Source: Candidatus Scatovivens sp.
GTDB lineage: Bacteria > Bacillota > Clostridia > TANB77 > CAG-508
Assembly (NCBI GenBank): GCA_045630665.1
Contig: JAZQTI010000035.1
Location: 1 to 32,366, forward strand
DNA length: 32,366 nucleotides
Reading direction: 5' to 3'
In this document: one piece after another, positions 1-32,366 of the stretch
Numbering within the stretch: the first letter of the stretch is position 1
How the letters are laid out: each line of letters opens with the position of its first letter
Made by a program: the position numbers and the translations under genes
Notes under the pieces: generated by a model
Told to the model about the DNA's origin: nothing
What the model saw: only the letters and a program-made list of their open reading frames with translations
Database searches by the model: none

Positions 1-86
1 GTATAATATGATTTCACATTTCCTAAATTAGAAATTTGATATAAACCTTCATATTCAGGTATGTCTTTCCATATTTCTTGTGTCAT
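1..86 (-). CDS. NUMOD4-domain (HNH-type) homing endonuclease, 5' part only
   Basis: Hand translation from ATG at 86 gives MTQEIWKDIPEYEGLYQISNLGNVKSYY, the NUMOD4 motif. It is nearly identical to the N-terminus of the 25561..25896 protein and runs off the window edge. Confidence 0.8.
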   Translation of the reverse strand, partial: MTQEIWKDIPEYEGLYQISNLGNVKSYY

Positions 87-100
87 ATTTATTACCCTTT

Positions 101-256
101 CTATTTTTCATTTTTAACTGGAACTAATTTAATAGTTTCATCATCATAGATTTCTAAATAAAAATCTCTACCATATTTGTCAATAATAAATTTTGGTATA
201 ACGATTCTATTTAATGCTTTATCTGCACGTTTCATAAATCTAAATAATGGTTTCAT
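101..256 (-). CDS. Small AbrB/SpoVT-like DNA-binding protein (51 aa, not in ORF track)
   Basis: MKPLFRFMKRADKALNRIVIPKFIIDKYGRDFYLEIYDDETIKLVPVKNEK shows a D..nRIVIPK.I..K.G swapped-hairpin pattern. RBS AAGGAGG lies upstream. Confidence 0.7.
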   Translation of the reverse strand: MKPLFRFMKRADKALNRIVIPKFIIDKYGRDFYLEIYDDETIKLVPVKNEK

Positions 257-283
257 TTTTTACCCTCCTTTACCTTACAAGTA

Positions 284-313
284 AATCTTACCATATTTTT
301 AGGTAAAATACAA
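284..313 (-). promoter_or_regulatory. SigA-type promoter for the AbrB-like/NUMOD4 unit
   Basis: TTGTAT-17 bp-TAAGAT with extended TG, overlapped by TTAC(C)/GGTAA repeats. Confidence 0.55.
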
Positions 314-324
314 GTTAATTTTAA

Positions 325-353
325 TAAAAAAAGCAACTTTTTTTAGTTGCTTT
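325..353 (-). terminator. Intrinsic terminator after the SSB-like gene
   Basis: AAAGCAACT/AGTTGCTTT inverted repeat followed by a T-run on the minus strand. Confidence 0.7.
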
Positions 354-372
354 ACATGTTTCACGTGAAACT

Positions 373-987
373 TTAATCAAGGAATGTATCGTCAATTTCT
401 ACAACATCACCAAATGTTGCTGCTATATCATTTGAAGTATCACTTGGTTTTGTATATTCTTCATATTCAACAAATGTTCCATCAAGTAATTTAACTTTTG
501 GAATTTTAATATTGTCAACTTTATCAATACTTCTAAATTGAACAATTTTAGTTGCTGTTTTAGTTTTGCCTTCATTGTCTTGGTATTCTTCAAGCCCAGC
601 TACTAAACCGACTTTTTTACCTTTTAATTGTTCAACGTCTTTATTCCAATCATAATTAAACCCATTGTTTGAATTTTCAACGGCTGTGATAAATGATTTT
701 AACATTTTTATTTGTGTTTCACTATCTCCAATTGGAACATATCTTGTTCCTGCTGGAGACCATTTTTTGTCCATGTTTGGATTTTCATCAAATTGTTTTT
801 GATAATATTCAGGTTGTTTATCATTTTTATCTGTATCAACTTCAACTTTTAATGAAGTTTTACCACTAATTGTTGAAGTATATTCTTCAATATTTTTGAT
901 AATTCCTTTGTGTCCCCCTAATTCTAATCTTTCAAATTCTTGACTAACTTGTACTTCTTCATATTTATTTGGTTTATTTAATATCAT
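373..987 (-). CDS. Putative single-stranded DNA-binding protein (DUF669-like, Sak4-associated)
   Basis: Lies directly downstream of the Sak4-like ATPase and has an acidic C-terminal tail (DVVEIDDTFLD). Likely start is ATG 987 (RBS AAGGAG) rather than 1017. Confidence 0.55.
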   Translation of the reverse strand: MILNKPNKYEEVQVSQEFERLELGGHKGIIKNIEEYTSTISGKTSLKVEVDTDKNDKQPEYYQKQFDENPNMDKKWSPAGTRYVPIGDSETQIKMLKSFITAVENSNNGFNYDWNKDVEQLKGKKVGLVAGLEEYQDNEGKTKTATKIVQFRSIDKVDNIKIPKVKLLDGTFVEYEEYTKPSDTSNDIAATFGDVVEIDDTFLD

Positions 988-988
988 A

Positions 989-2410
989 TTATTTTTCTCC
1001 TTCTTTCTTTTCTTCAACTTTATCTAATTCATAATAATCTCTAATTGCTTTATCAACAATTTTGAAATCATTTTCTATTTCTTCCACGCCATCATCGAAT
1101 AGCCCAATTGGTGTTTTTGTTATATCGCAACCTGTATTTTTTAGTCTAAATACATACTTACCATTATCACACATTGTTCTAATAGCAATTGTAAAGTTTC
1201 CTTCAATAACACCATTACTTTCAATCATTTTTCCTGCTGTTTTAAGTTTTACTTGCCCTTCTTCAATTTCTTCGTGCATTGATATTACAACAACTTTACC
1301 ACCATCAATTTTTTTAATTTCTTTAATTAAATTATAAAATTTTTCAGCAATTTGTGTAAACTTTGTATAACCTGTTTCTCTTGCTCTTTCAAACATTTCA
1401 TTAGTTAGTAAAAATCCAGCGTCATCTATAACTATTGTTTTCTTTTTAGTTCCTTTTATTCCTGCTATAATTTTATCGTAATTATCTAATGAATTAATTT
1501 TAATATCACTTTTAAATGGAAGTGGCTTGTCCAAAATATTTATATAAGCTATTTCATCATTTTTATAATTTCTAAAACTACTTGTTTTACCACTACCAGA
1601 TTTTCCGTATAATAATACTGGAATACTTTTCATATTTTTACATCTCCTGTTCTCTAAAATTTCTTCTACTTCTTTTTCCATATAAGGAATTGGTATAATT
1701 TCATAATTTTTGATATTTTCACTAAAATATACAATAAACATTTCTTCAACTTTTACATTTGCATATTTTTCTATTAAAAATTTATAAATAGATAGTTGCA
1801 AATAGTAATGATGTAAGCTGTCATCATTTAAGTGTTGTAATGGTACTTTCATTGATTTTTTATATGCTTTTTCATTATAACCTTTTAAGTACGAATTAGT
1901 TTTATAATCTACTAAAACTAAATCACCAGTAAGTTTATTATAAAATAAATGATCCACACAACTGGCAATATTAAATTCTTCACTACCTATTGGAAGTTCA
2001 TCATATAAATGTTCCAATCTATCTTCATAATCTTTTTTAAAATTCTTTGCTTGGTTTTGAATTTTATTAACTGCATTTATATATTCTATACTTCCATCAA
2101 ATAATAATTCATTGTATTCATTGCCACTCCATAAATGTTGCGACCATTCATGACAAGTTGTTCCCTTTTCACAACTAAAATCTCGTTTATAATGCCATTC
2201 ATCTAAAATTTCTTGAACTGATTTATTATTTTTAATTGCTGATTTTTCAGCCATTTCTTGTTCATTAAATTCATTGGCATATTCGTGAATAAAAGTTGTT
2301 ACACTAATTCCAACTCGTTGTCCTTTGTATTCATAGTGATGATCTTGCTCAAAAAACTTGAAATCTCCAAATGCCTTATTTAATTCTTTTAAATATTCTT
2401 CGCGTGTCAT
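989..2410 (-). CDS. PD-(D/E)XK exonuclease fused to Sak4-like (AAA_24) recombinase ATPase
   Basis: The N-terminal half has D...vDYKT and YYLQLSIY nuclease motifs. The C-terminal half has Walker A GKSGSGKT and Walker B IVIDD. Confidence 0.8.
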   Translation of the reverse strand: MTREEYLKELNKAFGDFKFFEQDHHYEYKGQRVGISVTTFIHEYANEFNEQEMAEKSAIKNNKSVQEILDEWHYKRDFSCEKGTTCHEWSQHLWSGNEYNELLFDGSIEYINAVNKIQNQAKNFKKDYEDRLEHLYDELPIGSEEFNIASCVDHLFYNKLTGDLVLVDYKTNSYLKGYNEKAYKKSMKVPLQHLNDDSLHHYYLQLSIYKFLIEKYANVKVEEMFIVYFSENIKNYEIIPIPYMEKEVEEILENRRCKNMKSIPVLLYGKSGSGKTSSFRNYKNDEIAYINILDKPLPFKSDIKINSLDNYDKIIAGIKGTKKKTIVIDDAGFLLTNEMFERARETGYTKFTQIAEKFYNLIKEIKKIDGGKVVVISMHEEIEEGQVKLKTAGKMIESNGVIEGNFTIAIRTMCDNGKYVFRLKNTGCDITKTPIGLFDDGVEEIENDFKIVDKAIRDYYELDKVEEKKEGEK

Positions 2411-2532
2411 TATTTTTTTCTCCCTATCAGAATTAATCTAATGTAAGAACTTAATGACAACCCTTTTTCTTTTGCCTCATTAGTAAGTTGTTCTTTTAAC
2501 TCTTCTCTAATGTTAAGGCATATACTTTTCAT
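2410..2532 (-). CDS. Ribbon-helix-helix (Arc/CopG-like) regulator, 40 aa (not in ORF track)
   Basis: MKSICLNIREELKEQLTNEAKEKGLSLSSYIRLILIGRKK. RBS AGGAGGT; the stop overlaps the next start (TAATG). Confidence 0.8.
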   Translation of the reverse strand: MKSICLNIREELKEQLTNEAKEKGLSLSSYIRLILIGRKK

Positions 2533-2556
2533 TTCTCTACCTCCTATCTATATATA

Positions 2557-2615
2557 ATTATACTCTTTTTTTATATAATGTCAATATATTTTTTATATAT
2601 TTTTGATATATTTTT
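2557..2615 (-). promoter_or_regulatory. SigA promoter with three phased upstream direct repeats
   Basis: TTGACA (2579-2584)-16 bp-TATAAT (2557-2562). ATATATTTTT occurs at 2584, 2595 and 2606 (11-bp period). Confidence 0.65.
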
Positions 2616-2631
2616 TAATAAAAAAAGAAGA

Positions 2632-2886
2632 TTATTTTTCTTCTTTTAATTCTTTAATTTCTTTTTTAAGTTGCCTAATAACTTTATTTTTTTCTTTTAT
2701 GGTATCAAGATAATTGTCTTTTTGTTCTTCTGCAATTTTCAATTCTTCTATTTGCTTTTTTAATTTTGAATTTTTAACTTTTTCATTCGCTAACTCATGA
2801 TCTAAATTTTCTAATTCTTCTAGTATTTCATTTTTATTTTTTATATACTCAATAAAATCTTTAATGTTTTCTATCATTTTTATCAA
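2632..2886 (-). CDS. Hypothetical coiled-coil protein
   Basis: ORF track; K/E-rich heptads; in operon. True start may be slightly downstream. Confidence 0.6.
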   Translation of the reverse strand: MIKMIENIKDFIEYIKNKNEILEELENLDHELANEKVKNSKLKKQIEELKIAEEQKDNYLDTIKEKNKVIRQLKKEIKELKEEK

Positions 2887-3055
2887 TCTCCTTTTTTAAA
2901 TTTTTTAAAAACATCATCTTTTTATACTCTTCATCTTGTAGTTTTTGCAATTCAATAGTTTTATCATATTTTAAATTATGTTCACCGATAAATAATTCTT
3001 TTAATCTTTTTGAATTTCTACAATGTCTTACAATTTCTTCATCTATTACACTCAT
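2861..3055 (-). CDS. Hypothetical protein
   Basis: ORF track; ATG with AAAGGT RBS; overlaps the next gene. Confidence 0.6.
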   Translation of the reverse strand: MSVIDEEIVRHCRNSKRLKELFIGEHNLKYDKTIELQKLQDEEYKKMMFLKNLKKEIDKNDRKH

Positions 3056-3077
3056 AATATACCTTTATTTTGCGTTT

Positions 3078-3284
3078 TTATGGGGTTTTTAGCACAATTT
3101 CGACATTGTTAGTATAATTTATCGAATTGTTGTCAAACTCTCTTATACGGGCGATTTTTTCAATAATTGCTATTTCTACAAAATTTGTTTCAGTAGAGTT
3201 AATTTTTTCAAGTGTTTTTTTAAGTTCATCATACACAAATGGACTTATTCGATAACATCTTCTAATTTTTTTAGCTCTTTCCAT
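3078..3284 (-). CDS. Possible RHH-like DNA-binding protein
   Basis: IRRCYRISPFVYDELKKTLEKINSTETNFVEIAIIEKI fits a beta-alpha-alpha RHH pattern. Confidence 0.5.
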   Translation of the reverse strand: MERAKKIRRCYRISPFVYDELKKTLEKINSTETNFVEIAIIEKIARIREFDNNSINYTNNVEIVLKTP

Positions 3285-3299
3285 TTTTATCTATCTTCT

Positions 3300-3533
3300 T
3301 TATAAAGTTTCTCTACAAAAATTTTCATCAAAACCAAGTTCCATACAATCTTTTAATTCTTGCTTTTGTATTTTACCTATAAGTATTAGTAAAGCACAAG
3401 TTAAGACAACTATAAATGTTGCTACAAATATAGTTATCCTTTCTTCTTTCTTTTGTTGTTTTAAATATTCTTGTTTTTTCTTTTCATAAATTCTTTTCTT
3501 ATTTTCAATTAATACTTCTTCTAAACTTTTCAT
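3300..3533 (-). CDS. Hypothetical single-pass membrane protein
   Basis: Hydrophobic segment ITIFVATFIVVLTCALLILIG followed by C-x9-C. Confidence 0.65.
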   Translation of the reverse strand: MKSLEEVLIENKKRIYEKKKQEYLKQQKKEERITIFVATFIVVLTCALLILIGKIQKQELKDCMELGFDENFCRETL

Positions 3534-3556
3534 TTTTATTCCCTCTTTCTTCTTTT

Positions 3557-3790
3557 TTAAATAATTACATCTTCAATATTGATTTTATCAACTTCTTCAA
3601 GTAGTTCTTCATTACTCATTTTATCAACTTGTTCATTGATGTCATCTATTTCATCATCAATGTCTTTGTATTTACCAACCTTTACTCTTACATAAGTTGT
3701 AAATGAACATTCAACTTTAACTGTTTTATATTCATCTTCAAACTCAATTGGTGTTGGATAACTACCTGCACCTAATTCTCTTGTTTCCAT
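3557..3790 (-). CDS. Hypothetical acidic protein
   Basis: ORF track; strong RBS AGGAGGT. Confidence 0.7.
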   Translation of the reverse strand: METRELGAGSYPTPIEFEDEYKTVKVECSFTTYVRVKVGKYKDIDDEIDDINEQVDKMSNEELLEEVDKINIEDVII

Positions 3791-3808
3791 TTTTCTTACC
3801 TCCTTTTT

Positions 3809-4282
3809 TTATTTTAAGTGAAAAAACTTTATGCCTGCTTTTTCTTCCATTAATTTTAAATAAATATATTTTTGAATACCCATATAATATTTTGACGCTT
3901 CTTTTTCAAAATATTCATAATCTTCTTCATATAGATTTATTTTTATTGTTTTAGTTCTTCTTTTCTTTATTATTCCTTTATTTGTTGGATATTTATATTT
4001 AGGATAATATTTACCATTATATACTGTATTATAACCAATATCATTTTTATAAGACATATATTTACCAATGTAATAATTTTCTATTTCGTCAGCAATTTCT
4101 TCATCAACATTATCTTCTAATATTATATGTTCTACATTTTCCCAACCATATTTTTGTACTGCATCTTTCATTGCTTTTTGGTCATAACAATTTCCATTTT
4201 TCCATCTTTTTTCACAATTTGATGTTTGGCCTATATAAATTTTCCCATTAGGAAATTTGTGCATATATATATATTTTTTCAT
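3809..4282 (-). CDS. GIY-YIG endonuclease with C-terminal RHH-like domain
   Basis: YIY...KIYIGQT...RW and a later E fit the GIY-YIG catalytic pattern. The C-terminal TIKINLYEEDYEYFEKEASKYYMGIQKYI is RHH-like. Confidence 0.8.
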   Translation of the reverse strand: MKKYIYMHKFPNGKIYIGQTSNCEKRWKNGNCYDQKAMKDAVQKYGWENVEHIILEDNVDEEIADEIENYYIGKYMSYKNDIGYNTVYNGKYYPKYKYPTNKGIIKKRRTKTIKINLYEEDYEYFEKEASKYYMGIQKYIYLKLMEEKAGIKFFHLK

Positions 4283-4283
4283 A

Positions 4284-4403
4284 TTATCTCTCCTTTAAAA
4301 TATTTTCAATAAAATTTGATAAACTTCTGTTTTCTTGCTTTGCTAATTTTTTAATTTGTTCTAATATTTTTTTGTCTATTGTTATAGAAATTTTTTCTTT
4401 CAT
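4284..4403 (-). CDS. Ribbon-helix-helix regulator, 39 aa (not in ORF track)
   Basis: MKEKISITIDKKILEQIKKLAKQENRSLSNFIENILKER is a classic RHH pattern. RBS AGGTGAG. Confidence 0.85.
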   Translation of the reverse strand: MKEKISITIDKKILEQIKKLAKQENRSLSNFIENILKER

Positions 4404-4424
4404 TATCTCACCTACCTTAATATG

Positions 4425-4457
4425 ATTTTATCATACTAAATACTACTAGTCAATACT
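4425..4457 (-). promoter_or_regulatory. SigA promoter of the RHH/GIY-YIG unit
   Basis: TTGACT-17 bp-TAAAAT with extended TG. Four AGTA repeats lie across the promoter. Confidence 0.6.
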
Positions 4458-4471
4458 TTTTGACGAGAAAT

Positions 4472-4498
4472 TAAAAAACTTTACAAAATTGTAAAGTC
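4472..4498 (-). terminator. Terminator after the endolysin
   Basis: ACTTTACAA/TTGTAAAGT stem followed by a T-run on the minus strand. Confidence 0.65.
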
Positions 4499-4514
4499 TT
4501 TTGTAAAAATATTC

Positions 4515-5300
4515 TTAATTTACAAGTTGATAAATAGGCTCTTTAGTAATGCTATATTTACCCTCAGTACCTGCACCAATAAATATTTGAACTTGACCAA
4601 AGTCCCTAGTTTGAATAATAGCAACGCCTTCCATAGTATAACCAAGTATAGTATATGATAATCCACCAAATTTAGATGGTTTTAAGAACATACATTCATT
4701 ACCTTTAACAGGTGCAACATTCATTGGATAAACACGCCAACTATCAATATTAGCATTAAGATTAAGATAATCAGTGCTAGGCTGTGGTTCAGGCTTATCT
4801 TCATTAATTTTATTTGCTTGTTCAATAATATAATCTAATTTGCTTAATAAATAATCACCTGGGCAATTAGTGTTAGCAAACATACTATGCCAAGTTAAAT
4901 TTTGACCCTTTACCAATACACCTAAATTATTTCTTTTAGCAATATCAGCAACAAGTGTAATTAAACTATTTAGTGCTTCATCGCTTACTTTCCAATCACC
5001 ATACATTTCACAATTAGAAGTTTCGATAGTTACTGACTTGCAATTACTATCCCAATTTGAATTTGTCCAAGCAGTATTTTCTTCATTTACATATTGGCCA
5101 ATTCTTCCATCATTACCAATTCCATAATGTGATGATGCTTGTCTGTTAGGATTTTGAAATATATAACCACATTGTTCAGCACTTAATACACCAGCCATGT
5201 GATGAATTGTAATTGCTTCAATATTTCTTCCACTTCTACCAATAGTATAGTTTCCTTCATAAGCAGGAATAACTGTGTCAACTAAATTTGAATTATTCAT
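4515..5300 (-). CDS. Endolysin, N-acetylmuramoyl-L-alanine amidase (Amidase_2)
   Basis: ITIHHMAG, ASSHYGI, AW, SVTIE, WHS...T.CPG zinc-amidase motifs, a PEPQP linker and a C-terminal putative binding domain. Likely start is ATG 5300 (track gives 5321). Confidence 0.92.
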   Translation of the reverse strand: MNNSNLVDTVIPAYEGNYTIGRSGRNIEAITIHHMAGVLSAEQCGYIFQNPNRQASSHYGIGNDGRIGQYVNEENTAWTNSNWDSNCKSVTIETSNCEMYGDWKVSDEALNSLITLVADIAKRNNLGVLVKGQNLTWHSMFANTNCPGDYLLSKLDYIIEQANKINEDKPEPQPSTDYLNLNANIDSWRVYPMNVAPVKGNECMFLKPSKFGGLSYTILGYTMEGVAIIQTRDFGQVQIFIGAGTEGKYSITKEPIYQLVN

Positions 5301-5367
5301 TTTCTTCATCGCCTTTCCCATTTGAAAGTTCTTCTTCCATTTCTTTTGTTAATATAACTTCTTCCAT
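5293..5367 (-). CDS. Tiny acidic peptide between holin and endolysin (24 aa)
   Basis: MEEVILTKEMEEELSNGKGDEENE. RBS AAGGAG; the 3' end overlaps the amidase start. Confidence 0.5.
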   Translation of the reverse strand: MEEVILTKEMEEELSNGKGDEENE

Positions 5368-5368
5368 A

Positions 5369-5572
5369 TTAATTCATCTCCTTTTTGTAATTATAATTTG
5401 AAATCCCTGTAATAGCACCTAAAAATGTGGCAATAGCACTTATAGTTAAAACAACTATTTCAGTATCAAATTTGTATATTTGTCCTAGTGTACCTATTAA
5501 AGTGATAAGTGCTGGAATAAATATCATCAACCCCCATTTTAGAATATCATATATTTTGTTATTTAATTTCAT
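5369..5572 (-). CDS. Holin (Dp-1-like family)
   Basis: MKLNNKIYDILKW..., two TM segments, FLGAITGIS..Y.K, adjacent to the amidase. Confidence 0.88.
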   Translation of the reverse strand: MKLNNKIYDILKWGLMIFIPALITLIGTLGQIYKFDTEIVVLTISAIATFLGAITGISNYNYKKEMN

Positions 5573-5615
5573 AATAACAACCTACCTTTCTTTATTTAAT
5601 TATATCATTGAACTA

Positions 5616-5643
5616 AAAAAGTAGCAAATCAATGCTACTTTTC
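5616..5643. terminator. Bidirectional-looking terminator after the tail operon
   Basis: AAAAGTAGCA/TGCTACTTTT inverted repeat with A/T runs on both sides. Confidence 0.7.
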
Positions 5644-5709
5644 TTTATTTATTTGTACTAAGCACATTATAAACACACCTACTACAACACCTATTAAAAA
5701 TGTTATCAT
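5635..5709 (-). CDS. Small membrane peptide (DUF3789-like), 24 aa
   Basis: MITFLIGVVVGVFIMCLVQINKEK; RBS AAGGAG. Confidence 0.6.
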   Translation of the reverse strand: MITFLIGVVVGVFIMCLVQINKEK

Positions 5710-5719
5710 TTTATTCTCC

Positions 5720-6631
5720 TTAATCAGTTGTTTTTGTATATTCTATTGTGCAACGGCAAGGTTTATTATCATATCCTTTTCCAAATAACGAAACAGTATG
5801 TTCAACAGTACTATATTGTATTAATGAATAAAAATTTGAATTTGCATAAGCACCAATTTGATGCCAACCATTTGCATAACTAACTACTCCATAAGCATTC
5901 GTTAGCATTTCAATATTTGTATCTGTTAAGAGTGTAGTGTTAGTATTTGCTCCTAAAATATTTAAAAGTGTGCGTCTATATAAAGGTTTACCGTCAATCC
6001 AAATCCCTATTCTCTTTTCGATTGTTGAATATACATCTATATTTTCATATTCTTTATGTTCTACATAATCAGTAGCAGTATTACCTTTTTCCATTTGTAA
6101 TTTGCATTTGTAATTATCAAGAGTAGTTCCATTAGGTATTCTTAAAATATTTAATGTAATTGAAATATCAGCATTAAAACTATTAGTAAATGAAGTATTA
6201 TTTTCATTAAGTAATAAAGTAAAACCTTGATAATTATAATTTGCGTCTTGTAAATATATTGTACAATTTTCTGTTGTACTACCACTTACATAAGTGCTTG
6301 AAAATGTATATTGTGTACCACTTTTAAATTTCATTTTATTAAATGGTGCTAAATTAATATCAGTTCGTGCTGTTGCTGTACCATTAATTGTTAATTCATT
6401 TGTGCTTATATCATAAGTTGCAGTTATTCCATTTGATGTAGTTGTTGCAAATGTACTCATATCAACCATATTTTTCCCTGTTAATCCATCAACAATAATA
6501 TCTCCCATTGCTTTGTTACCTAACAACATATCATTATTATCTTTTATACCTGTTTCAATATTGTTTAAATTACTTGCTGTAGTAGGAGTATTTGTACTAG
6601 GCAAATTCTCCCAATTTGTTTTTACATACAT
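5720..6631 (-). CDS. Tail fibre / receptor-binding protein
   Basis: N-terminal KTNWENLPSTNTP..A.NLN.IE.GI, GKN...QMEKG.TATDY carbohydrate-binding-like module, YST.E.RIG.WIDGKPLYR and C-terminal IEYTKTTD; last tail gene. Confidence 0.75.
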   Translation of the reverse strand: MYVKTNWENLPSTNTPTTASNLNNIETGIKDNNDMLLGNKAMGDIIVDGLTGKNMVDMSTFATTTSNGITATYDISTNELTINGTATARTDINLAPFNKMKFKSGTQYTFSSTYVSGSTTENCTIYLQDANYNYQGFTLLLNENNTSFTNSFNADISITLNILRIPNGTTLDNYKCKLQMEKGNTATDYVEHKEYENIDVYSTIEKRIGIWIDGKPLYRRTLLNILGANTNTTLLTDTNIEMLTNAYGVVSYANGWHQIGAYANSNFYSLIQYSTVEHTVSLFGKGYDNKPCRCTIEYTKTTD

Positions 6632-7329
6632 AATTTTTCCTCCTTTAATGTATAATTAAGTTTTGCACTTTTTTGTAAATTATCTTGTGCTTTTAATAAT
6701 TGTAAATTAGAATAATGGCATAATTTTATTACATCCTCTTCAGTTTTTGCAGTTGCTAGAGGAATAATATGGTCAATATGAACAGGTTCTTTTTTGTCCC
6801 ATTCATAGCCATAATTATTTTTAAAAGTATCTAACAAATAAGAATAAAAGTAATCAAATGAACAACCAAGAATATCTTTTGTTTTACACATTTTCCTATA
6901 ACCTTTCTTTTGAAAACAAACTCTAATATTTGTTCTTATTTGTTTTTTTATTTTAAATAAATTGTCCGAGTGAAACCTTATATTTTCTCTTTTACTTATA
7001 TTTTTTCTATTTTTTTTATTTCTTAATCTTGCTTTCATATTTAATTCTTCTTTGTTAAGTTCTCTATTTATTTTTCTTCTTTTTTGTATATCATTTTTAT
7101 TTTTTTGATAATAAGAACTCATTTTGTTTAAGATTTCTTCTCTATGCTTTTTGTAATAATTATTTCTTATTGTTTTTTCTATTTGCTTATGTTCTTTTAT
7201 ATACTCATAACGATACTTTTTTTCACATTCTTTACAAGTATGTCTATAATGTCCATTATCTTTTCTAACTCTAAATTCTTCTAAAGGTTTCTCTAATAAA
7301 CATTTTTTACATACTTTACTATAAGCCAT
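6622..7329 (-). CDS. HNH homing endonuclease with N-terminal CxxC...CxxC zinc finger
   Basis: CKKC...CKEC; HIDHIIP...HYSNLQLL...N..KS. Confidence 0.85.
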   Translation of the reverse strand: MAYSKVCKKCLLEKPLEEFRVRKDNGHYRHTCKECEKKYRYEYIKEHKQIEKTIRNNYYKKHREEILNKMSSYYQKNKNDIQKRRKINRELNKEELNMKARLRNKKNRKNISKRENIRFHSDNLFKIKKQIRTNIRVCFQKKGYRKMCKTKDILGCSFDYFYSYLLDTFKNNYGYEWDKKEPVHIDHIIPLATAKTEEDVIKLCHYSNLQLLKAQDNLQKSAKLNYTLKEEKLCM

Positions 7330-7332
7330 ATT

Positions 7333-7530
7333 CTATTCACTCTCCTTTTCTTCTTGTTTGCTATTTTCTTCGTTGTATTTATTTATTTCTTCCATATCTA
7401 CCTTGTCTAATTCATTATACAAGTTTTGTAATATTATTTTTAGTGCAAATGCAGGAAGCTCTGATTTGTTCAAAACTTCCACCACTTGTTCACTTGTTTC
7501 TTGTACTTTTAGTGTAAAAGGTTTATTCAT
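7333..7530 (-). CDS. Hypothetical protein (tail operon)
   Basis: ORF track; lies between the baseplate gene and the HNH gene. Confidence 0.65.
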   Translation of the reverse strand: MNKPFTLKVQETSEQVVEVLNKSELPAFALKIILQNLYNELDKVDMEEINKYNEENSKQEEKESE

Positions 7531-7548
7531 TTTCTAACACCACACTTT

Positions 7549-10380
7549 CTAATTTATATAAACTCTTACTGTCTCAGGAGTTCCAAAACCTGTAATTAGA
7601 CCACCTGTAACAGTTATATCTTGTTTTACCCATTGTAAATAAGTATGACCTGAAGTAGAACCTATTTTAAATTCGCTTGTTGTACTATATATTACAGTAG
7701 TTTGCCCAACTGCATTAGCATTAACAGCAAAACCACTATTTGCATATACAGTACCACTAAATGTTCCACCAGTATTACAAACTAAACCACCACCACCATC
7801 AATGTTTAAACCGGATACTCGTGGATGATTAGTTCCAAATCCCATTGTTAAATAAGTACCTGCATTGTCATTATGAATATTTAAAGTTCCTGCAGTAATA
7901 TAACTTGCATTAATACCACTGCCAACAATACCACCAGAAATAGAACCACTTGTTGCATATAAATATCCATCAGGTCTTACATAAAATTTATATCCTTGAT
8001 TACTTCCTTGATTTTTGTATATCAACATTGCTGGTTCATTATATGCTCTATCACTTCTTATTTCAAATGAGTATTCTCCAATTTGTTTTTGCAAATTTGT
8101 ACTATATAAATTCCATCCACCAATAGTTCCACTTGTTGCAGTTAAAACACCTGCAGTTGTTACAGCAAATTTACCATTTCCAAGACTTATTGATGAAGCA
8201 GTTATAGTTCCACTTGTTATATTACTTGCATTCAAATTTGTAACATTTACTTTACTAGCGTCTATCGTTCCTGTTGTTATACAACCACCACTTATTGTAG
8301 TAGTACCTGCACTTAAACTTGATTTACTTGCATAAGTTGAACTTGCATTTGATTGTGTTAAATAAGTGTTACTTGCACTTGAAATTGTTAAATAACCACT
8401 TAAATTGATCTTACTTGCATTAATAGTTATACTTTCAGCACTTTGATTAATTTTAGATATGATTTCATTATTTCCTACTTTAGTTGCAACTGTTGAACTA
8501 ATTGAATCAGTTGTTTGATTAATTTCAGTTCTTGTTGTTGTTAATTCATCTTTTGTTGCATAAGTTGAACTTACTGAACTTGTTATTTCATCTGCTTTTA
8601 CATTAATAGCAGTATTCATTTCATTTGTTGTACTATAATTTGTTAATCTTTGATTTACATTTATTGTTATATTTTCTGCAGTTTGACTTATTTTACTATT
8701 TGTTTCGACTTTTGTATAGAATTGATCCGTATACATATTTTTTGCCATTAAAGTTGCTGATATGTAACTACTTGAATATCCTAATAATGTTACAGTATAA
8801 TCTCCTTCACCTAATTCAATTAATGGATATTCATAAGGTATTATTTGCTCACCCGATAATAATCCAACACTTCCATCAGCATTATATTTACACCTTTTTG
8901 TTACCTGACAAGTTTGGCTTTGATAGTTCAAATAAAATTCATCATAATGGTTGCTATCATAATATAATAAATCATTAGGTAATATATAAGGTATTTCTTG
9001 TGTTTTAGTTACCCCATCTTCTACATAAGTTCTCGTAAACATTATTGTCCTTGCTTTTAAATAAGTTGTATTTGATGGGAACAAATTAGTGTTAGGATAC
9101 AAATATGAAATATTTTCACCCACAGGTTTTACAATAATTTGCACAGGTTCACTTGTTCCAACATCTTCAATTGAAACAGTTGCCGTATAGCTTTCTCGTG
9201 TTACAACCATTCCAGATATATTTTGAATTTCACTTTCTATTTCATCAACTCTTTGTGTGATTTGTGATATTTTAGTGTTTTGTTCTGCTGTTTGTTCTAC
9301 AACATCAGTTATCGTTTGATTTTGTTTATCAACAGTTCTTTCAGTTCTTTTTAATTGATTTTCAACCATATCCGTATTATTGACGTATTCAATTGAGCTG
9401 TCTATTATTGCAGGTGCAGATATTGTGCTTTCAATTGCTTTAGGTGATTTACCATTTATTCTTAAAACTATTGTTTCAGTATCATCTATTGTAATAATGT
9501 CTCCGATTTCTAAATAATTTAACCATTCCCCTTTTGTTTCGTAAGGAATATAACCAAATCCATGTACTTGATTATAAAGAGCATTTAATAATTGTTGCCT
9601 TTTTTCCTGTGTATATGCAAATAAGTTATCTAATATTTCTAGTTTATGTACACCATTTACTGCTATATCTGCATCATCTTGTTTTACTACATATTCGCCT
9701 TCAACTTGACTATCTCCAATTATTACTTGGTTTATACCATAGCTTCTTCTTTTCCAGTCAACTGGATCATGTTGATTTTTAGTTAATGTTTCGTTTGTAG
9801 TATTTTTTAATTGTAAATACAACATATCATTTTTAATTATTCCATAAGTACCACTTATTGCACATATTTGTTTTAATACTGTCTTGTTGCTTTCACCACT
9901 TACGAATTGATTATTTTCAACAACGAAACTACCGTTTGGGATACTTAAAACTCCTAAAGTAACTCCTGCTTGTTGACATATATTTTGAAGTTCATTATAT
10001 AGTGTTTTTGGATAAGTTCCTCTTTGTTCAAATGGTGTGTTAAATAATATCAGATTATCAAATGCAGTTATGTGTTTATTAAAATCGTCTTCGTTCTTTT
10101 CGTCAAATACATGAAATGTTCCTAAATCTACATATTCATATCCGTTACCTGTCCATATACCATCATAATATTTAAAAGTGTCAAACTTATCAATATAAGG
10201 CATTTCAAAATCTAGTTGGGAAGCAATAGCATTACCTATTACTTTCCCATCATCATAGCAATCTGCATTATATTCAACATTGAATACTTCGTAATAAGTG
10301 CCGTTTACTAAAATCCTACCTTTTCTCTGCGTTGTTGGTTGTTTTAGAGCATTTTTTATACTATTACTAACTGTTTTCAT
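7549..10380 (-). CDS. Minor tail / baseplate hub-tail spike protein (Tal-like, gp58-like coiled region)
   Basis: Follows TMP and Dit. Has IISKINQSAESITINASKINL and TIGGW motifs and S/T-rich beta-repeats. Confidence 0.8.
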   Translation of the reverse strand: MKTVSNSIKNALKQPTTQRKGRILVNGTYYEVFNVEYNADCYDDGKVIGNAIASQLDFEMPYIDKFDTFKYYDGIWTGNGYEYVDLGTFHVFDEKNEDDFNKHITAFDNLILFNTPFEQRGTYPKTLYNELQNICQQAGVTLGVLSIPNGSFVVENNQFVSGESNKTVLKQICAISGTYGIIKNDMLYLQLKNTTNETLTKNQHDPVDWKRRSYGINQVIIGDSQVEGEYVVKQDDADIAVNGVHKLEILDNLFAYTQEKRQQLLNALYNQVHGFGYIPYETKGEWLNYLEIGDIITIDDTETIVLRINGKSPKAIESTISAPAIIDSSIEYVNNTDMVENQLKRTERTVDKQNQTITDVVEQTAEQNTKISQITQRVDEIESEIQNISGMVVTRESYTATVSIEDVGTSEPVQIIVKPVGENISYLYPNTNLFPSNTTYLKARTIMFTRTYVEDGVTKTQEIPYILPNDLLYYDSNHYDEFYLNYQSQTCQVTKRCKYNADGSVGLLSGEQIIPYEYPLIELGEGDYTVTLLGYSSSYISATLMAKNMYTDQFYTKVETNSKISQTAENITINVNQRLTNYSTTNEMNTAINVKADEITSSVSSTYATKDELTTTRTEINQTTDSISSTVATKVGNNEIISKINQSAESITINASKINLSGYLTISSASNTYLTQSNASSTYASKSSLSAGTTTISGGCITTGTIDASKVNVTNLNASNITSGTITASSISLGNGKFAVTTAGVLTATSGTIGGWNLYSTNLQKQIGEYSFEIRSDRAYNEPAMLIYKNQGSNQGYKFYVRPDGYLYATSGSISGGIVGSGINASYITAGTLNIHNDNAGTYLTMGFGTNHPRVSGLNIDGGGGLVCNTGGTFSGTVYANSGFAVNANAVGQTTVIYSTTSEFKIGSTSGHTYLQWVKQDITVTGGLITGFGTPETVRVYIN

Positions 10381-10745
10381 TATACACTCTCCATAGTTAT
10401 ATCAAATTCATCAAATATTTCATCTGTACTATATAACATGGCATTAGTTGGTTTATTAGAAACTCTAAATATAGCAGTTTTATATGTTCGGTCGTCCTTA
10501 CTCCAATATTCAGCTGTAAAATCATTTATCCATAAGTTGCAATATGCTTTTAAAGTAACTCCATCAATTTGTGAAAAAGTTATTTTTATTGTTGTTTTAC
10601 GTTTTTCAGCAATATTTCTTCTTTCAGTTCCATCCGCCATTGTTTTCTTTGCTAATACAATTTCTTGATTCTCTTTAATTTGGTAACCTTTTCTTAAAAT
10701 ATATTCGAGTTTTGTATTATTAATTTTTATTAAATAATCACTCAT
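10380..10745 (-). CDS. Distal tail (Dit-like) protein
   Basis: Position directly after TMP; T.ADG...R motif; size. Confidence 0.65.
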   Translation of the reverse strand: MSDYLIKINNTKLEYILRKGYQIKENQEIVLAKKTMADGTERRNIAEKRKTTIKITFSQIDGVTLKAYCNLWINDFTAEYWSKDDRTYKTAIFRVSNKPTNAMLYSTDEIFDEFDITMESV

Positions 10746-12523
10746 GATGTTGCCACCTCTCTATTTCTATTTTCAGTGTTTACTACTTCTGCTAAAACTT
10801 TTCCATTTACAACTAATTGTGTTGTATTATTAGTATTGTCAACTAAATTAAATGTTGGAAGTCCAGCCATAGCCATTTGATAAGTTCCACTTGTTTCAAC
10901 ATTAGCAGACATTTTACTTGTTTCTAAATCAATTGCTTTTTGCATATCTCTATATACATCATCTAATTCATCTTCAAAACCTACACCAAGTCCTGCACTT
11001 AATTGAGCACCGATTTCATCAGCAAATACTTTAGATGGCGAATGAATACCAAAGAAACCTTTAAATGTATTAACAATACCACCAGCAAAGTTTTTAACAC
11101 TATTTTTTAAACTATCCCATGTGTTTTTTATACCATTCCATAATCCTTCAATTAAATTTTTACCTATATTGAAGAAATCCCCAATTCCTTCCATGAATCC
11201 ATTTACCATAGATGATAAAATTTGAGGGATTCTAGATAGCAAATCTGGAATTGCTTTTATCAAGCCAAGACCTAATTCTGCTATTATTCTAATTGCTGCA
11301 CTTGCTAATTGTGGAGCTAATTCTATTAAAACAGCAACTATTTTTATAATTATTTCAGGTAATCTTGCTAGTAATTCAGGTAATGCATTCATTATACCTT
11401 CGGTTAATGCAACTAATAATACAATACCCATTTCAATTATTTCATCCATGTGATCTAATAATATATTTACTATATCTAATATAACTTTTGTTATAACAGG
11501 TATAAGTTCTGGCAACGCTTTTGCAATTCCTTTTGTTAATTCTAATAATAACTCAATACCCATTTCTAATAATGCTGGCAAATTTTCAATTAAAGTTGTT
11601 GTAAGTGTCATTATTAATTTACCTGCACCTTCAATAATTGATGGTGCTATTGTTTCAAGTAATTCAGGTAATTTTTCAATTACAACATTTGTTAATTCAA
11701 TTAACCCTTCAATAACTTGTGGTGCAATTTCTACAATATTTTCTAATAATATTTCACTAAAATTCATTAATGCATCTGATACATCATTTATACTTCCTGA
11801 ACCTGATAGAAAATTTCCTATTGATGCTTTTAATGTATTAAATGAGCCAGCAAATGTTTTATTTTCTTTTGCATAATTTCCTTCCGCATAAGCAGTTTTT
11901 TCTAAAAACATTTCCATTGCTAATCCAACTTTGGTAGCATTATCCATGTTTGCATAAGATTCTTCTATACCTTTACTCATAGCATAAGCCTCAATAGTGG
12001 TTGCATTCATGGCTACACCCAAGTTATCCATCATTGTAAAGTTACCTTTGGCAGCACCAGCTATACTTTCCATTGCTGAATTTACATCAATACCCATGAT
12101 TGAGGCAACGTCAGCAGCTCTTTGCATTGCTTGTGTTGATAATTCCATAGATGTTTCTATATCTATACCACTGCCTTGCATTAATGCTCCCATTTTATTA
12201 GCAGTTGCCATAAAATCATTGGCACTAATACCCATTTGTTCAAATGCTTTTCCTGCTTTATCTTGCACTGTATCAGCAAAATTTTTAAATACTGCTTCTG
12301 TACCACCAATTTGTTGTTCTAATTCTCCTGCTGCTTGTACTGATTTTGCAACTAATCCTGTTATTGCAGTTGCAGCAACACCAACACCGGCTGCTACCGT
12401 TTTGAATCCAGTTTTTGCGATTGATTGCATTTTATCAAGACCACTTTTGAATCCTGAATCATTTAGTTCAGTATCAATAACAACTTTACCATCAGCAAAT
12501 AATTGTATATTTAATTTTAACAT
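10742..12523 (-). CDS. Tail tape measure protein with Prp-type N-terminal leader
   Basis: ELEQQIGG, GNFTMMDNLG, LPELL amphipathic repeats, GIHSPSKVF. Start is ATG 12523 with RBS GAAAGGAGG (track start 12544). Confidence 0.92.
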   Translation of the reverse strand: MLKLNIQLFADGKVVIDTELNDSGFKSGLDKMQSIAKTGFKTVAAGVGVAATAITGLVAKSVQAAGELEQQIGGTEAVFKNFADTVQDKAGKAFEQMGISANDFMATANKMGALMQGSGIDIETSMELSTQAMQRAADVASIMGIDVNSAMESIAGAAKGNFTMMDNLGVAMNATTIEAYAMSKGIEESYANMDNATKVGLAMEMFLEKTAYAEGNYAKENKTFAGSFNTLKASIGNFLSGSGSINDVSDALMNFSEILLENIVEIAPQVIEGLIELTNVVIEKLPELLETIAPSIIEGAGKLIMTLTTTLIENLPALLEMGIELLLELTKGIAKALPELIPVITKVILDIVNILLDHMDEIIEMGIVLLVALTEGIMNALPELLARLPEIIIKIVAVLIELAPQLASAAIRIIAELGLGLIKAIPDLLSRIPQILSSMVNGFMEGIGDFFNIGKNLIEGLWNGIKNTWDSLKNSVKNFAGGIVNTFKGFFGIHSPSKVFADEIGAQLSAGLGVGFEDELDDVYRDMQKAIDLETSKMSANVETSGTYQMAMAGLPTFNLVDNTNNTTQLVVNGKVLAEVVNTENRNREVATS

Positions 12524-12537
12524 TGTATTCCTCCTTT

Positions 12538-13098
12538 CTACCAAAACGCTTCTGCAAATTCTTGCTCTTTTTCTTCTTGACTTCTGTTATCAGGTAGAGC
12601 ATATTCTCTTTGCAGTTTTTGATACCTTTTCTTTTCTTCTTTATTTTTAATTTTATTAATATCAATTGCACGATAACTCATAATTTCACATATTTTATTA
12701 TCGTTTTTTAAGCCCTCAAACATTGCTTTAAATTTAAACCAATGTAAATATTCAATTTCGTTTAAATCTATTTTATATTGATCTAAAAATGCCGTATAAA
12801 TTAAATCGCTATCATGTTCAAAGGAATATATTTTTTTATTTTTGACTTTCTCGCCTTTTTTACTTTTTGTTTTTTCTGTGTTTTTGCCTCTTGAATAAAA
12901 CCACAATATAACTTCCATTGCTTTTTTTATATCTTTTGGTATTTCTTCATAGAACAATTGCAAGGTTAATATTATTTTGTCTTCTTTTCCTATTTCATTG
13001 TCTTGCATAAGCAATTCAAATAAAATAAAAGACCTAAAATTAGTATTAATTTTAAGTCCTTCATATTCAGTAGGTAATTTATCTACTAATAAGTTCAT
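12538..13098 (-). CDS. Gp15-like tail assembly chaperone
   Basis: INTNFR...YSFEHDSDLIYTAFLDQYKIDL...LHWFKFKAMF...IMSYR...YALP; lies upstream of TMP. Confidence 0.85.
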   Translation of the reverse strand: MNLLVDKLPTEYEGLKINTNFRSFILFELLMQDNEIGKEDKIILTLQLFYEEIPKDIKKAMEVILWFYSRGKNTEKTKSKKGEKVKNKKIYSFEHDSDLIYTAFLDQYKIDLNEIEYLHWFKFKAMFEGLKNDNKICEIMSYRAIDINKIKNKEEKKRYQKLQREYALPDNRSQEEKEQEFAEAFW

Positions 13099-13099
13099 T

Positions 13100-13435
13100 T
13101 TACCTTTTTAGCCTATCAGGACTATATTTACTAACCTTTGCTTGAAATTCGTCTATTTGTGATTTTCTAGCATTGATTATGTCCTCATAAGCATCTAAAC
13201 ATTGTTTCAAACTATCTTTATTTCCAAATAGTTTTTCACTTGTGCCATCACCTAGAACATAATCAAGAAAGTCTTTTAATATTTTACATTCCTGCCTTAT
13301 GCCTTCGGCTGGTGATAAAGTAGAATTTTTTAGTTCTTCTGCTCTATCATAAACTTGTTTGCTTCCTTTTTCGATTTTTTCGAGTATGTCAGCATCAGTA
13401 AAGTCAATTTCTAACTCTACACCATTAATTTTCAT
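13100..13435 (-). CDS. Tail assembly chaperone
   Basis: Lies between the major tail gene and the Gp15-like gene; FLDYVLGDGTSEKLFG. Confidence 0.75.
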   Translation of the reverse strand: MKINGVELEIDFTDADILEKIEKGSKQVYDRAEELKNSTLSPAEGIRQECKILKDFLDYVLGDGTSEKLFGNKDSLKQCLDAYEDIINARKSQIDEFQAKVSKYSPDRLKR

Positions 13436-13459
13436 AAATAAATTACCTCCTATTTTTTA

Positions 13460-13966
13460 TTATAAGCTTACTTCTGGTGTGAATGTAGCAACTGAACTAT
13501 CAGTATTTAATGTAGCAGTTCCTTTAATTCTTGAACCAGTAGCTCTAAAAGTTCCACTATAAGTATATGCGTCCATTGAATCACCATCAGAGTCACCAAT
13601 TATTGCATATTCTCTTTTTGTTGCTTTATAAACACCATCTTGCCCTGATACAGGTTGTGAAAAATCAACTGTTACAATATTTCTTCTTGCATCAGTTCCA
13701 GTTTTTTCACCATCAAGAATTTCAACCATTTCATCATGAACTAAATCTCCACTATATTGATCGAAACCAAATTCAATACTTGGTGAATATCCAGTAACAT
13801 CAGTTGTTTCAAATTCTTCATCAACATATTGTCTTGAGTATTCATTTGGATTTTTTGAACCACTTAAAGTTGTAAATCCACGCATACGATTAAAAGTTTC
13901 AGTCCCAGTTCCCATATTTCCAAAAAATGAAACTTTATCACTTCTTTTTACTAGAGTTCTTGGCAT
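13460..13966 (-). CDS. Major tail (tube) protein
   Basis: NPNEYSRQYVDE...TGYSPSIEF; position; C-terminal ATFTP. Confidence 0.8.
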   Translation of the reverse strand: MPRTLVKRSDKVSFFGNMGTGTETFNRMRGFTTLSGSKNPNEYSRQYVDEEFETTDVTGYSPSIEFGFDQYSGDLVHDEMVEILDGEKTGTDARRNIVTVDFSQPVSGQDGVYKATKREYAIIGDSDGDSMDAYTYSGTFRATGSRIKGTATLNTDSSVATFTPEVSL

Positions 13967-13970
13967 TTTA

Positions 13971-14381
13971 CTAAACCTCCTTTAAATAAGTTATTCTCAT
14001 TTGAATTGCATATTTTGCAGTACCATTTTCTTCATCTTGAATAGTACCATCCGTTAAGCATTCAATTGATTGTATTCCATCTATTTCAGGTAGAATACCT
14101 CTTGAGTTATTATATTCTATTTGATTTTTAAATCTATCATAAAAATCTAAATTTCTTATATTTTGTGCCTTACTATTATCATAAAATTCTCGGCTACTAA
14201 AATTAAATACATATTGATTTAAAGAGCCACCATCAGAATAAGGTTTTATAACATGTTCTACTGGTACAGGTTCTATTGTATATGTAGTTGCTTCTTCTTC
14301 TAGAAAATCAGCAAGGATATTGTTAAATTCTTCAGCAAGAGTAACGTTTTCTAAAAAATAATTTATAATTTTTTCTACCAT
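13971..14381 (-). CDS. Head-tail completion / tail terminator-like protein
   Basis: Position; C-terminal AKYAIQMRITY. Confidence 0.65.
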   Translation of the reverse strand: MVEKIINYFLENVTLAEEFNNILADFLEEEATTYTIEPVPVEHVIKPYSDGGSLNQYVFNFSSREFYDNSKAQNIRNLDFYDRFKNQIEYNNSRGILPEIDGIQSIECLTDGTIQDEENGTAKYAIQMRITYLKEV

Positions 14382-14382
14382 T

Positions 14383-14727
14383 TTACTTATTTCCTTTCAA
14401 TTTTTTCGCATAAGCTTCAACTTCTTTTACAATTAAGCCCTTTTCATTTGCTACCATTTTTTTGTCCCAATATTTGCCTCTTATACCTTTTCCTTTATTT
14501 GTAGTGTATTGCTTATGTGCATATTGTTCTTCATAAGTTACACTACCTGGTCTTACAGTTGCATGACTAGCTAATGTCCCAGTATCTAAAGGTACATATT
14601 TATGCATTCTTCTAAAACAAGTATTTGCAAGAAAAAGTTGTGTGTCTCCTCCTTCTTGCATTCCATACTTATCTATTATTTTTTTTCCATCAAAATCTTT
14701 TAATGTGTATTCTAATGTTAAACTCAT
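14383..14727 (-). CDS. Neck/minor capsid protein (Minor_capsid_2-like)
   Basis: MHKYVPLDTGTL...YAHKQY...GKYWDKKM. Confidence 0.75.
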   Translation of the reverse strand: MSLTLEYTLKDFDGKKIIDKYGMQEGGDTQLFLANTCFRRMHKYVPLDTGTLASHATVRPGSVTYEEQYAHKQYTTNKGKGIRGKYWDKKMVANEKGLIVKEVEAYAKKLKGNK

Positions 14728-15125
14728 TATTTCCCTCTTATTTCAAAATGGTGCATATTTTCACTACCAAAGTCTTTATCATCAACCATAGTTATCGTAA
14801 ATACTTCATAAGTAGACAAATCTTTTATTCCTGATATTTGAGTTTCTGTAACCAATCCTTTTATTATAAAATCACCATTTTTTAGTGTCCAACCATTACC
14901 GTTGTATTGTTTTGGTTTTACATATTCACTCATATCATTTTTATCTTTTGGAACATAAACATTTACATTGTCAGCTTCATCATAACCATGATTTAAGTTA
15001 ACGCCTTTGCTATCATCCCAAAATACATTGTCTATTATATGTCTTTTATAAACAATATTTTTAGTAAATGAATCAGTATGTTTATTAAAAACACACATAT
15101 TAGTATTAGTCATCATTTTAATCAA
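14727..15125 (-). CDS. Head closure / stopper-like protein
   Basis: Position; WTLKNGDFIIKG...HHFEI. Confidence 0.65.
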   Translation of the reverse strand: MIKMMTNTNMCVFNKHTDSFTKNIVYKRHIIDNVFWDDSKGVNLNHGYDEADNVNVYVPKDKNDMSEYVKPKQYNGNGWTLKNGDFIIKGLVTETQISGIKDLSTYEVFTITMVDDKDFGSENMHHFEIRGK

Positions 15126-15504
15126 CTCCTAAATACAAGATATGTTCACCATTAACAATTACACCATATAAATCATTTATAATGATGTCATCTAATTCGG
15201 CACTCTTGTTTTTAATAATTTCCTTAATGTCATTTGCATAACTAACTGAATAACTACCAACACTTTCACTATTAATATTTCTATTAATATCATTTTGGTA
15301 AAGTTGTATTTTATTTATTAAATTATAAACACATAATTTTACTTCATTTGGTATTATAGTTTCATCTATTAATCTTCTTTGAGTTTTTAAATCAATTTGC
15401 TTTCTAGCCTCAAATTCTAATAGATTAAAAGGCATATCGCCAATTGCAGAACCACCCAATTCTTGATATTCTGCATAAGTTAGGTATTGTCCTTCAAATG
15501 TCAT
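15118..15504 (-). CDS. Head-tail adaptor protein
   Basis: YLTYAEY..LGG...A...ID..T, SESVGSYSVSY, LYLGV. Confidence 0.8.
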   Translation of the reverse strand: MTFEGQYLTYAEYQELGGSAIGDMPFNLLEFEARKQIDLKTQRRLIDETIIPNEVKLCVYNLINKIQLYQNDINRNINSESVGSYSVSYANDIKEIIKNKSAELDDIIINDLYGVIVNGEHILYLGVD

Positions 15505-15521
15505 AATATGCCTCCTTTATA

Positions 15522-16433
15522 TTATAAACTTACTGTTCCGTTTGGTACTAATGCAGCAAATGGGTATCTAGTTTCAGTTCCGTCTAATGCAGTAACTGGA
15601 TTTGGTATAGCATAACCCATACGGAATGTTACACGTAATGCAACCATATCTTCTTGTGCTAGGTTGTATAAAATTTCACCAGTTGATGGATCTTGAATAA
15701 CTGCTTGGTCTAATACTTTATAAGTAACATCTTGTCTAATTGAATAAACAGCATTGTTAAAATCACCAGCAATTAATGTAGCTTCAGTTTTATCCCATGC
15801 ACCATTGTCAAGATATTCACGTCTTAAATTACCAATTTCAGTTGATGCTAATGGTTGACCAGTTGTATCAGTCATCATACGGAATTTACCTTTAAGACCA
15901 ACACCACCTAGTAATGCTGTTACATTAAATCCACTTTCTTCAACTTGTGTCATTGTGTCATTAATATCACTATATAATTTTCCAGTTTCAGTAACTGTTT
16001 TACCTTTAGCAATAATTTCAGGAATAATACCATTTCCCCATGATTGTGGAGCACCTTCCCCTCTAAATACTGCTTCATCTATTTTTTTAGCAATAGCACT
16101 TACTAATTGTGGTCTAATTTCAGCCCATAGATCAACATCTACATCGTTTAATAAGTTTTCTTTAATTGGAACTATTACTGCTAATTCTTCAGCTGTAATA
16201 AATACGTTTTTCCAAGCTGATGTTGTTAAATTTTTTCTACCATTATTTGTATTTTCATCTACAAAGTATGCTAATGGTAAAGCATCAGATACTCTTAATT
16301 TTGTTTTATCACTAGACATATTAGGTAATCTTCTGAATAGTGATAATGCTTTTGATTCTTTTTGTGCATCTTCAAATATCTCACGAACTACTTGTTCTTC
16401 GATTAATGCACCTGCTTCAGTTTTTGTTATCAT
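15522..16433 (-). CDS. Major capsid protein (HK97 fold)
   Basis: AYFVDE, EELAVIVPI.E..L.D, KIDEAV..G, GDF, NLAQEDMVALRVTFRMG. Confidence 0.92.
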   Translation of the reverse strand: MITKTEAGALIEEQVVREIFEDAQKESKALSLFRRLPNMSSDKTKLRVSDALPLAYFVDENTNNGRKNLTTSAWKNVFITAEELAVIVPIKENLLNDVDVDLWAEIRPQLVSAIAKKIDEAVFRGEGAPQSWGNGIIPEIIAKGKTVTETGKLYSDINDTMTQVEESGFNVTALLGGVGLKGKFRMMTDTTGQPLASTEIGNLRREYLDNGAWDKTEATLIAGDFNNAVYSIRQDVTYKVLDQAVIQDPSTGEILYNLAQEDMVALRVTFRMGYAIPNPVTALDGTETRYPFAALVPNGTVSL

Positions 16434-16451
16434 TTTTATTTCTCCTTCTTT

Positions 16452-16952
16452 TTAATTTTTTGTACCACGTAATAAACTATTCATAATATCATTTGTAGTT
16501 TGTGGTTTTGTTCCACCTGCTAATGTAGGTGAACTTTGCACTTTCTTAACTACAACTTCTCCAAAATATTGAGTATTTTCTTTTTTGTAATTTTTAAGTG
16601 CTGTATCAAAATCAGTAGTGTCATTAACCATAGACATTACTTCACTTGTAACGAATTTTAAAAATTCAGGTTTAACATCACTGCCAGCAACTTTACTTGT
16701 TGCTTTTAATAATGCGTTCTCTCTTTTTAATGCTTCATTACTCGTTTGTAATTCATTGATTTTTTCACTATCATTTTGATTAGATTTTTTCCACTCTAGA
16801 AATTCTTTATATTTTTCATCTTTTTGCCAATCTGAATTAGCTTTCTTCACACCAGCATTAAATGAATTATCTAAATCTTCCTTTGTGTATGTTTTTTGAG
16901 TAGGTTCTTCTACTTTTTTTTCCGTTACTTGAACGTCTTTGTTATCTTCCAT
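16452..16952 (-). CDS. Capsid scaffolding protein
   Basis: Directly upstream of MCP; KTYTKEDLD motif; coiled coil. Likely start is ATG 16952 with RBS AAGGAG. Confidence 0.8.
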   Translation of the reverse strand: MEDNKDVQVTEKKVEEPTQKTYTKEDLDNSFNAGVKKANSDWQKDEKYKEFLEWKKSNQNDSEKINELQTSNEALKRENALLKATSKVAGSDVKPEFLKFVTSEVMSMVNDTTDFDTALKNYKKENTQYFGEVVVKKVQSSPTLAGGTKPQTTNDIMNSLLRGTKN

Positions 16953-17043
16953 AACATTTTCTCCTTCTTTTATAGACATAGTTTAGTCTTATTCCACTTT
17001 TTTTGTGTCGTGTGCAACTATTGTTCTCTCGAACTCTATAATA

Positions 17044-17080
17044 ATTATACTATAAAATAAAAAAAGTGTCAAAGACACTA
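17044..17080 (-). promoter_or_regulatory. Consensus SigA promoter for the capsid/tail operon, overlapping the tRNA terminator
   Basis: TTGACA (17067-17072)-17 bp-TATAAT (17044-17049). The -35 box lies in the hairpin AGTGTC-TTT-GACACT-T7. Confidence 0.75.
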
Positions 17081-17090
17081 TAATTTCACA

Positions 17091-17164
17091 TGGCAGGGAA
17101 TAAGTGAATCGAACACTTATCAATGGTTTTGGAGACCATGATTTTACCATTAAACTAATCCCCT
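17091..17164 (-). tRNA. trnW: tRNA-Trp (CCA), 3' CCA encoded
   Basis: Acceptor stem AGGGGAT/ATTCCCT, D arm GTTTAATGGTAAAAT, anticodon loop CT-CCA-AA, T loop GTTCGATTC, discriminator G, then CCA. Confidence 0.93.
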
Positions 17165-17176
17165 ATAAAAGCAAGA

Positions 17177-17488
17177 TTATTCCTTGCTTGATTTTTTCTT
17201 TTTAGGTTTAGTAGTTGTTATCTCTGTTTTAACACTAACTGCTTTTTCTAATTCTTCTATTGGTGATTGTGATAATATTTTTATTTCAGGCTCAACCTCA
17301 ATTACTTTAACAACTACTTTATTTAAAGGATTATTTCCTGTCAAATAATCAACCATTTTTTCATCGCATTCAAAAGTATCGCCTTTAAATAATTTACCTT
17401 TTTCTGCTACTGACTTTCTTGTAATGTTTTTCAATTCATTAAACTTTTCTAATGTAAAATCTTCATTAATAACTTCAACTTTTATCAT
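17177..17488 (-). CDS. Hypothetical protein, basic C-terminal tail
   Basis: ORF track; RBS AAGGAGGAG; co-transcribed with GT2. Confidence 0.75.
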   Translation of the reverse strand: MIKVEVINEDFTLEKFNELKNITRKSVAEKGKLFKGDTFECDEKMVDYLTGNNPLNKVVVKVIEVEPEIKILSQSPIEELEKAVSVKTEITTTKPKKKKSSKE

Positions 17489-17501
17489 GCTATCTCCTCC
17501 T

Positions 17502-18554
17502 TTAATATTGTTGATAAATGTTTCTATTTACTCTGCTTATACATTCTTTTACTCTTTTTTGTAATATTGGTATCATTTCTTTATGTTTTAATTGCCCTAT
17601 TAGTTGTAACTGATGACCTATATGACACCACGCACTAGCGTCCCAATAACTATTTCTAACCATTGACACACTATTTGTTGTATTAGTTCTATTCCATACA
17701 TAACAAACTTCTTTTATATTAATTACTTTATCTAAATCATCTATTTGGTCTGCTTGTCTATAACTCCAAACTCTATCTTCCATAAGTGTATCTTCGCAAA
17801 AATAAACAATTTTACTTTTTTTGATAACTCTAGCCCAAGCAGTACACCATACTTTATTATCACTTAAAAAGAAATCTTCATAATTACTATATTGATGAAA
17901 TTTTGTCATAAACACACCATTTTTGTCTATAAGCTCCATTCCTAGCAATGCCATGTCGTGTCCATATAAACGATTATTTATAGTTTCCAATACTTTATTA
18001 TCTTTCCACCAATCATCACTATCTAAAAAAGCAAAATAGTCAAATTCTAAATTGTTTAAAGCATAATCTATACCAACATTTCTGCTTCCACCATTATACC
18101 TTTTTCTTTTATTTTCTATTAAATGGATTCTTTTATCTTTCTTTTGATATTCCTTTGCAGTTTCAACTGATGTGTCAGTAGAGCAATCATCAACTATTAT
18201 CAATTCAAAATCTTTATAAGTTTGATTCAATATACTTTCAATACAATTTCTAAAAAATGATTTACCTTTATAATCACCACGATCATTATTACAATTTGGA
18301 ACTATTATTGCAAATTTATAATTTATTTTATCAGGTAATTTATCAAAATCTTTTTCATTTATATTAGATTTTTTTAAACAGTCAACTTCATAATTAGTTA
18401 AATTTATATCTACAAATTTACAATTTTTATAATAAATACAATGTAATCCTGTCTTTAATAAATCTTTATAGTTTTCATCATCAAACAAATATATATAATC
18501 ATTATTATTTTGCTTAACTACGCTTATACTATTTTTATCAACTGCTATTTTCAT
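17502..18554 (-). CDS. Glycosyltransferase family 2
   Basis: IIVP..N, CIESILNQTYKDFELIIVDDCSTD, SRNVGI, FLDSDD (DXD), ED. Likely start is ATG 18554. Confidence 0.92.
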   Translation of the reverse strand: MKIAVDKNSISVVKQNNNDYIYLFDDENYKDLLKTGLHCIYYKNCKFVDINLTNYEVDCLKKSNINEKDFDKLPDKINYKFAIIVPNCNNDRGDYKGKSFFRNCIESILNQTYKDFELIIVDDCSTDTSVETAKEYQKKDKRIHLIENKRKRYNGGSRNVGIDYALNNLEFDYFAFLDSDDWWKDNKVLETINNRLYGHDMALLGMELIDKNGVFMTKFHQYSNYEDFFLSDNKVWCTAWARVIKKSKIVYFCEDTLMEDRVWSYRQADQIDDLDKVINIKEVCYVWNRTNTTNSVSMVRNSYWDASAWCHIGHQLQLIGQLKHKEMIPILQKRVKECISRVNRNIYQQY

Positions 18555-18571
18555 ATTTATCACCTAAATTA

Positions 18572-18612
18572 ATTATACCATATCAAACAAAAAAGGACAA
18601 ATCGTGTCCTTT
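18572..18612 (-). promoter_or_regulatory. Terminator plus SigA promoter in front of GT2
   Basis: Hairpin AAGGACA/TGTCCTT-T-run overlaps TTGTCC-17 bp-TATAAT with extended TG. Confidence 0.65.
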
Positions 18613-18970
18613 AATCAATTTTCCAAATATATTCAATTTTTTTATCAGTGCAATCCCACGTGTCTATAATATATCCATTAACACACGCTGTTATATGATT
18701 ATTAGTAGTTATTAAATATTTTCCAATAGGGTGATTTTCTGCAAATTCACCTATATATGTTTCAATATATGGAATTCTTTTAAATTTATTATCTAAAAAA
18801 CCCCTTACAAAAACAGCGTTGTCCATCATTTGACCTTGTTCCATTGCACTTTTACATATTTCTCTATATGCTTCTTTCCAAGTTATATCCATTACTATCG
18901 AATATGCCCTAGGAAAGCAGTCATCAATAAAATTATTATGACTATTTGCATTGTAGTAAAAATATCGCAT
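18611..18970 (-). CDS. Hypothetical protein, possible Cys-His-Asp peptidase-like fold
   Basis: DC..RA, HITAC and DTWD motifs; last gene of the accessory operon. Confidence 0.6.
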   Translation of the reverse strand: MRYFYYNANSHNNFIDDCFPRAYSIVMDITWKEAYREICKSAMEQGQMMDNAVFVRGFLDNKFKRIPYIETYIGEFAENHPIGKYLITTNNHITACVNGYIIDTWDCTDKKIEYIWKID

Positions 18971-18971
18971 A

Positions 18972-19445
18972 TTATCTCATACTTCTTTGTAATGTTTCAT
19001 TAAGCATTTGTTTCTTTTGTGGTGTATCTGCTTCCTCATGTAAGAAATCTAAATATTCTCCTAATGCTTTTGCCATGAAATGAAATGCTTTATCAGATTC
19101 TTCTCCTGCTCCGTATCTTTCTCTTGATTCCATATATCTACCATATTCGTTAGACATTCTGTCCATGTAATCATCACCACGATATCTCATATCACGTCCT
19201 CTAGCACCATAGTTTCCTCTGCCATAGTTTCCATAATCCCCATAGTTATCACGCCCATAGCTATCATATCCAGGACGTCTTGCACCATAGTTTCCATAAT
19301 TTCCGTAATTCATATTTTCTTCCTCCTTTGCTATATGATTTATTTTAGTTAGTTTATACAAATGATCTAGATTGTTGGTAGTTATACCTTCGTCTAGTAT
19401 CTTATTTATACTTTCTTCGGTTTTCTTTTCTAACTTCTCGTGCAT
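18972..19445 (-). CDS. Hypothetical protein with central YG/RG low-complexity repeats
   Basis: YGNYGNYGARRPGYDSYGRDNYGDYGNYGRGNYGARGR between helical ends; RBS AAGGAGG. Confidence 0.85.
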   Translation of the reverse strand: MHEKLEKKTEESINKILDEGITTNNLDHLYKLTKINHIAKEEENMNYGNYGNYGARRPGYDSYGRDNYGDYGNYGRGNYGARGRDMRYRGDDYMDRMSNEYGRYMESRERYGAGEESDKAFHFMAKALGEYLDFLHEEADTPQKKQMLNETLQRSMR

Positions 19446-19447
19446 TG

Positions 19448-19627
19448 TTATTCCTCCTTTCTTAAAAGGGTTAATATTTCATCATTTTGCTTGATTATCT
19501 TTTCTAAATAATTACTATCTTGCTTTTGTAACTCTTGCATTAAATCCCTGTTGTTATAGTCTTGTAATAATAAAATAACGCTATACAATTGCAAGATTAA
19601 TGATGTCATATCTAAATTATTTCTCAT
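19448..19627 (-). CDS. Hypothetical 59-aa protein (not in ORF track)
   Basis: MRNNLDMTSLILQLYSVILLLQDYNNRDLMQELQKQDSNYLEKIIKQNDEILTLLRKEE; the start overlaps the upstream stop (TAATG). Confidence 0.75.
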   Translation of the reverse strand: MRNNLDMTSLILQLYSVILLLQDYNNRDLMQELQKQDSNYLEKIIKQNDEILTLLRKEE

Positions 19628-20088
19628 TAAATTCTTGAAATACTAAATGTAGCATTAGTTATAATTGCTTGTGTAGTTGCTATTGGTGTTGTAGGGTCAG
19701 TTGGTGTAGGTACACTTGGAACACTTTGAACTGATATATTAGTAGTTCCACGAGGGCATACTCTTAATTTCTTATCAAATGAAATAGTTTCATAATCATC
19801 GGCAGCTGCAATAGTTACGGCTCTAACTGTATCAGGTATTAGCACTCCATCTTGGAATAGCCCTATTGCTACTACACCAGCAGTCGCAGTACTCACTGAA
19901 GCACTAAATTCTACATCATAATAACCTGTGTATCCATTTCCAAATATTTTAAAATTAGGATTACCATTTGAATAATCTAACCAACCACAACAAGATGCAC
20001 ATCTAGTTCTAACAGTTGTTTCATCAAAAGTTATTGGACTTGCATTACTTGGTAATGCTAATGGTTCATTTATAATTGTTTCTATCAT
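19627..20088 (-). CDS. Beta-sandwich protein, BclA-CTD/C1q-like
   Basis: ITFD, GYYDVEFSASV, VAIGLFQDG..IP, NATFSISRI; Cys cluster CASCCG. True start is ATG 20088 (RBS GAAAGGAG), not 20214. Confidence 0.65.
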   Translation of the reverse strand: MIETIINEPLALPSNASPITFDETTVRTRCASCCGWLDYSNGNPNFKIFGNGYTGYYDVEFSASVSTATAGVVAIGLFQDGVLIPDTVRAVTIAAADDYETISFDKKLRVCPRGTTNISVQSVPSVPTPTDPTTPIATTQAIITNATFSISRI

Positions 20089-20146
20089 TTTTGTTTCTCC
20101 TTTCAATAATTTTGCACAATATTTTAAATATTTTGTGCATTTTTTA

Positions 20147-20179
20147 AAATAAAAGAGAATAGAACTATGCCTATTCTCT
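20147..20179 (-). terminator. Intrinsic terminator after the Gly/Cys-rich gene
   Basis: AGAGAATAG/CTATTCTCT stem followed by TTTATTTT. Confidence 0.7.
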
Positions 20180-20254
20180 ATGCTACCGACATTTGTGTCG
20201 GTACCTGTTAGCAAGTTCTCGTATTCGAGTTAGTTGTATTCAACTTCTATGCTA

Positions 20255-21133
20255 TTAAATAAATTGACTTGTTGTGTTAAATCCACATCCACATCCATTA
20301 TTTCCAGGGCATGTGAAAATTCTTTGATTTCCATAGACTGGTATTGTATTTATTGGGCATGTGGCTAGGCGATTATACAAAGCGTCAACTTCATTGTTTA
20401 ACCCTTGTGCAATAAATGCGTTTTGTGCAGTTTGTGAAGCTTTTAAATCAGCCATTTCAAGTTGTCTTTGTAAATCAGCAATCTTTTCGTTTTTAGCATC
20501 AATTTTGTCATTGCATAATTGGTCTAAAATACGTTGAGTGTTAGCAGTTTGGTTGATTAATACATCTTTTAAACCATCAGCTAATGCTGCTCTATCAGCA
20601 CAATTTTCGCTTAAGATAGTGCTGTTTAAATTAGCAATACCTAAACGATTTTCACAGCAACAGTCAGCGAATTGTCTACTTAATGCAAATGTGTCTTGCA
20701 TTTGGTTCATAGCTCTATTATTAGCGCTTATTTCGCTATTATAGAAGCCATTTGAAATTGCACTTGTTATGTCGCTTGTGCTATTACATATTTGGTTAGA
20801 TAATCCATAAATGCCATCTCTAGCACCTTCTAATTGGTTAGATAAATGTAATGTGTCAAATCCGTTGTTAGTGTTAGTCATAATGTCTTTTTGACCATTT
20901 GAAAGCCAAGCATATCCATTATCAAAACTATTATTACCAAAGAAACCACCATTGCCATTATTTCCCCAACCACCGAATAATGCTAATAATAAGATTACCC
21001 AAATAAAGTCGCTTCCATAACCACCAAAACCATTACCATATCCACCCATCATCATTGGGTATACTGGATAAGCATTGTTATTAGTTGCTAGGTCAACAGT
21101 TGGAACTATTCCTGAGTTTCCGTTCATTTTCAT
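20255..21133 (-). CDS. Gly-rich, one-TM, CCC-motif coiled-coil protein of unknown function
   Basis: GGYGNGFGG-FIWVILLLALFGGWG, ADCCCENR, ILDQLCNDKI coiled coil, C-terminal GCGCG. Start is 21133 or 21127. Confidence 0.85.
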   Translation of the reverse strand: MKMNGNSGIVPTVDLATNNNAYPVYPMMMGGYGNGFGGYGSDFIWVILLLALFGGWGNNGNGGFFGNNSFDNGYAWLSNGQKDIMTNTNNGFDTLHLSNQLEGARDGIYGLSNQICNSTSDITSAISNGFYNSEISANNRAMNQMQDTFALSRQFADCCCENRLGIANLNSTILSENCADRAALADGLKDVLINQTANTQRILDQLCNDKIDAKNEKIADLQRQLEMADLKASQTAQNAFIAQGLNNEVDALYNRLATCPINTIPVYGNQRIFTCPGNNGCGCGFNTTSQFI

Positions 21134-21219
21134 ATCTCCTTTCTATATATTTAAGGTGCTAGAAGCCTTATAGGAAGATATCATTTCTAGCATAATACCC
21201 TCCTATAAAGCTTTTAACT

Positions 21220-21465
21220 TTATTTTTGAGTATTTTGCTTGTTAAACATTCCCATCATTTGTTCCCATTGTTGTCTTTGTTGTGGGTTAAAACCATTTAT
21301 TGTTTCATTTAATAAATCATTTGGGTTGTTATTCTTTCTTGCCTCTTGATATTTTTTGAAAGCCTGTGGATTTTGTGCTTTCAATTGTTTCTCTAATTGG
21401 TTCATCATATTTTGTGGTATTTGTTGTATTTTGTTCTGCATTAACATTTGGATCATTTGCATCAT
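21220..21465 (-). CDS. Small Q/N/M-rich helical protein
   Basis: NPQ...NP repeats; RBS AAAGGA. Confidence 0.75.
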   Translation of the reverse strand: MMQMIQMLMQNKIQQIPQNMMNQLEKQLKAQNPQAFKKYQEARKNNNPNDLLNETINGFNPQQRQQWEQMMGMFNKQNTQK

Positions 21466-21850
21466 TTTTAATCATTCCTTTCAATTCTTCTATTTGCGTT
21501 TGTAAATATTCAATTTGTAAATCTTTTGCGTCTTTTGGTATTATTTCACTTAATTCGTAAGTTTTTATTTCACCTTTTGTATTTTTAATCCATACTACTG
21601 ACATATCTTTGCTAAAATATGGTGTATCACCAACAACCATGTCTCTTTGTACTTCATCAATTGAATTTGCGTATTTTATTACATCACGATTAGTAGGTGC
21701 TAATTGAAAATTTTGTGTTAAGTTGGTAGGTTGTTGTACAGGTGGTTGTTGCATTTGATTTCTCATTTTTTCTAGTTCTGCAATTTGGTTATTTATTCTA
21801 TCTATATTAACTTGTGCATTATATGGATTCATAAATTGATTGTTATACAT
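21329..21850 (-). CDS. Hypothetical protein, Q/P/N-rich N-terminus
   Basis: RBS AGGAGG; globular-looking core PYFSKDMSVVWIKNTKGEIKTY. Confidence 0.8.
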   Translation of the reverse strand: MYNNQFMNPYNAQVNIDRINNQIAELEKMRNQMQQPPVQQPTNLTQNFQLAPTNRDVIKYANSIDEVQRDMVVGDTPYFSKDMSVVWIKNTKGEIKTYELSEIIPKDAKDLQIEYLQTQIEELKGMIKNDANDPNVNAEQNTTNTTKYDEPIRETIESTKSTGFQKISRGKKE

Positions 21851-21865
21851 ATTAGTTCCTCCTAA

Positions 21866-21946
21866 TTAAATAAAAAGAAGGAGTGCATATAGATATCGCA
21901 TTTTTTTGCTAACAATTGGCTCATTGCCTTCTTGTAATTTTTCCAT
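21866..21946 (-). CDS. Putative leader peptide (26 aa)
   Basis: MEKLQEGNEPIVSKKMRYLYALLLFI; RBS AGAAGGAGG. Confidence 0.55.
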   Translation of the reverse strand: MEKLQEGNEPIVSKKMRYLYALLLFI

Positions 21947-22008
21947 CTATATTCCTCCTTCTACTTACTAATTTACTATCCTTTAAAGATACAAAATGAT
22001 ACAACCAC

Positions 22009-22035
22009 AAAAAAAGAACTCTAATTGAGTTCTTT
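22009..22035 (-). terminator. Terminator at the end of the AgrB-like gene
   Basis: AAAGAACTC-AATTA-GAGTTCTTT followed by TTTT. Confidence 0.75.
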
Positions 22036-23232
22036 AATTTTATTATTTATTCTATCTTTTATCTTTTTAATACCTGCTTCAGTATAGTTGTATTTAATAC
22101 TTAAACTTATAGCATTTTTCTTTTTAACAAAATATTCATAACATATTTTGTATTTTATACTATCTTTATCAACTACTTTTAAAATTGTTTCTTCAAACAA
22201 TTCTTCAGGCATTCCTCTATAAAGTGGTTTATACGCTTTCTTTACTAATTTAGATGTAATATAAGATAAACCGACACCTAGCATAATTGGAATGAATATA
22301 CTTATTCCTAATGGAGTAGTAATTCTATTTAAAGTGTAGTAGGTTAAGTTTGAAACAATAAAACATTGTGCCATGCTAGATAAGTGAAATGCTTTGCCGA
22401 ATGTTCGTTTGGTTAGCCAAAATGAAGTTAGTATAAATAAGCATTCTATCAAAGTGTGATTTAATTTTGCTACAAGTAAAATTAACACAACACTTAAAGT
22501 ATTCCAAATTAGACTTAATATAAAATAAATAATATAAGTTAATTTTGTAATTTTATCTAATTTTCTAAAATTACGCAATTTTTCTTGCAATTTTGTTAGC
22601 AATTTCTTTAAGTTTATCTTCTTTAGCAAATAAGAAAATGCTTCCTCCACCTGGTAACATATTTCTCCTCCTCTCAAAAAATACAATTTATATAATATAA
22701 TAATCATAATTAGAAAATCTAAGTTCATTAATAATGATATTGAAAAATTATAACCATTTGAATTTAAACTTTGACTTCTAACTATCATTGATATAAATTG
22801 ACAAAATACTATAAATAAAGTTAATTTCGTAAACTTCTTAATTTGTATTTTTTTAGTTTTAATAAAGTATATTATAATAGTTAATATATAGTCGCTAAAT
22901 ATATGCATTAAAGGATTATTTATTATTGTTTTTAAATATTGAAATATTACTATTAATGGAAACCACATAAAAGTATACAATTTTATTTCTTTATCATTTT
23001 TATTGCACATTATAGAAATGACAATATAAAAATTAATAAAACAATTAATATAAGAAATGATAATGTCTAATTTAAAAACTTTACAAAAATCATTAATTTG
23101 CAAAATTGTAGGATTATTAATATCCAAACCAAAATAATCTAATCCTACTATCTTCATTATAAACACACATACTAATACAAAAAGATACACTCTTAAACTT
23201 GCCGACAAATATTTGTCATAATCTTTAAACAT
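22021..23232 (-). CDS. Polytopic membrane protein: sensor-like TM domain + AgrB-like protease domain + C-terminal HTH
   Basis: About 6 N-terminal TM segments; KRTFGKAFHLSSMAQCFIVS (R-x6-H-x6-C); C-terminal YEYFVKKKNAISLSIKYNYTEAGIKKIKDRI (sigma-4-like HTH). Start is ATG 23232 with RBS GAGGAGGTGA. Confidence 0.75.
   Translation of the reverse strand: MFKDYDKYLSASLRVYLFVLVCVFIMKIVGLDYFGLDINNPTILQINDFCKVFKLDIIISYINCFINFYIVISIMCNKNDKEIKLYTFMWFPLIVIFQYLKTIINNPLMHIFSDYILTIIIYFIKTKKIQIKKFTKLTLFIVFCQFISMIVRSQSLNSNGYNFSISLLMNLDFLIMIIILYKLYFLRGGEICYQVEEAFSYLLKKINLKKLLTKLQEKLRNFRKLDKITKLTYIIYFILSLIWNTLSVVLILLVAKLNHTLIECLFILTSFWLTKRTFGKAFHLSSMAQCFIVSNLTYYTLNRITTPLGISIFIPIMLGVGLSYITSKLVKKAYKPLYRGMPEELFEETILKVVDKDSIKYKICYEYFVKKKNAISLSIKYNYTEAGIKKIKDRINNKIKELN
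22571..22660 (-). CDS. Nested AgrD-like propeptide (29 aa), out of frame inside the AgrB-like gene
   Basis: MLPGGGSIFLFAKEDKLKEIANKIARKIA*; RBS AGGAGG 6 nt before ATG. Confidence 0.55.
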   Translation of the reverse strand: MLPGGGSIFLFAKEDKLKEIANKIARKIA

Positions 23233-23299
23233 TTTTCTCACCTCCTCAATAAAATGAAAAAAGATACCTCGCTAGTATCTTTTTCCACCCCTTGTATTA

Positions 23300-23328
23300 A
23301 TTATACATTTTTAATTTGTACAAGTCAA
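23300..23328 (-). promoter_or_regulatory. SigA promoter of the AgrB-like gene
   Basis: TTGACT (23323-23328)-17 bp-TATAAT (23300-23305). Confidence 0.7.
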
Positions 23329-23661
23329 TTATTTTAATATATCAGTTTTGCTTATTTCCCATTGTTCCATCTTTTTTGCAATTGTATGTATGTATGAGTT
23401 TCCTCCAAGTGATTCATATACCCCTAACATATCCAAAAAATTTTGATAAACATAATCGGGGATAGCTTTAAGTTCATTGTAAACAAAATATGTATTAGTT
23501 AATTGACTTTTTAATAAAGTTTGCAATGCTACATTTTGCAATTTTTCGTTTGAAGTTTTATCTTCAAGTTTCTTTTTGTAATGTTTAATACGACCAACAC
23601 AATAAGTTAAAATACTACCTACAACAAAACTTATTGCCGTATTAATTATTGTTTGTGTCAT
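23329..23661 (-). CDS. Single-TM holin-like/lysis-associated protein
   Basis: N-terminal TM segment; LLKSQL...Y..LGGN motif of a phage family usually found near lysis genes; RBS AGGAGG. Confidence 0.55.
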   Translation of the reverse strand: MTQTIINTAISFVVGSILTYCVGRIKHYKKKLEDKTSNEKLQNVALQTLLKSQLTNTYFVYNELKAIPDYVYQNFLDMLGVYESLGGNSYIHTIAKKMEQWEISKTDILK

Positions 23662-23721
23662 AATTCCTCCTAGTTACTCTTACTGAATAAAATTATAACA
23701 CAATTATCTTTTTTTGACAAA

Positions 23722-23889
23722 TTAGGCTTTTTCTATAATTATTTTATTATCTTTTGAAGTTATTTTAAGTTCCTTGTCTGCTAGATCAGTTTTGTTTACT
23801 ATTTCCTTTGGTATGTTGCATACATAACAATTTAATCTTCTTTCACCTGTTTTAAGTGATTTATACATATTCTTTGCTAGTTTTGGCAT
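23722..23889 (-). CDS. AbrB/MazE-like small protein (55 aa, not in ORF track)
   Basis: MPKLAKNMYKSLKTGERRLNCYVCNIPKEIVNKTDLADKELKITSKDNKIIIEKA; RBS AAGGAGG; TAATG coupling. Confidence 0.65.
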   Translation of the reverse strand: MPKLAKNMYKSLKTGERRLNCYVCNIPKEIVNKTDLADKELKITSKDNKIIIEKA

Positions 23890-24077
23890 TATTTATCCTC
23901 CTTTAATTTTCTATATTTATATCCATCTTGAACCAATGAATAAATACTTACATATAATAATTCAATGTTTTCCCACTTTTCAGCTTGTTTGTTTTTATCA
24001 ACTTCCAAATATTCGATTTTCTTTTTGTTAGCATTATTTATTGCATTGATTAAAAATTGTTCTTCTATTTCTTTCAA
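23889..24077 (-). CDS. Hypothetical protein
   Basis: ORF track; TTG start with AAGGAAGT upstream. Confidence 0.55.
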   Translation of the reverse strand: MKEIEEQFLINAINNANKKKIEYLEVDKNKQAEKWENIELLYVSIYSLVQDGYKYRKLKEDK

Positions 24078-24078
24078 T

Positions 24079-24342
24079 TTACGACACTTCCTTTTCTAAA
24101 TTTCTTCCACACATAGGACAATAATTTATCTTTTTACTTGTTAAGCAATCGCTTGATTTAAACCAATCAGGTTTATCATAATAAGTTAAATTATCAGCCC
24201 ATAAAACTAATTTGCCTCTATCAATTTCTAGCATAACATCTATTTCATTTTTAAAACTTTTATCAATTATTCTTTTATTTGCTTCTTCTTCAAAACTTTT
24301 CTTTTTACTGCAATATTGACATTTCATTTCATTCCACCTCAC
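24079..24342 (-). CDS. Small Cys-rich (CxxC...CPMCG) zinc-ribbon protein
   Basis: MKCQYC...INYCPMCGRNL; the start is probably the internal ATG at 24327. Confidence 0.7.
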   Translation of the reverse strand: MRWNEMKCQYCSKKKSFEEEANKRIIDKSFKNEIDVMLEIDRGKLVLWADNLTYYDKPDWFKSSDCLTSKKINYCPMCGRNLEKEVS

Positions 24343-24595
24343 TTTTATAAAGCTTTATATCTTCCTCTGTTATATTTGTTTGACCATTACTACTCATAAG
24401 CACTTTGTTGTATAATTCGTTAGGATATTTTTTGAAAAACAATGATAATTCATTTTGATATAATTCATTTGCCAATTCTGCATTTAAACATATAGGCTTA
24501 TCAAGTTTTTTATTCTTTTCTGCTACATACCACCACATTACTTTTGGAACTGGTGTCCCTGTTTCAGGAAAATTTTTAAATATTATTATTTTCAT
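24329..24595 (-). CDS. Hypothetical protein
   Basis: ORF track; ATGA coupling and RBS AAGGAGG. Confidence 0.7.
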   Translation of the reverse strand: MKIIIFKNFPETGTPVPKVMWWYVAEKNKKLDKPICLNAELANELYQNELSLFFKKYPNELYNKVLMSSNGQTNITEEDIKLYKSEVE

Positions 24596-25002
24596 ATTTC
24601 CTCCTTAAATAAATTTTCTATCTTTTGCCATTCTTCTTTTGTAATAATTCCACGATCATATTTTTCTTGTAAGTTATAATAACATTGTTTTAGGTATCGG
24701 TTGTTGTGTTCTGGGTAATATAAAGGAATTTCACTTTCATAATTAATTTCACTATCACAAAAAGCTAATATTTCATTGTAATATTTTTGCTTATATTTAA
24801 TATTTCTCTTTAGCAATTCCTGTGTTAATTGCCATGAATATTCCATGAAATACTCTTTACTATGTTCCATAACATAACTAACCAACCTATGTTTCAGTGT
24901 TCCTTTCTCCCATTGTCTTTTAATTGCTATACATTCTCTCCATTGACTAACTAACATTGCATTAGGTAGCACTGGAATTAATTTATAATGCCACAAACGC
25001 AT
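24592..25002 (-). CDS. Pyrimidine-dimer DNA glycosylase / endonuclease V-like protein
   Basis: MRLWH..LIPVLP...LVSQWRE...H..V.Y...E..KR...PEHN.RY...C..NL..K. Start is ATG 25002. Confidence 0.75.
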   Translation of the reverse strand: MRLWHYKLIPVLPNAMLVSQWRECIAIKRQWEKGTLKHRLVSYVMEHSKEYFMEYSWQLTQELLKRNIKYKQKYYNEILAFCDSEINYESEIPLYYPEHNNRYLKQCYYNLQEKYDRGIITKEEWQKIENLFKEEI

Positions 25003-25055
25003 TATCTCACCTCTTTCTATAATCATATTATCATATAATTATATAGTATGTCAAT

Positions 25056-25081
25056 AAAAAAAGAACATATTTCTATGTTCT
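25056..25081 (-). terminator. Terminator closing the HNH/structured-RNA transcript
   Basis: AGAACATA-GAAA-TATGTTCT-T6, followed immediately by a TTGACA promoter box. Confidence 0.8.
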
Positions 25082-25087
25082 AAATAG

Positions 25088-25565
25088 GATACACGACCGA
25101 AGTCGTAGTATCTCTGGTCTAAAGACATCATTGTCGAACCATTAAACCAGTGCTATTTTATAAGCACTGTACCAAATTCAAGTATATTCATCTTTCCAAC
25201 TAGTATTGTATACTTGTAATTCAGTACACTACCTATAAAAGATAGTGATAAAATAAATAGACTAATCACATTACTCGTTATACCTTCAACATTCTAAGCA
25301 CCACTGTATAACAATACGGTAGGAAGGTGGCTTTCTTCCTCGTGATATTTACCATTTTCACTATTTATTTTAGTTACCAAATAGATATTTACTAGCACCA
25401 CTAGATACACTAGGCATTGGGTTTTATATCTCCATATCTATTTGCATTAATTAATAGTGCCTATTATAAGCACCATTGAATAGATATTTTCGCCTAACTC
25501 CAAATGAAGTGCATTTTACAAGGGCTTATTGTAATATATCTACTCAATGCTGATTATAAATCAGC
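25088..25565 (-). ncRNA. Candidate large structured non-coding RNA
   Basis: About ten abutting stems, a C(UUCG)G hairpin, and mismatches that resolve as G-U only on the minus strand; no ORF of 60 aa or more in the track. Confidence 0.6.
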
Positions 25566-25896
25566 CTCTATTTTTTAATTGTTCTTTATATGTTGCCCAT
25601 CTTAAATTAGAAACATTATTATTTATCTTATTTCTATCAATATGGTCAACTGTTGGTTTGTTTTCAGGATTATCAATAAACAATTCTGCAACCAATCTAT
25701 GTATAGCATAATATTTAACCTTACCATTATTATATAAAGGTAATCTATAATAGCCTTTATTTGATAGTGTTGGCTTTTTAATGGTTTCTACACATTTTCT
25801 TTTTTGCATCATTCTTGATAAACTTTTAACTCTACCAAGATTACTTACTTGATATAACCCCTCATAATTTGGTATGTCTTTCCATACTTCTTCCAT
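25561..25896 (-). CDS. NUMOD4-HNH endonuclease
   Basis: EVWKDIPNYEGLYQVSNLGRVKS; IHRLVA..FI.NP...VDHIDRNKINNNVSNLRW. Start is ATG 25896. Confidence 0.9.
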   Translation of the reverse strand: MEEVWKDIPNYEGLYQVSNLGRVKSLSRMMQKRKCVETIKKPTLSNKGYYRLPLYNNGKVKYYAIHRLVAELFIDNPENKPTVDHIDRNKINNNVSNLRWATYKEQLKNRG

Positions 25897-25899
25897 ACA

Positions 25900-25985
25900 T
25901 AACACCTCCCGAATAAGTGTTAAGGGAAGTAATTCGGGTACTTCCCCACAATTTAATTATATCACTTCTTTTTCTTTTTTGTCAA
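25900..25985 (-). promoter_or_regulatory. Promoter and two-hairpin leader of the HNH gene
   Basis: TTGACA-18 bp-TATAAT with extended TG; two hairpins with complementary 7-nt loops. Confidence 0.7.
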
Positions 25986-26213
25986 TTGATATGGGTTTTC
26001 TAATTCTTGTTTATATTCCATAAATTGTTCTTTATTCATTATATTTTTGTATGGTATATCCATATTTTTTTTATTATCTCTTTGAATAATAAGATAATAC
26101 CCTAATGGATACCCCCTCATGTAATCTTCTATTGTATCTATTATATCTCTTTCGTTTTCACTAATATCTAATAATTTCCAACCTGCTATGTTCCCGTATA
26201 ACTTATATTCCAT
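25962..26213 (-). CDS. Hypothetical protein
   Basis: ORF track. Confidence 0.65.
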   Translation of the reverse strand: MEYKLYGNIAGWKLLDISENERDIIDTIEDYMRGYPLGYYLIIQRDNKKNMDIPYKNIMNKEQFMEYKQELENPYQLTKKKKK

Positions 26214-26379
26214 TTTTATTCTTCTTTCTTAATATTTTTATATTCTCACTATATTCTTTTTCTTTTAGAAAAGCATTTATATTTATTATTAATTCAACTC
26301 TGTCAACTTCGTCCATCTTTGCTTCCTTTAATGCTTTTATAATAACATTTCTTGCTATTATTAGACTTTCTTTGTCCAT
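26203..26379 (-). CDS. Hypothetical 58-aa protein (not in ORF track)
   Basis: MDKESLIIARNVIIKALKEAKMDEVDRVELIININAFLKEKEYSENIKILRKKNKNGI; RBS AGGGTGA; upstream TTGTCA/TATAAT boxes. Confidence 0.6.
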   Translation of the reverse strand: MDKESLIIARNVIIKALKEAKMDEVDRVELIININAFLKEKEYSENIKILRKKNKNGI

Positions 26380-26435
26380 AGTATCACCCTAAAACAATTA
26401 TACAACACATATTTATTTTTGACAAATTAAAAGAA

Positions 26436-27614
26436 CTAAACCCTAGTTCTTCTATAACCACTGACTGTAAGCCTATTTTTATATGTATCTAACCCAATTT
26501 TTTTACTAAAATCATTGTATTTATTAGTTAATTGGCTTATTTTTTGCTGTGCAAGCCCTATTTCTTCTTTATCGCCACTAGCACGTGCAATGATTTGCCT
26601 ATCTTTTTGTTGCCTAATAGCAGTTTCTAATTTCCTTTGAACTTGTGTGGCTTCATACTTAGTATATGTTTTTCCTTCATATTCAACTTTAGTAGTGCTT
26701 TCTTGCTCCATTTGTCTTAATTGTTTTTGTGTATAACTTGGTTGACTTACACCTAATACTATACTAAATACAAAATGTCGACAATTATATTCTCCAATAG
26801 GTCTTTCAAGGCTATCATTTAGTTTTTTAAATTCCTTATCACTAAATTGTTTACCTTGTATTGGTAAATGATCTTCTGCACATGGACTATGTGCCGATAT
26901 TTCTACACCATTAGCACCAAAACCTTTTCCTACTTCTTCTTGAATACTTATATTTATTTGTCGTATTCCTGTAAGAATATCTTGCCTTATACTACTATCT
27001 ATTCGTCGGTTATAACCATTTTTATATGCCATTTTTTCTTCATGAACTTTTACACCACTATCAGCAAGTTGGTTTATTGTGTTTCTCATAGCACTTTGAT
27101 AATCACTAACACCTGTTTCAACATTAAAAACTGCTTCGTCAATTAAATCATTGTAAATTTTTTTTAATGGTTTATATGTAGCATTACCTTGACTATCTTT
27201 TAAAACAAAACCTATATTGTTTGAATTAGATAAATTTATAAATGTTTCATCAGTTTGTTTTTTTATTGCTTCAACTAAATTTTGCAATTGAGAATTATCT
27301 TCATATTTAACAAATTCTTTATTTTTTGCTTTAAAATAAACTTCACTAAATTCTACATTTTCTTCGGCAACTTTATCAAATAAAACTTCTATATCTTGCA
27401 CTGATTTACCACTTATTTTTGATAATTCTAATAATAATTCATTTACATCATATCCAAGTTTTAATTCCTGTGCTAATATATGTGCTTGACTAGGAGAAAT
27501 GCCGTCAAATTGTTTAACGACATTCCCTAATTTTTGTAACACCTTTGTATTATATTTGTTGTATCTAATATAAAACTTTTCTAATACTTTATCTAATTTT
27601 TGTTCATCTTGCAT
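26436..27614 (-). CDS. Minor capsid / head morphogenesis protein (Phage_min_cap2-like)
   Basis: VEISAH...EDH...QGK, YNCRH, YEATQVQRKLETAIR..K; follows the portal gene. Confidence 0.88.
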   Translation of the reverse strand: MQDEQKLDKVLEKFYIRYNKYNTKVLQKLGNVVKQFDGISPSQAHILAQELKLGYDVNELLLELSKISGKSVQDIEVLFDKVAEENVEFSEVYFKAKNKEFVKYEDNSQLQNLVEAIKKQTDETFINLSNSNNIGFVLKDSQGNATYKPLKKIYNDLIDEAVFNVETGVSDYQSAMRNTINQLADSGVKVHEEKMAYKNGYNRRIDSSIRQDILTGIRQINISIQEEVGKGFGANGVEISAHSPCAEDHLPIQGKQFSDKEFKKLNDSLERPIGEYNCRHFVFSIVLGVSQPSYTQKQLRQMEQESTTKVEYEGKTYTKYEATQVQRKLETAIRQQKDRQIIARASGDKEEIGLAQQKISQLTNKYNDFSKKIGLDTYKNRLTVSGYRRTRV

Positions 27615-27625
27615 AGGATTGCCTC

Positions 27626-29044
27626 CTATTCACCCATTATATCTGTTAACGATGGATTTTGTTCTCTTATTTTTTGTATTTCTTGTTCAGCAATTTCAGG
27701 AGTTTCACCAAATATCTTTTCACGATATTCTACTTTACTCATTAAACCTGCATTTACTTCTCTTAATGCTCTATTACTTTCAGCTTCTTTATCTTCAATG
27801 ATTGAATCATCAAATTGAATAACCATATCTTCTGTGTTAATGTTATAAGTTCCAAATTGGCTAGAAGCATAACATATAGCACGAACTAAATCATAAATAG
27901 CACTTTCATAACCTATTTCAAGTTTTTTCTTTCTTCTAAATAACTTACTATTGCTTGATATAACTGCTGTTGCTGTACTTAAATTAGTTCCATCAAAATG
28001 GTAATGATTTTCACCAAACCCAACTTTATTTCCTAGAATATTTAAGTTAGTATTTAATGTTTCTATTTGTTTATCAGTTCGTAAGTCATCACTATCACTT
28101 TGTATTAAATCATCTTTAGTTGCTCCAGCAGGTAATTGATACACTGATGTATCGTTTGGATCGAATGTTAATCTTTGAGTTCCATCATCATAATTCATCA
28201 TATCTGCTCTTACAAATATTCTTCTTCTACCATCAACTAATTCATTTTTTAAACTATCAAATGCAATATCAACTGATTTTAAATTATCAATAGCATTTGC
28301 ATAATGTGGAATCCCAAATGGTGAATTATTAAATAAATTATTTGTAAGTAATGGTTTAAATATAGCAAACCAAGGAATATTTGATTTTGTATCAAACACA
28401 CTCATTGTTTCTTCTTCAGTTATTTCTGTTAAATTACCATTACTATCTCTAAATAAATGGTTATAAATAATATAATTACCATTATCTGCTTTTTTATGAA
28501 CAGAACATACAACATATTTTTGCCCTTTTATATATTCAACACTACCAAAAGCACATTCAGTTATTCCTTTGTTACTCCAAGTTAATGGATAAATCCAATC
28601 AATATCTACTAAATCAACCCTTGTTTTAGCATTTGATACATCTAAATACATACCATCTTCATTTTGTACTATATCATAAACACTAACAACCGTTGATTCA
28701 GTTCCTAGTGCTCCTGACTTTTCAATTGATTGGTTTATCAATGAATATAAATCAAGCGAATTAACTAATTCTTCGAATTGTTTTTGTGAATTTTCATCTT
28801 TCATATTAATTTCACATTTTTCACTCCAAAGAATGTCAGACCAATCTTCACTTATTTCCTTTGCCATATTCATTGTAAATCTTTTTTGTTTTATTTTATT
28901 CTTTCCATTATAAATAAAATAATTGTGGAAACTTTTAACATTTCCTGCATACCAACTTTTCCATTGTTCTATGTATGTTTTTAATACATCTTTAACATCT
29001 GGGTTGTACCCATAATTTGTTTGTAAAAAATCTTCTAATTTCAT
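27626..29044 (-). CDS. Portal protein (A118/SPP1-like)
   Basis: SPFGIP.YANA, TATAVIS.NS, FDDSIIED, GLMSKVEY; follows terL. Confidence 0.92.
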   Translation of the reverse strand: MKLEDFLQTNYGYNPDVKDVLKTYIEQWKSWYAGNVKSFHNYFIYNGKNKIKQKRFTMNMAKEISEDWSDILWSEKCEINMKDENSQKQFEELVNSLDLYSLINQSIEKSGALGTESTVVSVYDIVQNEDGMYLDVSNAKTRVDLVDIDWIYPLTWSNKGITECAFGSVEYIKGQKYVVCSVHKKADNGNYIIYNHLFRDSNGNLTEITEEETMSVFDTKSNIPWFAIFKPLLTNNLFNNSPFGIPHYANAIDNLKSVDIAFDSLKNELVDGRRRIFVRADMMNYDDGTQRLTFDPNDTSVYQLPAGATKDDLIQSDSDDLRTDKQIETLNTNLNILGNKVGFGENHYHFDGTNLSTATAVISSNSKLFRRKKKLEIGYESAIYDLVRAICYASSQFGTYNINTEDMVIQFDDSIIEDKEAESNRALREVNAGLMSKVEYREKIFGETPEIAEQEIQKIREQNPSLTDIMGE

Positions 29045-29050
29045 ATTAAC

Positions 29051-30316
29051 CTACCTTCCACTTATATTAGTCATCAATTTATCATAGAATGGGAACATAC
29101 TATATTCACTTGCGTCCAAATCATCTATTGGAGTTGTCCCATCGTCTAATCGCTCATCTTCGTGTTTTTCGTCCCATAGAGCCTGTGAATAGGCTTCTAT
29201 AAGGTATTTACACTTTTTTAAAATAAAACGTCTCTGTTGCCCAAATAAATGGCAATCTAATTCTATTCTATCTACTATTCTACCTTTGATACAATCTTGT
29301 ACTTGTAAAGGAATATTATGTTGCTGCAAATATCTATTCATACCAAATGTTAATACTTGACCTAATGCACCATAATCGGCAAAACAATGTGTAACCTTGC
29401 CATAATTATTTACAACTCTTTTATAAAACTCAACAAACTTTTCATACATTTGTTCTGGTGTATGTAGCCCTGTTAATTTTTCTTCATCAATAGTCCATAC
29501 TTGTTTAAAATAAGGCGTTATTCCTGTTGCTTTAAATTCAGTTTCACCTTCAGTTGCTCCATAGTCTATTCCTATTGATATAATCATAAAATTTATGTTA
29601 TTACCAAATTCGTCCTTTGCCTCATCTCTAATGTATAAACTTGGATTATCAGCAAATTGCCTATAAATAATACCTTCAGCATTACACCATTGACCTAATA
29701 CATATCTATTATAAAATACTGTTCCTTCATATTCCTTACATAAGTTATCTATAAATTCTTGTGTTAAATAAGTATTATCAAACAATGTATAATATTGAAC
29801 ATAAGCATCTATACCTTTATCTTCTATTGTATCTAAAAAATTTTTCTTTAACCAATGTGATTGATTTTCAGGGTTTAAAGTCGCATCACAACAAGAATAT
29901 GGTTTATCAAGACGTGATTTTAAAAGTTCCCAAACTTCTTCGTTATATTCAGCTAACTCATCACAATAACAATATTTAATACTAGCACCACGAATCTTAC
30001 TAACTTGATTTACTTTTTCAGCACCCAAACAATATACTTGTTCTCCAAATAAATTAGCAATGTTATTAGACCCTATTGTTCCAACTAAACTATTACCGAA
30101 TCTCTCTCTTAATGGTTCAAGCACATTTCGTTCAATTGTCCCTTTTGAAACGCCTAAAATAACATATAAACCTTCTTTGCCACTTCGTTCTCTTATTCGA
30201 CTAGGTATTGTATAAATAATATCAAGATAAGTTTTCCCAGAACGAGTAGCACCAATTTTAATGTTATATCTATGATTGGAATTATTAATAAAATCTTTTT
30301 GTTTATTTGTTAGCAT
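29051..30316 (-). CDS. terL: Terminase large subunit
   Basis: GATRSGKT Walker A, YCDE Walker B, NP..HWLK, RYVLGQW..AEG, GIDYG, DDLDASEY nuclease motifs. Confidence 0.95.
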   Translation of the reverse strand: MLTNKQKDFINNSNHRYNIKIGATRSGKTYLDIIYTIPSRIRERSGKEGLYVILGVSKGTIERNVLEPLRERFGNSLVGTIGSNNIANLFGEQVYCLGAEKVNQVSKIRGASIKYCYCDELAEYNEEVWELLKSRLDKPYSCCDATLNPENQSHWLKKNFLDTIEDKGIDAYVQYYTLFDNTYLTQEFIDNLCKEYEGTVFYNRYVLGQWCNAEGIIYRQFADNPSLYIRDEAKDEFGNNINFMIISIGIDYGATEGETEFKATGITPYFKQVWTIDEEKLTGLHTPEQMYEKFVEFYKRVVNNYGKVTHCFADYGALGQVLTFGMNRYLQQHNIPLQVQDCIKGRIVDRIELDCHLFGQQRRFILKKCKYLIEAYSQALWDEKHEDERLDDGTTPIDDLDASEYSMFPFYDKLMTNISGR

Positions 30317-30788
30317 CTTTTTTTATTTCTCCTAACAATTCATCAAGTTTACTTAATTCCTGTTTATTTGTTTCAACTTCAACCTTATCACGCCATTTTC
30401 TTGGATTCCTATTTTTTAACCAAAATATTTGTGCAGTTGTATCAGCAGGAATATGAGTTTCATCATAGCCATCAACAAGTTCTTCATATTCCTTTATTTT
30501 TTTACCATCATTATTGTATTCAATTCTTTTTAATTTAAAAGTTTTTTTAAGAAGTACATTATATCCAAGACTTTTTTTAAATAAAGCATTTTCAACTTCA
30601 TAGTCTGAAACTTCACGTCCTTTTTTTAAGGCAGTGGAAATGGGGGGATTTTTTTTTCTCCATTCTCTTAAAGTAGTGACATCTATGTCCATATTTTTTG
30701 CAATCTGTTCATAGGTTAATCCATCTCTAGACCAACCTTCAAGTAATATAAGTTTGTCTTGTTCTAACCATTCATCAATTTTAGCCAT
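30303..30788 (-). CDS. terS: Terminase small subunit
   Basis: WSRDGLTYEQIAKNMDI...L.EW HTH, VENAL.K, PADTTAQIFWLKNR..KWRD. Confidence 0.9.
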   Translation of the reverse strand: MAKIDEWLEQDKLILLEGWSRDGLTYEQIAKNMDIDVTTLREWRKKNPPISTALKKGREVSDYEVENALFKKSLGYNVLLKKTFKLKRIEYNNDGKKIKEYEELVDGYDETHIPADTTAQIFWLKNRNPRKWRDKVEVETNKQELSKLDELLGEIKKDANK

Positions 30789-30828
30789 TCATATCACCAC
30801 CTACTTTTCTATTGAATTTTCAATATAA

Positions 30829-30857
30829 ATTATAACATTTATTTGCGATTTTGTCTA
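30829..30857 (-). promoter_or_regulatory. SigA promoter of the packaging operon
   Basis: TAGACA-17 bp-TATAAT with extended TG. Confidence 0.6.
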
Positions 30858-30932
30858 TTCGACCATTTTATGTAACGATAAACAACGTAAATAAAATAAG
30901 AAAATACAAAAATAATAATTAATTCGTCCATC

Positions 30933-31193
30933 TTATCTTCCCCTTTTAGCAATTCCCTGCAATACATAATAAAATTCATAATGGTTCATATAATCCCAAA
31001 GACGGTCTTTTTTCCATTCTTCAAAATTGAGAGAATAAAATGCATTTCTTGTTCGACGTTTGAACTCGACTTTTTCGTGCAAATCAAGATATGAAAAAAA
31101 GCGTAAAGTACCCTCATATTGATCCCTTAACGCTTTTAAATTTGCAACAACTTCTTTAAATGCCCAATTTGGATTAATGTTTAAATCTTTCAT
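30933..31193 (-). CDS. Hypothetical protein with own promoter
   Basis: ORF track; TTGCAT-17 bp-TATAAT promoter with extended TG at 31220-31248. Confidence 0.7.
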   Translation of the reverse strand: MKDLNINPNWAFKEVVANLKALRDQYEGTLRFFSYLDLHEKVEFKRRTRNAFYSLNFEEWKKDRLWDYMNHYEFYYVLQGIAKRGR

Positions 31194-31249
31194 ATATAAC
31201 CTACCTTTTTATTAATTAGATTATAACATAATATGAAATAAAATGCAAT

Positions 31250-31331
31250 AAAAAAAGAATGAGGAGGTAAGAAACAAAAAGCTCATTCTTTTTTTAGAAT
31301 AAAAAGGGGTTGTAAGTAGTGTTACTTACAA
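31250..31331 (-). ncRNA. Candidate small RNA with anti-Shine-Dalgarno loop
   Basis: Own promoter (TTGCCT-17 bp-TATAAT with extended TG, 31336-31364), 5' hairpin, and a terminator hairpin displaying UUUCUUACCUC; no ORF. Confidence 0.55.
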
Positions 31332-31369
31332 TGTAATTATAACATAAGAAAAAGAAAAAGGCAAATTAG

Positions 31370-31786
31370 TTATTCATCACCACCATTTAATAAATATTTA
31401 AAACCATTTAATTTATTTAATATCCAACTATCATCTTCTGTTGGCTGTTGTTTTATTAATTCAATTACTAAATCTATATCTTCTATTGTTTTTTTATTTC
31501 TTGATTTGTAATCTTCTAGTTGTTCTTCTAATTTCCACCTTAAAATATATTCTGGTTTTTCATCTTTTAATCTTTCATTTTCTTCTTGTAATATTTCTAA
31601 TTTTTCAGTAGTTTCACATAATTCTTCTACTGTTGATTTAAAACCATTTTGTAAATTAGTTATGTAATCCAATAATATATGTGATTTATAATATTCATTT
31701 TCTATAATTCCATTTTCACTACATTCTTTATATGTTTCATTTTTTTCTTTTAATTCTTCTAATATTTCTTTTATCTCGTCTTTCAA
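31370..31786 (-). CDS. Hypothetical coiled-coil protein
   Basis: ORF track; LLDYITNLQ...LQEENERLK. Confidence 0.65.
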   Translation of the reverse strand: MKDEIKEILEELKEKNETYKECSENGIIENEYYKSHILLDYITNLQNGFKSTVEELCETTEKLEILQEENERLKDEKPEYILRWKLEEQLEDYKSRNKKTIEDIDLVIELIKQQPTEDDSWILNKLNGFKYLLNGGDE

Positions 31787-31787
31787 A

Positions 31788-32117
31788 CTAATTCACTTCC
31801 TCCACACTTAATATTTTTAATACATAATATAATTTGTTAGGTTCTGCACCCCATTCTTCTACGCCATAATTCACTTCTAAAGTGACATTACATTTAATAC
31901 TTGGACTATTTTTTGAATATCCATTTCTTAATATAATAGGAAATGAAGATAATAAAGTTTTGCCTTTAGATTGAGTACCAATTATTACATAATCTAAAGT
32001 TGGTAAATTCCTTGTAAATCTTTTTGTGTAATATGGTTTAATCTCTCTATATTCTTCTTTCTTCTCTCCTGATTTAATCATATCAAACCATTTCTTTTTT
32101 ATTGGTAATACTAACAT
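31788..32117 (-). CDS. ASCH/PUA-like domain protein
   Basis: LPIKKKWFDMIKSGEKKEEYRE (GxKxxExR). Confidence 0.8.
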   Translation of the reverse strand: MLVLPIKKKWFDMIKSGEKKEEYREIKPYYTKRFTRNLPTLDYVIIGTQSKGKTLLSSFPIILRNGYSKNSPSIKCNVTLEVNYGVEEWGAEPNKLYYVLKILSVEEVN

Positions 32118-32127
32118 TATTACTCAC

Positions 32128-32265
32128 CTACTTTATATTCTTATAAATTTCTCTTAAATGTTGTTCTATTTCTATTATCTTTTTATCTAATTGATAAAGC
32201 CAAATTATCATAAATATATTTATTAATAAAATTAACATAAAACTAAATAATAAAATATAATTCAT
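32128..32265 (-). CDS. Small single-TM protein (45 aa, not in ORF track)
   Basis: MNYILLFSFMLILLINIFMIIWLYQLDKKIIEIEQHLREIYKNIK; RBS AGGTGAG. Confidence 0.55.
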   Translation of the reverse strand: MNYILLFSFMLILLINIFMIIWLYQLDKKIIEIEQHLREIYKNIK

Positions 32266-32366
32266 TATTACTCACCTTTGCTTTCTAAATTGTAAACCAA
32301 CTTTTAATAGTATCTAAATTAATACCTATAAAAGCAATTAGTCCAAATAAACCTATAACACACATT

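Follow-up and report, generated by a model that had tools for sequence, protein, structure and literature searches.

A block of seven small genes, g2-g8, which is carried by very many rumen and gut phages, travels as a unit and is dispensable for building the virus particle. We analyzed it in a 32,366-nucleotide stretch of Candidatus Scatovivens sp. DNA (contig JAZQTI010000035.1, assembly GCA_045630665.1), hereafter the window. Two of the seven products have recognizable predicted folds, namely a BclA-C/TNF-like jelly roll (g5) and a minimal papain-like peptidase (g8), whereas the other five belong to no known family. The most likely explanation, to which we assign a probability of only about 0.4, is that the products are the parts of one multi-protein assembly made in the infected cell.

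The initial annotation described eight tightly coupled open reading frames on this stretch, and its observation holds: all eight are present on the minus strand at 21946-18611 (Table 1). Neighboring genes are packed closely, as g3 overlaps g2 by 137 nt and g5 to g8 abut or overlap by 1-2 nt, the start of g6 overlapping the g5 stop in a TAATG. GGAG-type Shine-Dalgarno sequences precede g1, g2, g4, g5 and g7. The described sequence features are also there: CCC at residues 158-160 and GCGCG at residues 280-284 of g4, YG/RG repeats in g7 and a Q/N/M-rich g3. However, the operon is split by a terminator-like hairpin into g1-g4 and g5-g8, and g1 is, by our reading, a conserved mini-ORF in only 22 of 87 upstream regions.

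Table 1. Positions of the genes and regulatory elements of the cassette in the window
Feature	Coordinates	Strand	Description
Hairpin plus T-run	22013-22035	-	Terminator-like; closes the AgrB-like gene and would insulate the cassette from upstream transcription
Direct repeat	21988-22004	-	TTGTATC-N3-TTGTATC between the upstream terminator and g1; candidate operator
g1	21866-21946	-	26 aa; mini-ORF with a hydrophobic C-terminus; either a leader ORF or a small peptide
g2	21329-21850	-	173 aa; Y/N/Q/P-rich N-terminus, roughly 50-aa beta-rich core, coiled coil, variable basic tail
g3	21220-21465	-	81 aa; Q/N/M-rich, helical; overprints the 3' end of g2
Long hairpin	21158-21218	-	g3-g4 spacer
g4	20255-21133	-	292 aa; Gly/Asn/aromatic-rich N-terminus around a 10-14 residue hydrophobic run, helical and coiled-coil body, conserved cysteines
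Hairpin plus U-run	20154-20179	-	Conserved, intrinsic-terminator-like; after g4, about 65 nt before g5
g5	19627-20088	-	153 aa from its ATG; predicted BclA-C/TNF/C1q-like jelly roll with an N-terminal Cys motif
g6	19448-19627	-	59 aa; small, helical
g7	18972-19445	-	157 aa; helical N-terminus, Tyr/Gly/Arg-rich low-complexity center of variable length, helical C-terminus
g8	18611-18970	-	119 aa; predicted minimal papain-like cysteine peptidase
Hairpin plus T-run	18592-18612	-	Terminator-like; closes the cassette

Similar clusters are common in gut phages, as the initial annotation had suggested. A search of IMG/VR found 366 stretches, and in a profile search with g4, 7998 of 8000 scored candidate protein clusters reached E<=0.001. 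Genes g2-g8 are co-conserved in the same order in most of 119 related loci. In 81 loci (80 from IMG/VR plus the cultured Butyrivibrio phage Ceridwen), tblastn found g2 in 78, g3 in 64, g4 in 81, g5 in 77, g6 in 75, g7 in 72 and g8 in 71, in the same order, with the misses being mostly at contig ends. In 20 loci, Ceridwen included, the cassette is rearranged so that g8 lies upstream of g4. In 18 of them the order g8-g2-g3-g4 is seen, followed by g5-like and g7-like genes where the contig continues. An hhalign comparison of the close and rearranged versions gave E-values of 5.8e-13 for g5, 4.4e-10 for g7 (probability 96.7%), 5.5e-5 for g3 and 3.5e-4 for g2, whereas seven cross-family controls gave 0.0035 to 0.87. 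No counterpart of g6 was recognized in the rearranged cassettes.

A comparison of relatives shows that the cassette is not a virion-assembly gene set. Of 56 loci anchored on the major capsid protein (MCP), 20 have portal or head-morphogenesis genes next to scaffold and MCP with no cassette gene in between, at 52-70% MCP identity. Of the 56, 13 carry g4, and 4 more truncated contigs carry only downstream cassette genes.

In order to test the coding status of the genes, we measured codon-position entropy across 66-86 distinct homologues. Each of g2-g8 varies most at position 3, then 1, then 2 (0.79/0.47/1.14 for positions 1/2/3 of g6). In the g2/g3 overlap this signal follows the g3 frame (0.90/0.67/1.13), whereas g2 loses the pattern in its last 40 codons (1.13/0.95/0.89). 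The length of the overlap ranges from 1 to 137 nt among loci.

The RNA elements differ in how general they are. The hairpin after g4 was found in 76 of 83 g4-g5 spacers, against 1 of 226 control windows of 125 nt inside g4. RNAalifold on 38 sequences (the window plus 37 of 66 distinct hairpins) gave 9 pairs, 8 of them with compensatory changes. In the window, the g4-g5 spacer folds at -35.1 kcal/mol (z -5.2, 0 of 200 shuffles as good). The g3-g4 spacer folds at -33.7 kcal/mol (z -5.9, 0 of 200), but its long hairpin is not general, as the median g3-g4 spacer in 72 loci is 38.5 nt, against 86 nt here. The hairpin that closes the AgrB-like gene has a 9-pair stem followed by TTTTTGTGGTT, and a lenient search saw a hairpin plus T-run within 260 nt upstream of g2 in 54 of 85 loci. 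The closing hairpin has an 8-pair stem followed by TTTGTTTGAT. Its fold alone is not unusual (z -1.2), and a comparable element follows g8 in only 23 of 76 loci.

The mini-ORF g1 has its own strong Shine-Dalgarno sequence, AGAAGGAGG, 7 nt before the ATG. An ORF of 15-45 aa ending within 40 nt of g2 is present in 32 of 87 upstream regions, and the 22 regions mentioned above are those that share the hydrophobic C-terminal type. As the last codons of g1 are the pyrimidine tract that can pair with the g2 Shine-Dalgarno sequence (-10.1 kcal/mol, z -2.0, 11 of 200 shuffles as good), the conservation may lie at the RNA level.

Directly upstream lies a gene for a 406-aa membrane protein that matches Pfam AgrB over residues 213-324 (3.4e-7; 30.3 bits against a cut-off of 23), although only positions 3-108 of the 185 profile positions are covered. 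As in the agr quorum-sensing locus, it is followed by a small ORF. However, g1 has no AgrD features that we could recognize and g1-like mini-ORFs also occur where the AgrB-like gene is absent. No AgrC or AgrA was seen among the ORFs scanned, and the AgrB-like gene is linked to the cassette in only 13 of 119 loci. Hence, density control, which the initial annotation had proposed, is not a general property of the module. The direct repeat between this gene and g1 belongs only to the sub-lineage that carries the AgrB-like gene. It is the only exact copy in the window, and a relaxed form occurs in 7 of 13 loci with an AgrB-like gene directly upstream and in 0 of 74 without one. As the repeat lies about 20-30 nt from the end of that gene, plain co-inheritance could explain the association.

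Searches for known families gave little. No product matched a metabolic enzyme or a standard virion protein, and no Pfam, NCBIfam or PADLOC family was found for g2, g3, g4, g6 or g7. PHROGs places g4 (phrog_16490, 1.2e-33), g5, g7 (a weak match to phrog_28802, 0.0048) and g8 (phrog_3754, 8e-21) in families of unknown function, none of them in a head or tail category. g2 has no PHROG family, and in a profile search with g2, 7998 of 8000 scored candidates reached E<=0.001, all unnamed or 'hypothetical' apart from one automatic 'prefoldin' label. No Pfam family recurred in 46 members of the g7 family. g4 is the best-conserved product: in an alignment of 63 sequences, C116, C158-160, C207, C259, C275, C281 and C283 are at least 90% conserved. 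It has no PDB sequence match below E 0.01, and its only Pfam rows are weak coiled-coil ones.

The two predicted folds are clearer. The AF2 model of g5 has a pLDDT of 87.2, and a Foldseek search of the PDB with it gave 99 hits at E<=0.001. The top ones are the BclA CTD 3twi_A (6.4e-6, TMq 0.62), F-BclA 9h38, BxpB 8d02 and ExsFA 7r1m, followed by cyanophage tail-fibre domains, 4-1BBL and C1q. Pfam BclA_C matched 19 of 50 family members (best E 9e-6), but not the window's own protein. In g8, residues N7, N9, D17, C18, R21, W31, L59, H92 and D103 are invariant in 56 sequences and include a Cys-His-Asp triad. Its AF2 model has a pLDDT of 95.3. Foldseek gave nothing at E<=0.001, but in a VIA-align comparison with 48161 chains most of the best 50 rows, including nearly all of the top 16, carry papain-like cysteine peptidase, deubiquitinase or amidase titles: PeiR with Z 6.6, the PCAT1 C39 domain with 6.5, Josephin-2 with 6.2, and the LahT and ComA peptidase domains with 5.9. 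These matches are modest, as a Z under 8 can be a common arrangement.

The analysis thus establishes a self-contained accessory insert of seven genes plus a leader ORF in the late region of a siphovirus, bounded by terminator-like hairpins and split by a conserved one, which recurs with g8 moved to the front across deeply diverged gut and rumen phages and contains a jelly roll and a papain-like Cys-His-Asp peptidase. The remainder of our reading, including any function, is inferred. In this view, the assembly would be made in the cytoplasm or at the inner face of the membrane of the infected cell. g2, g3 and g4, which lie upstream of the attenuating terminator, would be the abundant scaffold, held together by g4 through its hydrophobic Gly-rich segment, its coiled coil and its cysteine clusters. 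In a strict anaerobe these clusters more likely bind metal than form disulfides. g5 would be a trimeric BclA-like head displayed on this scaffold, g7 a Tyr/Arg-rich linker, and g8 would cut one of the components to mature it.

This reading is supported by the unit character of the block, with the order g2-g8 kept in 71-78 of 81 loci, by its accessory status, by the conserved hairpin as a stoichiometry signal, and by a content that appears structural rather than enzymatic, with low-complexity and coiled-coil composition. The sequences show neither N-terminal signal peptides nor positively charged flanks around the g4 hydrophobic run. However, physical interaction of the products remains an inference. 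No sigma-70-type promoter stands out upstream, as 10% of 81 upstream regions score 10 or more, against 17% of shuffles. Identity to the window is almost uncorrelated between the genes across 93 loci (Spearman at most 0.35), and g5 and g8 come in discrete allele classes that combine freely, which fits loosely coupled parts as well as one machine. Furthermore, g8 relatives stand alone among early genes in Geobacillus phage GBK2 and Bacillus phage Tsamsa, the only two such neighborhoods inspected, so g8 may serve another purpose.

Two alternatives are about equally unlikely. The first, a protective coat or occlusion-like body for virions, was the main idea of the initial annotation, whose interpretation is partly supported overall. 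The products would bind or embed finished virions in the cytoplasm and harden after release, for instance by Cys or Tyr cross-linking once oxygen is met, which would protect the phage between animal hosts. In the window's lineage the cassette sits between the head-morphogenesis and scaffold/MCP genes, its presence and absence among relatives fits the fact that decoration proteins are typically dispensable, its composition is rich in Cys, Gly and Tyr, and TNF-like domains occur on phage particles, as the cyanophage tail-fibre hits show. However, in the few rearranged loci whose neighbors we read (Ceridwen and two loci designated L101 and L116) the block follows the lysis genes, away from capsid genes. 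Seven genes including a peptidase is far more than any known decoration system, no product is homologous to a head or tail PHROG, and a term search of the Ceridwen paper (PMC7372960) found no mention of virion proteomics. If the coat reading were right, occlusion or inclusion bodies of insect and pox viruses would be a functional analogy only, as a virus-encoded, non-essential protein matrix. Pfam rows for Pox_A_type_inc (12 of 63 g4 members, best E 0.001) and NPV_P10 (4 of 63) are low-complexity coiled-coil matches below any threshold, and there is neither homology nor evidence of a body.

The second is a membrane-acting or lysis-accessory module, in which the Gly-rich hydrophobic N-terminus of g4 would insert in the membrane like a glycine-rich bacteriocin or holin-type segment after removal of a leader at a Gly-Gly site by the C39-like g8, with the other products tuning or targeting it. 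The nearest folds to g8 include the double-glycine leader peptidase domains of PCAT1, LahT and ComA, g4 has a conserved N-terminal stretch ending in GG followed by the hydrophobic run, and the rearranged cassette directly follows the lysis genes in Ceridwen (endolysin), L101 (holin and endolysin) and L116 (endolysin). g8 also resembles peptidase family C39 and other minimal clan-CA peptidases in size (119 aa against about 130-150 aa), with a Cys near residue 18 and a His-Asp pair near the C-terminus. However, Pfam Peptidase_C39 matched 0 of 56 g8-family members, and PeiR, Josephin and staphopain score equally, which leaves the subfamily undecided. g8 is neither fused to nor next to an ABC transporter, and no ABC exporter or signal peptide is present. 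In addition, the hydrophobic run is short and lacks charged flanks, g4 is far larger than such peptides, and in the window the endolysin lies about 13 kb away.

It is slightly less likely that the block is not one system but a stable string of unrelated host-takeover or anti-defence genes that stay together only through linkage. The nearly independent gene histories, the solitary g8 in other phages and its different position in the two arrangements would agree with this. Against it, order and content are kept across divergence down to 32-40% identity in g4 and across two different genomic slots, g5-g8 are translationally coupled with median spacers of -6 to +1 nt, the internal attenuator is conserved, and there was no PADLOC hit with E below about 1e-3.

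Spore-surface conversion, in which the phage would add exosporium- or coat-like proteins to host spores, is the least likely, as Ceridwen carries a homologous cassette and has only been seen growing lytically on Butyrivibrio fibrisolvens (PMC7372960); this weakens the host-dormancy option of the initial annotation. Butyrivibrio fibrisolvens is not known to sporulate. The best structural matches of g5, namely BclA, F-BclA, BxpB and ExsFA, are exosporium proteins. g5 does share its jelly roll with exosporium building blocks of the Bacillus cereus group (Foldseek E 6e-6 to 6e-5), and like BxpB/ExsFA it is a stand-alone protein of about 150 aa, made without a signal peptide next to cysteine-rich partners (ExsY/CotY in the exosporium). 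However, it has no collagen-like repeats, and g4 has no homology to any solved protein. The metagenome-assembled genome (MAG) that holds the contig has Spo0A_C (158.5 bits) and an alpha/beta SASP (99.7 bits), but this 72%-complete MAG gave no GerQ or BclA_C match at E<=1 and no SpoIVA at E<=0.001. Bin membership of a phage contig is in any case weak host evidence, and related contigs are binned with very different taxa. A small GerE/LuxR-type HTH precedes the rearranged cassette of L101 (8.4e-6), but GerE is a general LuxR-family model.

In its genomic behavior the cassette resembles phage morons and accessory inserts in late operons, being inserted between conserved structural genes, absent from close relatives, bounded by terminator-like hairpins and found in more than one genomic slot. 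It differs from them in having seven co-conserved genes instead of one or two and no recognizable host-type promoter, and no link to lysogeny is shown. If its products do form a single assembly in the infected cell, candidates for what this would provide to the phage are a coat for released virions, a membrane or lysis accessory, or an infection compartment.

The whole 32.4-kb contig, which belongs to a 1.5-Mb MAG that is 72% complete, reads as a siphovirus with every gene on the minus strand. In order, the genes encode the terminase subunits, portal and minor head protein, followed by a few small genes including an HNH endonuclease, an AgrB-like membrane protein, the eight ORFs under study (g1-g8), a family-2 glycosyltransferase and a tRNA-Trp, the scaffold and major capsid protein, and finally the connector and tail genes, tape measure, endolysin and recombination genes. 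The initial annotation was correct in what it observed, as the eight ORFs lie exactly where it had placed them and all of the features it described are present: a 26-aa mini-ORF (g1), a Y/N/Q/P-rich protein (g2), an overprinted Q/N/M-rich protein (g3), a Gly-rich protein with one hydrophobic run and CCC and GCGCG motifs (g4), a Cys-bearing all-beta protein (g5), a 59-aa helical protein (g6), a YG/RG-rich protein (g7) and a 119-aa protein with Cys, His and Asp (g8).

Features of the contig outside the eight reading frames, and the hairpins that flank and divide the cassette
Position	Strand	Feature
25561-25905	minus	homing, HNH or endonuclease VII-type gene
22021-23241	minus	AgrB-like membrane protein, 406 aa
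22035-22013	minus	terminator-like hairpin with T-run after the AgrB-like gene
20179-20154	minus	terminator-like hairpin with T-run between g4 and g5
18612-18592	minus	terminator-like hairpin with T-run after g8
18600-18572		TG-extended -10 promoter-like site of the glycosyltransferase gene
17502-18563	minus	family-2 glycosyltransferase (Pfam 1.7e-28)
17091-17164	minus	tRNA-Trp (CCA)
17079-17065		terminator-like hairpin following the tRNA-Trp
17072-17044		perfect 12-of-12 sigma-70 consensus promoter in front of the scaffold and capsid genes
6622-7329	minus	homing, HNH or endonuclease VII-type gene
3809-4282	minus	homing, HNH or endonuclease VII-type gene

The genes are real and travel together, a point on which the initial annotation had made its reading depend. 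A protein search with g4 returned 7998 of 8000 scored candidates at E<=0.001, which saturated the limit of the search, and none of the best 120 carries an informative name. A profile of g2 behaved the same way. IMG/VR held 366 matching stretches, of which 80 were examined, and one-genome-per-species contigs held 38, all from gut or rumen MAGs with very mixed taxon labels and mostly on phage-sized contigs. In 81 loci (80 from IMG/VR plus Ceridwen), tblastn with the window's proteins found g2 in 78, g3 in 64, g4 in 81, g5 in 77, g6 in 75, g7 in 72 and g8 in 71, in the window's order. For all 119 loci the counts were g4 119, g8 102, g5 93, g2 92, g6 90, g7 85 and g3 72, and many of the misses are at contig ends. 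Two of 36 other genomes of the same genus as the window's MAG also carry g4, one of them on four separate contigs, which means that either several related phages are co-binned or that this genome carries several prophages. HNH copies sit inside or beside the cassette in some relatives, on the opposite strand (for example, in loci L035, L037 and L056), whereas in the window the three endonuclease genes are scattered through the structural and lysis regions.

Each of g2-g8 shows the coding pattern of variation (position 3 > 1 > 2) across 66-86 distinct homologues. In the 137-nt overlap of g2 and g3 this pattern follows g3, while the tail of g2 loses it, so g3 is a true overprinted gene. We also considered a programmed frameshift that would join g2 and g3, but dropped it because g3 lies in the +1 frame and has its own start, and because the overlap shrinks to 1-11 nt in some relatives and to as little as 1-4 nt in some of them. 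A search for fused or longer forms of g4 found none, which is weak evidence.

A second, rearranged version of the cassette exists. In 20 loci, including the cultured Butyrivibrio phage Ceridwen, g8 lies upstream of g4. In 18 of them the order is g8-like, g2-like, g3-like and g4-like, followed, where the contig continues, by g5-like and g7-like genes and in several by a further protein of about 110 aa. In the few of these loci that were read, the block directly follows the lysis genes: the endolysin in Ceridwen, the holin and endolysin in locus L101, and the endolysin in locus L116. In five that were scanned, a small HTH protein lies just upstream. It matches Sigma70_r4_2 at 4.7e-6 in locus L096 and the general GerE/LuxR model at 8.4e-6 in L101, whereas the other three gave only weak rows. 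In several rearranged loci (L001, L096, L098 and L099), a small single-span membrane protein followed by a sigma-70-region-4-type HTH of about 70 aa lies between the endolysin and the cassette, which looks like a dedicated regulator pair. Profile-profile comparison of the close and rearranged sets gave E-values of 5.8e-13 for g5, 4.4e-10 for g7, 5.5e-5 for g3 and 3.5e-4 for g2, whereas seven cross-family controls gave 0.0035 to 0.87. The content of the cassette is therefore older than its present position. No counterpart of g6 was recognised in the rearranged version.

We anchored the search on the capsid protein instead and examined 56 loci. Of these, 13 carry g4 upstream of the scaffold gene, 4 truncated ones carry only downstream cassette genes, and 20 have portal or head-morphogenesis genes directly followed by scaffold and capsid genes with no cassette gene between, at 52-70% capsid identity. 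Phages that build nearly the same head thus do without the cassette, and it is an accessory insert. Like a moron, it is absent from close relatives at the same site and, in the window, bounded by hairpins, although no promoter of its own was identified. Four of the 20 loci (L148, L149, L151 and L157) have only the glycosyltransferase in the slot. This gene, which was found in 26 of 119 cassette loci, has its own promoter-like site and is an independent insert.

Of the three terminator-like hairpins around and within the cassette, the middle one is conserved. It was detected in 76 of 83 g4-g5 spacers, against 1 of 226 windows of 125 nt inside g4. An RNAalifold run on the window plus 37 of the 66 distinct hairpins gave 9 pairs, 8 of them with compensatory changes, although the alignment has register shifts and some of these counts may be inflated. 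Such an element after a major-subunit gene usually lowers the dose of the downstream genes, and we infer that g1-g4 would be made at a high level and g5-g8 at a low one. A search for sequencing runs listed no RNA data set and only DNA data sets with a small share. Genes g5-g8 are translationally coupled, with median spacers of -1, -6 and +1 nt. A canonical sigma-70 promoter upstream of g1/g2 was sought and not found above shuffles. The sigma-70 consensus promoter beyond the tRNA-Trp suggests that the capsid genes restart transcription after the inserted block. The structured spacers that had been described are real. The g4-g5 spacer folds strongly (z -5.2), but the long g3-g4 hairpin (z -5.9) is a peculiarity of this contig because the median spacer elsewhere is 38.5 nt, and the pairing between the pyrimidine tract at the end of g1 and the g2 Shine-Dalgarno sequence is only modest (z -2.0). 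A search of Rfam with positions 16900-23400 returned only the tRNA.

Nine residues of g8 are invariant in 56 sequences (the window plus 55 of 91 distinct homologues), including C18, H92 and D103, which occur in the order expected of a catalytic Cys, His and Asp/Asn, as well as N7, N9 and D17. The AF2 model is confident (pLDDT 95.3). Foldseek found nothing at E<=0.001, although its weak rows include several papain-like deubiquitinases, amidases and peptidases. In an exhaustive VIA-align search, most of the 50 rows (Z 3.6-6.6), including nearly all of the top 16, carry papain-like cysteine peptidase, deubiquitinase or amidase titles, with PeiR, C39 leader-peptidase domains, Josephin and staphopain leading at Z 5.9-6.6. 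This Z range alone is not decisive, and it is the uniform kind of the matches together with the invariant triad that we find persuasive for a predicted papain-like alpha+beta fold. No Pfam family matches any of the 56 sequences, including every C39 model, and no transporter was found among the cassette ORFs. The g8-type family is much wider than the cassette. Its members stand alone among early genes in Geobacillus phage GBK2 and Bacillus phage Tsamsa, the two neighbourhoods inspected, and tblastn also finds them in other Tsamsa-like phages, in Lak megaphages and in one Pseudomonas phage.

The g5 model (pLDDT 87.2) is an all-beta jelly roll of the ten-strand type seen in BclA-CTD, C1q and TNF. 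Its best matches are the BclA C-terminal domain, the F-ENA tip protein F-BclA, BxpB and ExsFA, followed by phage tail-fibre domains, 4-1BBL and C1q (99 Foldseek hits at E<=0.001). Pfam BclA_C (PF18573) matches 19 of 50 aligned homologues, with a best E of 9e-6, whereas the window's own g5 has no Pfam row at E<=1. The earlier guess of a BclA-CTD is thus right at the level of the predicted fold. However, the 153-aa sequence has about 35 residues before the jelly roll and no GXX repeat, and it lacks the collagen-like repeats and exosporium-targeting N-terminal domain of full-length BclA.

In g4, nine cysteines are conserved in at least 90% of sequences in an alignment of the window plus 62 of 105 distinct homologues. 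It also has a Gly/Asn/aromatic-rich N-terminus around a 10-14 residue hydrophobic run without charged flanks, and a short coiled coil. Its Pox_A_type_inc and NPV_P10 rows were judged to be coiled-coil noise. Sequence profiles of g8, g4 and g2 gave nothing below E 0.01 in the PDB, and a search of the ESM Atlas returned only unnamed viral clusters and no structure. No family was found for g2, g3, g6 and g7. By our reading, none of the products has a signal peptide. Complex prediction of g4 with g5 gave no verdict (score 0.00), which is not evidence either way. A comparison with the defence-system profiles of PADLOC-DB 2.0 gave no match, with only two weak rows among 10 proteins (g8 to 2TM-TIR at 9.6e-4 over 27 residues, and g3 at 0.088).

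The initial annotation had placed the cassette directly downstream of an Agr-like regulator and had suggested that it may be density-controlled. The 406-aa membrane protein does match Pfam AgrB in part (PF04647, 3.4e-7, 30.3 bits against a cut-off of 23), but only over residues 213-324 and profile positions 3-108 of 185. An extra multi-span N-terminal half and a C-terminal tail of about 80 aa have only a weak Mga-HTH row (0.029), and the protein may be a membrane-tethered regulator rather than a plain AgrB. Moreover, it precedes the cassette in only 13 of the 119 loci that carry g4. The identification of g1, which is too short for a profile search, as an AgrD was dropped, as mini-ORFs of the same type with their own Shine-Dalgarno sequence occur in loci without the AgrB-like gene. 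By our reading, 22 of 87 upstream regions have one. None of the 30 window ORFs scanned gave a kinase or LytTR row in PHROGs, and the 10 of them also scanned with Pfam gave none either, albeit on an incomplete contig. One thing does track the AgrB-like gene, namely a direct repeat TTGTATC-N3-TTGTATC just upstream of g1, which is present in 7 of 13 linked loci and in 0 of 74 others and is unique in the window. It may be an operator in this sub-lineage, or it may simply be co-inherited with the neighbouring gene. Density control is therefore at most a local add-on.

The cassette does not look like a spore-coat set either. Ceridwen was seen only in lytic growth on Butyrivibrio fibrisolvens, and its authors consider it virulent (PMC7372960). 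B. fibrisolvens is not known to sporulate. The MAG of the window does carry Spo0A (Spo0A_C) and a SASP gene, but at 72% completeness it shows no SpoIVA or BclA_C match, and the bin of a phage contig is weak evidence of host. Spore_GerQ, which was considered for the Q-rich g2, had no match at E<=1 in the whole assembly, the window included. No coat family was found in Pfam or NCBIfam for g2-g8, in searches that did not look for ExsY/CotY-type families by name.

Taken together, the content of the cassette is low-complexity, coiled-coil and cysteine-rich proteins, a predicted TNF-like head and one predicted peptidase, with no nucleotide-handling or metabolic enzyme. Together with the tight coupling and the inferred dose-setting terminator, this fits the parts list of a single protein assembly made in the infected cell, to which we assign a probability of about 0.4. 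In this view, g2-g4 would be the bulk, g5-g7 the minor parts and g8 the processing enzyme. The existence of the genes, their conservation as a set, their accessory status and the conserved hairpin were demonstrated by the analysis and the two folds rest on structure models, whereas the assembly itself, the relative dose of its parts, the trimeric state of g5 and the proteolytic activity of g8 are inferred. In a strictly anaerobic host, the conserved cysteines more plausibly hold metal than form disulfides. That changes only after release into air, which is what keeps the coat or occlusion idea alive. On the other hand, gene-by-gene identities across 93 loci are almost uncorrelated. Genes g5 and g8 each occur in discrete allele classes (about 93% against 38%, and about 87% against 37% identity to the window, respectively) and all four combinations occur (47, 31, 5 and 10 loci), which points to frequent recombination inside a cassette of fixed order. 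No interaction between the products has been shown.

The interpretation offered by the initial annotation is thus supported only in part. As to the purpose of an assembly, its main proposal, a coat or decoration of virions, is unlikely, and a membrane or lysis accessory with a Gly-Gly-processed g4 is equally so. It is slightly less likely that the genes do not form one system at all, a possibility with which the uncorrelated gene histories agree. The conversion of spore surfaces is the least likely of these readings. A further possibility, also improbable on present evidence, is that tailed phages of the anaerobic gut build a dedicated, non-virion protein structure in the infected cell from prion-like, Gly/Tyr/Arg/Cys-rich subunits, a BclA-like trimer and a maturation protease. 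This would be either an occlusion-like coat that protects released virions outside the animal or a condensate-type infection compartment, neither of which is known for small siphoviruses.

PHROGs already groups g4, g5, g7 and g8, but in families of unknown function, and the Ceridwen record annotates the genes as hypothetical. Full-text literature searches found no paper that describes the cassette, and the accession numbers of two cassette genes occur nowhere in the main text of the Ceridwen genome paper (PMC7372960), although its annotated genome maps are in supplementary files that might contain notes on these genes. As a system, the cassette has no known counterpart. Five of its seven proteins belong to no described family, and its parts include one known fold family and one new family of a known fold. 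It is among the commonest gene sets of ruminant and primate gut siphoviruses, it is conserved in order while its alleles reshuffle, and it is dispensable for making particles. It is also open to direct study because one cultured phage-host pair, Ceridwen and Butyrivibrio fibrisolvens DSM 3071, carries a homologous version. Whatever it does, the cassette is a large and cleanly delimited piece of gut viral dark matter, and if it builds a coat or a compartment, that would be a new kind of phage structure.

What the first reader, a model, noticed from the sequence alone, without database searches (positions are those of the whole stretch)
22021..23232. One-component Agr-like protein: sensor-type TM domain + AgrB protease motif + DNA-binding HTH in one polypeptide
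Seen: one ~403-aa ORF with about 6 N-terminal TM segments, a basic linker, a second TM domain containing KRTFGKAFHLSSMAQCFIVS, and a soluble C-terminal HTH-like tail. Established: AgrB enzymes use a His and a Cys seven residues apart, preceded by an Arg (S. aureus R70/H77/C84), and the same R-x6-H-x6-C spacing is here (22363-22407). Canonical Agr systems, including the cassette of C. difficile phage phiCDHM1, use a separate AgrB and a histidine kinase. No kinase or response regulator is in this window. Inference: peptide maturation, sensing and transcriptional output may be collapsed into one phage membrane protein, giving a kinase-free phage communication system distinct from arbitrium.
Basis: partly seen in the sequence, partly recalled or inferred. 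Interest (0 to 1): 0.92.

Follow-up and report, generated by a model that had tools for sequence, protein, structure and literature searches.

The report
Membrane AgrB-like protein with DNA-binding tail
A phage gene encodes a membrane protein that joins part of a peptide-processing enzyme (AgrB) to a DNA-binding domain, and it most likely works as a membrane-anchored switch for the neighbouring genes, not as a complete peptide signalling system.

Summary
Window 22021-23232 (minus strand) encodes a 403-aa protein with ten predicted membrane helices and a soluble tail. Residues about 210-333 are homologous to the first two thirds of AgrB. The catalytic His283-x6-Cys290 pair is kept in at least 90% of 43 aligned relatives, down to 20% identity. 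AgrB's last third is missing. Residues 342-403 are a sigma-70 region-4-type HTH by fold and by reciprocal profile hits. The N-terminal six-helix domain matches no known family and no AgrC sensor.

The fusion is not an artefact: 956 database proteins match it, and the 120 listed are 394-433 aa long. The gene is a self-contained cassette with its own promoter and terminator. Just after the terminator sit two TTGTAT repeats 10 bp apart. A 10-bp repeat follows the gene in 26 of 35 loci whatever lies downstream, and it changes with the HTH recognition helix.

In some bacterial genomes the gene lies beside AgrC-type kinases, AgrA-type regulators or a canonical agrBD pair.

My reading is a membrane-anchored one-component transcription regulator, gated by AgrB-type Cys/His chemistry, that controls the next operon. 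No AgrD-like peptide is present in the phage, so a complete kinase-free phage communication system is not supported. I rate it a new variant of a known kind.

The parts
22021..23232 (-). Coding sequence of the 403-aa fusion protein, called X in this report. The start is ATG 23232 and the stop is TAG 22023-22021.
   Evidence: ORF list. RBS and ATG read. Identical to P0001, 403 aa. Whole-assembly profile match at 22024-23232.
23300..23328 (-). Sigma-70-type promoter of the gene: TTGACT, 17 nt, TATAAT.
   Evidence: It matches 11 of 12 consensus positions. A promoter matching at least 11 of 12 lies within 150 nt upstream of the gene in 17 of 31 loci.
23257..23285 (-). Hairpin followed by a T-run, lying between the promoter and the RBS. 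It looks like a terminator or a 5' stem-loop. Its role is unexplained.
   Evidence: Sequence read. A promoter (at least 10 of 12) followed by a hairpin plus T-run before the RBS is found in 19 of 31 loci, with different stem sequences.
22675..23232 (-). N-terminal six-helix membrane domain (residues 1-186) of no known family. Conserved polar residues are G30, Q145 and D172.
   Evidence: Helices in the model. D172 is invariant, and G30 and Q145 are kept in at least 90% of 43 sequences. There is no similarity to AgrB or to the protein's own second membrane domain, to AgrC-like sensors or to ESM Atlas clusters.
22555..22674 (-). Basic cytoplasmic linker (residues 187-226), with low model confidence at residues 192-200.
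   Evidence: Sequence and per-block pLDDT.
22234..22605 (-). AgrB-like domain. The Pfam match covers residues 210-321 and the four helices span 227-333. It corresponds to the first two thirds of AgrB.
   Evidence: Pfam PF04647 scores 30.3 bits against a cut-off of 23 and covers profile positions 3-108 of 185. The hhalign comparison with 19 canonical AgrBs gives probability 96.9%, E 1.3e-10, 103 columns.
22363..22410 (-). Catalytic-type motif: K275, R276, G279, H283 and C290.
   Evidence: H283 and C290 are kept in at least 90% of 43 sequences. K275, H283 and C290 are invariant and G279 is kept in at least 90% of 15 sequences. H and C align with the canonical His and Cys, and K275 aligns with the canonical Arg.
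22210..22224 (-). Conserved tether LYRGM (residues 337-341) between the last membrane helix and the HTH. It is a candidate cleavage or docking site by inference only.
   Evidence: L337, Y338 and G340 are invariant in 15 sequences. The consensus LYRGM appears in the alignments.
22024..22209 (-). Sigma-70 region-4-type HTH domain (residues 342-403).
   Evidence: VIA-align gives Z 6-8 and rmsd 2.1-2.9 over 57-60 residues to region 4 of many sigma factors. Foldseek matches the KorA HTH with probability 0.99-1.0. The family profile hits region 4 of sigma factors in other genomes, and 6 of 6 ORFs checked are sigma factors.
22013..22035 (-). Intrinsic terminator overlapping the stop codon.
   Evidence: A terminator-like hairpin lies at the stop codon in 35 of 35 loci.
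21989..22004 (-). Two direct TTGTAT repeats with a 10-bp period. They are the proposed binding site of the HTH.
   Evidence: This is the only exact match in the window. A 7-mer repeated at a 10-bp period with at least 6 of 7 matches occurs in 26 of 35 loci, against 23 of 297 control windows. The repeat sequence changes with the recognition helix.
21970..21975 (-). A -10-like hexamer (TAAATT) 13 nt after the second repeat.
   Evidence: Read. It matches only 4 of 6 positions, and the script picked a different hexamer at 8 nt for this window. A 13-nt spacing to the best -10-like hexamer is found in 17 of 31 loci.
21866..21969 (-). Leader of the next operon. It holds a long hairpin ending in a T-run just before the RBS of gene 21329-21850, and a 26-codon small ORF (21866-21946).
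   Evidence: The RNA fold has -32 kcal/mol and z -5.07. Stems with different sequences occur in related loci, and a small ORF is present in 12 of 19 phage loci. No Rfam family matches.

Best explanation
X is a membrane-anchored, one-component transcription regulator. It is built from an AgrB-type cysteine-peptidase core and a sigma-70 region-4-type HTH, and it travels as a cassette together with its own DNA target.

Shown by the calls:
- The domain architecture is as described.
- The Lys/Arg-Gly-His-x6-Cys constellation is kept. By helix count and charge distribution it lies on the cytoplasmic side, like the HTH.
- AgrB's last third is lost.
- The gene has its own promoter and terminator.
- A pair of 10-bp-spaced direct repeats lies directly after the terminator. 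It stays with the gene in phage and chromosomal settings and changes when the recognition helix changes.

Inferred:
- The HTH binds these repeats. They occupy the region about -41 to -26 of a promoter that has a -10-like element but no proper -35.
- Binding switches on the next transcription unit. In this phage that unit is a conserved block of accessory genes (21850 down to about 17500), reached through a leader with a terminator hairpin.
- The His/Cys site gates this output. The gate could be cleavage of the LYRGM tether, which would free the roughly 65-residue HTH in the way AgrB frees the C-terminal tail of AgrD. It could instead be action on, or binding of, a peptide substrate.
- The six-helix N-domain packs against the AgrB-like helices and may set the conditions for that step.

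X is not a complete Agr-type communication system.
For: Architecture and conservation.

HTH identity. Weak Sigma70_r4, DUF1492 and ArpU hits occur in relative P0251.

Size of the family: 956 proteins at E <= 1e-3 among 8000 scored candidates. The 120 listed are 394-433 aa, with 99-100% query coverage and 55-100% identity; the top hit is the window's own protein P0001. At the level of 50% clusters, 189 match at E <= 1e-3.

Cassette: promoter matching 11 of 12 positions and a terminator; terminator at the stop codon in 35 of 35 loci.

Repeats:
- A period-10 repeat with at least 6 of 7 matches occurs in 26 of 35 loci, against 23 of 297 control windows.
- Periods 8, 9, 11 and 12 reach that score in only 1-5 of 35 loci.
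- The repeats are present when the downstream gene is a phage gene, a kinase, a response regulator or a small peptide gene.

Co-variation of repeat and recognition helix:
- TTGTAT goes with GIRKIKDRIN-type helices.
- TAGTATC goes with GIRKILKVVNKK.
- TTGTC goes with RSIQRIK.
- TTTTTAC occurs in L004. L016 has an identical leader ORF but a different helix and TTGTATT repeats.

Promoter geometry: the spacing from the second repeat to the best -10-like hexamer is 13 nt in 17 of 31 loci.

Domain packing: the AgrB-like domain is modelled with block-mean pLDDT of about 78-93 in the full-length model. Folded alone it reaches only 61.6.
Against: - No experiment, transcription start site or RNA data are available (one search listed no RNA run).
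- Binding of the HTH to the repeats is inferred only from position and co-variation. The loci are related, so the counts overstate independence.
- 9 of 35 loci score below 6 of 7 for the repeat. Of these, I saw no repeat in L032-L034 on reading the sequences.
- In this window the -10-like hexamer at 13 nt matches only 4 of 6 positions.
- Self-cleavage is pure inference. The tether lacks the P-x-x-P motif that passages of PMC3901668 name as the AgrB-binding mark of AgrD, and which all 10 canonical AgrD ORFs extracted carry. The window's tether has P-x5-P.
- The Sigma70_r4 Pfam model does not hit this protein itself.
- Fold Z-scores of 6-8 are in the range the tool calls middling.
- The conserved hairpin plus T-run between the gene's own promoter and RBS is not explained by this model.
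Confidence: 0.55

Rival explanations
1. X is a complete kinase-free communication device. The N-domain senses a peptide, the AgrB-like domain matures that peptide, and the HTH gives the output, so phages talk to each other without a kinase.
For: - The AgrB homology and the conserved His/Cys pair are real.
- The HTH is real.
- No AgrC-type or LytTR domain lies on the contig.
- In three distant relatives (L035-L037, 28-36% identical by tblastn) the gene is followed by the repeats and then by a conserved 32-34-codon ORF. That ORF contains Ser plus four hydrophobic residues (for example SFIIF), which looks like the core of a five-residue autoinducing-peptide ring.
Against: - No AgrD-like ORF was found in the window or in any phage locus; the pattern found only the canonical AgrDs of L029 and L030.
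- The small leader ORFs in phage loci are absent in 7 of 19 loci. They end exactly at their hydrophobic C-terminus, so they have no tail to cleave, and they have no conserved Cys or Ser.
- AgrB's C-terminal third is missing. Passages of PMC10196373 link its K129-131 loop to AIP formation.
- The N-domain shows no similarity to AgrC sensors.
- The L035-L037 peptides lack the P-x-x-P motif.
- Relatives sit beside kinases and regulators.
Confidence: 0.12
2. X is an accessory part of host Agr signalling, not a self-gated switch. Its AgrB-like pocket binds or acylates the host's AgrD or an AIP intermediate. The HTH then adjusts transcription of neighbouring agr genes. In the phage it would adjust phage genes, letting the phage read the host's Agr peptide traffic.
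For: - In L029 and L030 the gene lies between an AgrA-like REC+LytTR regulator and an AgrC-like kinase. A canonical agrB (115 and 121 bits) and an agrD ORF converge on the kinase gene.
- In L021, L022, L028 and L031 the next gene is a short HATPase_c_5 kinase of 237-297 aa. By my reading of their sequences these kinases have only one to three hydrophobic segments.
- In L026 the next gene is a REC+LytTR regulator.
- Canonical AgrB occurs in 55 of 150 sampled genomes of the same class.
Against: - The window's own assembly shows no canonical AgrB, although it is only 72% complete.
- 15 of 35 loci have no agr gene nearby in the DNA held and also lack the phage block.
- No binding evidence exists.
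Confidence: 0.15
3. The region-4-like domain acts on RNA polymerase, not as a classical activator. It would be loaded at the repeats and let polymerase read through the leader terminator, in the manner of lambda Q. Alternatively it would compete with host sigma for the beta-flap.
For: - The arrangement in phage loci is a promoter, then a short leader ending in an intrinsic terminator, then the operon.
- The fold is that of sigma region 4.
- A weak Phage_antitermQ hit (E 0.05) occurs in relative P0181.
Against: - Chromosomal loci such as L021 and L028 have the repeats but, by my reading of the sequences, no leader hairpin before the next gene.
- The Q-like hit is far below its cut-off.
- A membrane tether fits poorly with a factor that travels with polymerase unless the factor is released.
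Confidence: 0.1
4. The His/Cys site is a relic. X is only a membrane protein, for example for superinfection exclusion, and its HTH-like tail has no regulatory role.
For: A single weak SieB hit occurs in 1 of 43 family members and in P0245. No function has been shown.
Against: - His and Cys are kept in at least 90% of sequences down to 20% identity.
- The HTH and the repeats co-vary.
- The cassette structure is conserved.
Confidence: 0.05

Closest known systems
AgrB (PF04647), the membrane cysteine peptidase that cleaves AgrD and forms the thiolactone
   Same: The first four helices are homologous (hhalign probability 96.9%). His and Cys are seven residues apart with a basic residue and a Gly before them, and they lie on the cytoplasmic side. 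This matches what passages of PMC10196373 describe for R70, G75, H77 and C84.
   Different: - X covers only profile positions 3-108 of 185. The last third, which in the canonical AgrBs carries a motif like APVDHPNKP and the last two helices, is replaced by an HTH.
- A six-helix domain is added in front.
- No agrD gene follows in the phage.
- X scores 30 bits, against 100-150 bits for canonical AgrBs.
agr3 cassette of Clostridioides difficile phage phiCDHM1 (PMC3901668, passages read)
   Same: It is an Agr-derived gene carried by a phage of a low-GC Gram-positive host. No response regulator is present in the phage. The GC content is lower than in neighbouring modules (here).
   Different: phiCDHM1 has separate agrD, agrB (197 aa) and agrC genes. 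This phage has a single truncated AgrB-like domain fused to an HTH, with no agrD and no kinase.
Sigma-70 region 4, and the phage late-gene regulators built on it (ArpU, RinA and DUF1492 families; their role as regulators is recalled, not tested here)
   Same: The HTH fold is the same. Reciprocal profile matches hit region 4 of sigma factors. Relative P0251 gives weak ArpU and DUF1492 hits.
   Different: X has no sigma regions 2 or 3, so it is not a sigma factor. It is tethered to a ten-helix membrane domain. Its target looks like tandem direct repeats and not a single -35 element.
Membrane-bound one-component regulators such as ToxR, CadC and BcrR, and membrane-tethered factors freed by proteolysis such as pro-sigma-K or the BlaR1-BlaI pair (all recalled)
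   Same: This is a likeness in how it would work: a DNA-binding domain joined directly to a membrane sensor or protease, giving output without a kinase.
   Different: There is no sequence relationship. In X the protease-like part is of the AgrB type and lies in the same chain as the HTH. No cleavage has been shown.
FsrB and FsrD of Enterococcus faecalis (recalled)
   Same: It is a precedent for an AgrB homologue whose C-terminal extension was read as the substrate in the same reading frame.
   Different: In fsr the extension is the pheromone precursor. Here it is a folded HTH domain.

Membership tests
AgrB (PF04647) | Pfam model score above the curated cut-off | tested here: met
   X scores 30.3 bits against a cut-off of 23, E 3.4e-7. 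The model matches 35 of 43 family members at E <= 0.01.
AgrB (PF04647) | Catalytic His and Cys seven residues apart (S. aureus H77 and C84), conserved among relatives | tested here: met
   H283 and C290 are kept in at least 90% of 43 sequences. They align with the canonical His and Cys. Of the 8 short forms read, 6 carry H-x6-C.
AgrB (PF04647) | Arg equivalent to R70 before the His | tested here: inconclusive
   R276 has the R-x6-H spacing but is not conserved. The neighbouring K275 is invariant in 15 sequences, and hhalign places it on the canonical Arg with a one-residue shift.
AgrB (PF04647) | Full-length architecture, including the C-terminal third with the K129-131 loop | tested here: not met
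   The match covers profile positions 3-108 of 185 and canonical residues 23-127 of 199. An HTH follows the fourth helix.
AgrB (PF04647) | Adjacent agrD precursor gene with a Cys or Ser ring and a P-x-x-P tail | tested here: not met
   No such ORF is in the window or in the phage loci. The same pattern recovers AgrD next to the canonical AgrB in L029 and L030.
AgrB (PF04647) | Peptidase or cyclase activity on a peptide | not testable with these tools
   This needs biochemistry.
Sigma-70 region 4 HTH (PF04545) | Pfam model match | tested here: inconclusive
   This protein gives no hit, even at E <= 10. 3 of 43 family members hit at E <= 0.01. P0251 scores 24.0 bits against a cut-off of 24.1.
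Sigma-70 region 4 HTH (PF04545) | Fold of region 4 | tested here: met
   Residues 342-403 match region 4 of SigF, SigA, BldN, sigma-28, SigR, SigB and others with Z 6-8 and rmsd 2.1-2.9 over 57-60 residues. The tool warns that Z below 8 is middling.
Sigma-70 region 4 HTH (PF04545) | Reciprocal sequence-profile match to true sigma factors | tested here: met
   Profile positions 340-405 hit the C-termini of ORFs that are mostly 250-290 aa long, in many of 399 genomes. 6 of 6 ORFs checked carry Sigma70_r2, r3 and r4.
Sigma factor (whole protein) | Regions 2 and 3 present | tested here: not met
   Nothing in residues 1-340 matches these regions.
AgrC-type sensor domain (for the N-terminal six helices) | Sequence similarity to the membrane domain of AgrC-like kinases | tested here: not met
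   The hhalign probability is 0.45% against 8 AgrC-like N-terminal domains. The N-domain HMM hits no kinase ORF. Such domains diverge fast, so a shared fold is not excluded.
Phage moron (self-contained accessory cassette) | Own promoter and terminator inside a late operon, with deviant composition | tested here: met
   Promoter and terminator. GC is 0.22 at 22001-23000, against 0.30-0.34 at 19001-22000. The gene lies between the minor head protein gene and the scaffold and major head protein genes.

The most novel reading that the evidence does not exclude
An AgrB-type peptidase core has been turned into a gate for a transcription factor. On a membrane or peptide cue, the His/Cys site cuts its own tether, as AgrB cuts the tail off AgrD. 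This frees a sigma-region-4 domain that turns on the promoter carried right behind the gene. That would be a kinase-free route from the membrane to DNA. Rumen phages would use it to time an accessory gene block, possibly by reading the host's Agr peptide traffic, and some bacteria would have wired it into their agr loci.
Probability: 0.2. Interest if true: 0.9.

Novelty: new variant of a known kind. Interest (0 to 1): 0.7.

Why it matters
AgrB is known only as the enzyme that makes autoinducing peptides. Here its catalytic core sits in the same chain as a DNA-binding domain, and the probable DNA target is carried alongside the gene.

If the His/Cys site controls the HTH, this is a new kind of one-component membrane signalling in Gram-positive bacteria and their phages. 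It would also be a second use of Agr parts by phages, after phiCDHM1. The cassette is compact: a promoter, the gene, a terminator and an operator-promoter. That makes the idea directly testable with a reporter.

The family is large in gut and rumen metagenomes. It is absent from the phage and structure collections searched here. In BFVD one full-length relative carries only the automatic name 'Accessory gene regulator B'. I found no paper on the fusion in five full-text searches.

Tried and rejected
Searches that gave nothing:
- The phage collection gave no match by DNA or by protein.
- PHROGs gave only one weak family of unknown function for X.
- NCBIfam gave nothing for X.
- PDB searches by sequence and by profile gave nothing meaningful.
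- Foldseek and VIA-align against the PDB matched only the HTH; the membrane parts matched nothing.
- The ESM Atlas gave no score above 0.85 for the N-domain.
- Rfam found nothing in 21700-23500.

Structure and complex predictions:
- I folded the AgrB-like domain alone so that it could be searched separately. The model was poor (pLDDT 61.6, pTM 0.33), so I did not search with it. The statement that the membrane fold has no solved relative is therefore weak.
- Complex prediction was run with the L035 relative's AgrB-like domain (residues 220-352) and its 34-residue downstream peptide. It gave no verdict (score 0.01 against a mark of 0.32). This is no evidence either way.

Expression data: the look-up of sequencing runs listed no RNA holder, and the best DNA holder had a 0.25 share of the words. 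I did not use read laying, because contigs cannot show expression.

More loci for distant clades and short forms:
- Nothing was found in viral contigs.
- Metagenome contigs gave nothing and then one truncated locus.
- The repeat prediction could therefore not be tested on an independent set.

Ideas rejected or downgraded:
1. The 26-codon ORF 21866-21946 as an AgrD. It is absent in 7 of 19 phage loci. It has no conserved nucleophile and no tail after the hydrophobic end. Its end is dictated by the terminator arm.
2. The tether as an AgrD tail in cis. It shares a hydrophobic-Pro-x-x-Leu look with AgrD tails but lacks P-x-x-P. I keep it only as a lead.
3. The N-domain as a duplicated AgrB domain. 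The hhalign probability is below 1%.
4. An assembly artefact. The same architecture recurs in hundreds of proteins.

Papers: I did not open the supplements of the two papers read. They are unlikely to bear on the claims.
Full report
WHAT IS THERE

The window is one whole contig (C35) of a 1.51-Mb, 146-contig, 72%-complete assembly, and it is phage DNA. All genes run on the minus strand. They include:
- small and large terminase, portal and minor head protein (30788 down to 26436);
- an HNH endonuclease;
- a scaffold-like protein and the major head protein (16979 down to 15522);
- tail-region genes, an amidase and a GIY-YIG nuclease.

The finding's ORF lies on the minus strand at 22021-23241. 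The real start is most likely the ATG at 23232, which follows GAGGAGG. That gives 403 aa, identical to database protein P0001. I call the protein X.

ANATOMY OF X

An AlphaFold2 model built on 43 relatives is confident (pLDDT 82.6, pTM 0.75). It shows, in order:
- six long helices (residues 5-186);
- a Lys/Arg-rich linker (187-226);
- four long helices (227-333);
- a short coil containing LYRGM (337-341);
- a small four-helix domain (343-401).

Reading the loops by charge puts the N-terminus, the linker, the loop that carries His283, and the C-terminal domain all on the cytoplasmic side. This is my reading of the sequence, not a tool result.

THE AgrB-LIKE DOMAIN

Pfam finds AgrB (PF04647) at residues 213-324 of the 406-aa ORF. 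That is 210-321 in the 403-aa numbering used here. The score is 30.3 bits against a cut-off of 23. The model also matches 35 of 43 family members.

I took 19 canonical AgrB ORFs from genomes of the same class. A profile-profile comparison gave probability 96.9% and E 1.3e-10 over 103 columns, and it placed the family's His and Cys on the canonical His and Cys. The family HMM also finds the canonical AgrBs in return.

Conservation:
- His283 and Cys290 are kept in at least 90% of 43 sequences that fall to 20% identity.
- The Cys is kept in at least 90% of a further set of 19 distant members, and by my reading of that alignment the His is kept in most.
The neighbouring Lys275 is invariant among 15 closer relatives, and hhalign aligns it with the canonical Arg.

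The homology stops at about canonical residue 127 of 199. The last third of AgrB is absent. Passages of PMC10196373 say three things that bear on this:
- R70, G75, H77 and C84 are needed for proteolysis.
- K129-131 mutants keep peptidase activity but do not form the autoinducing peptide.
- No experimental AgrB structure existed at that time.

X therefore keeps the part tied to cleavage and lacks the part tied to peptide formation.

THE HTH

Foldseek and VIA-align against the PDB match only residues about 340-403. The matches are to the KorA HTH and to region 4 of many sigma factors (Z 6-8, rmsd 2.1-2.9 over 57-60 residues).

The family profile was searched over 399 genomes of the class. Its positions 340-405 hit the C-termini of ORFs that are mostly 250-290 aa long. 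All 6 of the 6 ORFs I checked are sigma factors with regions 2, 3 and 4. Relative P0251 scores 24.0 bits on Sigma70_r4, just under the 24.1-bit cut-off, and has weak DUF1492 and ArpU hits.

X itself gets no Sigma70_r4 hit. X has no sigma regions 2 or 3, so it is not a sigma factor.

THE N-TERMINAL DOMAIN

The N-terminal domain matches nothing:
- no Pfam family;
- not AgrB, and not X's own second membrane domain;
- not the membrane domains of 8 AgrC-like kinases (hhalign probability 0.45%; no hmmsearch hit);
- nothing in the ESM Atlas.

It does carry conserved polar residues inside helices: D172 is invariant, and Q145 and G30 are kept in at least 90% of sequences.

The AgrB-like helices are modelled well only in the full-length protein. 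This suggests that the two membrane domains pack together, though the two runs used different alignments.

THE FUSION IS REAL AND WIDESPREAD

- 956 proteins match at E <= 1e-3 among the 8000 candidates scored. The 120 listed are 394-433 aa with 99-100% coverage, and many come from contigs of 20-48 kb.
- An exhaustive HMMER search of 50% clusters gives 189 hits at E <= 1e-3, 97 at E <= 1e-10 and 40 at E <= 1e-30.
- Short forms also exist that consist of the AgrB-like domain plus the HTH. I read eight of them, 187-212 aa long. P0282 and P0287 come from contigs of 40-43 kb.
- BFVD holds a 429-aa relative with the automatic name 'Accessory gene regulator B' (E 6.8e-9, TM 0.62).
- In 399 reference genomes of the class, full-length X was found only in the window's own assembly.

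THE CASSETTE AND ITS PROBABLE TARGET

The gene has a near-consensus promoter (TTGACT-17-TATAAT, 23328-23300) and an intrinsic terminator over its stop codon (22035-22013).

Directly after the terminator lie two TTGTAT repeats with a 10-bp period (22004-21989). They are the only exact copy in the window.

I compared the 60 nt after the stop codon in 35 loci: the window, 11 viral contigs and 23 genome contigs.
- All 35 have a terminator-like hairpin at the stop.
- 26 have a 7-mer repeated at period 10 with at least 6 of 7 matches, and 12 of these are perfect.
- Among 297 control windows after other ORFs of the same loci, 23 reach that score.
- At periods 8, 9, 11 and 12, only 1-5 of the 35 loci reach it.

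The repeat stays with the gene whatever follows it. Its sequence changes by clade together with the recognition helix. L004 and L016 are a telling pair. They share an identical downstream leader ORF but have different helices and different repeats.

A -10-like hexamer lies 13 nt after the second repeat in 17 of 31 loci. In this window the hexamer at that spacing matches only 4 of 6 positions. The repeats would then occupy about -41 to -26, where an activator that replaces -35 recognition would sit. This placement and the activator role are inference.

The loci are related, so these counts are not independent trials. I could not obtain an independent set of loci.

WHAT LIES DOWNSTREAM

In the phage setting, a conserved block of genes of unknown function follows X. 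Its products are:
- a Gln/Asn-rich 173-aa protein;
- an overlapping 81-aa ORF;
- a Gly/Asn/Cys-rich 292-aa protein (phrog_16490);
- a 153-195-aa protein;
- a 59-aa protein;
- a Gly/Tyr/Arg-rich 157-aa protein;
- a 119-aa protein (phrog_3754).

In this window a family-2 glycosyltransferase comes next.

This block follows X in all 12 viral loci that have downstream DNA. It also follows X in 8 of the 23 genome-contig loci. It sits between the minor head protein gene and the scaffold and major head protein genes.

Between the repeats and the first gene of the block lies a leader that folds into a long hairpin ending in a T-run (-32 kcal/mol, z -5.07). Related loci have stems of different sequence. 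A small ORF of 15-26 codons spans the hairpin in 12 of 19 loci.

GENOMIC COMPANY IN BACTERIA

The other 15 genome-contig loci lack the phage block. Several lie among what I read as housekeeping genes, such as cold-shock and ribosome-hibernation proteins and SecA. That reading comes from the translations and was not family-tested.

- In L021, L022, L028 and L031 the next gene is a short HATPase_c_5 kinase of the AgrC type.
- In L026 the next gene is a REC+LytTR regulator.
- In L029 and L030, X lies between a REC+LytTR regulator and a multi-helix HATPase_c_5 kinase. A canonical agrB (115 and 121 bits) and an agrD ORF converge on the kinase gene.
- In L035-L037 the gene is followed by TTGTC-type repeats, then a conserved 32-34-codon ORF, then an XRE-type HTH gene.

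The family therefore has real ties to Agr systems, and it is not inherently kinase-free. The window's own assembly has three HATPase_c_5 hits and one LytTR hit on other contigs. It has no canonical AgrB.

HOW IT MOST LIKELY WORKS

I favour a membrane-anchored one-component regulator (confidence 0.55). Its region-4-type HTH would bind the tandem repeats and control the next transcription unit. Its activity would be gated by the conserved Cys/His site.

Two gating modes are open:
- Self-cleavage of the tether. The HTH would be the leaving group, as the AgrD tail is for AgrB. This fits the topology, the retained cleavage half and the conserved LYRGM tether. It has no direct support, and the tether lacks the P-x-x-P mark of AgrD.
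- Action on, or binding of, a peptide. This fits the agr neighbourhoods and the L035-L037 peptides. However, the phage has no candidate substrate.

UNEXPLAINED

A hairpin with a T-run sits between the gene's own promoter and its RBS (23285-23257). The same arrangement occurs in 19 of 31 loci with different stem sequences, including chromosomal loci. It may attenuate transcription or stabilise the message. I could not tell which.

LITERATURE

Five full-text searches found no paper on an AgrB-HTH fusion. I read passages of PMC10196373 and of PMC3901668. The other papers I saw only as search listings. The following comparisons are recalled, not read: Qiu 2005 and Thoendel and Horswill (cited inside those passages), FsrB/FsrD, ToxR, CadC, BcrR, BlaR1, lambda Q and T4 MotA.

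VERDICT

X is a new variant of a known kind: an AgrB-derived membrane protein turned regulator. It is conserved, mobile and testable. Interest 0.7.

Noticed in passing
window 17502-21850 (minus strand): A conserved block of accessory genes is inserted between the head-assembly genes. Its products are: a Gln/Asn-rich 173-aa protein; a Gly/Asn/Cys-rich 292-aa protein with one hydrophobic segment (phrog_16490); a 153-195-aa protein with a CxxCC motif (phrog_20016); a 59-aa protein; a Gly/Tyr/Arg-repeat 157-aa protein; a 119-aa protein with a Cys...His pattern that looks like a small cysteine peptidase (phrog_3754); and a family-2 glycosyltransferase. Apart from the glycosyltransferase, no function is known.
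   Followed up: partly
window 21220-21465 and 21329-21850 (minus strand): Two ORFs overlap by 137 bases in different frames, and both are conserved in related loci. This may be a programmed frameshift or a nested gene.
   Followed up: no
window 21866-21969 (minus strand); loci L001-L027: The leader RNA has a long hairpin whose 5' arm holds a Shine-Dalgarno-like AGAAGGAGG and whose 3' arm plus T-run precedes the next RBS. In 12 of 19 loci a 15-26-codon ORF spans it, always ending in Leu-Leu-Leu-Phe-type codons laid over the terminator arm. It looks like translation-coupled attenuation.
   Followed up: partly
window 23257-23328 (minus strand): A strong promoter is followed within about 15 nt by a hairpin plus T-run, ahead of the RBS of the gene. 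The arrangement is conserved in 19 of 31 loci. Its purpose is unknown.
   Followed up: partly
L035:7332-7436, L036:4779-4877, L037:6650-6748: Conserved 32-34-codon ORFs lie after distant relatives of the gene. Each has an invariant Gly-Ser followed by four hydrophobic residues, then Gly-Pro and an amphipathic basic tail. An XRE-type HTH gene follows. They are possible peptide substrates or signals.
   Followed up: partly
L029:5338-9453 and L030:5114-9434: These are complete agr-type loci with an extra member: an AgrA-like regulator, the fusion gene and an AgrC-like kinase, then agrD and agrB converging from the other strand.
   Followed up: partly
window 12-79 and 25825-25892: A 68-nt stretch at the left end of the contig is 76% identical to part of the HNH endonuclease gene at 25561-25905. 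A second HNH copy may be cut by the contig end.
   Followed up: no
window 23329-23661 (minus strand): The 110-aa protein just upstream (phrog_4105, one N-terminal hydrophobic helix) recurs upstream of the fusion gene in several loci: L007, L010, L011, L013, L024 and L027. Its function is unknown.
   Followed up: no
proteins P0144, P0297-P0306: Ten or more database clusters of 116-118 aa begin at an internal Met two residues before the catalytic Cys. They are probably gene calls on broken or truncated copies, but their uniform length is odd. Their contexts could not be fetched.
   Followed up: no

What the first reader, a model, noticed from the sequence alone, without database searches (positions are those of the whole stretch)
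22571..22675. Hidden AgrD-like peptide gene nested out of frame at the domain junction of the AgrB-like gene
Seen: the codons for L-R-G-G-E in the large ORF form a strong SD (AGGAGG, 6 nt spacing) before an alternate-frame ATG at 22660. This gives MLPGGGSIFLFAKEDKLKEIANKIARKIA*, exactly in the linker between the sensor-like and AgrB-like domains. Established: AgrD cores are typically Cys/Ser plus four mostly hydrophobic residues cyclised as a (thio)lactone and followed by a charged tail, and Ser lactones exist (E. faecalis GBAP, S. intermedius-group AIPs). Inference: S-I-F-L-F is the ring and AKEDK the recognition tail. The usual N-terminal amphipathic leader is missing and may be replaced by the C-terminal amphipathic helix (LKEIANKIARKIA). 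Nesting would genetically lock signal, processing enzyme and receptor together, and annotation pipelines would miss the gene.
Basis: partly seen in the sequence, partly recalled or inferred. Interest (0 to 1): 0.9.

Follow-up and report, generated by a model that had tools for sequence, protein, structure and literature searches.

The report
Conserved peptide gene nested in phage AgrB-like gene
A 29-codon gene hidden out of frame inside a phage membrane-protein gene is real and conserved in every relative examined, and it probably encodes the precursor of a small ring-shaped signalling peptide cut by the enzyme domain of the very gene that contains it.

Summary
On the minus strand, AGGAGG, 6 nt and ATG (22660) open a 29-codon ORF in the +2 frame of a 403-aa gene (22021-23232).

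The nested ORF is present in all 103 homologous loci that span the site (91 unique DNA sequences, large protein down to about 36-40% identity). It has a start codon (90 ATG, 1 GTG) and an SD-type core in 89 of 91.

In the overlap, variation follows the nested frame (3rd > 1st > 2nd codon position). Elsewhere it follows the large frame. So this is a real overlapping gene.

The peptide is M-x(2-13)-[S/T]-x3-F-[A/G]-x-[E/T]-D... plus a basic amphipathic helix. It matches no AgrD model and has no leader and no PxxP.

The host protein has a variable multi-helix membrane domain, an AgrB-like core with invariant His and Cys seven residues apart, and a sigma-70-region-4-like HTH. The unit has its own promoter and terminator inside a siphovirus-like late-gene region.

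The peptide's "mature" part travels with the variable membrane domain. Its tail travels with the AgrB-HTH backbone.

Best reading (about 0.55): a leaderless AgrD-like precursor cyclised to a Ser/Thr lactone. Cyclisation, secretion and sensing are untested.

The parts
22571..22660 (-). Nested ORF (29 codons plus TAA) in the +2 frame of the large gene: MLPGGGSIFLFAKEDKLKEIANKIARKIA
   Evidence: Conserved in 103 of 103 loci spanning the site. Codon periodicity follows the nested frame.
22667..22672 (-). Shine-Dalgarno AGGAGG, 6 nt upstream of the nested ATG. Read in the large frame it is part of R-G-G.
   Evidence: GGAGG census. An SD core lies 6-11 nt upstream of the start in 89 of 91 unique loci.
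22631..22645 (-). Codons for S-I-F-L-F, the putative 5-residue ring: Ser nucleophile and C-terminal Phe. The proposed cleavage site is after Phe.
   Evidence: Motif [S81/T10]-x3-F(91/91)-[A79/G11/S1]. F is invariant and S is at 90% or more in the position-only alignment A2. The ring itself is an inference.
22574..22630 (-). Codons for the tail AKEDKLKEIANKIARKIA: acidic patch, then a basic amphipathic helix. Proposed recognition or membrane-association element.
   Evidence: The tail co-varies with the AgrB-HTH backbone (r 0.50-0.64).
22021..23232 (-). Large gene, 403 aa from ATG 23232 (MFKDY...). The ORF listing starts it at GTG 23241.
   Evidence: GGAGG, 8 nt, then ATG. 956 proteins at E<=0.001 among 8000 scored candidates; the 120 listed are 394-433 aa.
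22687..23109 (-). Hypervariable membrane region (residues 45-185, about 5 predicted helices). This is the proposed specificity or sensor module.
   Evidence: Helices. Mean pairwise distance 0.65-0.78, uncorrelated with the backbone but correlated with the mature part of the peptide.
22231..22605 (-). AgrB-like peptidase core (residues 213-337) with His286 (22384-22386) and Cys293 (22363-22365).
   Evidence: Pfam PF04647 at E 3.4e-7, 30.3 bits against a cut-off of 23, profile positions 3-108 of 185. H and C are invariant in A1 and A4. hhalign places them on the FH...C motif of phage CDMH1 AgrB.
22024..22221 (-). C-terminal helix-turn-helix domain (residues 341-406), sigma-70 region 4 / KorA-like.
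   Evidence: pLDDT 80-91. VIA-align Z 8.5, rmsd 2.4 over 65 residues to KorA, and many sigma region-4 chains at Z 6.3-8.2. Foldseek. Atlas clusters carrying AgrB plus Sigma70_r4.
23300..23328 (-). Promoter-like site TTGACT-17-TATAAT (11 of 12) in the gap upstream of the large gene.
   Evidence: 29 of 42 homologues have a site scoring 10/12 or better upstream (13 perfect), against 5 of 42 control windows.
22013..22035 (-). Terminator-like hairpin plus T-run overlapping the stop codon of the large gene.
   Evidence: 13 of the 14 homologue folds printed show a similar hairpin followed by a T-run.

Best explanation
Shown: a real, separately translated overlapping gene lies in the +2 frame of the linker-coding DNA of a phage gene. 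It forms one promoter-to-terminator unit (a 'moron') inside a siphovirus-like late-gene region.

Inferred: its 26-38-aa product is a leaderless, AgrD-like precursor. The AgrB-like Cys/His peptidase core of the surrounding protein would cut after the invariant Phe (F|A/G). It would then resolve the acyl-enzyme with the Ser/Thr hydroxyl four residues upstream. The product would be a 5-residue macrolactone with a short variable N-terminal extension, for this window (M)LPGGG-cyclo(SIFLF). The conserved acidic-then-basic amphipathic tail would be the recognition and membrane-docking element that is discarded.

More speculative: the hypervariable membrane domain, which is swapped together with the mature part of the peptide, is the specificity partner (receptor or exporter). 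The cytoplasmic sigma-region-4-like HTH would be the output. Signal, maturase, specificity domain and DNA-binding domain would then sit in one transcription unit.
For: Gene reality:
- The ORF, start codon and SD are found in 103 of 103 loci that span the site. There are 90 ATG and 1 GTG starts, and an SD core in 89 of 91 unique loci.
- Per-position entropy in the overlap is large-frame pos2 1.13, pos3 0.95, pos1 0.68. Everywhere else it is pos3 > pos1 > pos2.
- Single-difference codon pairs by nested-frame position: 3rd 15297, 1st 10118, 2nd 2506. The synonymous fraction is 0.46 for the nested frame and 0.33 for the large frame in the overlap. In the AgrB core control it is 0.71 (large frame) and 0.04 (+2 frame).
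- The peptide is more conserved than the large-frame reading of the same bases in 74.5% of 4095 pairs.
- At the nested start, the large frame reads mostly Cys or Trp (TGx of the ATG) in the printed alignment, and K-G-G/E/D/V at the SD.
- An alternate-frame stop lies 1 codon or less upstream of the start in 32 of 91 loci, which excludes entry by frameshift from upstream.
- 21 clusters of 29-83-aa proteins with the same motif already exist in a 1.84-billion-protein library.

AgrD-like role:
- The peptide is nested in a gene whose AgrB match exceeds Pfam's cut-off.
- His and Cys seven residues apart are invariant. They align to the R-x-F-x-G-x-F-H-x6-C stretch of phage CDMH1 AgrB. C84 and H77 are the S. 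aureus catalytic residues (PMC10196373, passages).
- [S/T]-x3-F-[A/G] is followed by acidic residues. AgrD needs acidic residues just after its cleavage site.
- Ser lactone pheromones exist: GBAP has a Ser3-Met11 link (PMC7028047, passages). The annotated CDMH1 AgrD also has a Ser, not a Cys, in ...SVWYINQP....

Modularity:
- The tail tracks the backbone (r 0.50-0.64) and the mature part tracks the variable domain (r 0.34-0.38, with no decay over distance).
- L067 and L049 share 98% of the variable domain and an identical mature part on backbones 36% apart. L072, L004 and L008 have backbones 3-4% apart, variable domains 70-78% apart and different mature parts.

Own promoter and terminator.
Against: - There is no sequence homology to AgrD. 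0 of 53 peptides hit AgrD in Pfam, there is no NCBIfam hit, and hhalign against a phage AgrD gives nothing.
- There is no 24-25-aa amphipathic leader. Only 2-13 residues precede the Ser/Thr.
- There is no P-x-x-P motif, which the CDMH1 paper calls characteristic.
- The tail is net basic and longer than AgrD's 14-15 residues.
- The ring residues are fairly conserved hydrophobics rather than hypervariable.
- The AgrB match covers only profile positions 3-108 of 185, and the hhalign alignment to a real AgrB is weak (E 0.033).
- No AgrC/AgrA pair is encoded beside the gene.
- The co-variation can be produced by physical linkage plus recombination within the conserved tail-coding DNA.
- The invariance of the motif in the combined set of 91 is partly built in, because my scripts required it. 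and alignment A2 did not.
- Nothing here shows translation, cleavage, cyclisation or export.
Confidence: 0.55

Rival explanations
1. The nested gene is real, but its product is not cyclised. It would be a small amphipathic protein acting as such. One option is a regulatory partner of the large protein, for example a helix that docks on the sigma-region-4-like HTH (anti-sigma style) or on the AgrB-like core. Another is a membrane-active peptide, for example one that tunes lysis or excludes other phages.
For: The longest conserved part is the basic amphipathic helix. The tail co-varies most strongly with the HTH (r 0.64) and with the AgrB core (0.60). A few peptides give weak, non-significant Pfam hits to cationic antimicrobial peptide families: Cupiennin 2 of 53 and frog antimicrobial peptide 1 of 53, with best E-values 0.32 and 0.038. 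There is no AgrD homology, leader or PxxP.
Against: This does not explain the invariant Phe followed by Ala/Gly exactly four residues after a Ser/Thr that is present in all peptides. It also does not explain why the gene sits in an AgrB-like gene with an intact His/Cys pair. The N-terminal part of the peptide is swapped together with the variable membrane domain, which suggests that this part has a partner of its own.
Confidence: 0.3
2. The alternate frame is not an independent gene. It would be read only by a programmed frameshift from the large frame, giving an N-domain plus 29-aa tail. Or the conservation would reflect an RNA or DNA element, or an internal SD that serves only to regulate translation of the downstream AgrB-HTH part.
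For: Both frames are open, so a shifted product is formally possible. The SD is strongly conserved and could pause or load ribosomes.
Against: Variation follows the codon positions of the nested frame with conservative amino-acid replacements, so the peptide sequence itself is under selection. The start codon is kept in 91 of 91 unique loci. In 32 of 91 an alternate-frame stop sits within one codon upstream of the start, so no shift from upstream could reach it.
Confidence: 0.05
3. It is a chance ORF in AT-rich DNA with a fortuitous SD-like run.
For: In a single sequence, an open stretch of this length is only in the top few per cent (95th percentile 26 codons). The alternate frame stays open in 21% of synonymous resamplings.
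Against: The ORF is present in 103 of 103 loci, with a conserved start, SD, stop position and peptide, in large proteins down to about 36-40% identity.
Confidence: 0.01

Closest known systems
agrB/agrD of staphylococci and clostridia (AgrB peptidase plus AgrD autoinducing-peptide precursor)
   Same: A membrane Cys/His peptidase domain (Pfam AgrB over its cut-off; His and Cys seven residues apart). A small peptide is encoded at the same locus, with a nucleophile plus four residues and then acidic residues (AgrD facts from PMC10196373 passages).
   Different: The peptide gene lies inside the enzyme gene and out of frame. There is no leader, no PxxP and no HMM match. The nucleophile is Ser/Thr rather than Cys. 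The tail is a basic amphipathic helix. The AgrB part covers only about the first 108 of 185 profile positions and is fused to an upstream multi-helix membrane domain and a downstream HTH. No AgrC/AgrA is adjacent.
fsrB/fsrD of Enterococcus faecalis (GBAP lactone pheromone)
   Same: A small precursor ORF that was long hidden in the AgrB-homologue gene. The product is a Ser lactone (PMC7028047 passages).
   Different: [quoted passage not shown] Here the ORF is out of frame, upstream of the AgrB-like core, and fully overlapped by coding sequence on both sides. GBAP has a 9-residue ring (Ser3-Met11), while 5 residues are proposed here.
agr3 cassette of Clostridium phage CDMH1 (agrC-agrB-agrD)
   Same: An agr-type locus carried by a phage. 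The annotated AgrD has Ser in the ring position (PMC3901668 passages).
   Different: In CDMH1 there are three separate genes next to the lysis and lysogeny modules, with a histidine kinase and a canonical AgrD with leader and PxxP. Here there is one gene plus a nested ORF and no kinase. Sequence similarity is marginal (hhalign E 0.033).
Embedded phage gene pairs such as lambda Rz/Rz1
   Same: A small gene lies wholly inside a larger one in another frame, and the two products work together.
   Different: Those are spanin subunits for lysis. There is no peptidase or HTH, and no sign of signalling.
Arbitrium (AimP/AimR) phage peptide communication
   Same: It would be a phage-encoded short peptide signal coupled to a phage-encoded DNA-binding regulator, if the speculative part holds.
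   Different: AimP is a secreted linear peptide with a signal sequence, matured by host proteases and sensed in the cytoplasm by a soluble TPR receptor. There is no AgrB-like enzyme and no overlap.

Membership tests
AgrB (Pfam PF04647) | Match to the family HMM above the curated cut-off | tested here: met
   30.3 bits against a cut-off of 23, E 3.4e-7, residues 213-324. Many homologues carry a precomputed PF04647 hit. It is the only match over the cut-off in the host assembly.
AgrB (Pfam PF04647) | Catalytic His and Cys seven residues apart (H77/C84 in S. aureus; PMC10196373 passages) | tested here: met
   H286 and C293 are invariant in 31 and 60 sequences. In 124 sequences H is invariant and C is at 90% or more. 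They align to FH-x6-C of phage CDMH1 AgrB, although that hhalign match is weak (E 0.033). Catalysis itself was not tested.
AgrB (Pfam PF04647) | Full-length AgrB architecture (whole 185-position profile) | tested here: not met
   Only profile positions 3-108 are matched. The rest is replaced by a cytoplasmic HTH domain.
AgrD (autoinducing-peptide precursor) | Match to AgrD family models | tested here: not met
   0 of 53 nested peptides hit AgrD in Pfam at E<=10. There are no NCBIfam hits for 4 peptides. hhalign against phage CDMH1 AgrD aligned one column.
AgrD (autoinducing-peptide precursor) | N-terminal amphipathic leader of about 24-25 residues | tested here: not met
   Between Met and the ring Ser/Thr there are 2-7 residues in 89 of 91 loci and 13 in the other 2.
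AgrD (autoinducing-peptide precursor) | Cys or Ser followed by four residues forming the (thio)lactone ring | tested here: inconclusive
   The sequence pattern is present: S81/T10, then x3, then F in 91 of 91, and F invariant in the position-only alignment A2. The ring chemistry cannot be tested here.
AgrD (autoinducing-peptide precursor) | Charged C-terminal tail with acidic residues next to the cleavage site, and P-x-x-P in clostridial types | tested here: inconclusive
   E/T at +3 and mostly D at +4 after the Phe. However, the tail is net basic, about 18-22 residues long and helical, and no PxxP is seen in the peptides listed.
AgrD (autoinducing-peptide precursor) | Encoded beside its AgrB | tested here: met
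   It is nested in the AgrB-like gene in 103 of 103 loci.
Sigma-70 region 4 / KorA-type HTH | Three-helix DNA-binding fold | tested here: inconclusive
   VIA-align Z 8.5 (rmsd 2.4, 65 of 65 residues of KorA) and many sigma region-4 chains at Z 6.3-8.2. Foldseek prob about 1 but E about 0.8. Pfam Mga HTH at E 0.021, under its cut-off. Atlas neighbour clusters carry Sigma70_r4 in 12% and 29% of members. The tool notes that Z around 8 is near its background.
Overlapping (overprinted) protein-coding gene | Conserved open frame, start and RBS, with codon-position variation following the second frame | tested here: met

The most novel reading that the evidence does not exclude
This is a complete phage 'pherotype' system packed into one promoter-to-terminator unit. 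The nested ORF would give a leaderless Ser/Thr-lactone autoinducer. The AgrB-like core of the enclosing protein would mature it. The hypervariable membrane domain of the same protein would be its receptor, and the fused sigma-region-4-like HTH would be the transcriptional output. The variable domain and the mature part of the peptide are exchanged between phages as one cassette. This would create specificity groups like staphylococcal agr groups (recalled), which rumen and gut phages or prophages could use to tell kin from non-kin.
Probability: 0.25. Interest if true: 0.95.

Novelty: new variant of a known kind. Interest (0 to 1): 0.85.

Why it matters
This is a clean, comparatively proven case of a functional gene hidden out of frame inside another bacterial-virus gene. 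Standard annotation misses this class.

If the peptide is an AgrB substrate, three things follow:
- AIP-type signalling extends to a large family of uncultured rumen and gut phages of Bacilli.
- An AgrD can work without a leader.
- Signal, maturase, a co-varying membrane domain and a DNA-binding domain are fused in a single transcription unit.

The system is small enough to test in a heterologous host. It also gives genome miners a rule: look inside 'orphan' AgrB-like genes, in other frames, for the missing precursor.

Tried and rejected
- **Phage records (INPHARED):** blastn and tblastn with the gene found no match. The AgrB-HTH part found none even at E<=10.
- **PDB sequence search** with profile A1: no match.
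- **PHROGs:** nothing significant for the large protein or the peptide.
- **Complex prediction** (large protein alignment plus peptide alignment): 'no answer', score 0.00, controls not run. This counts neither for nor against binding.
- **Sequencing runs:** no RNA holder listed. Read laying was not used, because contigs of DNA runs cannot show translation or transcript ends.
- **Search for a stand-alone (non-nested) version of the peptide gene:**
  - The search for related loci with the peptide alignment failed because no conserved stretch was long enough.
  - P0210, P0161 and P0255 as queries in viral contigs gave no confirmed locus.
  - A back-translated F-G-P-T-D-H-L-M-K pattern gave nothing in viral or metagenome contigs.
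  - A profile search of 400 genomes of the host's class found the family only in the window's own genome.
  - Shorter database proteins look like truncated gene calls. Whether split forms exist therefore stays open.
- **CDMH1 gp38** ('sigma factor') against the C-terminal domain: no similarity.
- **N-terminal domain:** only weak matches to helical membrane folds (Z about 6). I do not claim a sensor fold.
- **Host assembly:** it holds one LytTR and three HATPase_c_5 matches on different contigs. I did not test whether any is an AgrCA-like receptor.
- **Literature:** six searches listed no paper describing an out-of-frame or nested agrD, or an AgrB-HTH fusion. In one search none of the 10 listed papers contains 'AgrB'. 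The library lacks most subscription journals, and no supplements were consulted.
Full report
**What is in the sequence.** The feature is on the minus strand. The large ORF (22021-23241 from GTG; more likely 403 aa from ATG 23232, which follows GGAGG by 8 nt and gives MFKDY... like its homologues) reads ...L-R-G-G-E-I-C-Y.... The codons for R-G-G spell AGGAGG (22672-22667). Six bases later comes ATG (22660), in the +2 frame. It opens 29 codons, MLPGGGSIFLFAKEDKLKEIANKIARKIA, ending in TAA.

**Is it more than chance?** In this sequence alone, only weakly.
- Alternate-frame open stretches in 56 homologous genes have a median of 4 codons and a 95th percentile of 26.
- With the large protein held fixed and synonymous codons resampled, the span stays open in 21% of trials on average.
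- The SD is more telling. GGAGG occurs 25 times on the coding strand and once on the other. 22 of the 25 precede a start codon by 4-12 nt, and only 5 lie inside ORFs of 100 aa or more.

**Comparative evidence.** The large protein belongs to a big family. 956 proteins had E<=0.001 among 8000 scored candidates, and the 120 listed are 394-433 aa. I fetched DNA for homologues from viral contigs (42 loci), species-representative genomes (18 loci, mostly rumen or gut 'Bacilli bacterium' MAGs by their titles) and metagenome contigs (61 loci).
- In the first two sets, a search by position only (an ATG in the +2 frame near the aligned KGG, open for at least 20 codons) found the nested ORF in 58 of 58 sequences that cover the site. 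Three loci (L026, L029, L043) do not reach it.
- In the metagenome set, 43 were found by a motif rule and 2 more by inspection: L082 with a GTG start, and L103 with a 13-residue N-terminal extension. The other 16 do not span the site.
- Together this is 103 of 103 loci, 91 unique local DNA sequences and 87 unique peptides. The large proteins reach down to about 36-40% identity to the window's.
- Starts are 90 ATG and 1 GTG. Stops are 73 TAA and 18 TAG. Lengths are 26-38 aa. An SD core (GGAGG 51, AGGAG 34, AGGA 3, GGAG 1) lies 6-11 nt upstream in 89 of 91.
- Elsewhere in 56 of these genes there are only 19 alternate-frame ATG ORFs of 26 codons or more, scattered and without an SD.
- A few loci have the large frame interrupted elsewhere while the nested ORF is intact: L023/L085, L042 and L114.

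**Which frame is under selection?**
- Across 56 unique genes, per-position entropy follows pos3 > pos1 > pos2 in every part of the large gene. The exception is residues 194-223, where it is pos2 1.13 > pos3 0.95 > pos1 0.68. That is the 3rd > 1st > 2nd order of the nested frame.
- In 4095 pairs, codons differing at one base differ at nested-frame position 3 in 15297 cases, position 1 in 10118 and position 2 in 2506.
- The synonymous share is 0.46 in the nested frame and 0.33 in the large frame. In a control stretch in the AgrB core it is 0.71 (large frame) and 0.04 (+2 frame).
- The peptide is more conserved than the large-frame translation of the same bases in 74.5% of pairs.
- Two details show the same thing directly. 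At the nested start, the large frame reads mostly Cys or Trp, unrelated residues that share the TG of ATG. At the SD it reads K-G followed by G, E, D or V (AAAGGAG...).
- In the AF2 model the large-frame residues 190-209 have pLDDT under 50. That fits a linker free to carry a second message.
- In 32 of 91 loci an alternate-frame stop lies within one codon upstream of the start, so a frameshift from upstream cannot feed this frame.

I conclude that this is a real, independently initiated overlapping gene (about 0.93).

**The peptide.** In the position-only alignment A2 (53 unique peptides), Phe12 is invariant, Ser8 and Ala13 are at 90% or more, and the rest of the tail is well conserved. Anchored on the motif, the 91 unique sequences read as follows:
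- [S81/T10]-[W/F/L/I]-[F/L/I]-[I/F/L/W]-F(91)-[A79/G11/S1]-x-[E60/T29]-[D55...]-[K/F]-[L/I];
- then a heptad-like ..A-x-K-[I/V]-[A/S]-x-K.. helix.
This invariance is partly imposed by my motif rule for the second set.

Between Met and Ser/Thr there are 2-7 residues (13 in two loci), and Gly usually precedes the Ser. The same motif occurs in 21 clusters of small proteins in a 1.84-billion-protein library, including a ...F-G-P-T-D-H-L... subgroup. So some gene callers have met it, but without a name.

It matches no AgrD model. 0 of 53 peptides match in Pfam, there is no NCBIfam hit, and hhalign against phage CDMH1 AgrD finds nothing.

**The enclosing protein.**
- Pfam AgrB matches residues 213-324 at E 3.4e-7 and 30.3 bits (cut-off 23), but only profile positions 3-108 of 185.
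- His286 and Cys293 are invariant. hhalign lays S-K-R-x-F-G-K-A-F-H-L-S-S-M-x-Q-C on S-I-R-Q-F-S-G-G-F-H-A-R-S-N-R-L-C of the annotated AgrB of phage CDMH1. The match is weak (E 0.033).
- In S. aureus AgrB, C84 is the active-site Cys, and R70, G75 and H77 are needed (PMC10196373, passages read).
- The AF2 model (mean pLDDT 66.7) shows about seven helices before the linker, four in the AgrB-like part and a confident C-terminal domain.
- That domain (341-406) superposes on KorA (Z 8.5, rmsd 2.4, 65 residues) and on many sigma-70 region-4 domains (Z 6.3-8.2; Foldseek). The tool warns that Z about 8 is near its background.
- Pfam gives only Mga HTH at E 0.021.
- ESM Atlas neighbours include viral clusters of 187-205 aa with AgrB plus Sigma70_r4 on 12% and 29% of members (a lead only).
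- One database protein joins a response-regulator receiver domain to this same C-terminal domain (P0187, from a 665-base contig).
- If, as modelled for AgrB, both ends are cytoplasmic, then the linker and the HTH are cytoplasmic. This is an inference.

**Context.**
- The window is a whole 32-kb contig of a 72%-complete, 1.5-Mb assembly. All large ORFs are on one strand.
- Gene order by PHROGs is small and large terminase, portal, minor head protein, then a block of small unknown genes that holds this gene. After that come major head, tape measure, tail, endolysin, homing endonucleases and a Sak4/exonuclease/SSB module. No integrase was seen in the window.
- The downstream neighbours are conserved next to the gene in 21-35 of the 60 loci searched.
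- The gene has a promoter-like site TTGACT-17-TATAAT in the 87-bp gap upstream and a hairpin plus T-run over its stop codon.
- In homologues, 29 of 42 have a site scoring 10/12 or better upstream (13 perfect), against 5 of 42 control windows. 13 of 14 printed 3' ends fold into such a hairpin.
- It therefore looks like an autonomous 'moron' unit. Expression from a prophage is an inference.
- The host assembly has no other AgrB match over the cut-off. It has one LytTR and three HATPase_c_5 matches on separate contigs.

**Mosaic structure.** This analysis used 66 unique full-length genes.
- Residues 4-44, the AgrB core and the HTH share one history (r 0.57-0.84). Residues 45-185 are hypervariable (mean distance 0.65-0.78) and uncorrelated with that backbone (r -0.07 to 0.26).
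- The peptide tail follows the backbone (r 0.50-0.64). This includes the distant residues 4-44 (0.57), but not the nearby variable domain (0.18-0.20).
- The mature part follows the variable domain equally over its three thirds (0.38, 0.34, 0.38). It follows the backbone less (0.18-0.30). Partial Mantel values are 0.43 and 0.66, p 0.001.
- Examples:
  - L072, L004 and L008 have backbones 3-4% apart, variable domains 70-78% apart and different mature parts.
  - L067 and L049 have variable domains 2% apart, backbones 36% apart, an identical mature part and different tails.
- This is what a ligand-specificity cassette would look like. It recalls the hypervariable agr region of staphylococci (recalled, not checked here). 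However, linkage plus recombination in the conserved tail-coding DNA would give the same picture, so it is support and not proof.

**Mechanism.** Most likely (0.55), the nested peptide is the substrate of the AgrB-like core. Cleavage after the invariant Phe and attack by the Ser/Thr hydroxyl would give a five-residue lactone with a short variable N-terminal extension. The amphipathic tail would provide recognition and membrane docking, and would stand in for the missing leader.

Steps shown: gene reality, the motif, the His/Cys pair and the modular co-variation. Steps inferred: cleavage, cyclisation, export, sensing and the HTH output.

The main rival (0.30) keeps the gene but makes the peptide a linear amphipathic partner or membrane-active factor. 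A frameshift or purely regulatory element (0.05) and chance (0.01) are poorly compatible with the data.

**Comparison and novelty.** The closest systems are these:
- agrBD;
- the agr3 cassette of phage CDMH1 (PMC3901668, passages).

This case differs in several ways. The ORF is out of frame and fully nested. It lacks the leader and PxxP. The AgrB core is truncated and fused to a variable membrane domain and an HTH. It sits as a single unit among phage structural genes.

By sequence it is not a member of the AgrD family. It may work like one. Six literature searches listed nothing describing such an arrangement, within the limits of that library. I rate it a new variant of a known kind, with high interest.

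Noticed in passing
window 21220-21850 (-): ORFs of 173 aa (21329-21850) and 81 aa (21220-21465) overlap by 137 nt in different frames. tblastn finds both in many related loci (30 and 21 of 60). The 81-aa ORF has no GGAGG before its first ATG. This could be a second dual-coding stretch, a programmed frameshift or a later true start.
   Followed up: partly
window 18972-19445 (-): The 157-aa ORF has a strong SD at its start (GGAGG at 19457). A second GGAGG at 19326 lies 8 nt before an in-frame ATG that would give a 113-aa product. This suggests two in-frame isoforms.
   Followed up: no
protein P0187, from a 665-base contig: A response-regulator receiver domain (PF00072) is joined to the same C-terminal HTH domain as in this family (72% identical over that part). 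If it is not an assembly chimera, the domain is used as a DNA-binding output elsewhere.
   Followed up: no
window 19627-21133 (-): Two conserved neighbours of unknown function: a 292-aa Gly/Asn/Cys-rich protein (phrog_16490, found in 35 of 60 loci) and a 195-aa protein (phrog_20016, found in 33 of 60). They travel with the AgrB-like gene.
   Followed up: partly
window 3809-4282, 6622-7329, 25561-25905 (-): Searches point to three endonuclease genes in one 32-kb phage contig. The 3809-4282 ORF matches homing-endonuclease families, including one with a GIY-YIG motif. The 6622-7329 ORF matches endonuclease VII. I recognised the 114-aa ORF at 25561-25905 by eye as HNH/NUMOD-like; it was not searched.
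   Followed up: partly
whole window: All ORFs of 100 aa or more that look like genes lie on the minus strand. GGAGG is 25-fold more frequent on that strand (25 against 1), so it marks gene starts almost exclusively.
   Followed up: yes
L023/L085, L042, L114: In these related loci the large frame is interrupted away from the nested ORF, while the nested ORF stays intact. The cause may be sequencing errors or decaying copies.
   Followed up: no

Follow-up and report, generated by a model that had tools for sequence, protein, structure and literature searches.

What is encoded in the hairpin-rich, gene-free stretch that follows a NUMOD4-HNH gene in this contig, and does it have anything to do with that gene? 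The window, by which we mean the whole stretch of DNA that was analysed, is the complete 32.4-kb contig of a 1.5-Mb, 27% G+C metagenome-assembled genome. The contig looks like a siphophage genome with every gene on the minus strand. The upstream part of the gene order consists of the small and large terminase, the portal, the minor head protein (26436-27614), two small ORFs and the NUMOD4-HNH gene (25905-25561). Downstream of the latter are the gene-free stretch, a terminator, a Pyr_excise-like gene and approximately 8 kb of accessory genes with a tRNA-Trp, and the scaffold and major head genes come after this accessory block. A sequence-only reading had regarded positions 25088-25565 as an unannotated RNA of approximately 480 nt, built from a repeated three-hairpin unit with a variable apical part and possibly linked to the HNH protein.

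Predicted transcription unit and fold of the gene-free stretch

Using simple custom scripts, which are weak motif scanners, we found a sigma-70-type promoter, TTGACA-18-TATAAT, at 25956..25985 on the minus strand, with 12/12 hexamer matches and a TG before the -10 element. The sequence also contains an intrinsic terminator at 25056..25080 on the same strand, with a 7-bp stem (25080-25063), a 4-nt loop and seven U (25062-25056). The structured stretch lies, just as had been read from the sequence, between the stop of the HNH gene (25561) and this clean terminator, which is 96-100% identical in the related loci L102, L103, L108, L126 and L026. The promoter belongs to the HNH cassette, as does a putative 5'-terminal leader hairpin (25924..25947, minus strand), and in the window it is predicted to drive the RNA array as well. 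The HNH gene itself (25561..25905, minus strand) encodes 114 aa from a GTG, with ATG at 25896 as the likely start. Since promoter, leader hairpin, HNH gene, array and terminator stand in a row, we predict that they form a single transcription unit of approximately 900 nt. A further promoter-like site, TTGACA-16-GATAAT (25027..25054, minus strand, 11/12 matches), would serve the Pyr_excise-like gene and marks the end of the predicted unit.

The region 25040-25600 is rich in inverted repeats. When its minus strand was folded, the minimum free energy was -148.5 kcal/mol, compared with -113.9±5.8 kcal/mol for shuffled sequences (n=100), corresponding to z = -5.95 with 0/100 shuffles as good, and all of the stems that had been listed at 25088-25565 were recovered. 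The plus strand of the region folded nearly equally well (z = -5.84), and folding energy alone therefore cannot tell the strand. As for the proposed RNA of approximately 480 nt, the structured region stood, whereas a single fold did not; what we find is an array of modules and hairpins, designated A to E.

Unit A (25454..25568, minus strand) is a complete type-1 module, in which the fold places a first hairpin, H1, of variant sequence (25565-25549), a long stem (25549-25474) and a last hairpin, H3 (25473-25457). Unit D (25147..25249, minus strand) is a complete type-2 module with H1 at 25247-25227, the long stem at 25228-25168 and H3 at 25168-25149; its H1 and H3 are near-identical to those of L048 and L102. 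The covariance model R1 described below, a model of relatives whose seed includes unit A and leaves unit D outside, matched unit A with 77.4 bits (E 4.6e-13, with an antisense echo of 47.4 bits) and unit D with 36.8 bits (E 9.4e-5), in agreement with the earlier proposal that the three-hairpin unit is present twice. Both units contain H1, a 14-bp stem, H3 and the conserved base segments on the gene strand.

The other elements, all on the minus strand, are less regular. Hairpin B (25378..25444), with 11-nt perfect arms (25378-25388 and 25434-25444), has a stem like the upper long stem of type 1 without H1 or H3, and we regard it as a degenerate module. Branched hairpin C (25249..25372) is closed by a 12-bp perfect stem with arms at 25249-25260 and 25361-25372. 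Among the fetched loci, B and C each had one partial match (L312, 87% over 45 nt, and L430, 79% over 61 nt, respectively). The two short hairpins E (25088..25146), the second of which carries a cUUCGg loop (25112-25088), had no match in the fetched loci and are window-specific in that comparison. Hairpins B, C and E did not match model R1. Positions 25223-25369 were covered by short contigs in two sequencing runs guessed to be RNA, which are of uncertain kind and uninformative on transcription.

Concerning known RNA families, a search of the whole window against Rfam 15 at gathering score gave a tRNA at 17094-17164 as the sole match, and a search at E <= 10 over 24900-25750 gave six matches, all far below threshold (best 18.6 bits versus a gathering score of 70). 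Neither ARAGORN nor the Rfam tRNA model detected a tRNA-like gene in the region. Across 53 related loci, no module as such matched an Rfam family, and the matches that did occur were only in module tips (tRNA) or in neighbours (ROOL, skipping-rope and one group I intron). The modules thus match no Rfam 15 family, with ROOL, GOLLD and the group I intron included in the comparison, and this result and the strong covariation among relatives uphold the idea of an unannotated structured RNA with a repeated module and a variable apical part. A group I intron carrying the HNH gene was rejected, as there was no Intron_gpI match and the flanking ORFs are intact and unrelated. CRISPR-like repeats were also rejected, the sole hint being a CRISPR-DR38 match at E 7.1.

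No sequence like the region was found among GenBank phages. A DNA search of 200 host-family genomes returned only matches of 20-70 nt with E 2.5e-5 or weaker, which we read as chance, and in 150 of these genomes, with 25 candidates scored per genome, none (0) had a match to model R1. Exact complementary words of 11-14 nt within the window were no commoner than in shuffles, and an antisense role within the phage is thus unsupported by their frequency. The module is absent from the flanks of the window's tRNA-Trp (17091-17164). No description of it was found in the main text of papers on phage tRNA islands, ROOL/GOLLD and skipping-rope RNAs.

A module family with two alternative pairings

Searching IMG/VR with the neighbouring Pyr_excise-like protein yielded 35 loci. 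In L048, a locus of this set that lacks an HNH gene there, a structured stretch of 450 nt (z = -7.0) separates the minor head gene from the next gene; L048 shares both modules and the type of terminator with the window and has a promoter of its own. A loose H3 pattern gave mostly chance matches among those listed, and longer motifs were used instead. The exact 3' motif of type 1 was present in 119 IMG/VR stretches and the exact 5' motif of type 2 in 117. As MAFFT applied to mixed type-1 and type-2 units (alignment A1) moved the 5' side by 2 nt, the seed (alignment A2) was restricted to type 1, and model R1 was built from its 21 modules. R1 yielded 192 and 147 matches, antisense echoes included, from 161 sources. 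Each copy produces such an echo, with a weaker score, because the module is nearly palindromic, as seen above for unit A. Keeping the better strand and dropping duplicates left 170 distinct copies in 119 distinct IMG/VR loci, although many copies come from related phages, so that these counts overstate independent events.

The module is thus spread over at least 119 distinct IMG/VR loci. Among 118 of these, 78 have one copy, 32 have two, seven have three and one has four. In bacterial genome contigs, 24 of 44 pattern matches were confirmed by R1, nearly all of them in gut or rumen metagenome-assembled genomes labelled Bacilli, 'Tenericutes', Erysipelotrichaceae, Coprobacillus, Clostridia or similar; the other 20, in unrelated phyla, were taken as chance. 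We conclude that the array of the window is a member of a new modular RNA family of uncultured gut and rumen phages with Bacillota-type hosts, and that this is a genuine structured RNA family is, in our estimation, very likely.

Each module has a 14-bp stem of free sequence that bears an unconstrained tip. Over 14 positions in 170 copies, 97.0% of the 2380 cells of the long stem are paired in spite of many different sequences; pair 4, for example, is GC in 103 copies, CG in 43, UA in 16 and AU in 7. H1 and H3 are 94.7% and 93.7% paired, respectively, in the model-fitted alignment. In alignment A4, changes on both sides are seen at 22 of 24 pairs, and the paired fraction is 93.7%, compared with 73.3% in shuffles (0/500 as high), counts which lean towards the model structure since A3 and A4 were fitted to it and include antisense echoes. 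The MAFFT seed A2 was 97.4% paired with 10 pairs changed on both sides, and again 0/500 shuffles were as high. The sequence-only reading had pointed out that A-C mismatches of the plus strand become G-U on the minus strand, and this holds at the level of the family: across the 170 copies, G-U occupies 204 cells of the long stem and A-C 19, with G-U kept at pair 6 in 133/170. The excess indicates that the helix is selected on the gene strand, most simply as RNA.

The base of the stem is flanked by conserved sequence, approximately UUAUAGGUAGC 5' of it and GGUGCUUAUAA 3' of it, which allows a second pairing, in which the loop and 3' arm of H1 are complementary to the 5' arm and loop of H3. Ten of its 11 positions are paired in at least 94% of copies, and the eleventh is a conserved G-G mismatch in 166/170. 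The resulting rod, known from prediction and covariation, would have 14 + 11 pairs with the one G-G mismatch. Within the loop-loop part, double compensatory changes are seen at pair 7 (AU 135, GU 21, UA 7, GC 3) and pair 10 (UA 146, AU 13). The rod pairing, defined as at least 9 of 10 pairs, is kept in 164/170 copies, and in terms of nearest-neighbour energies the rod is the more stable fold in 140/170 (median -3.8 kcal/mol). From these predictions, the universal core of the module appears to be a rod of approximately 25 bp with a conserved base. On the other hand, H1 is complete (5/5 pairs) in 147/170 copies, versus 20/170 with shuffled flanks, and H3 in 112/170 versus 17/170. The two hairpins are far commoner than in shuffled flanks, and the three-hairpin form is therefore under selection as well. 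We conclude that H1 and H3 compete with the base of the rod and that both of these mutually exclusive folds are selected.

The sequence-only reading had also suggested that the A/U-rich loops could kiss. Their complementarity is indeed kept by compensatory changes, but the same pairs equally fit the extended rod, so that a kissing contact as such does not follow. In purine riboswitches, P2 and P3 stand side by side with their loops kissing. The module might likewise be a compact trans-acting RNA with kissing H1 and H3 loops, or its palindromic UUAUAA-type loops might join different molecules or modules into higher-order assemblies like those of ROOL and GOLLD, the conserved base then serving as the place where a protein or other island RNAs dock. 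The compensatory changes that keep both H1 and H3, the covariation of loop-loop pairs 7 and 10, and the full pairing of the rod's G-G position in the three-hairpin form would all suit such an RNA. The modules also adjoin ROOL, whose RNA-only cages are reported to form through kissing loops (10.1101/2024.12.08.627333). However, H3 is impossible in 15 of the 170 copies and H1 in 7, and of these copies 14/15 and 7/7, respectively, nevertheless keep the rod pairing. The predominance of the rod in 140/170 copies also speaks against a trans-acting RNA, with the qualification that the nearest-neighbour model ignores tertiary contacts, as does the finding that no partner protein was conserved beside the arrays among the loci examined. 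We consider a trans-acting role somewhat unlikely.

Tips, neighbours and the exchange of modules

Tip length varies from 3 to 161 nt, with a median of 61, and BLAST sorts the tips of the 170 copies into 133 clusters. A T-loop-like motif ends 11/170 tips, and ARAGORN or Rfam called a tRNA inside the tip in L102/L178, L111, L195, L249, L217, L294, L359 and L317; in these tRNA-bearing tips the upper stem of the module is the acceptor stem. Outside the modules, tRNA genes are present within 300 nt in 23/119 loci, and all of the tRNA-unit pairs (33/33) are co-oriented. In eight loci a tRNA-Ile ends with CCA exactly at the start of the H1 loop, its last bases being the outer arm of H1, and in two loci a tRNA-Leu starts where the H3 loop ends. 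ROOL lies 2-8 nt from a module in L236, L340 and L366 (3/40 loci scanned), and a skipping-rope RNA precedes the module in L124. Among the two ORFs nearest upstream of the array, genes for head-morphogenesis, minor head or portal proteins were found in 26/86 loci, phrog_36 regulators in 7/86 and Holliday-junction resolvases in 4/86. Scaffold and major head genes are commonly located downstream.

Taking these arrangements into account, we tentatively propose that the module is a bistable cis-acting processing and stabilising cassette of phage ncRNA operons. In the primary transcript, H1 and H3 would expose A/U-rich loops at the module borders, exactly where the neighbouring tRNAs and ROOL RNAs begin and end. 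After cuts in these loops, the freed complementary ends would re-pair into a closed rod that shields both termini and presents the apical cargo, and the rod would be long enough for an RNase III-type substrate. Such a mechanism, cutting followed by rod formation, would account for the conservation of two folds that exclude each other. The loop-loop covariation fits kissing as well as the rod, and the succession of the two forms in time is what we infer. Against the mechanism, tips can be as short as 3 nt, so cargo is not essential. Moreover, a tRNA is nearby in only 23/119 loci and ROOL in only 3/40, and punctuating neighbours therefore cannot be the whole story. For the window as a whole, we regard as quite possible, though on the doubtful side of an even call, a minus-strand array of a new phage ncRNA family that acts as a processing and stabilising cassette, with the HNH gene a bystander. 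A variant in which cuts in the two A/U-rich loops excise the module as a blunt, exonuclease-proof rod, with a hypervariable tip as exchangeable payload (tRNAs, tRNA mimics or other small RNAs), seems unlikely to us. If this variant is true, the conserved part would be a shared socket with which phages express and exchange small RNAs in conflicts with the host or with rival phages, an RNA-level analogue of gene-cassette systems that works together with ROOL and tRNA islands.

The four-segment scheme of mutually exclusive pairings also brings to mind a riboswitch- or attenuator-like leader acting in cis, in which pairings 1:2 and 3:4 versus 2:3 would set terminator read-through into the scaffold and capsid genes. 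With the simple scan, a terminator-like site was found within 100 nt after the last module in 36/113 arrays, compared with 20/238 random places, and the common position before scaffold and major head genes would fit this reading. However, no U run follows H3, and the terminator is formed by a hairpin of its own, 0-60 nt beyond the module and without overlap. Modules that stand in tandem, between tRNAs or next to ROOL would have no target for such regulation, and in the window another promoter follows the terminator. A regulatory leader is in our view very improbable.

Other metagenome contigs join 25082 to 25455 and 25247 to 25455 with differing letters between, and these joints at module borders indicate that modules are exchanged at their borders. 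The array might be selfish or neutral mosaic DNA, made of palindromic cassettes that spread through recombination at their conserved ends, serve as targets of homing endonucleases and do nothing for the phage. The exact coincidence of breakpoints with module borders agrees with this, as do the differing genome places of the modules and the lack of any gap in L022, L024 and L032 where their close relatives L048 and the window hold the array. In addition, HNH or GIY-YIG genes adjoin the arrays in the window, L304, L211, L247, L225, L370 and L423. A neutral palindrome, however, would not keep a strand-specific excess of G-U (204 vs 19), a helix maintained through many stem sequences, or co-orientation with every nearby tRNA. 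Nor was a target-site duplication seen, and no transposase or integrase is linked. Mosaic DNA without function is thus rather improbable.

Among known systems, ROOL (RF03087) and GOLLD (RF01998) resemble the module in being structured RNAs borne by phages or prophages near tRNA islands. The variable linker of GOLLD can contain tRNAs (10.1101/2024.12.08.627333), just as module tips can. Neither family matches the module in sequence or structure. The module is approximately 75-250 nt, ROOL and GOLLD approximately 580-800 nt; the former is a simple rod or three hairpins in tandem arrays, and the latter have a multi-pseudoknot fold. The skipping-rope, drum and related motifs of Weinberg et al. 2017 (PMC5737381) are likewise families distinct from the module.

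A likeness of setting extends to a better-studied phage. The tRNA gene cluster of phage T4 encodes stable RNAs, 'species 1 and 2', one of which is cut by RNase III, and contains the free-standing homing endonuclease gene SegB. In the module loci too, putative small stable RNAs can adjoin phage tRNA genes, and a homing endonuclease gene can be close by; T4 belongs to another phage group with another host, and the comparison concerns the setting rather than the sequences. In rRNA operons and in phage T7 and SP82 transcripts, leader and trailer pair into a long helix that serves as an RNase III processing stem. Such a stem is expected to comprise about 20 bp or more of continuous double-stranded RNA and to undergo staggered cleavage of both strands. 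The predicted rod of the module would resemble it in having a long helix at borders between transcript units with cargo at its tip. We know of no counterpart to the module's conserved base sequence, its G-G mismatch or the alternative hairpins beside it. We see in the module a new, widespread structured RNA; its setting is of a known type, its two-state architecture unusual.

Phage ncRNA islands, with their tRNAs, ROOL, GOLLD and skipping-rope RNAs, are abundant and unexplained, and the module adds a simple new member to them. Because it abuts tRNAs and ROOL exactly at their ends, experiments on the module could reveal how the transcripts of such islands are made, cleaved and stabilised in Bacillota, whose RNA processing departs from the textbook picture drawn from E. 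coli. In gut and rumen phages, it also accounts for many of the 'empty' gaps that separate head-morphogenesis genes from scaffold genes.

The HNH gene beside the array

The product of the HNH gene matched NUMOD4 (1.3e-16), HNH_3 (3.9e-9) and phrog_59 (3.8e-41). A complete homing endonuclease of this kind combines a NUMOD4 and HNH core with a C-terminal DNA-binding part. Its relatives have 140-185 aa, and the window's protein, in which the core is present, ends 26-71 aa earlier, after the HNH core, with the stop located inside H1 of unit A. A tblastn search with three of the longer relatives found no remnant of their C-terminal parts downstream. Judging from these sequences, the gene is best read as a truncated, decaying homing-endonuclease cassette. 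A deletion may have truncated the gene here and at the same time altered H1 of unit A.

The shortness of the HNH protein relative to its relatives raises the question of whether the array is itself the decayed C-terminal half of the gene, and the near-equal folding of the plus strand, together with the tolerance of G-T in DNA hairpins, leaves room for hairpins that act in single-stranded DNA as a priming or packaging signal. The empty tblastn search behind the core led us to reject the decayed half, and most arrays are without any HNH gene. As for single-stranded DNA, a consensus promoter and a terminator enclose the array, the orientation of arrays always agrees with that of genes and tRNAs, and tRNAs make up some of the tips. 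We take these two readings, even in combination, to be extremely improbable.

The link between RNA and HNH protein that had been raised as a speculation found no support in the relatives: most homologous arrays have no HNH gene nearby, and a NUMOD4-HNH gene of the same PHROG is directly upstream in 3/86 loci. The HNH gene instead moves as a separate cassette with its own promoter and leader. Positions 25991-25822 of the window are 79% identical to the DNA before and inside the HNH gene of L304. The stretch 25906-25950 is 95% identical over 41 nt to that preceding the HNH genes of L304 and L124, and it is 92.5% and 86% identical to the corresponding pre-HNH stretches of L370 and L423, respectively. 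In L304/L124, L370 and L423, too, the HNH gene has a module array immediately downstream. The arrays in L211 and L247 follow HNH genes of the same PHROG, and a GIY-YIG gene is found near the array in L225. We read the HNH gene of the window as a cassette that settled beside a conserved RNA gene rather than as a partner of the RNA, and the locus illustrates how homing endonucleases can come to lie next to such RNA genes.

Module elements and phage tRNAs

Concerning the phage tRNA-Ile(UAU), we found that the five bases preceding its terminal A are complementary to the conserved 3' arm of H1, the first hairpin of the module. This pairing was identified in the related IMG/VR phage loci L234, L235, L313, L323, L338, L342, L346 and L372. 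As the last bases of the tRNA pair with the H1 arm, the 3' end of tRNA-Ile(UAU) could be held in a hairpin in the precursors of these eight loci.

Module tips matching the tRNA model were present at L111 1439-1562(-), L217 1284-1401(+), L317 1285-1408(+) and L359 1840-1963(-). These tips measure 118-124 nt, their anticodon or variable region being larger by ~45-67 nt, and are possibly tRNA-like RNAs carrying an insertion.

Known structured RNAs near modules

ROOL RNAs (152-192 bits) were found 2-8 nt from a module at L236 1629-2226(-), L340 1625-2209(+) and L366 1858-2461(-), enclosed by dense islands of tRNA, ROOL and module. A skipping-rope RNA (RF02924, 51.9 bits) was detected at L124 439-520(-), a locus on the same contig as L304. 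This RNA is flanked by a promoter-like site on one side and a type-2 module on the other, downstream of a full-length NUMOD4-HNH gene. In L199, a group I intron (2216-2453(+), 66.5 bits) is located ~1 kb downstream of a module array.

Accessory, nuclease and other genes of the window phage

In the window, ~9.4 kb of accessory genes (16980-26435) separate the minor head gene from the scaffold gene; in relatives, the same interval contains only a module and a terminator. The block includes tRNA-Trp (17091-17164), a glycosyltransferase-like gene (17502-18563), an AgrB-like membrane protein (22021-23241) and a Pyr_excise-like gene (24592-25026).

The phage carries several free-standing endonucleases, with two nuclease genes beyond the HNH gene: a GIY-YIG-type homing endonuclease gene that follows the lysis genes (3809-4282) and an endonuclease VII-like gene within the tail genes (6622-7329). 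A single 473-aa ORF (989-2410) combines two parts, the N-terminal one exonuclease-like and the C-terminal one resembling Sak4 single-strand annealing proteins, with PHROG matches over residues 16-261 and 262-467.
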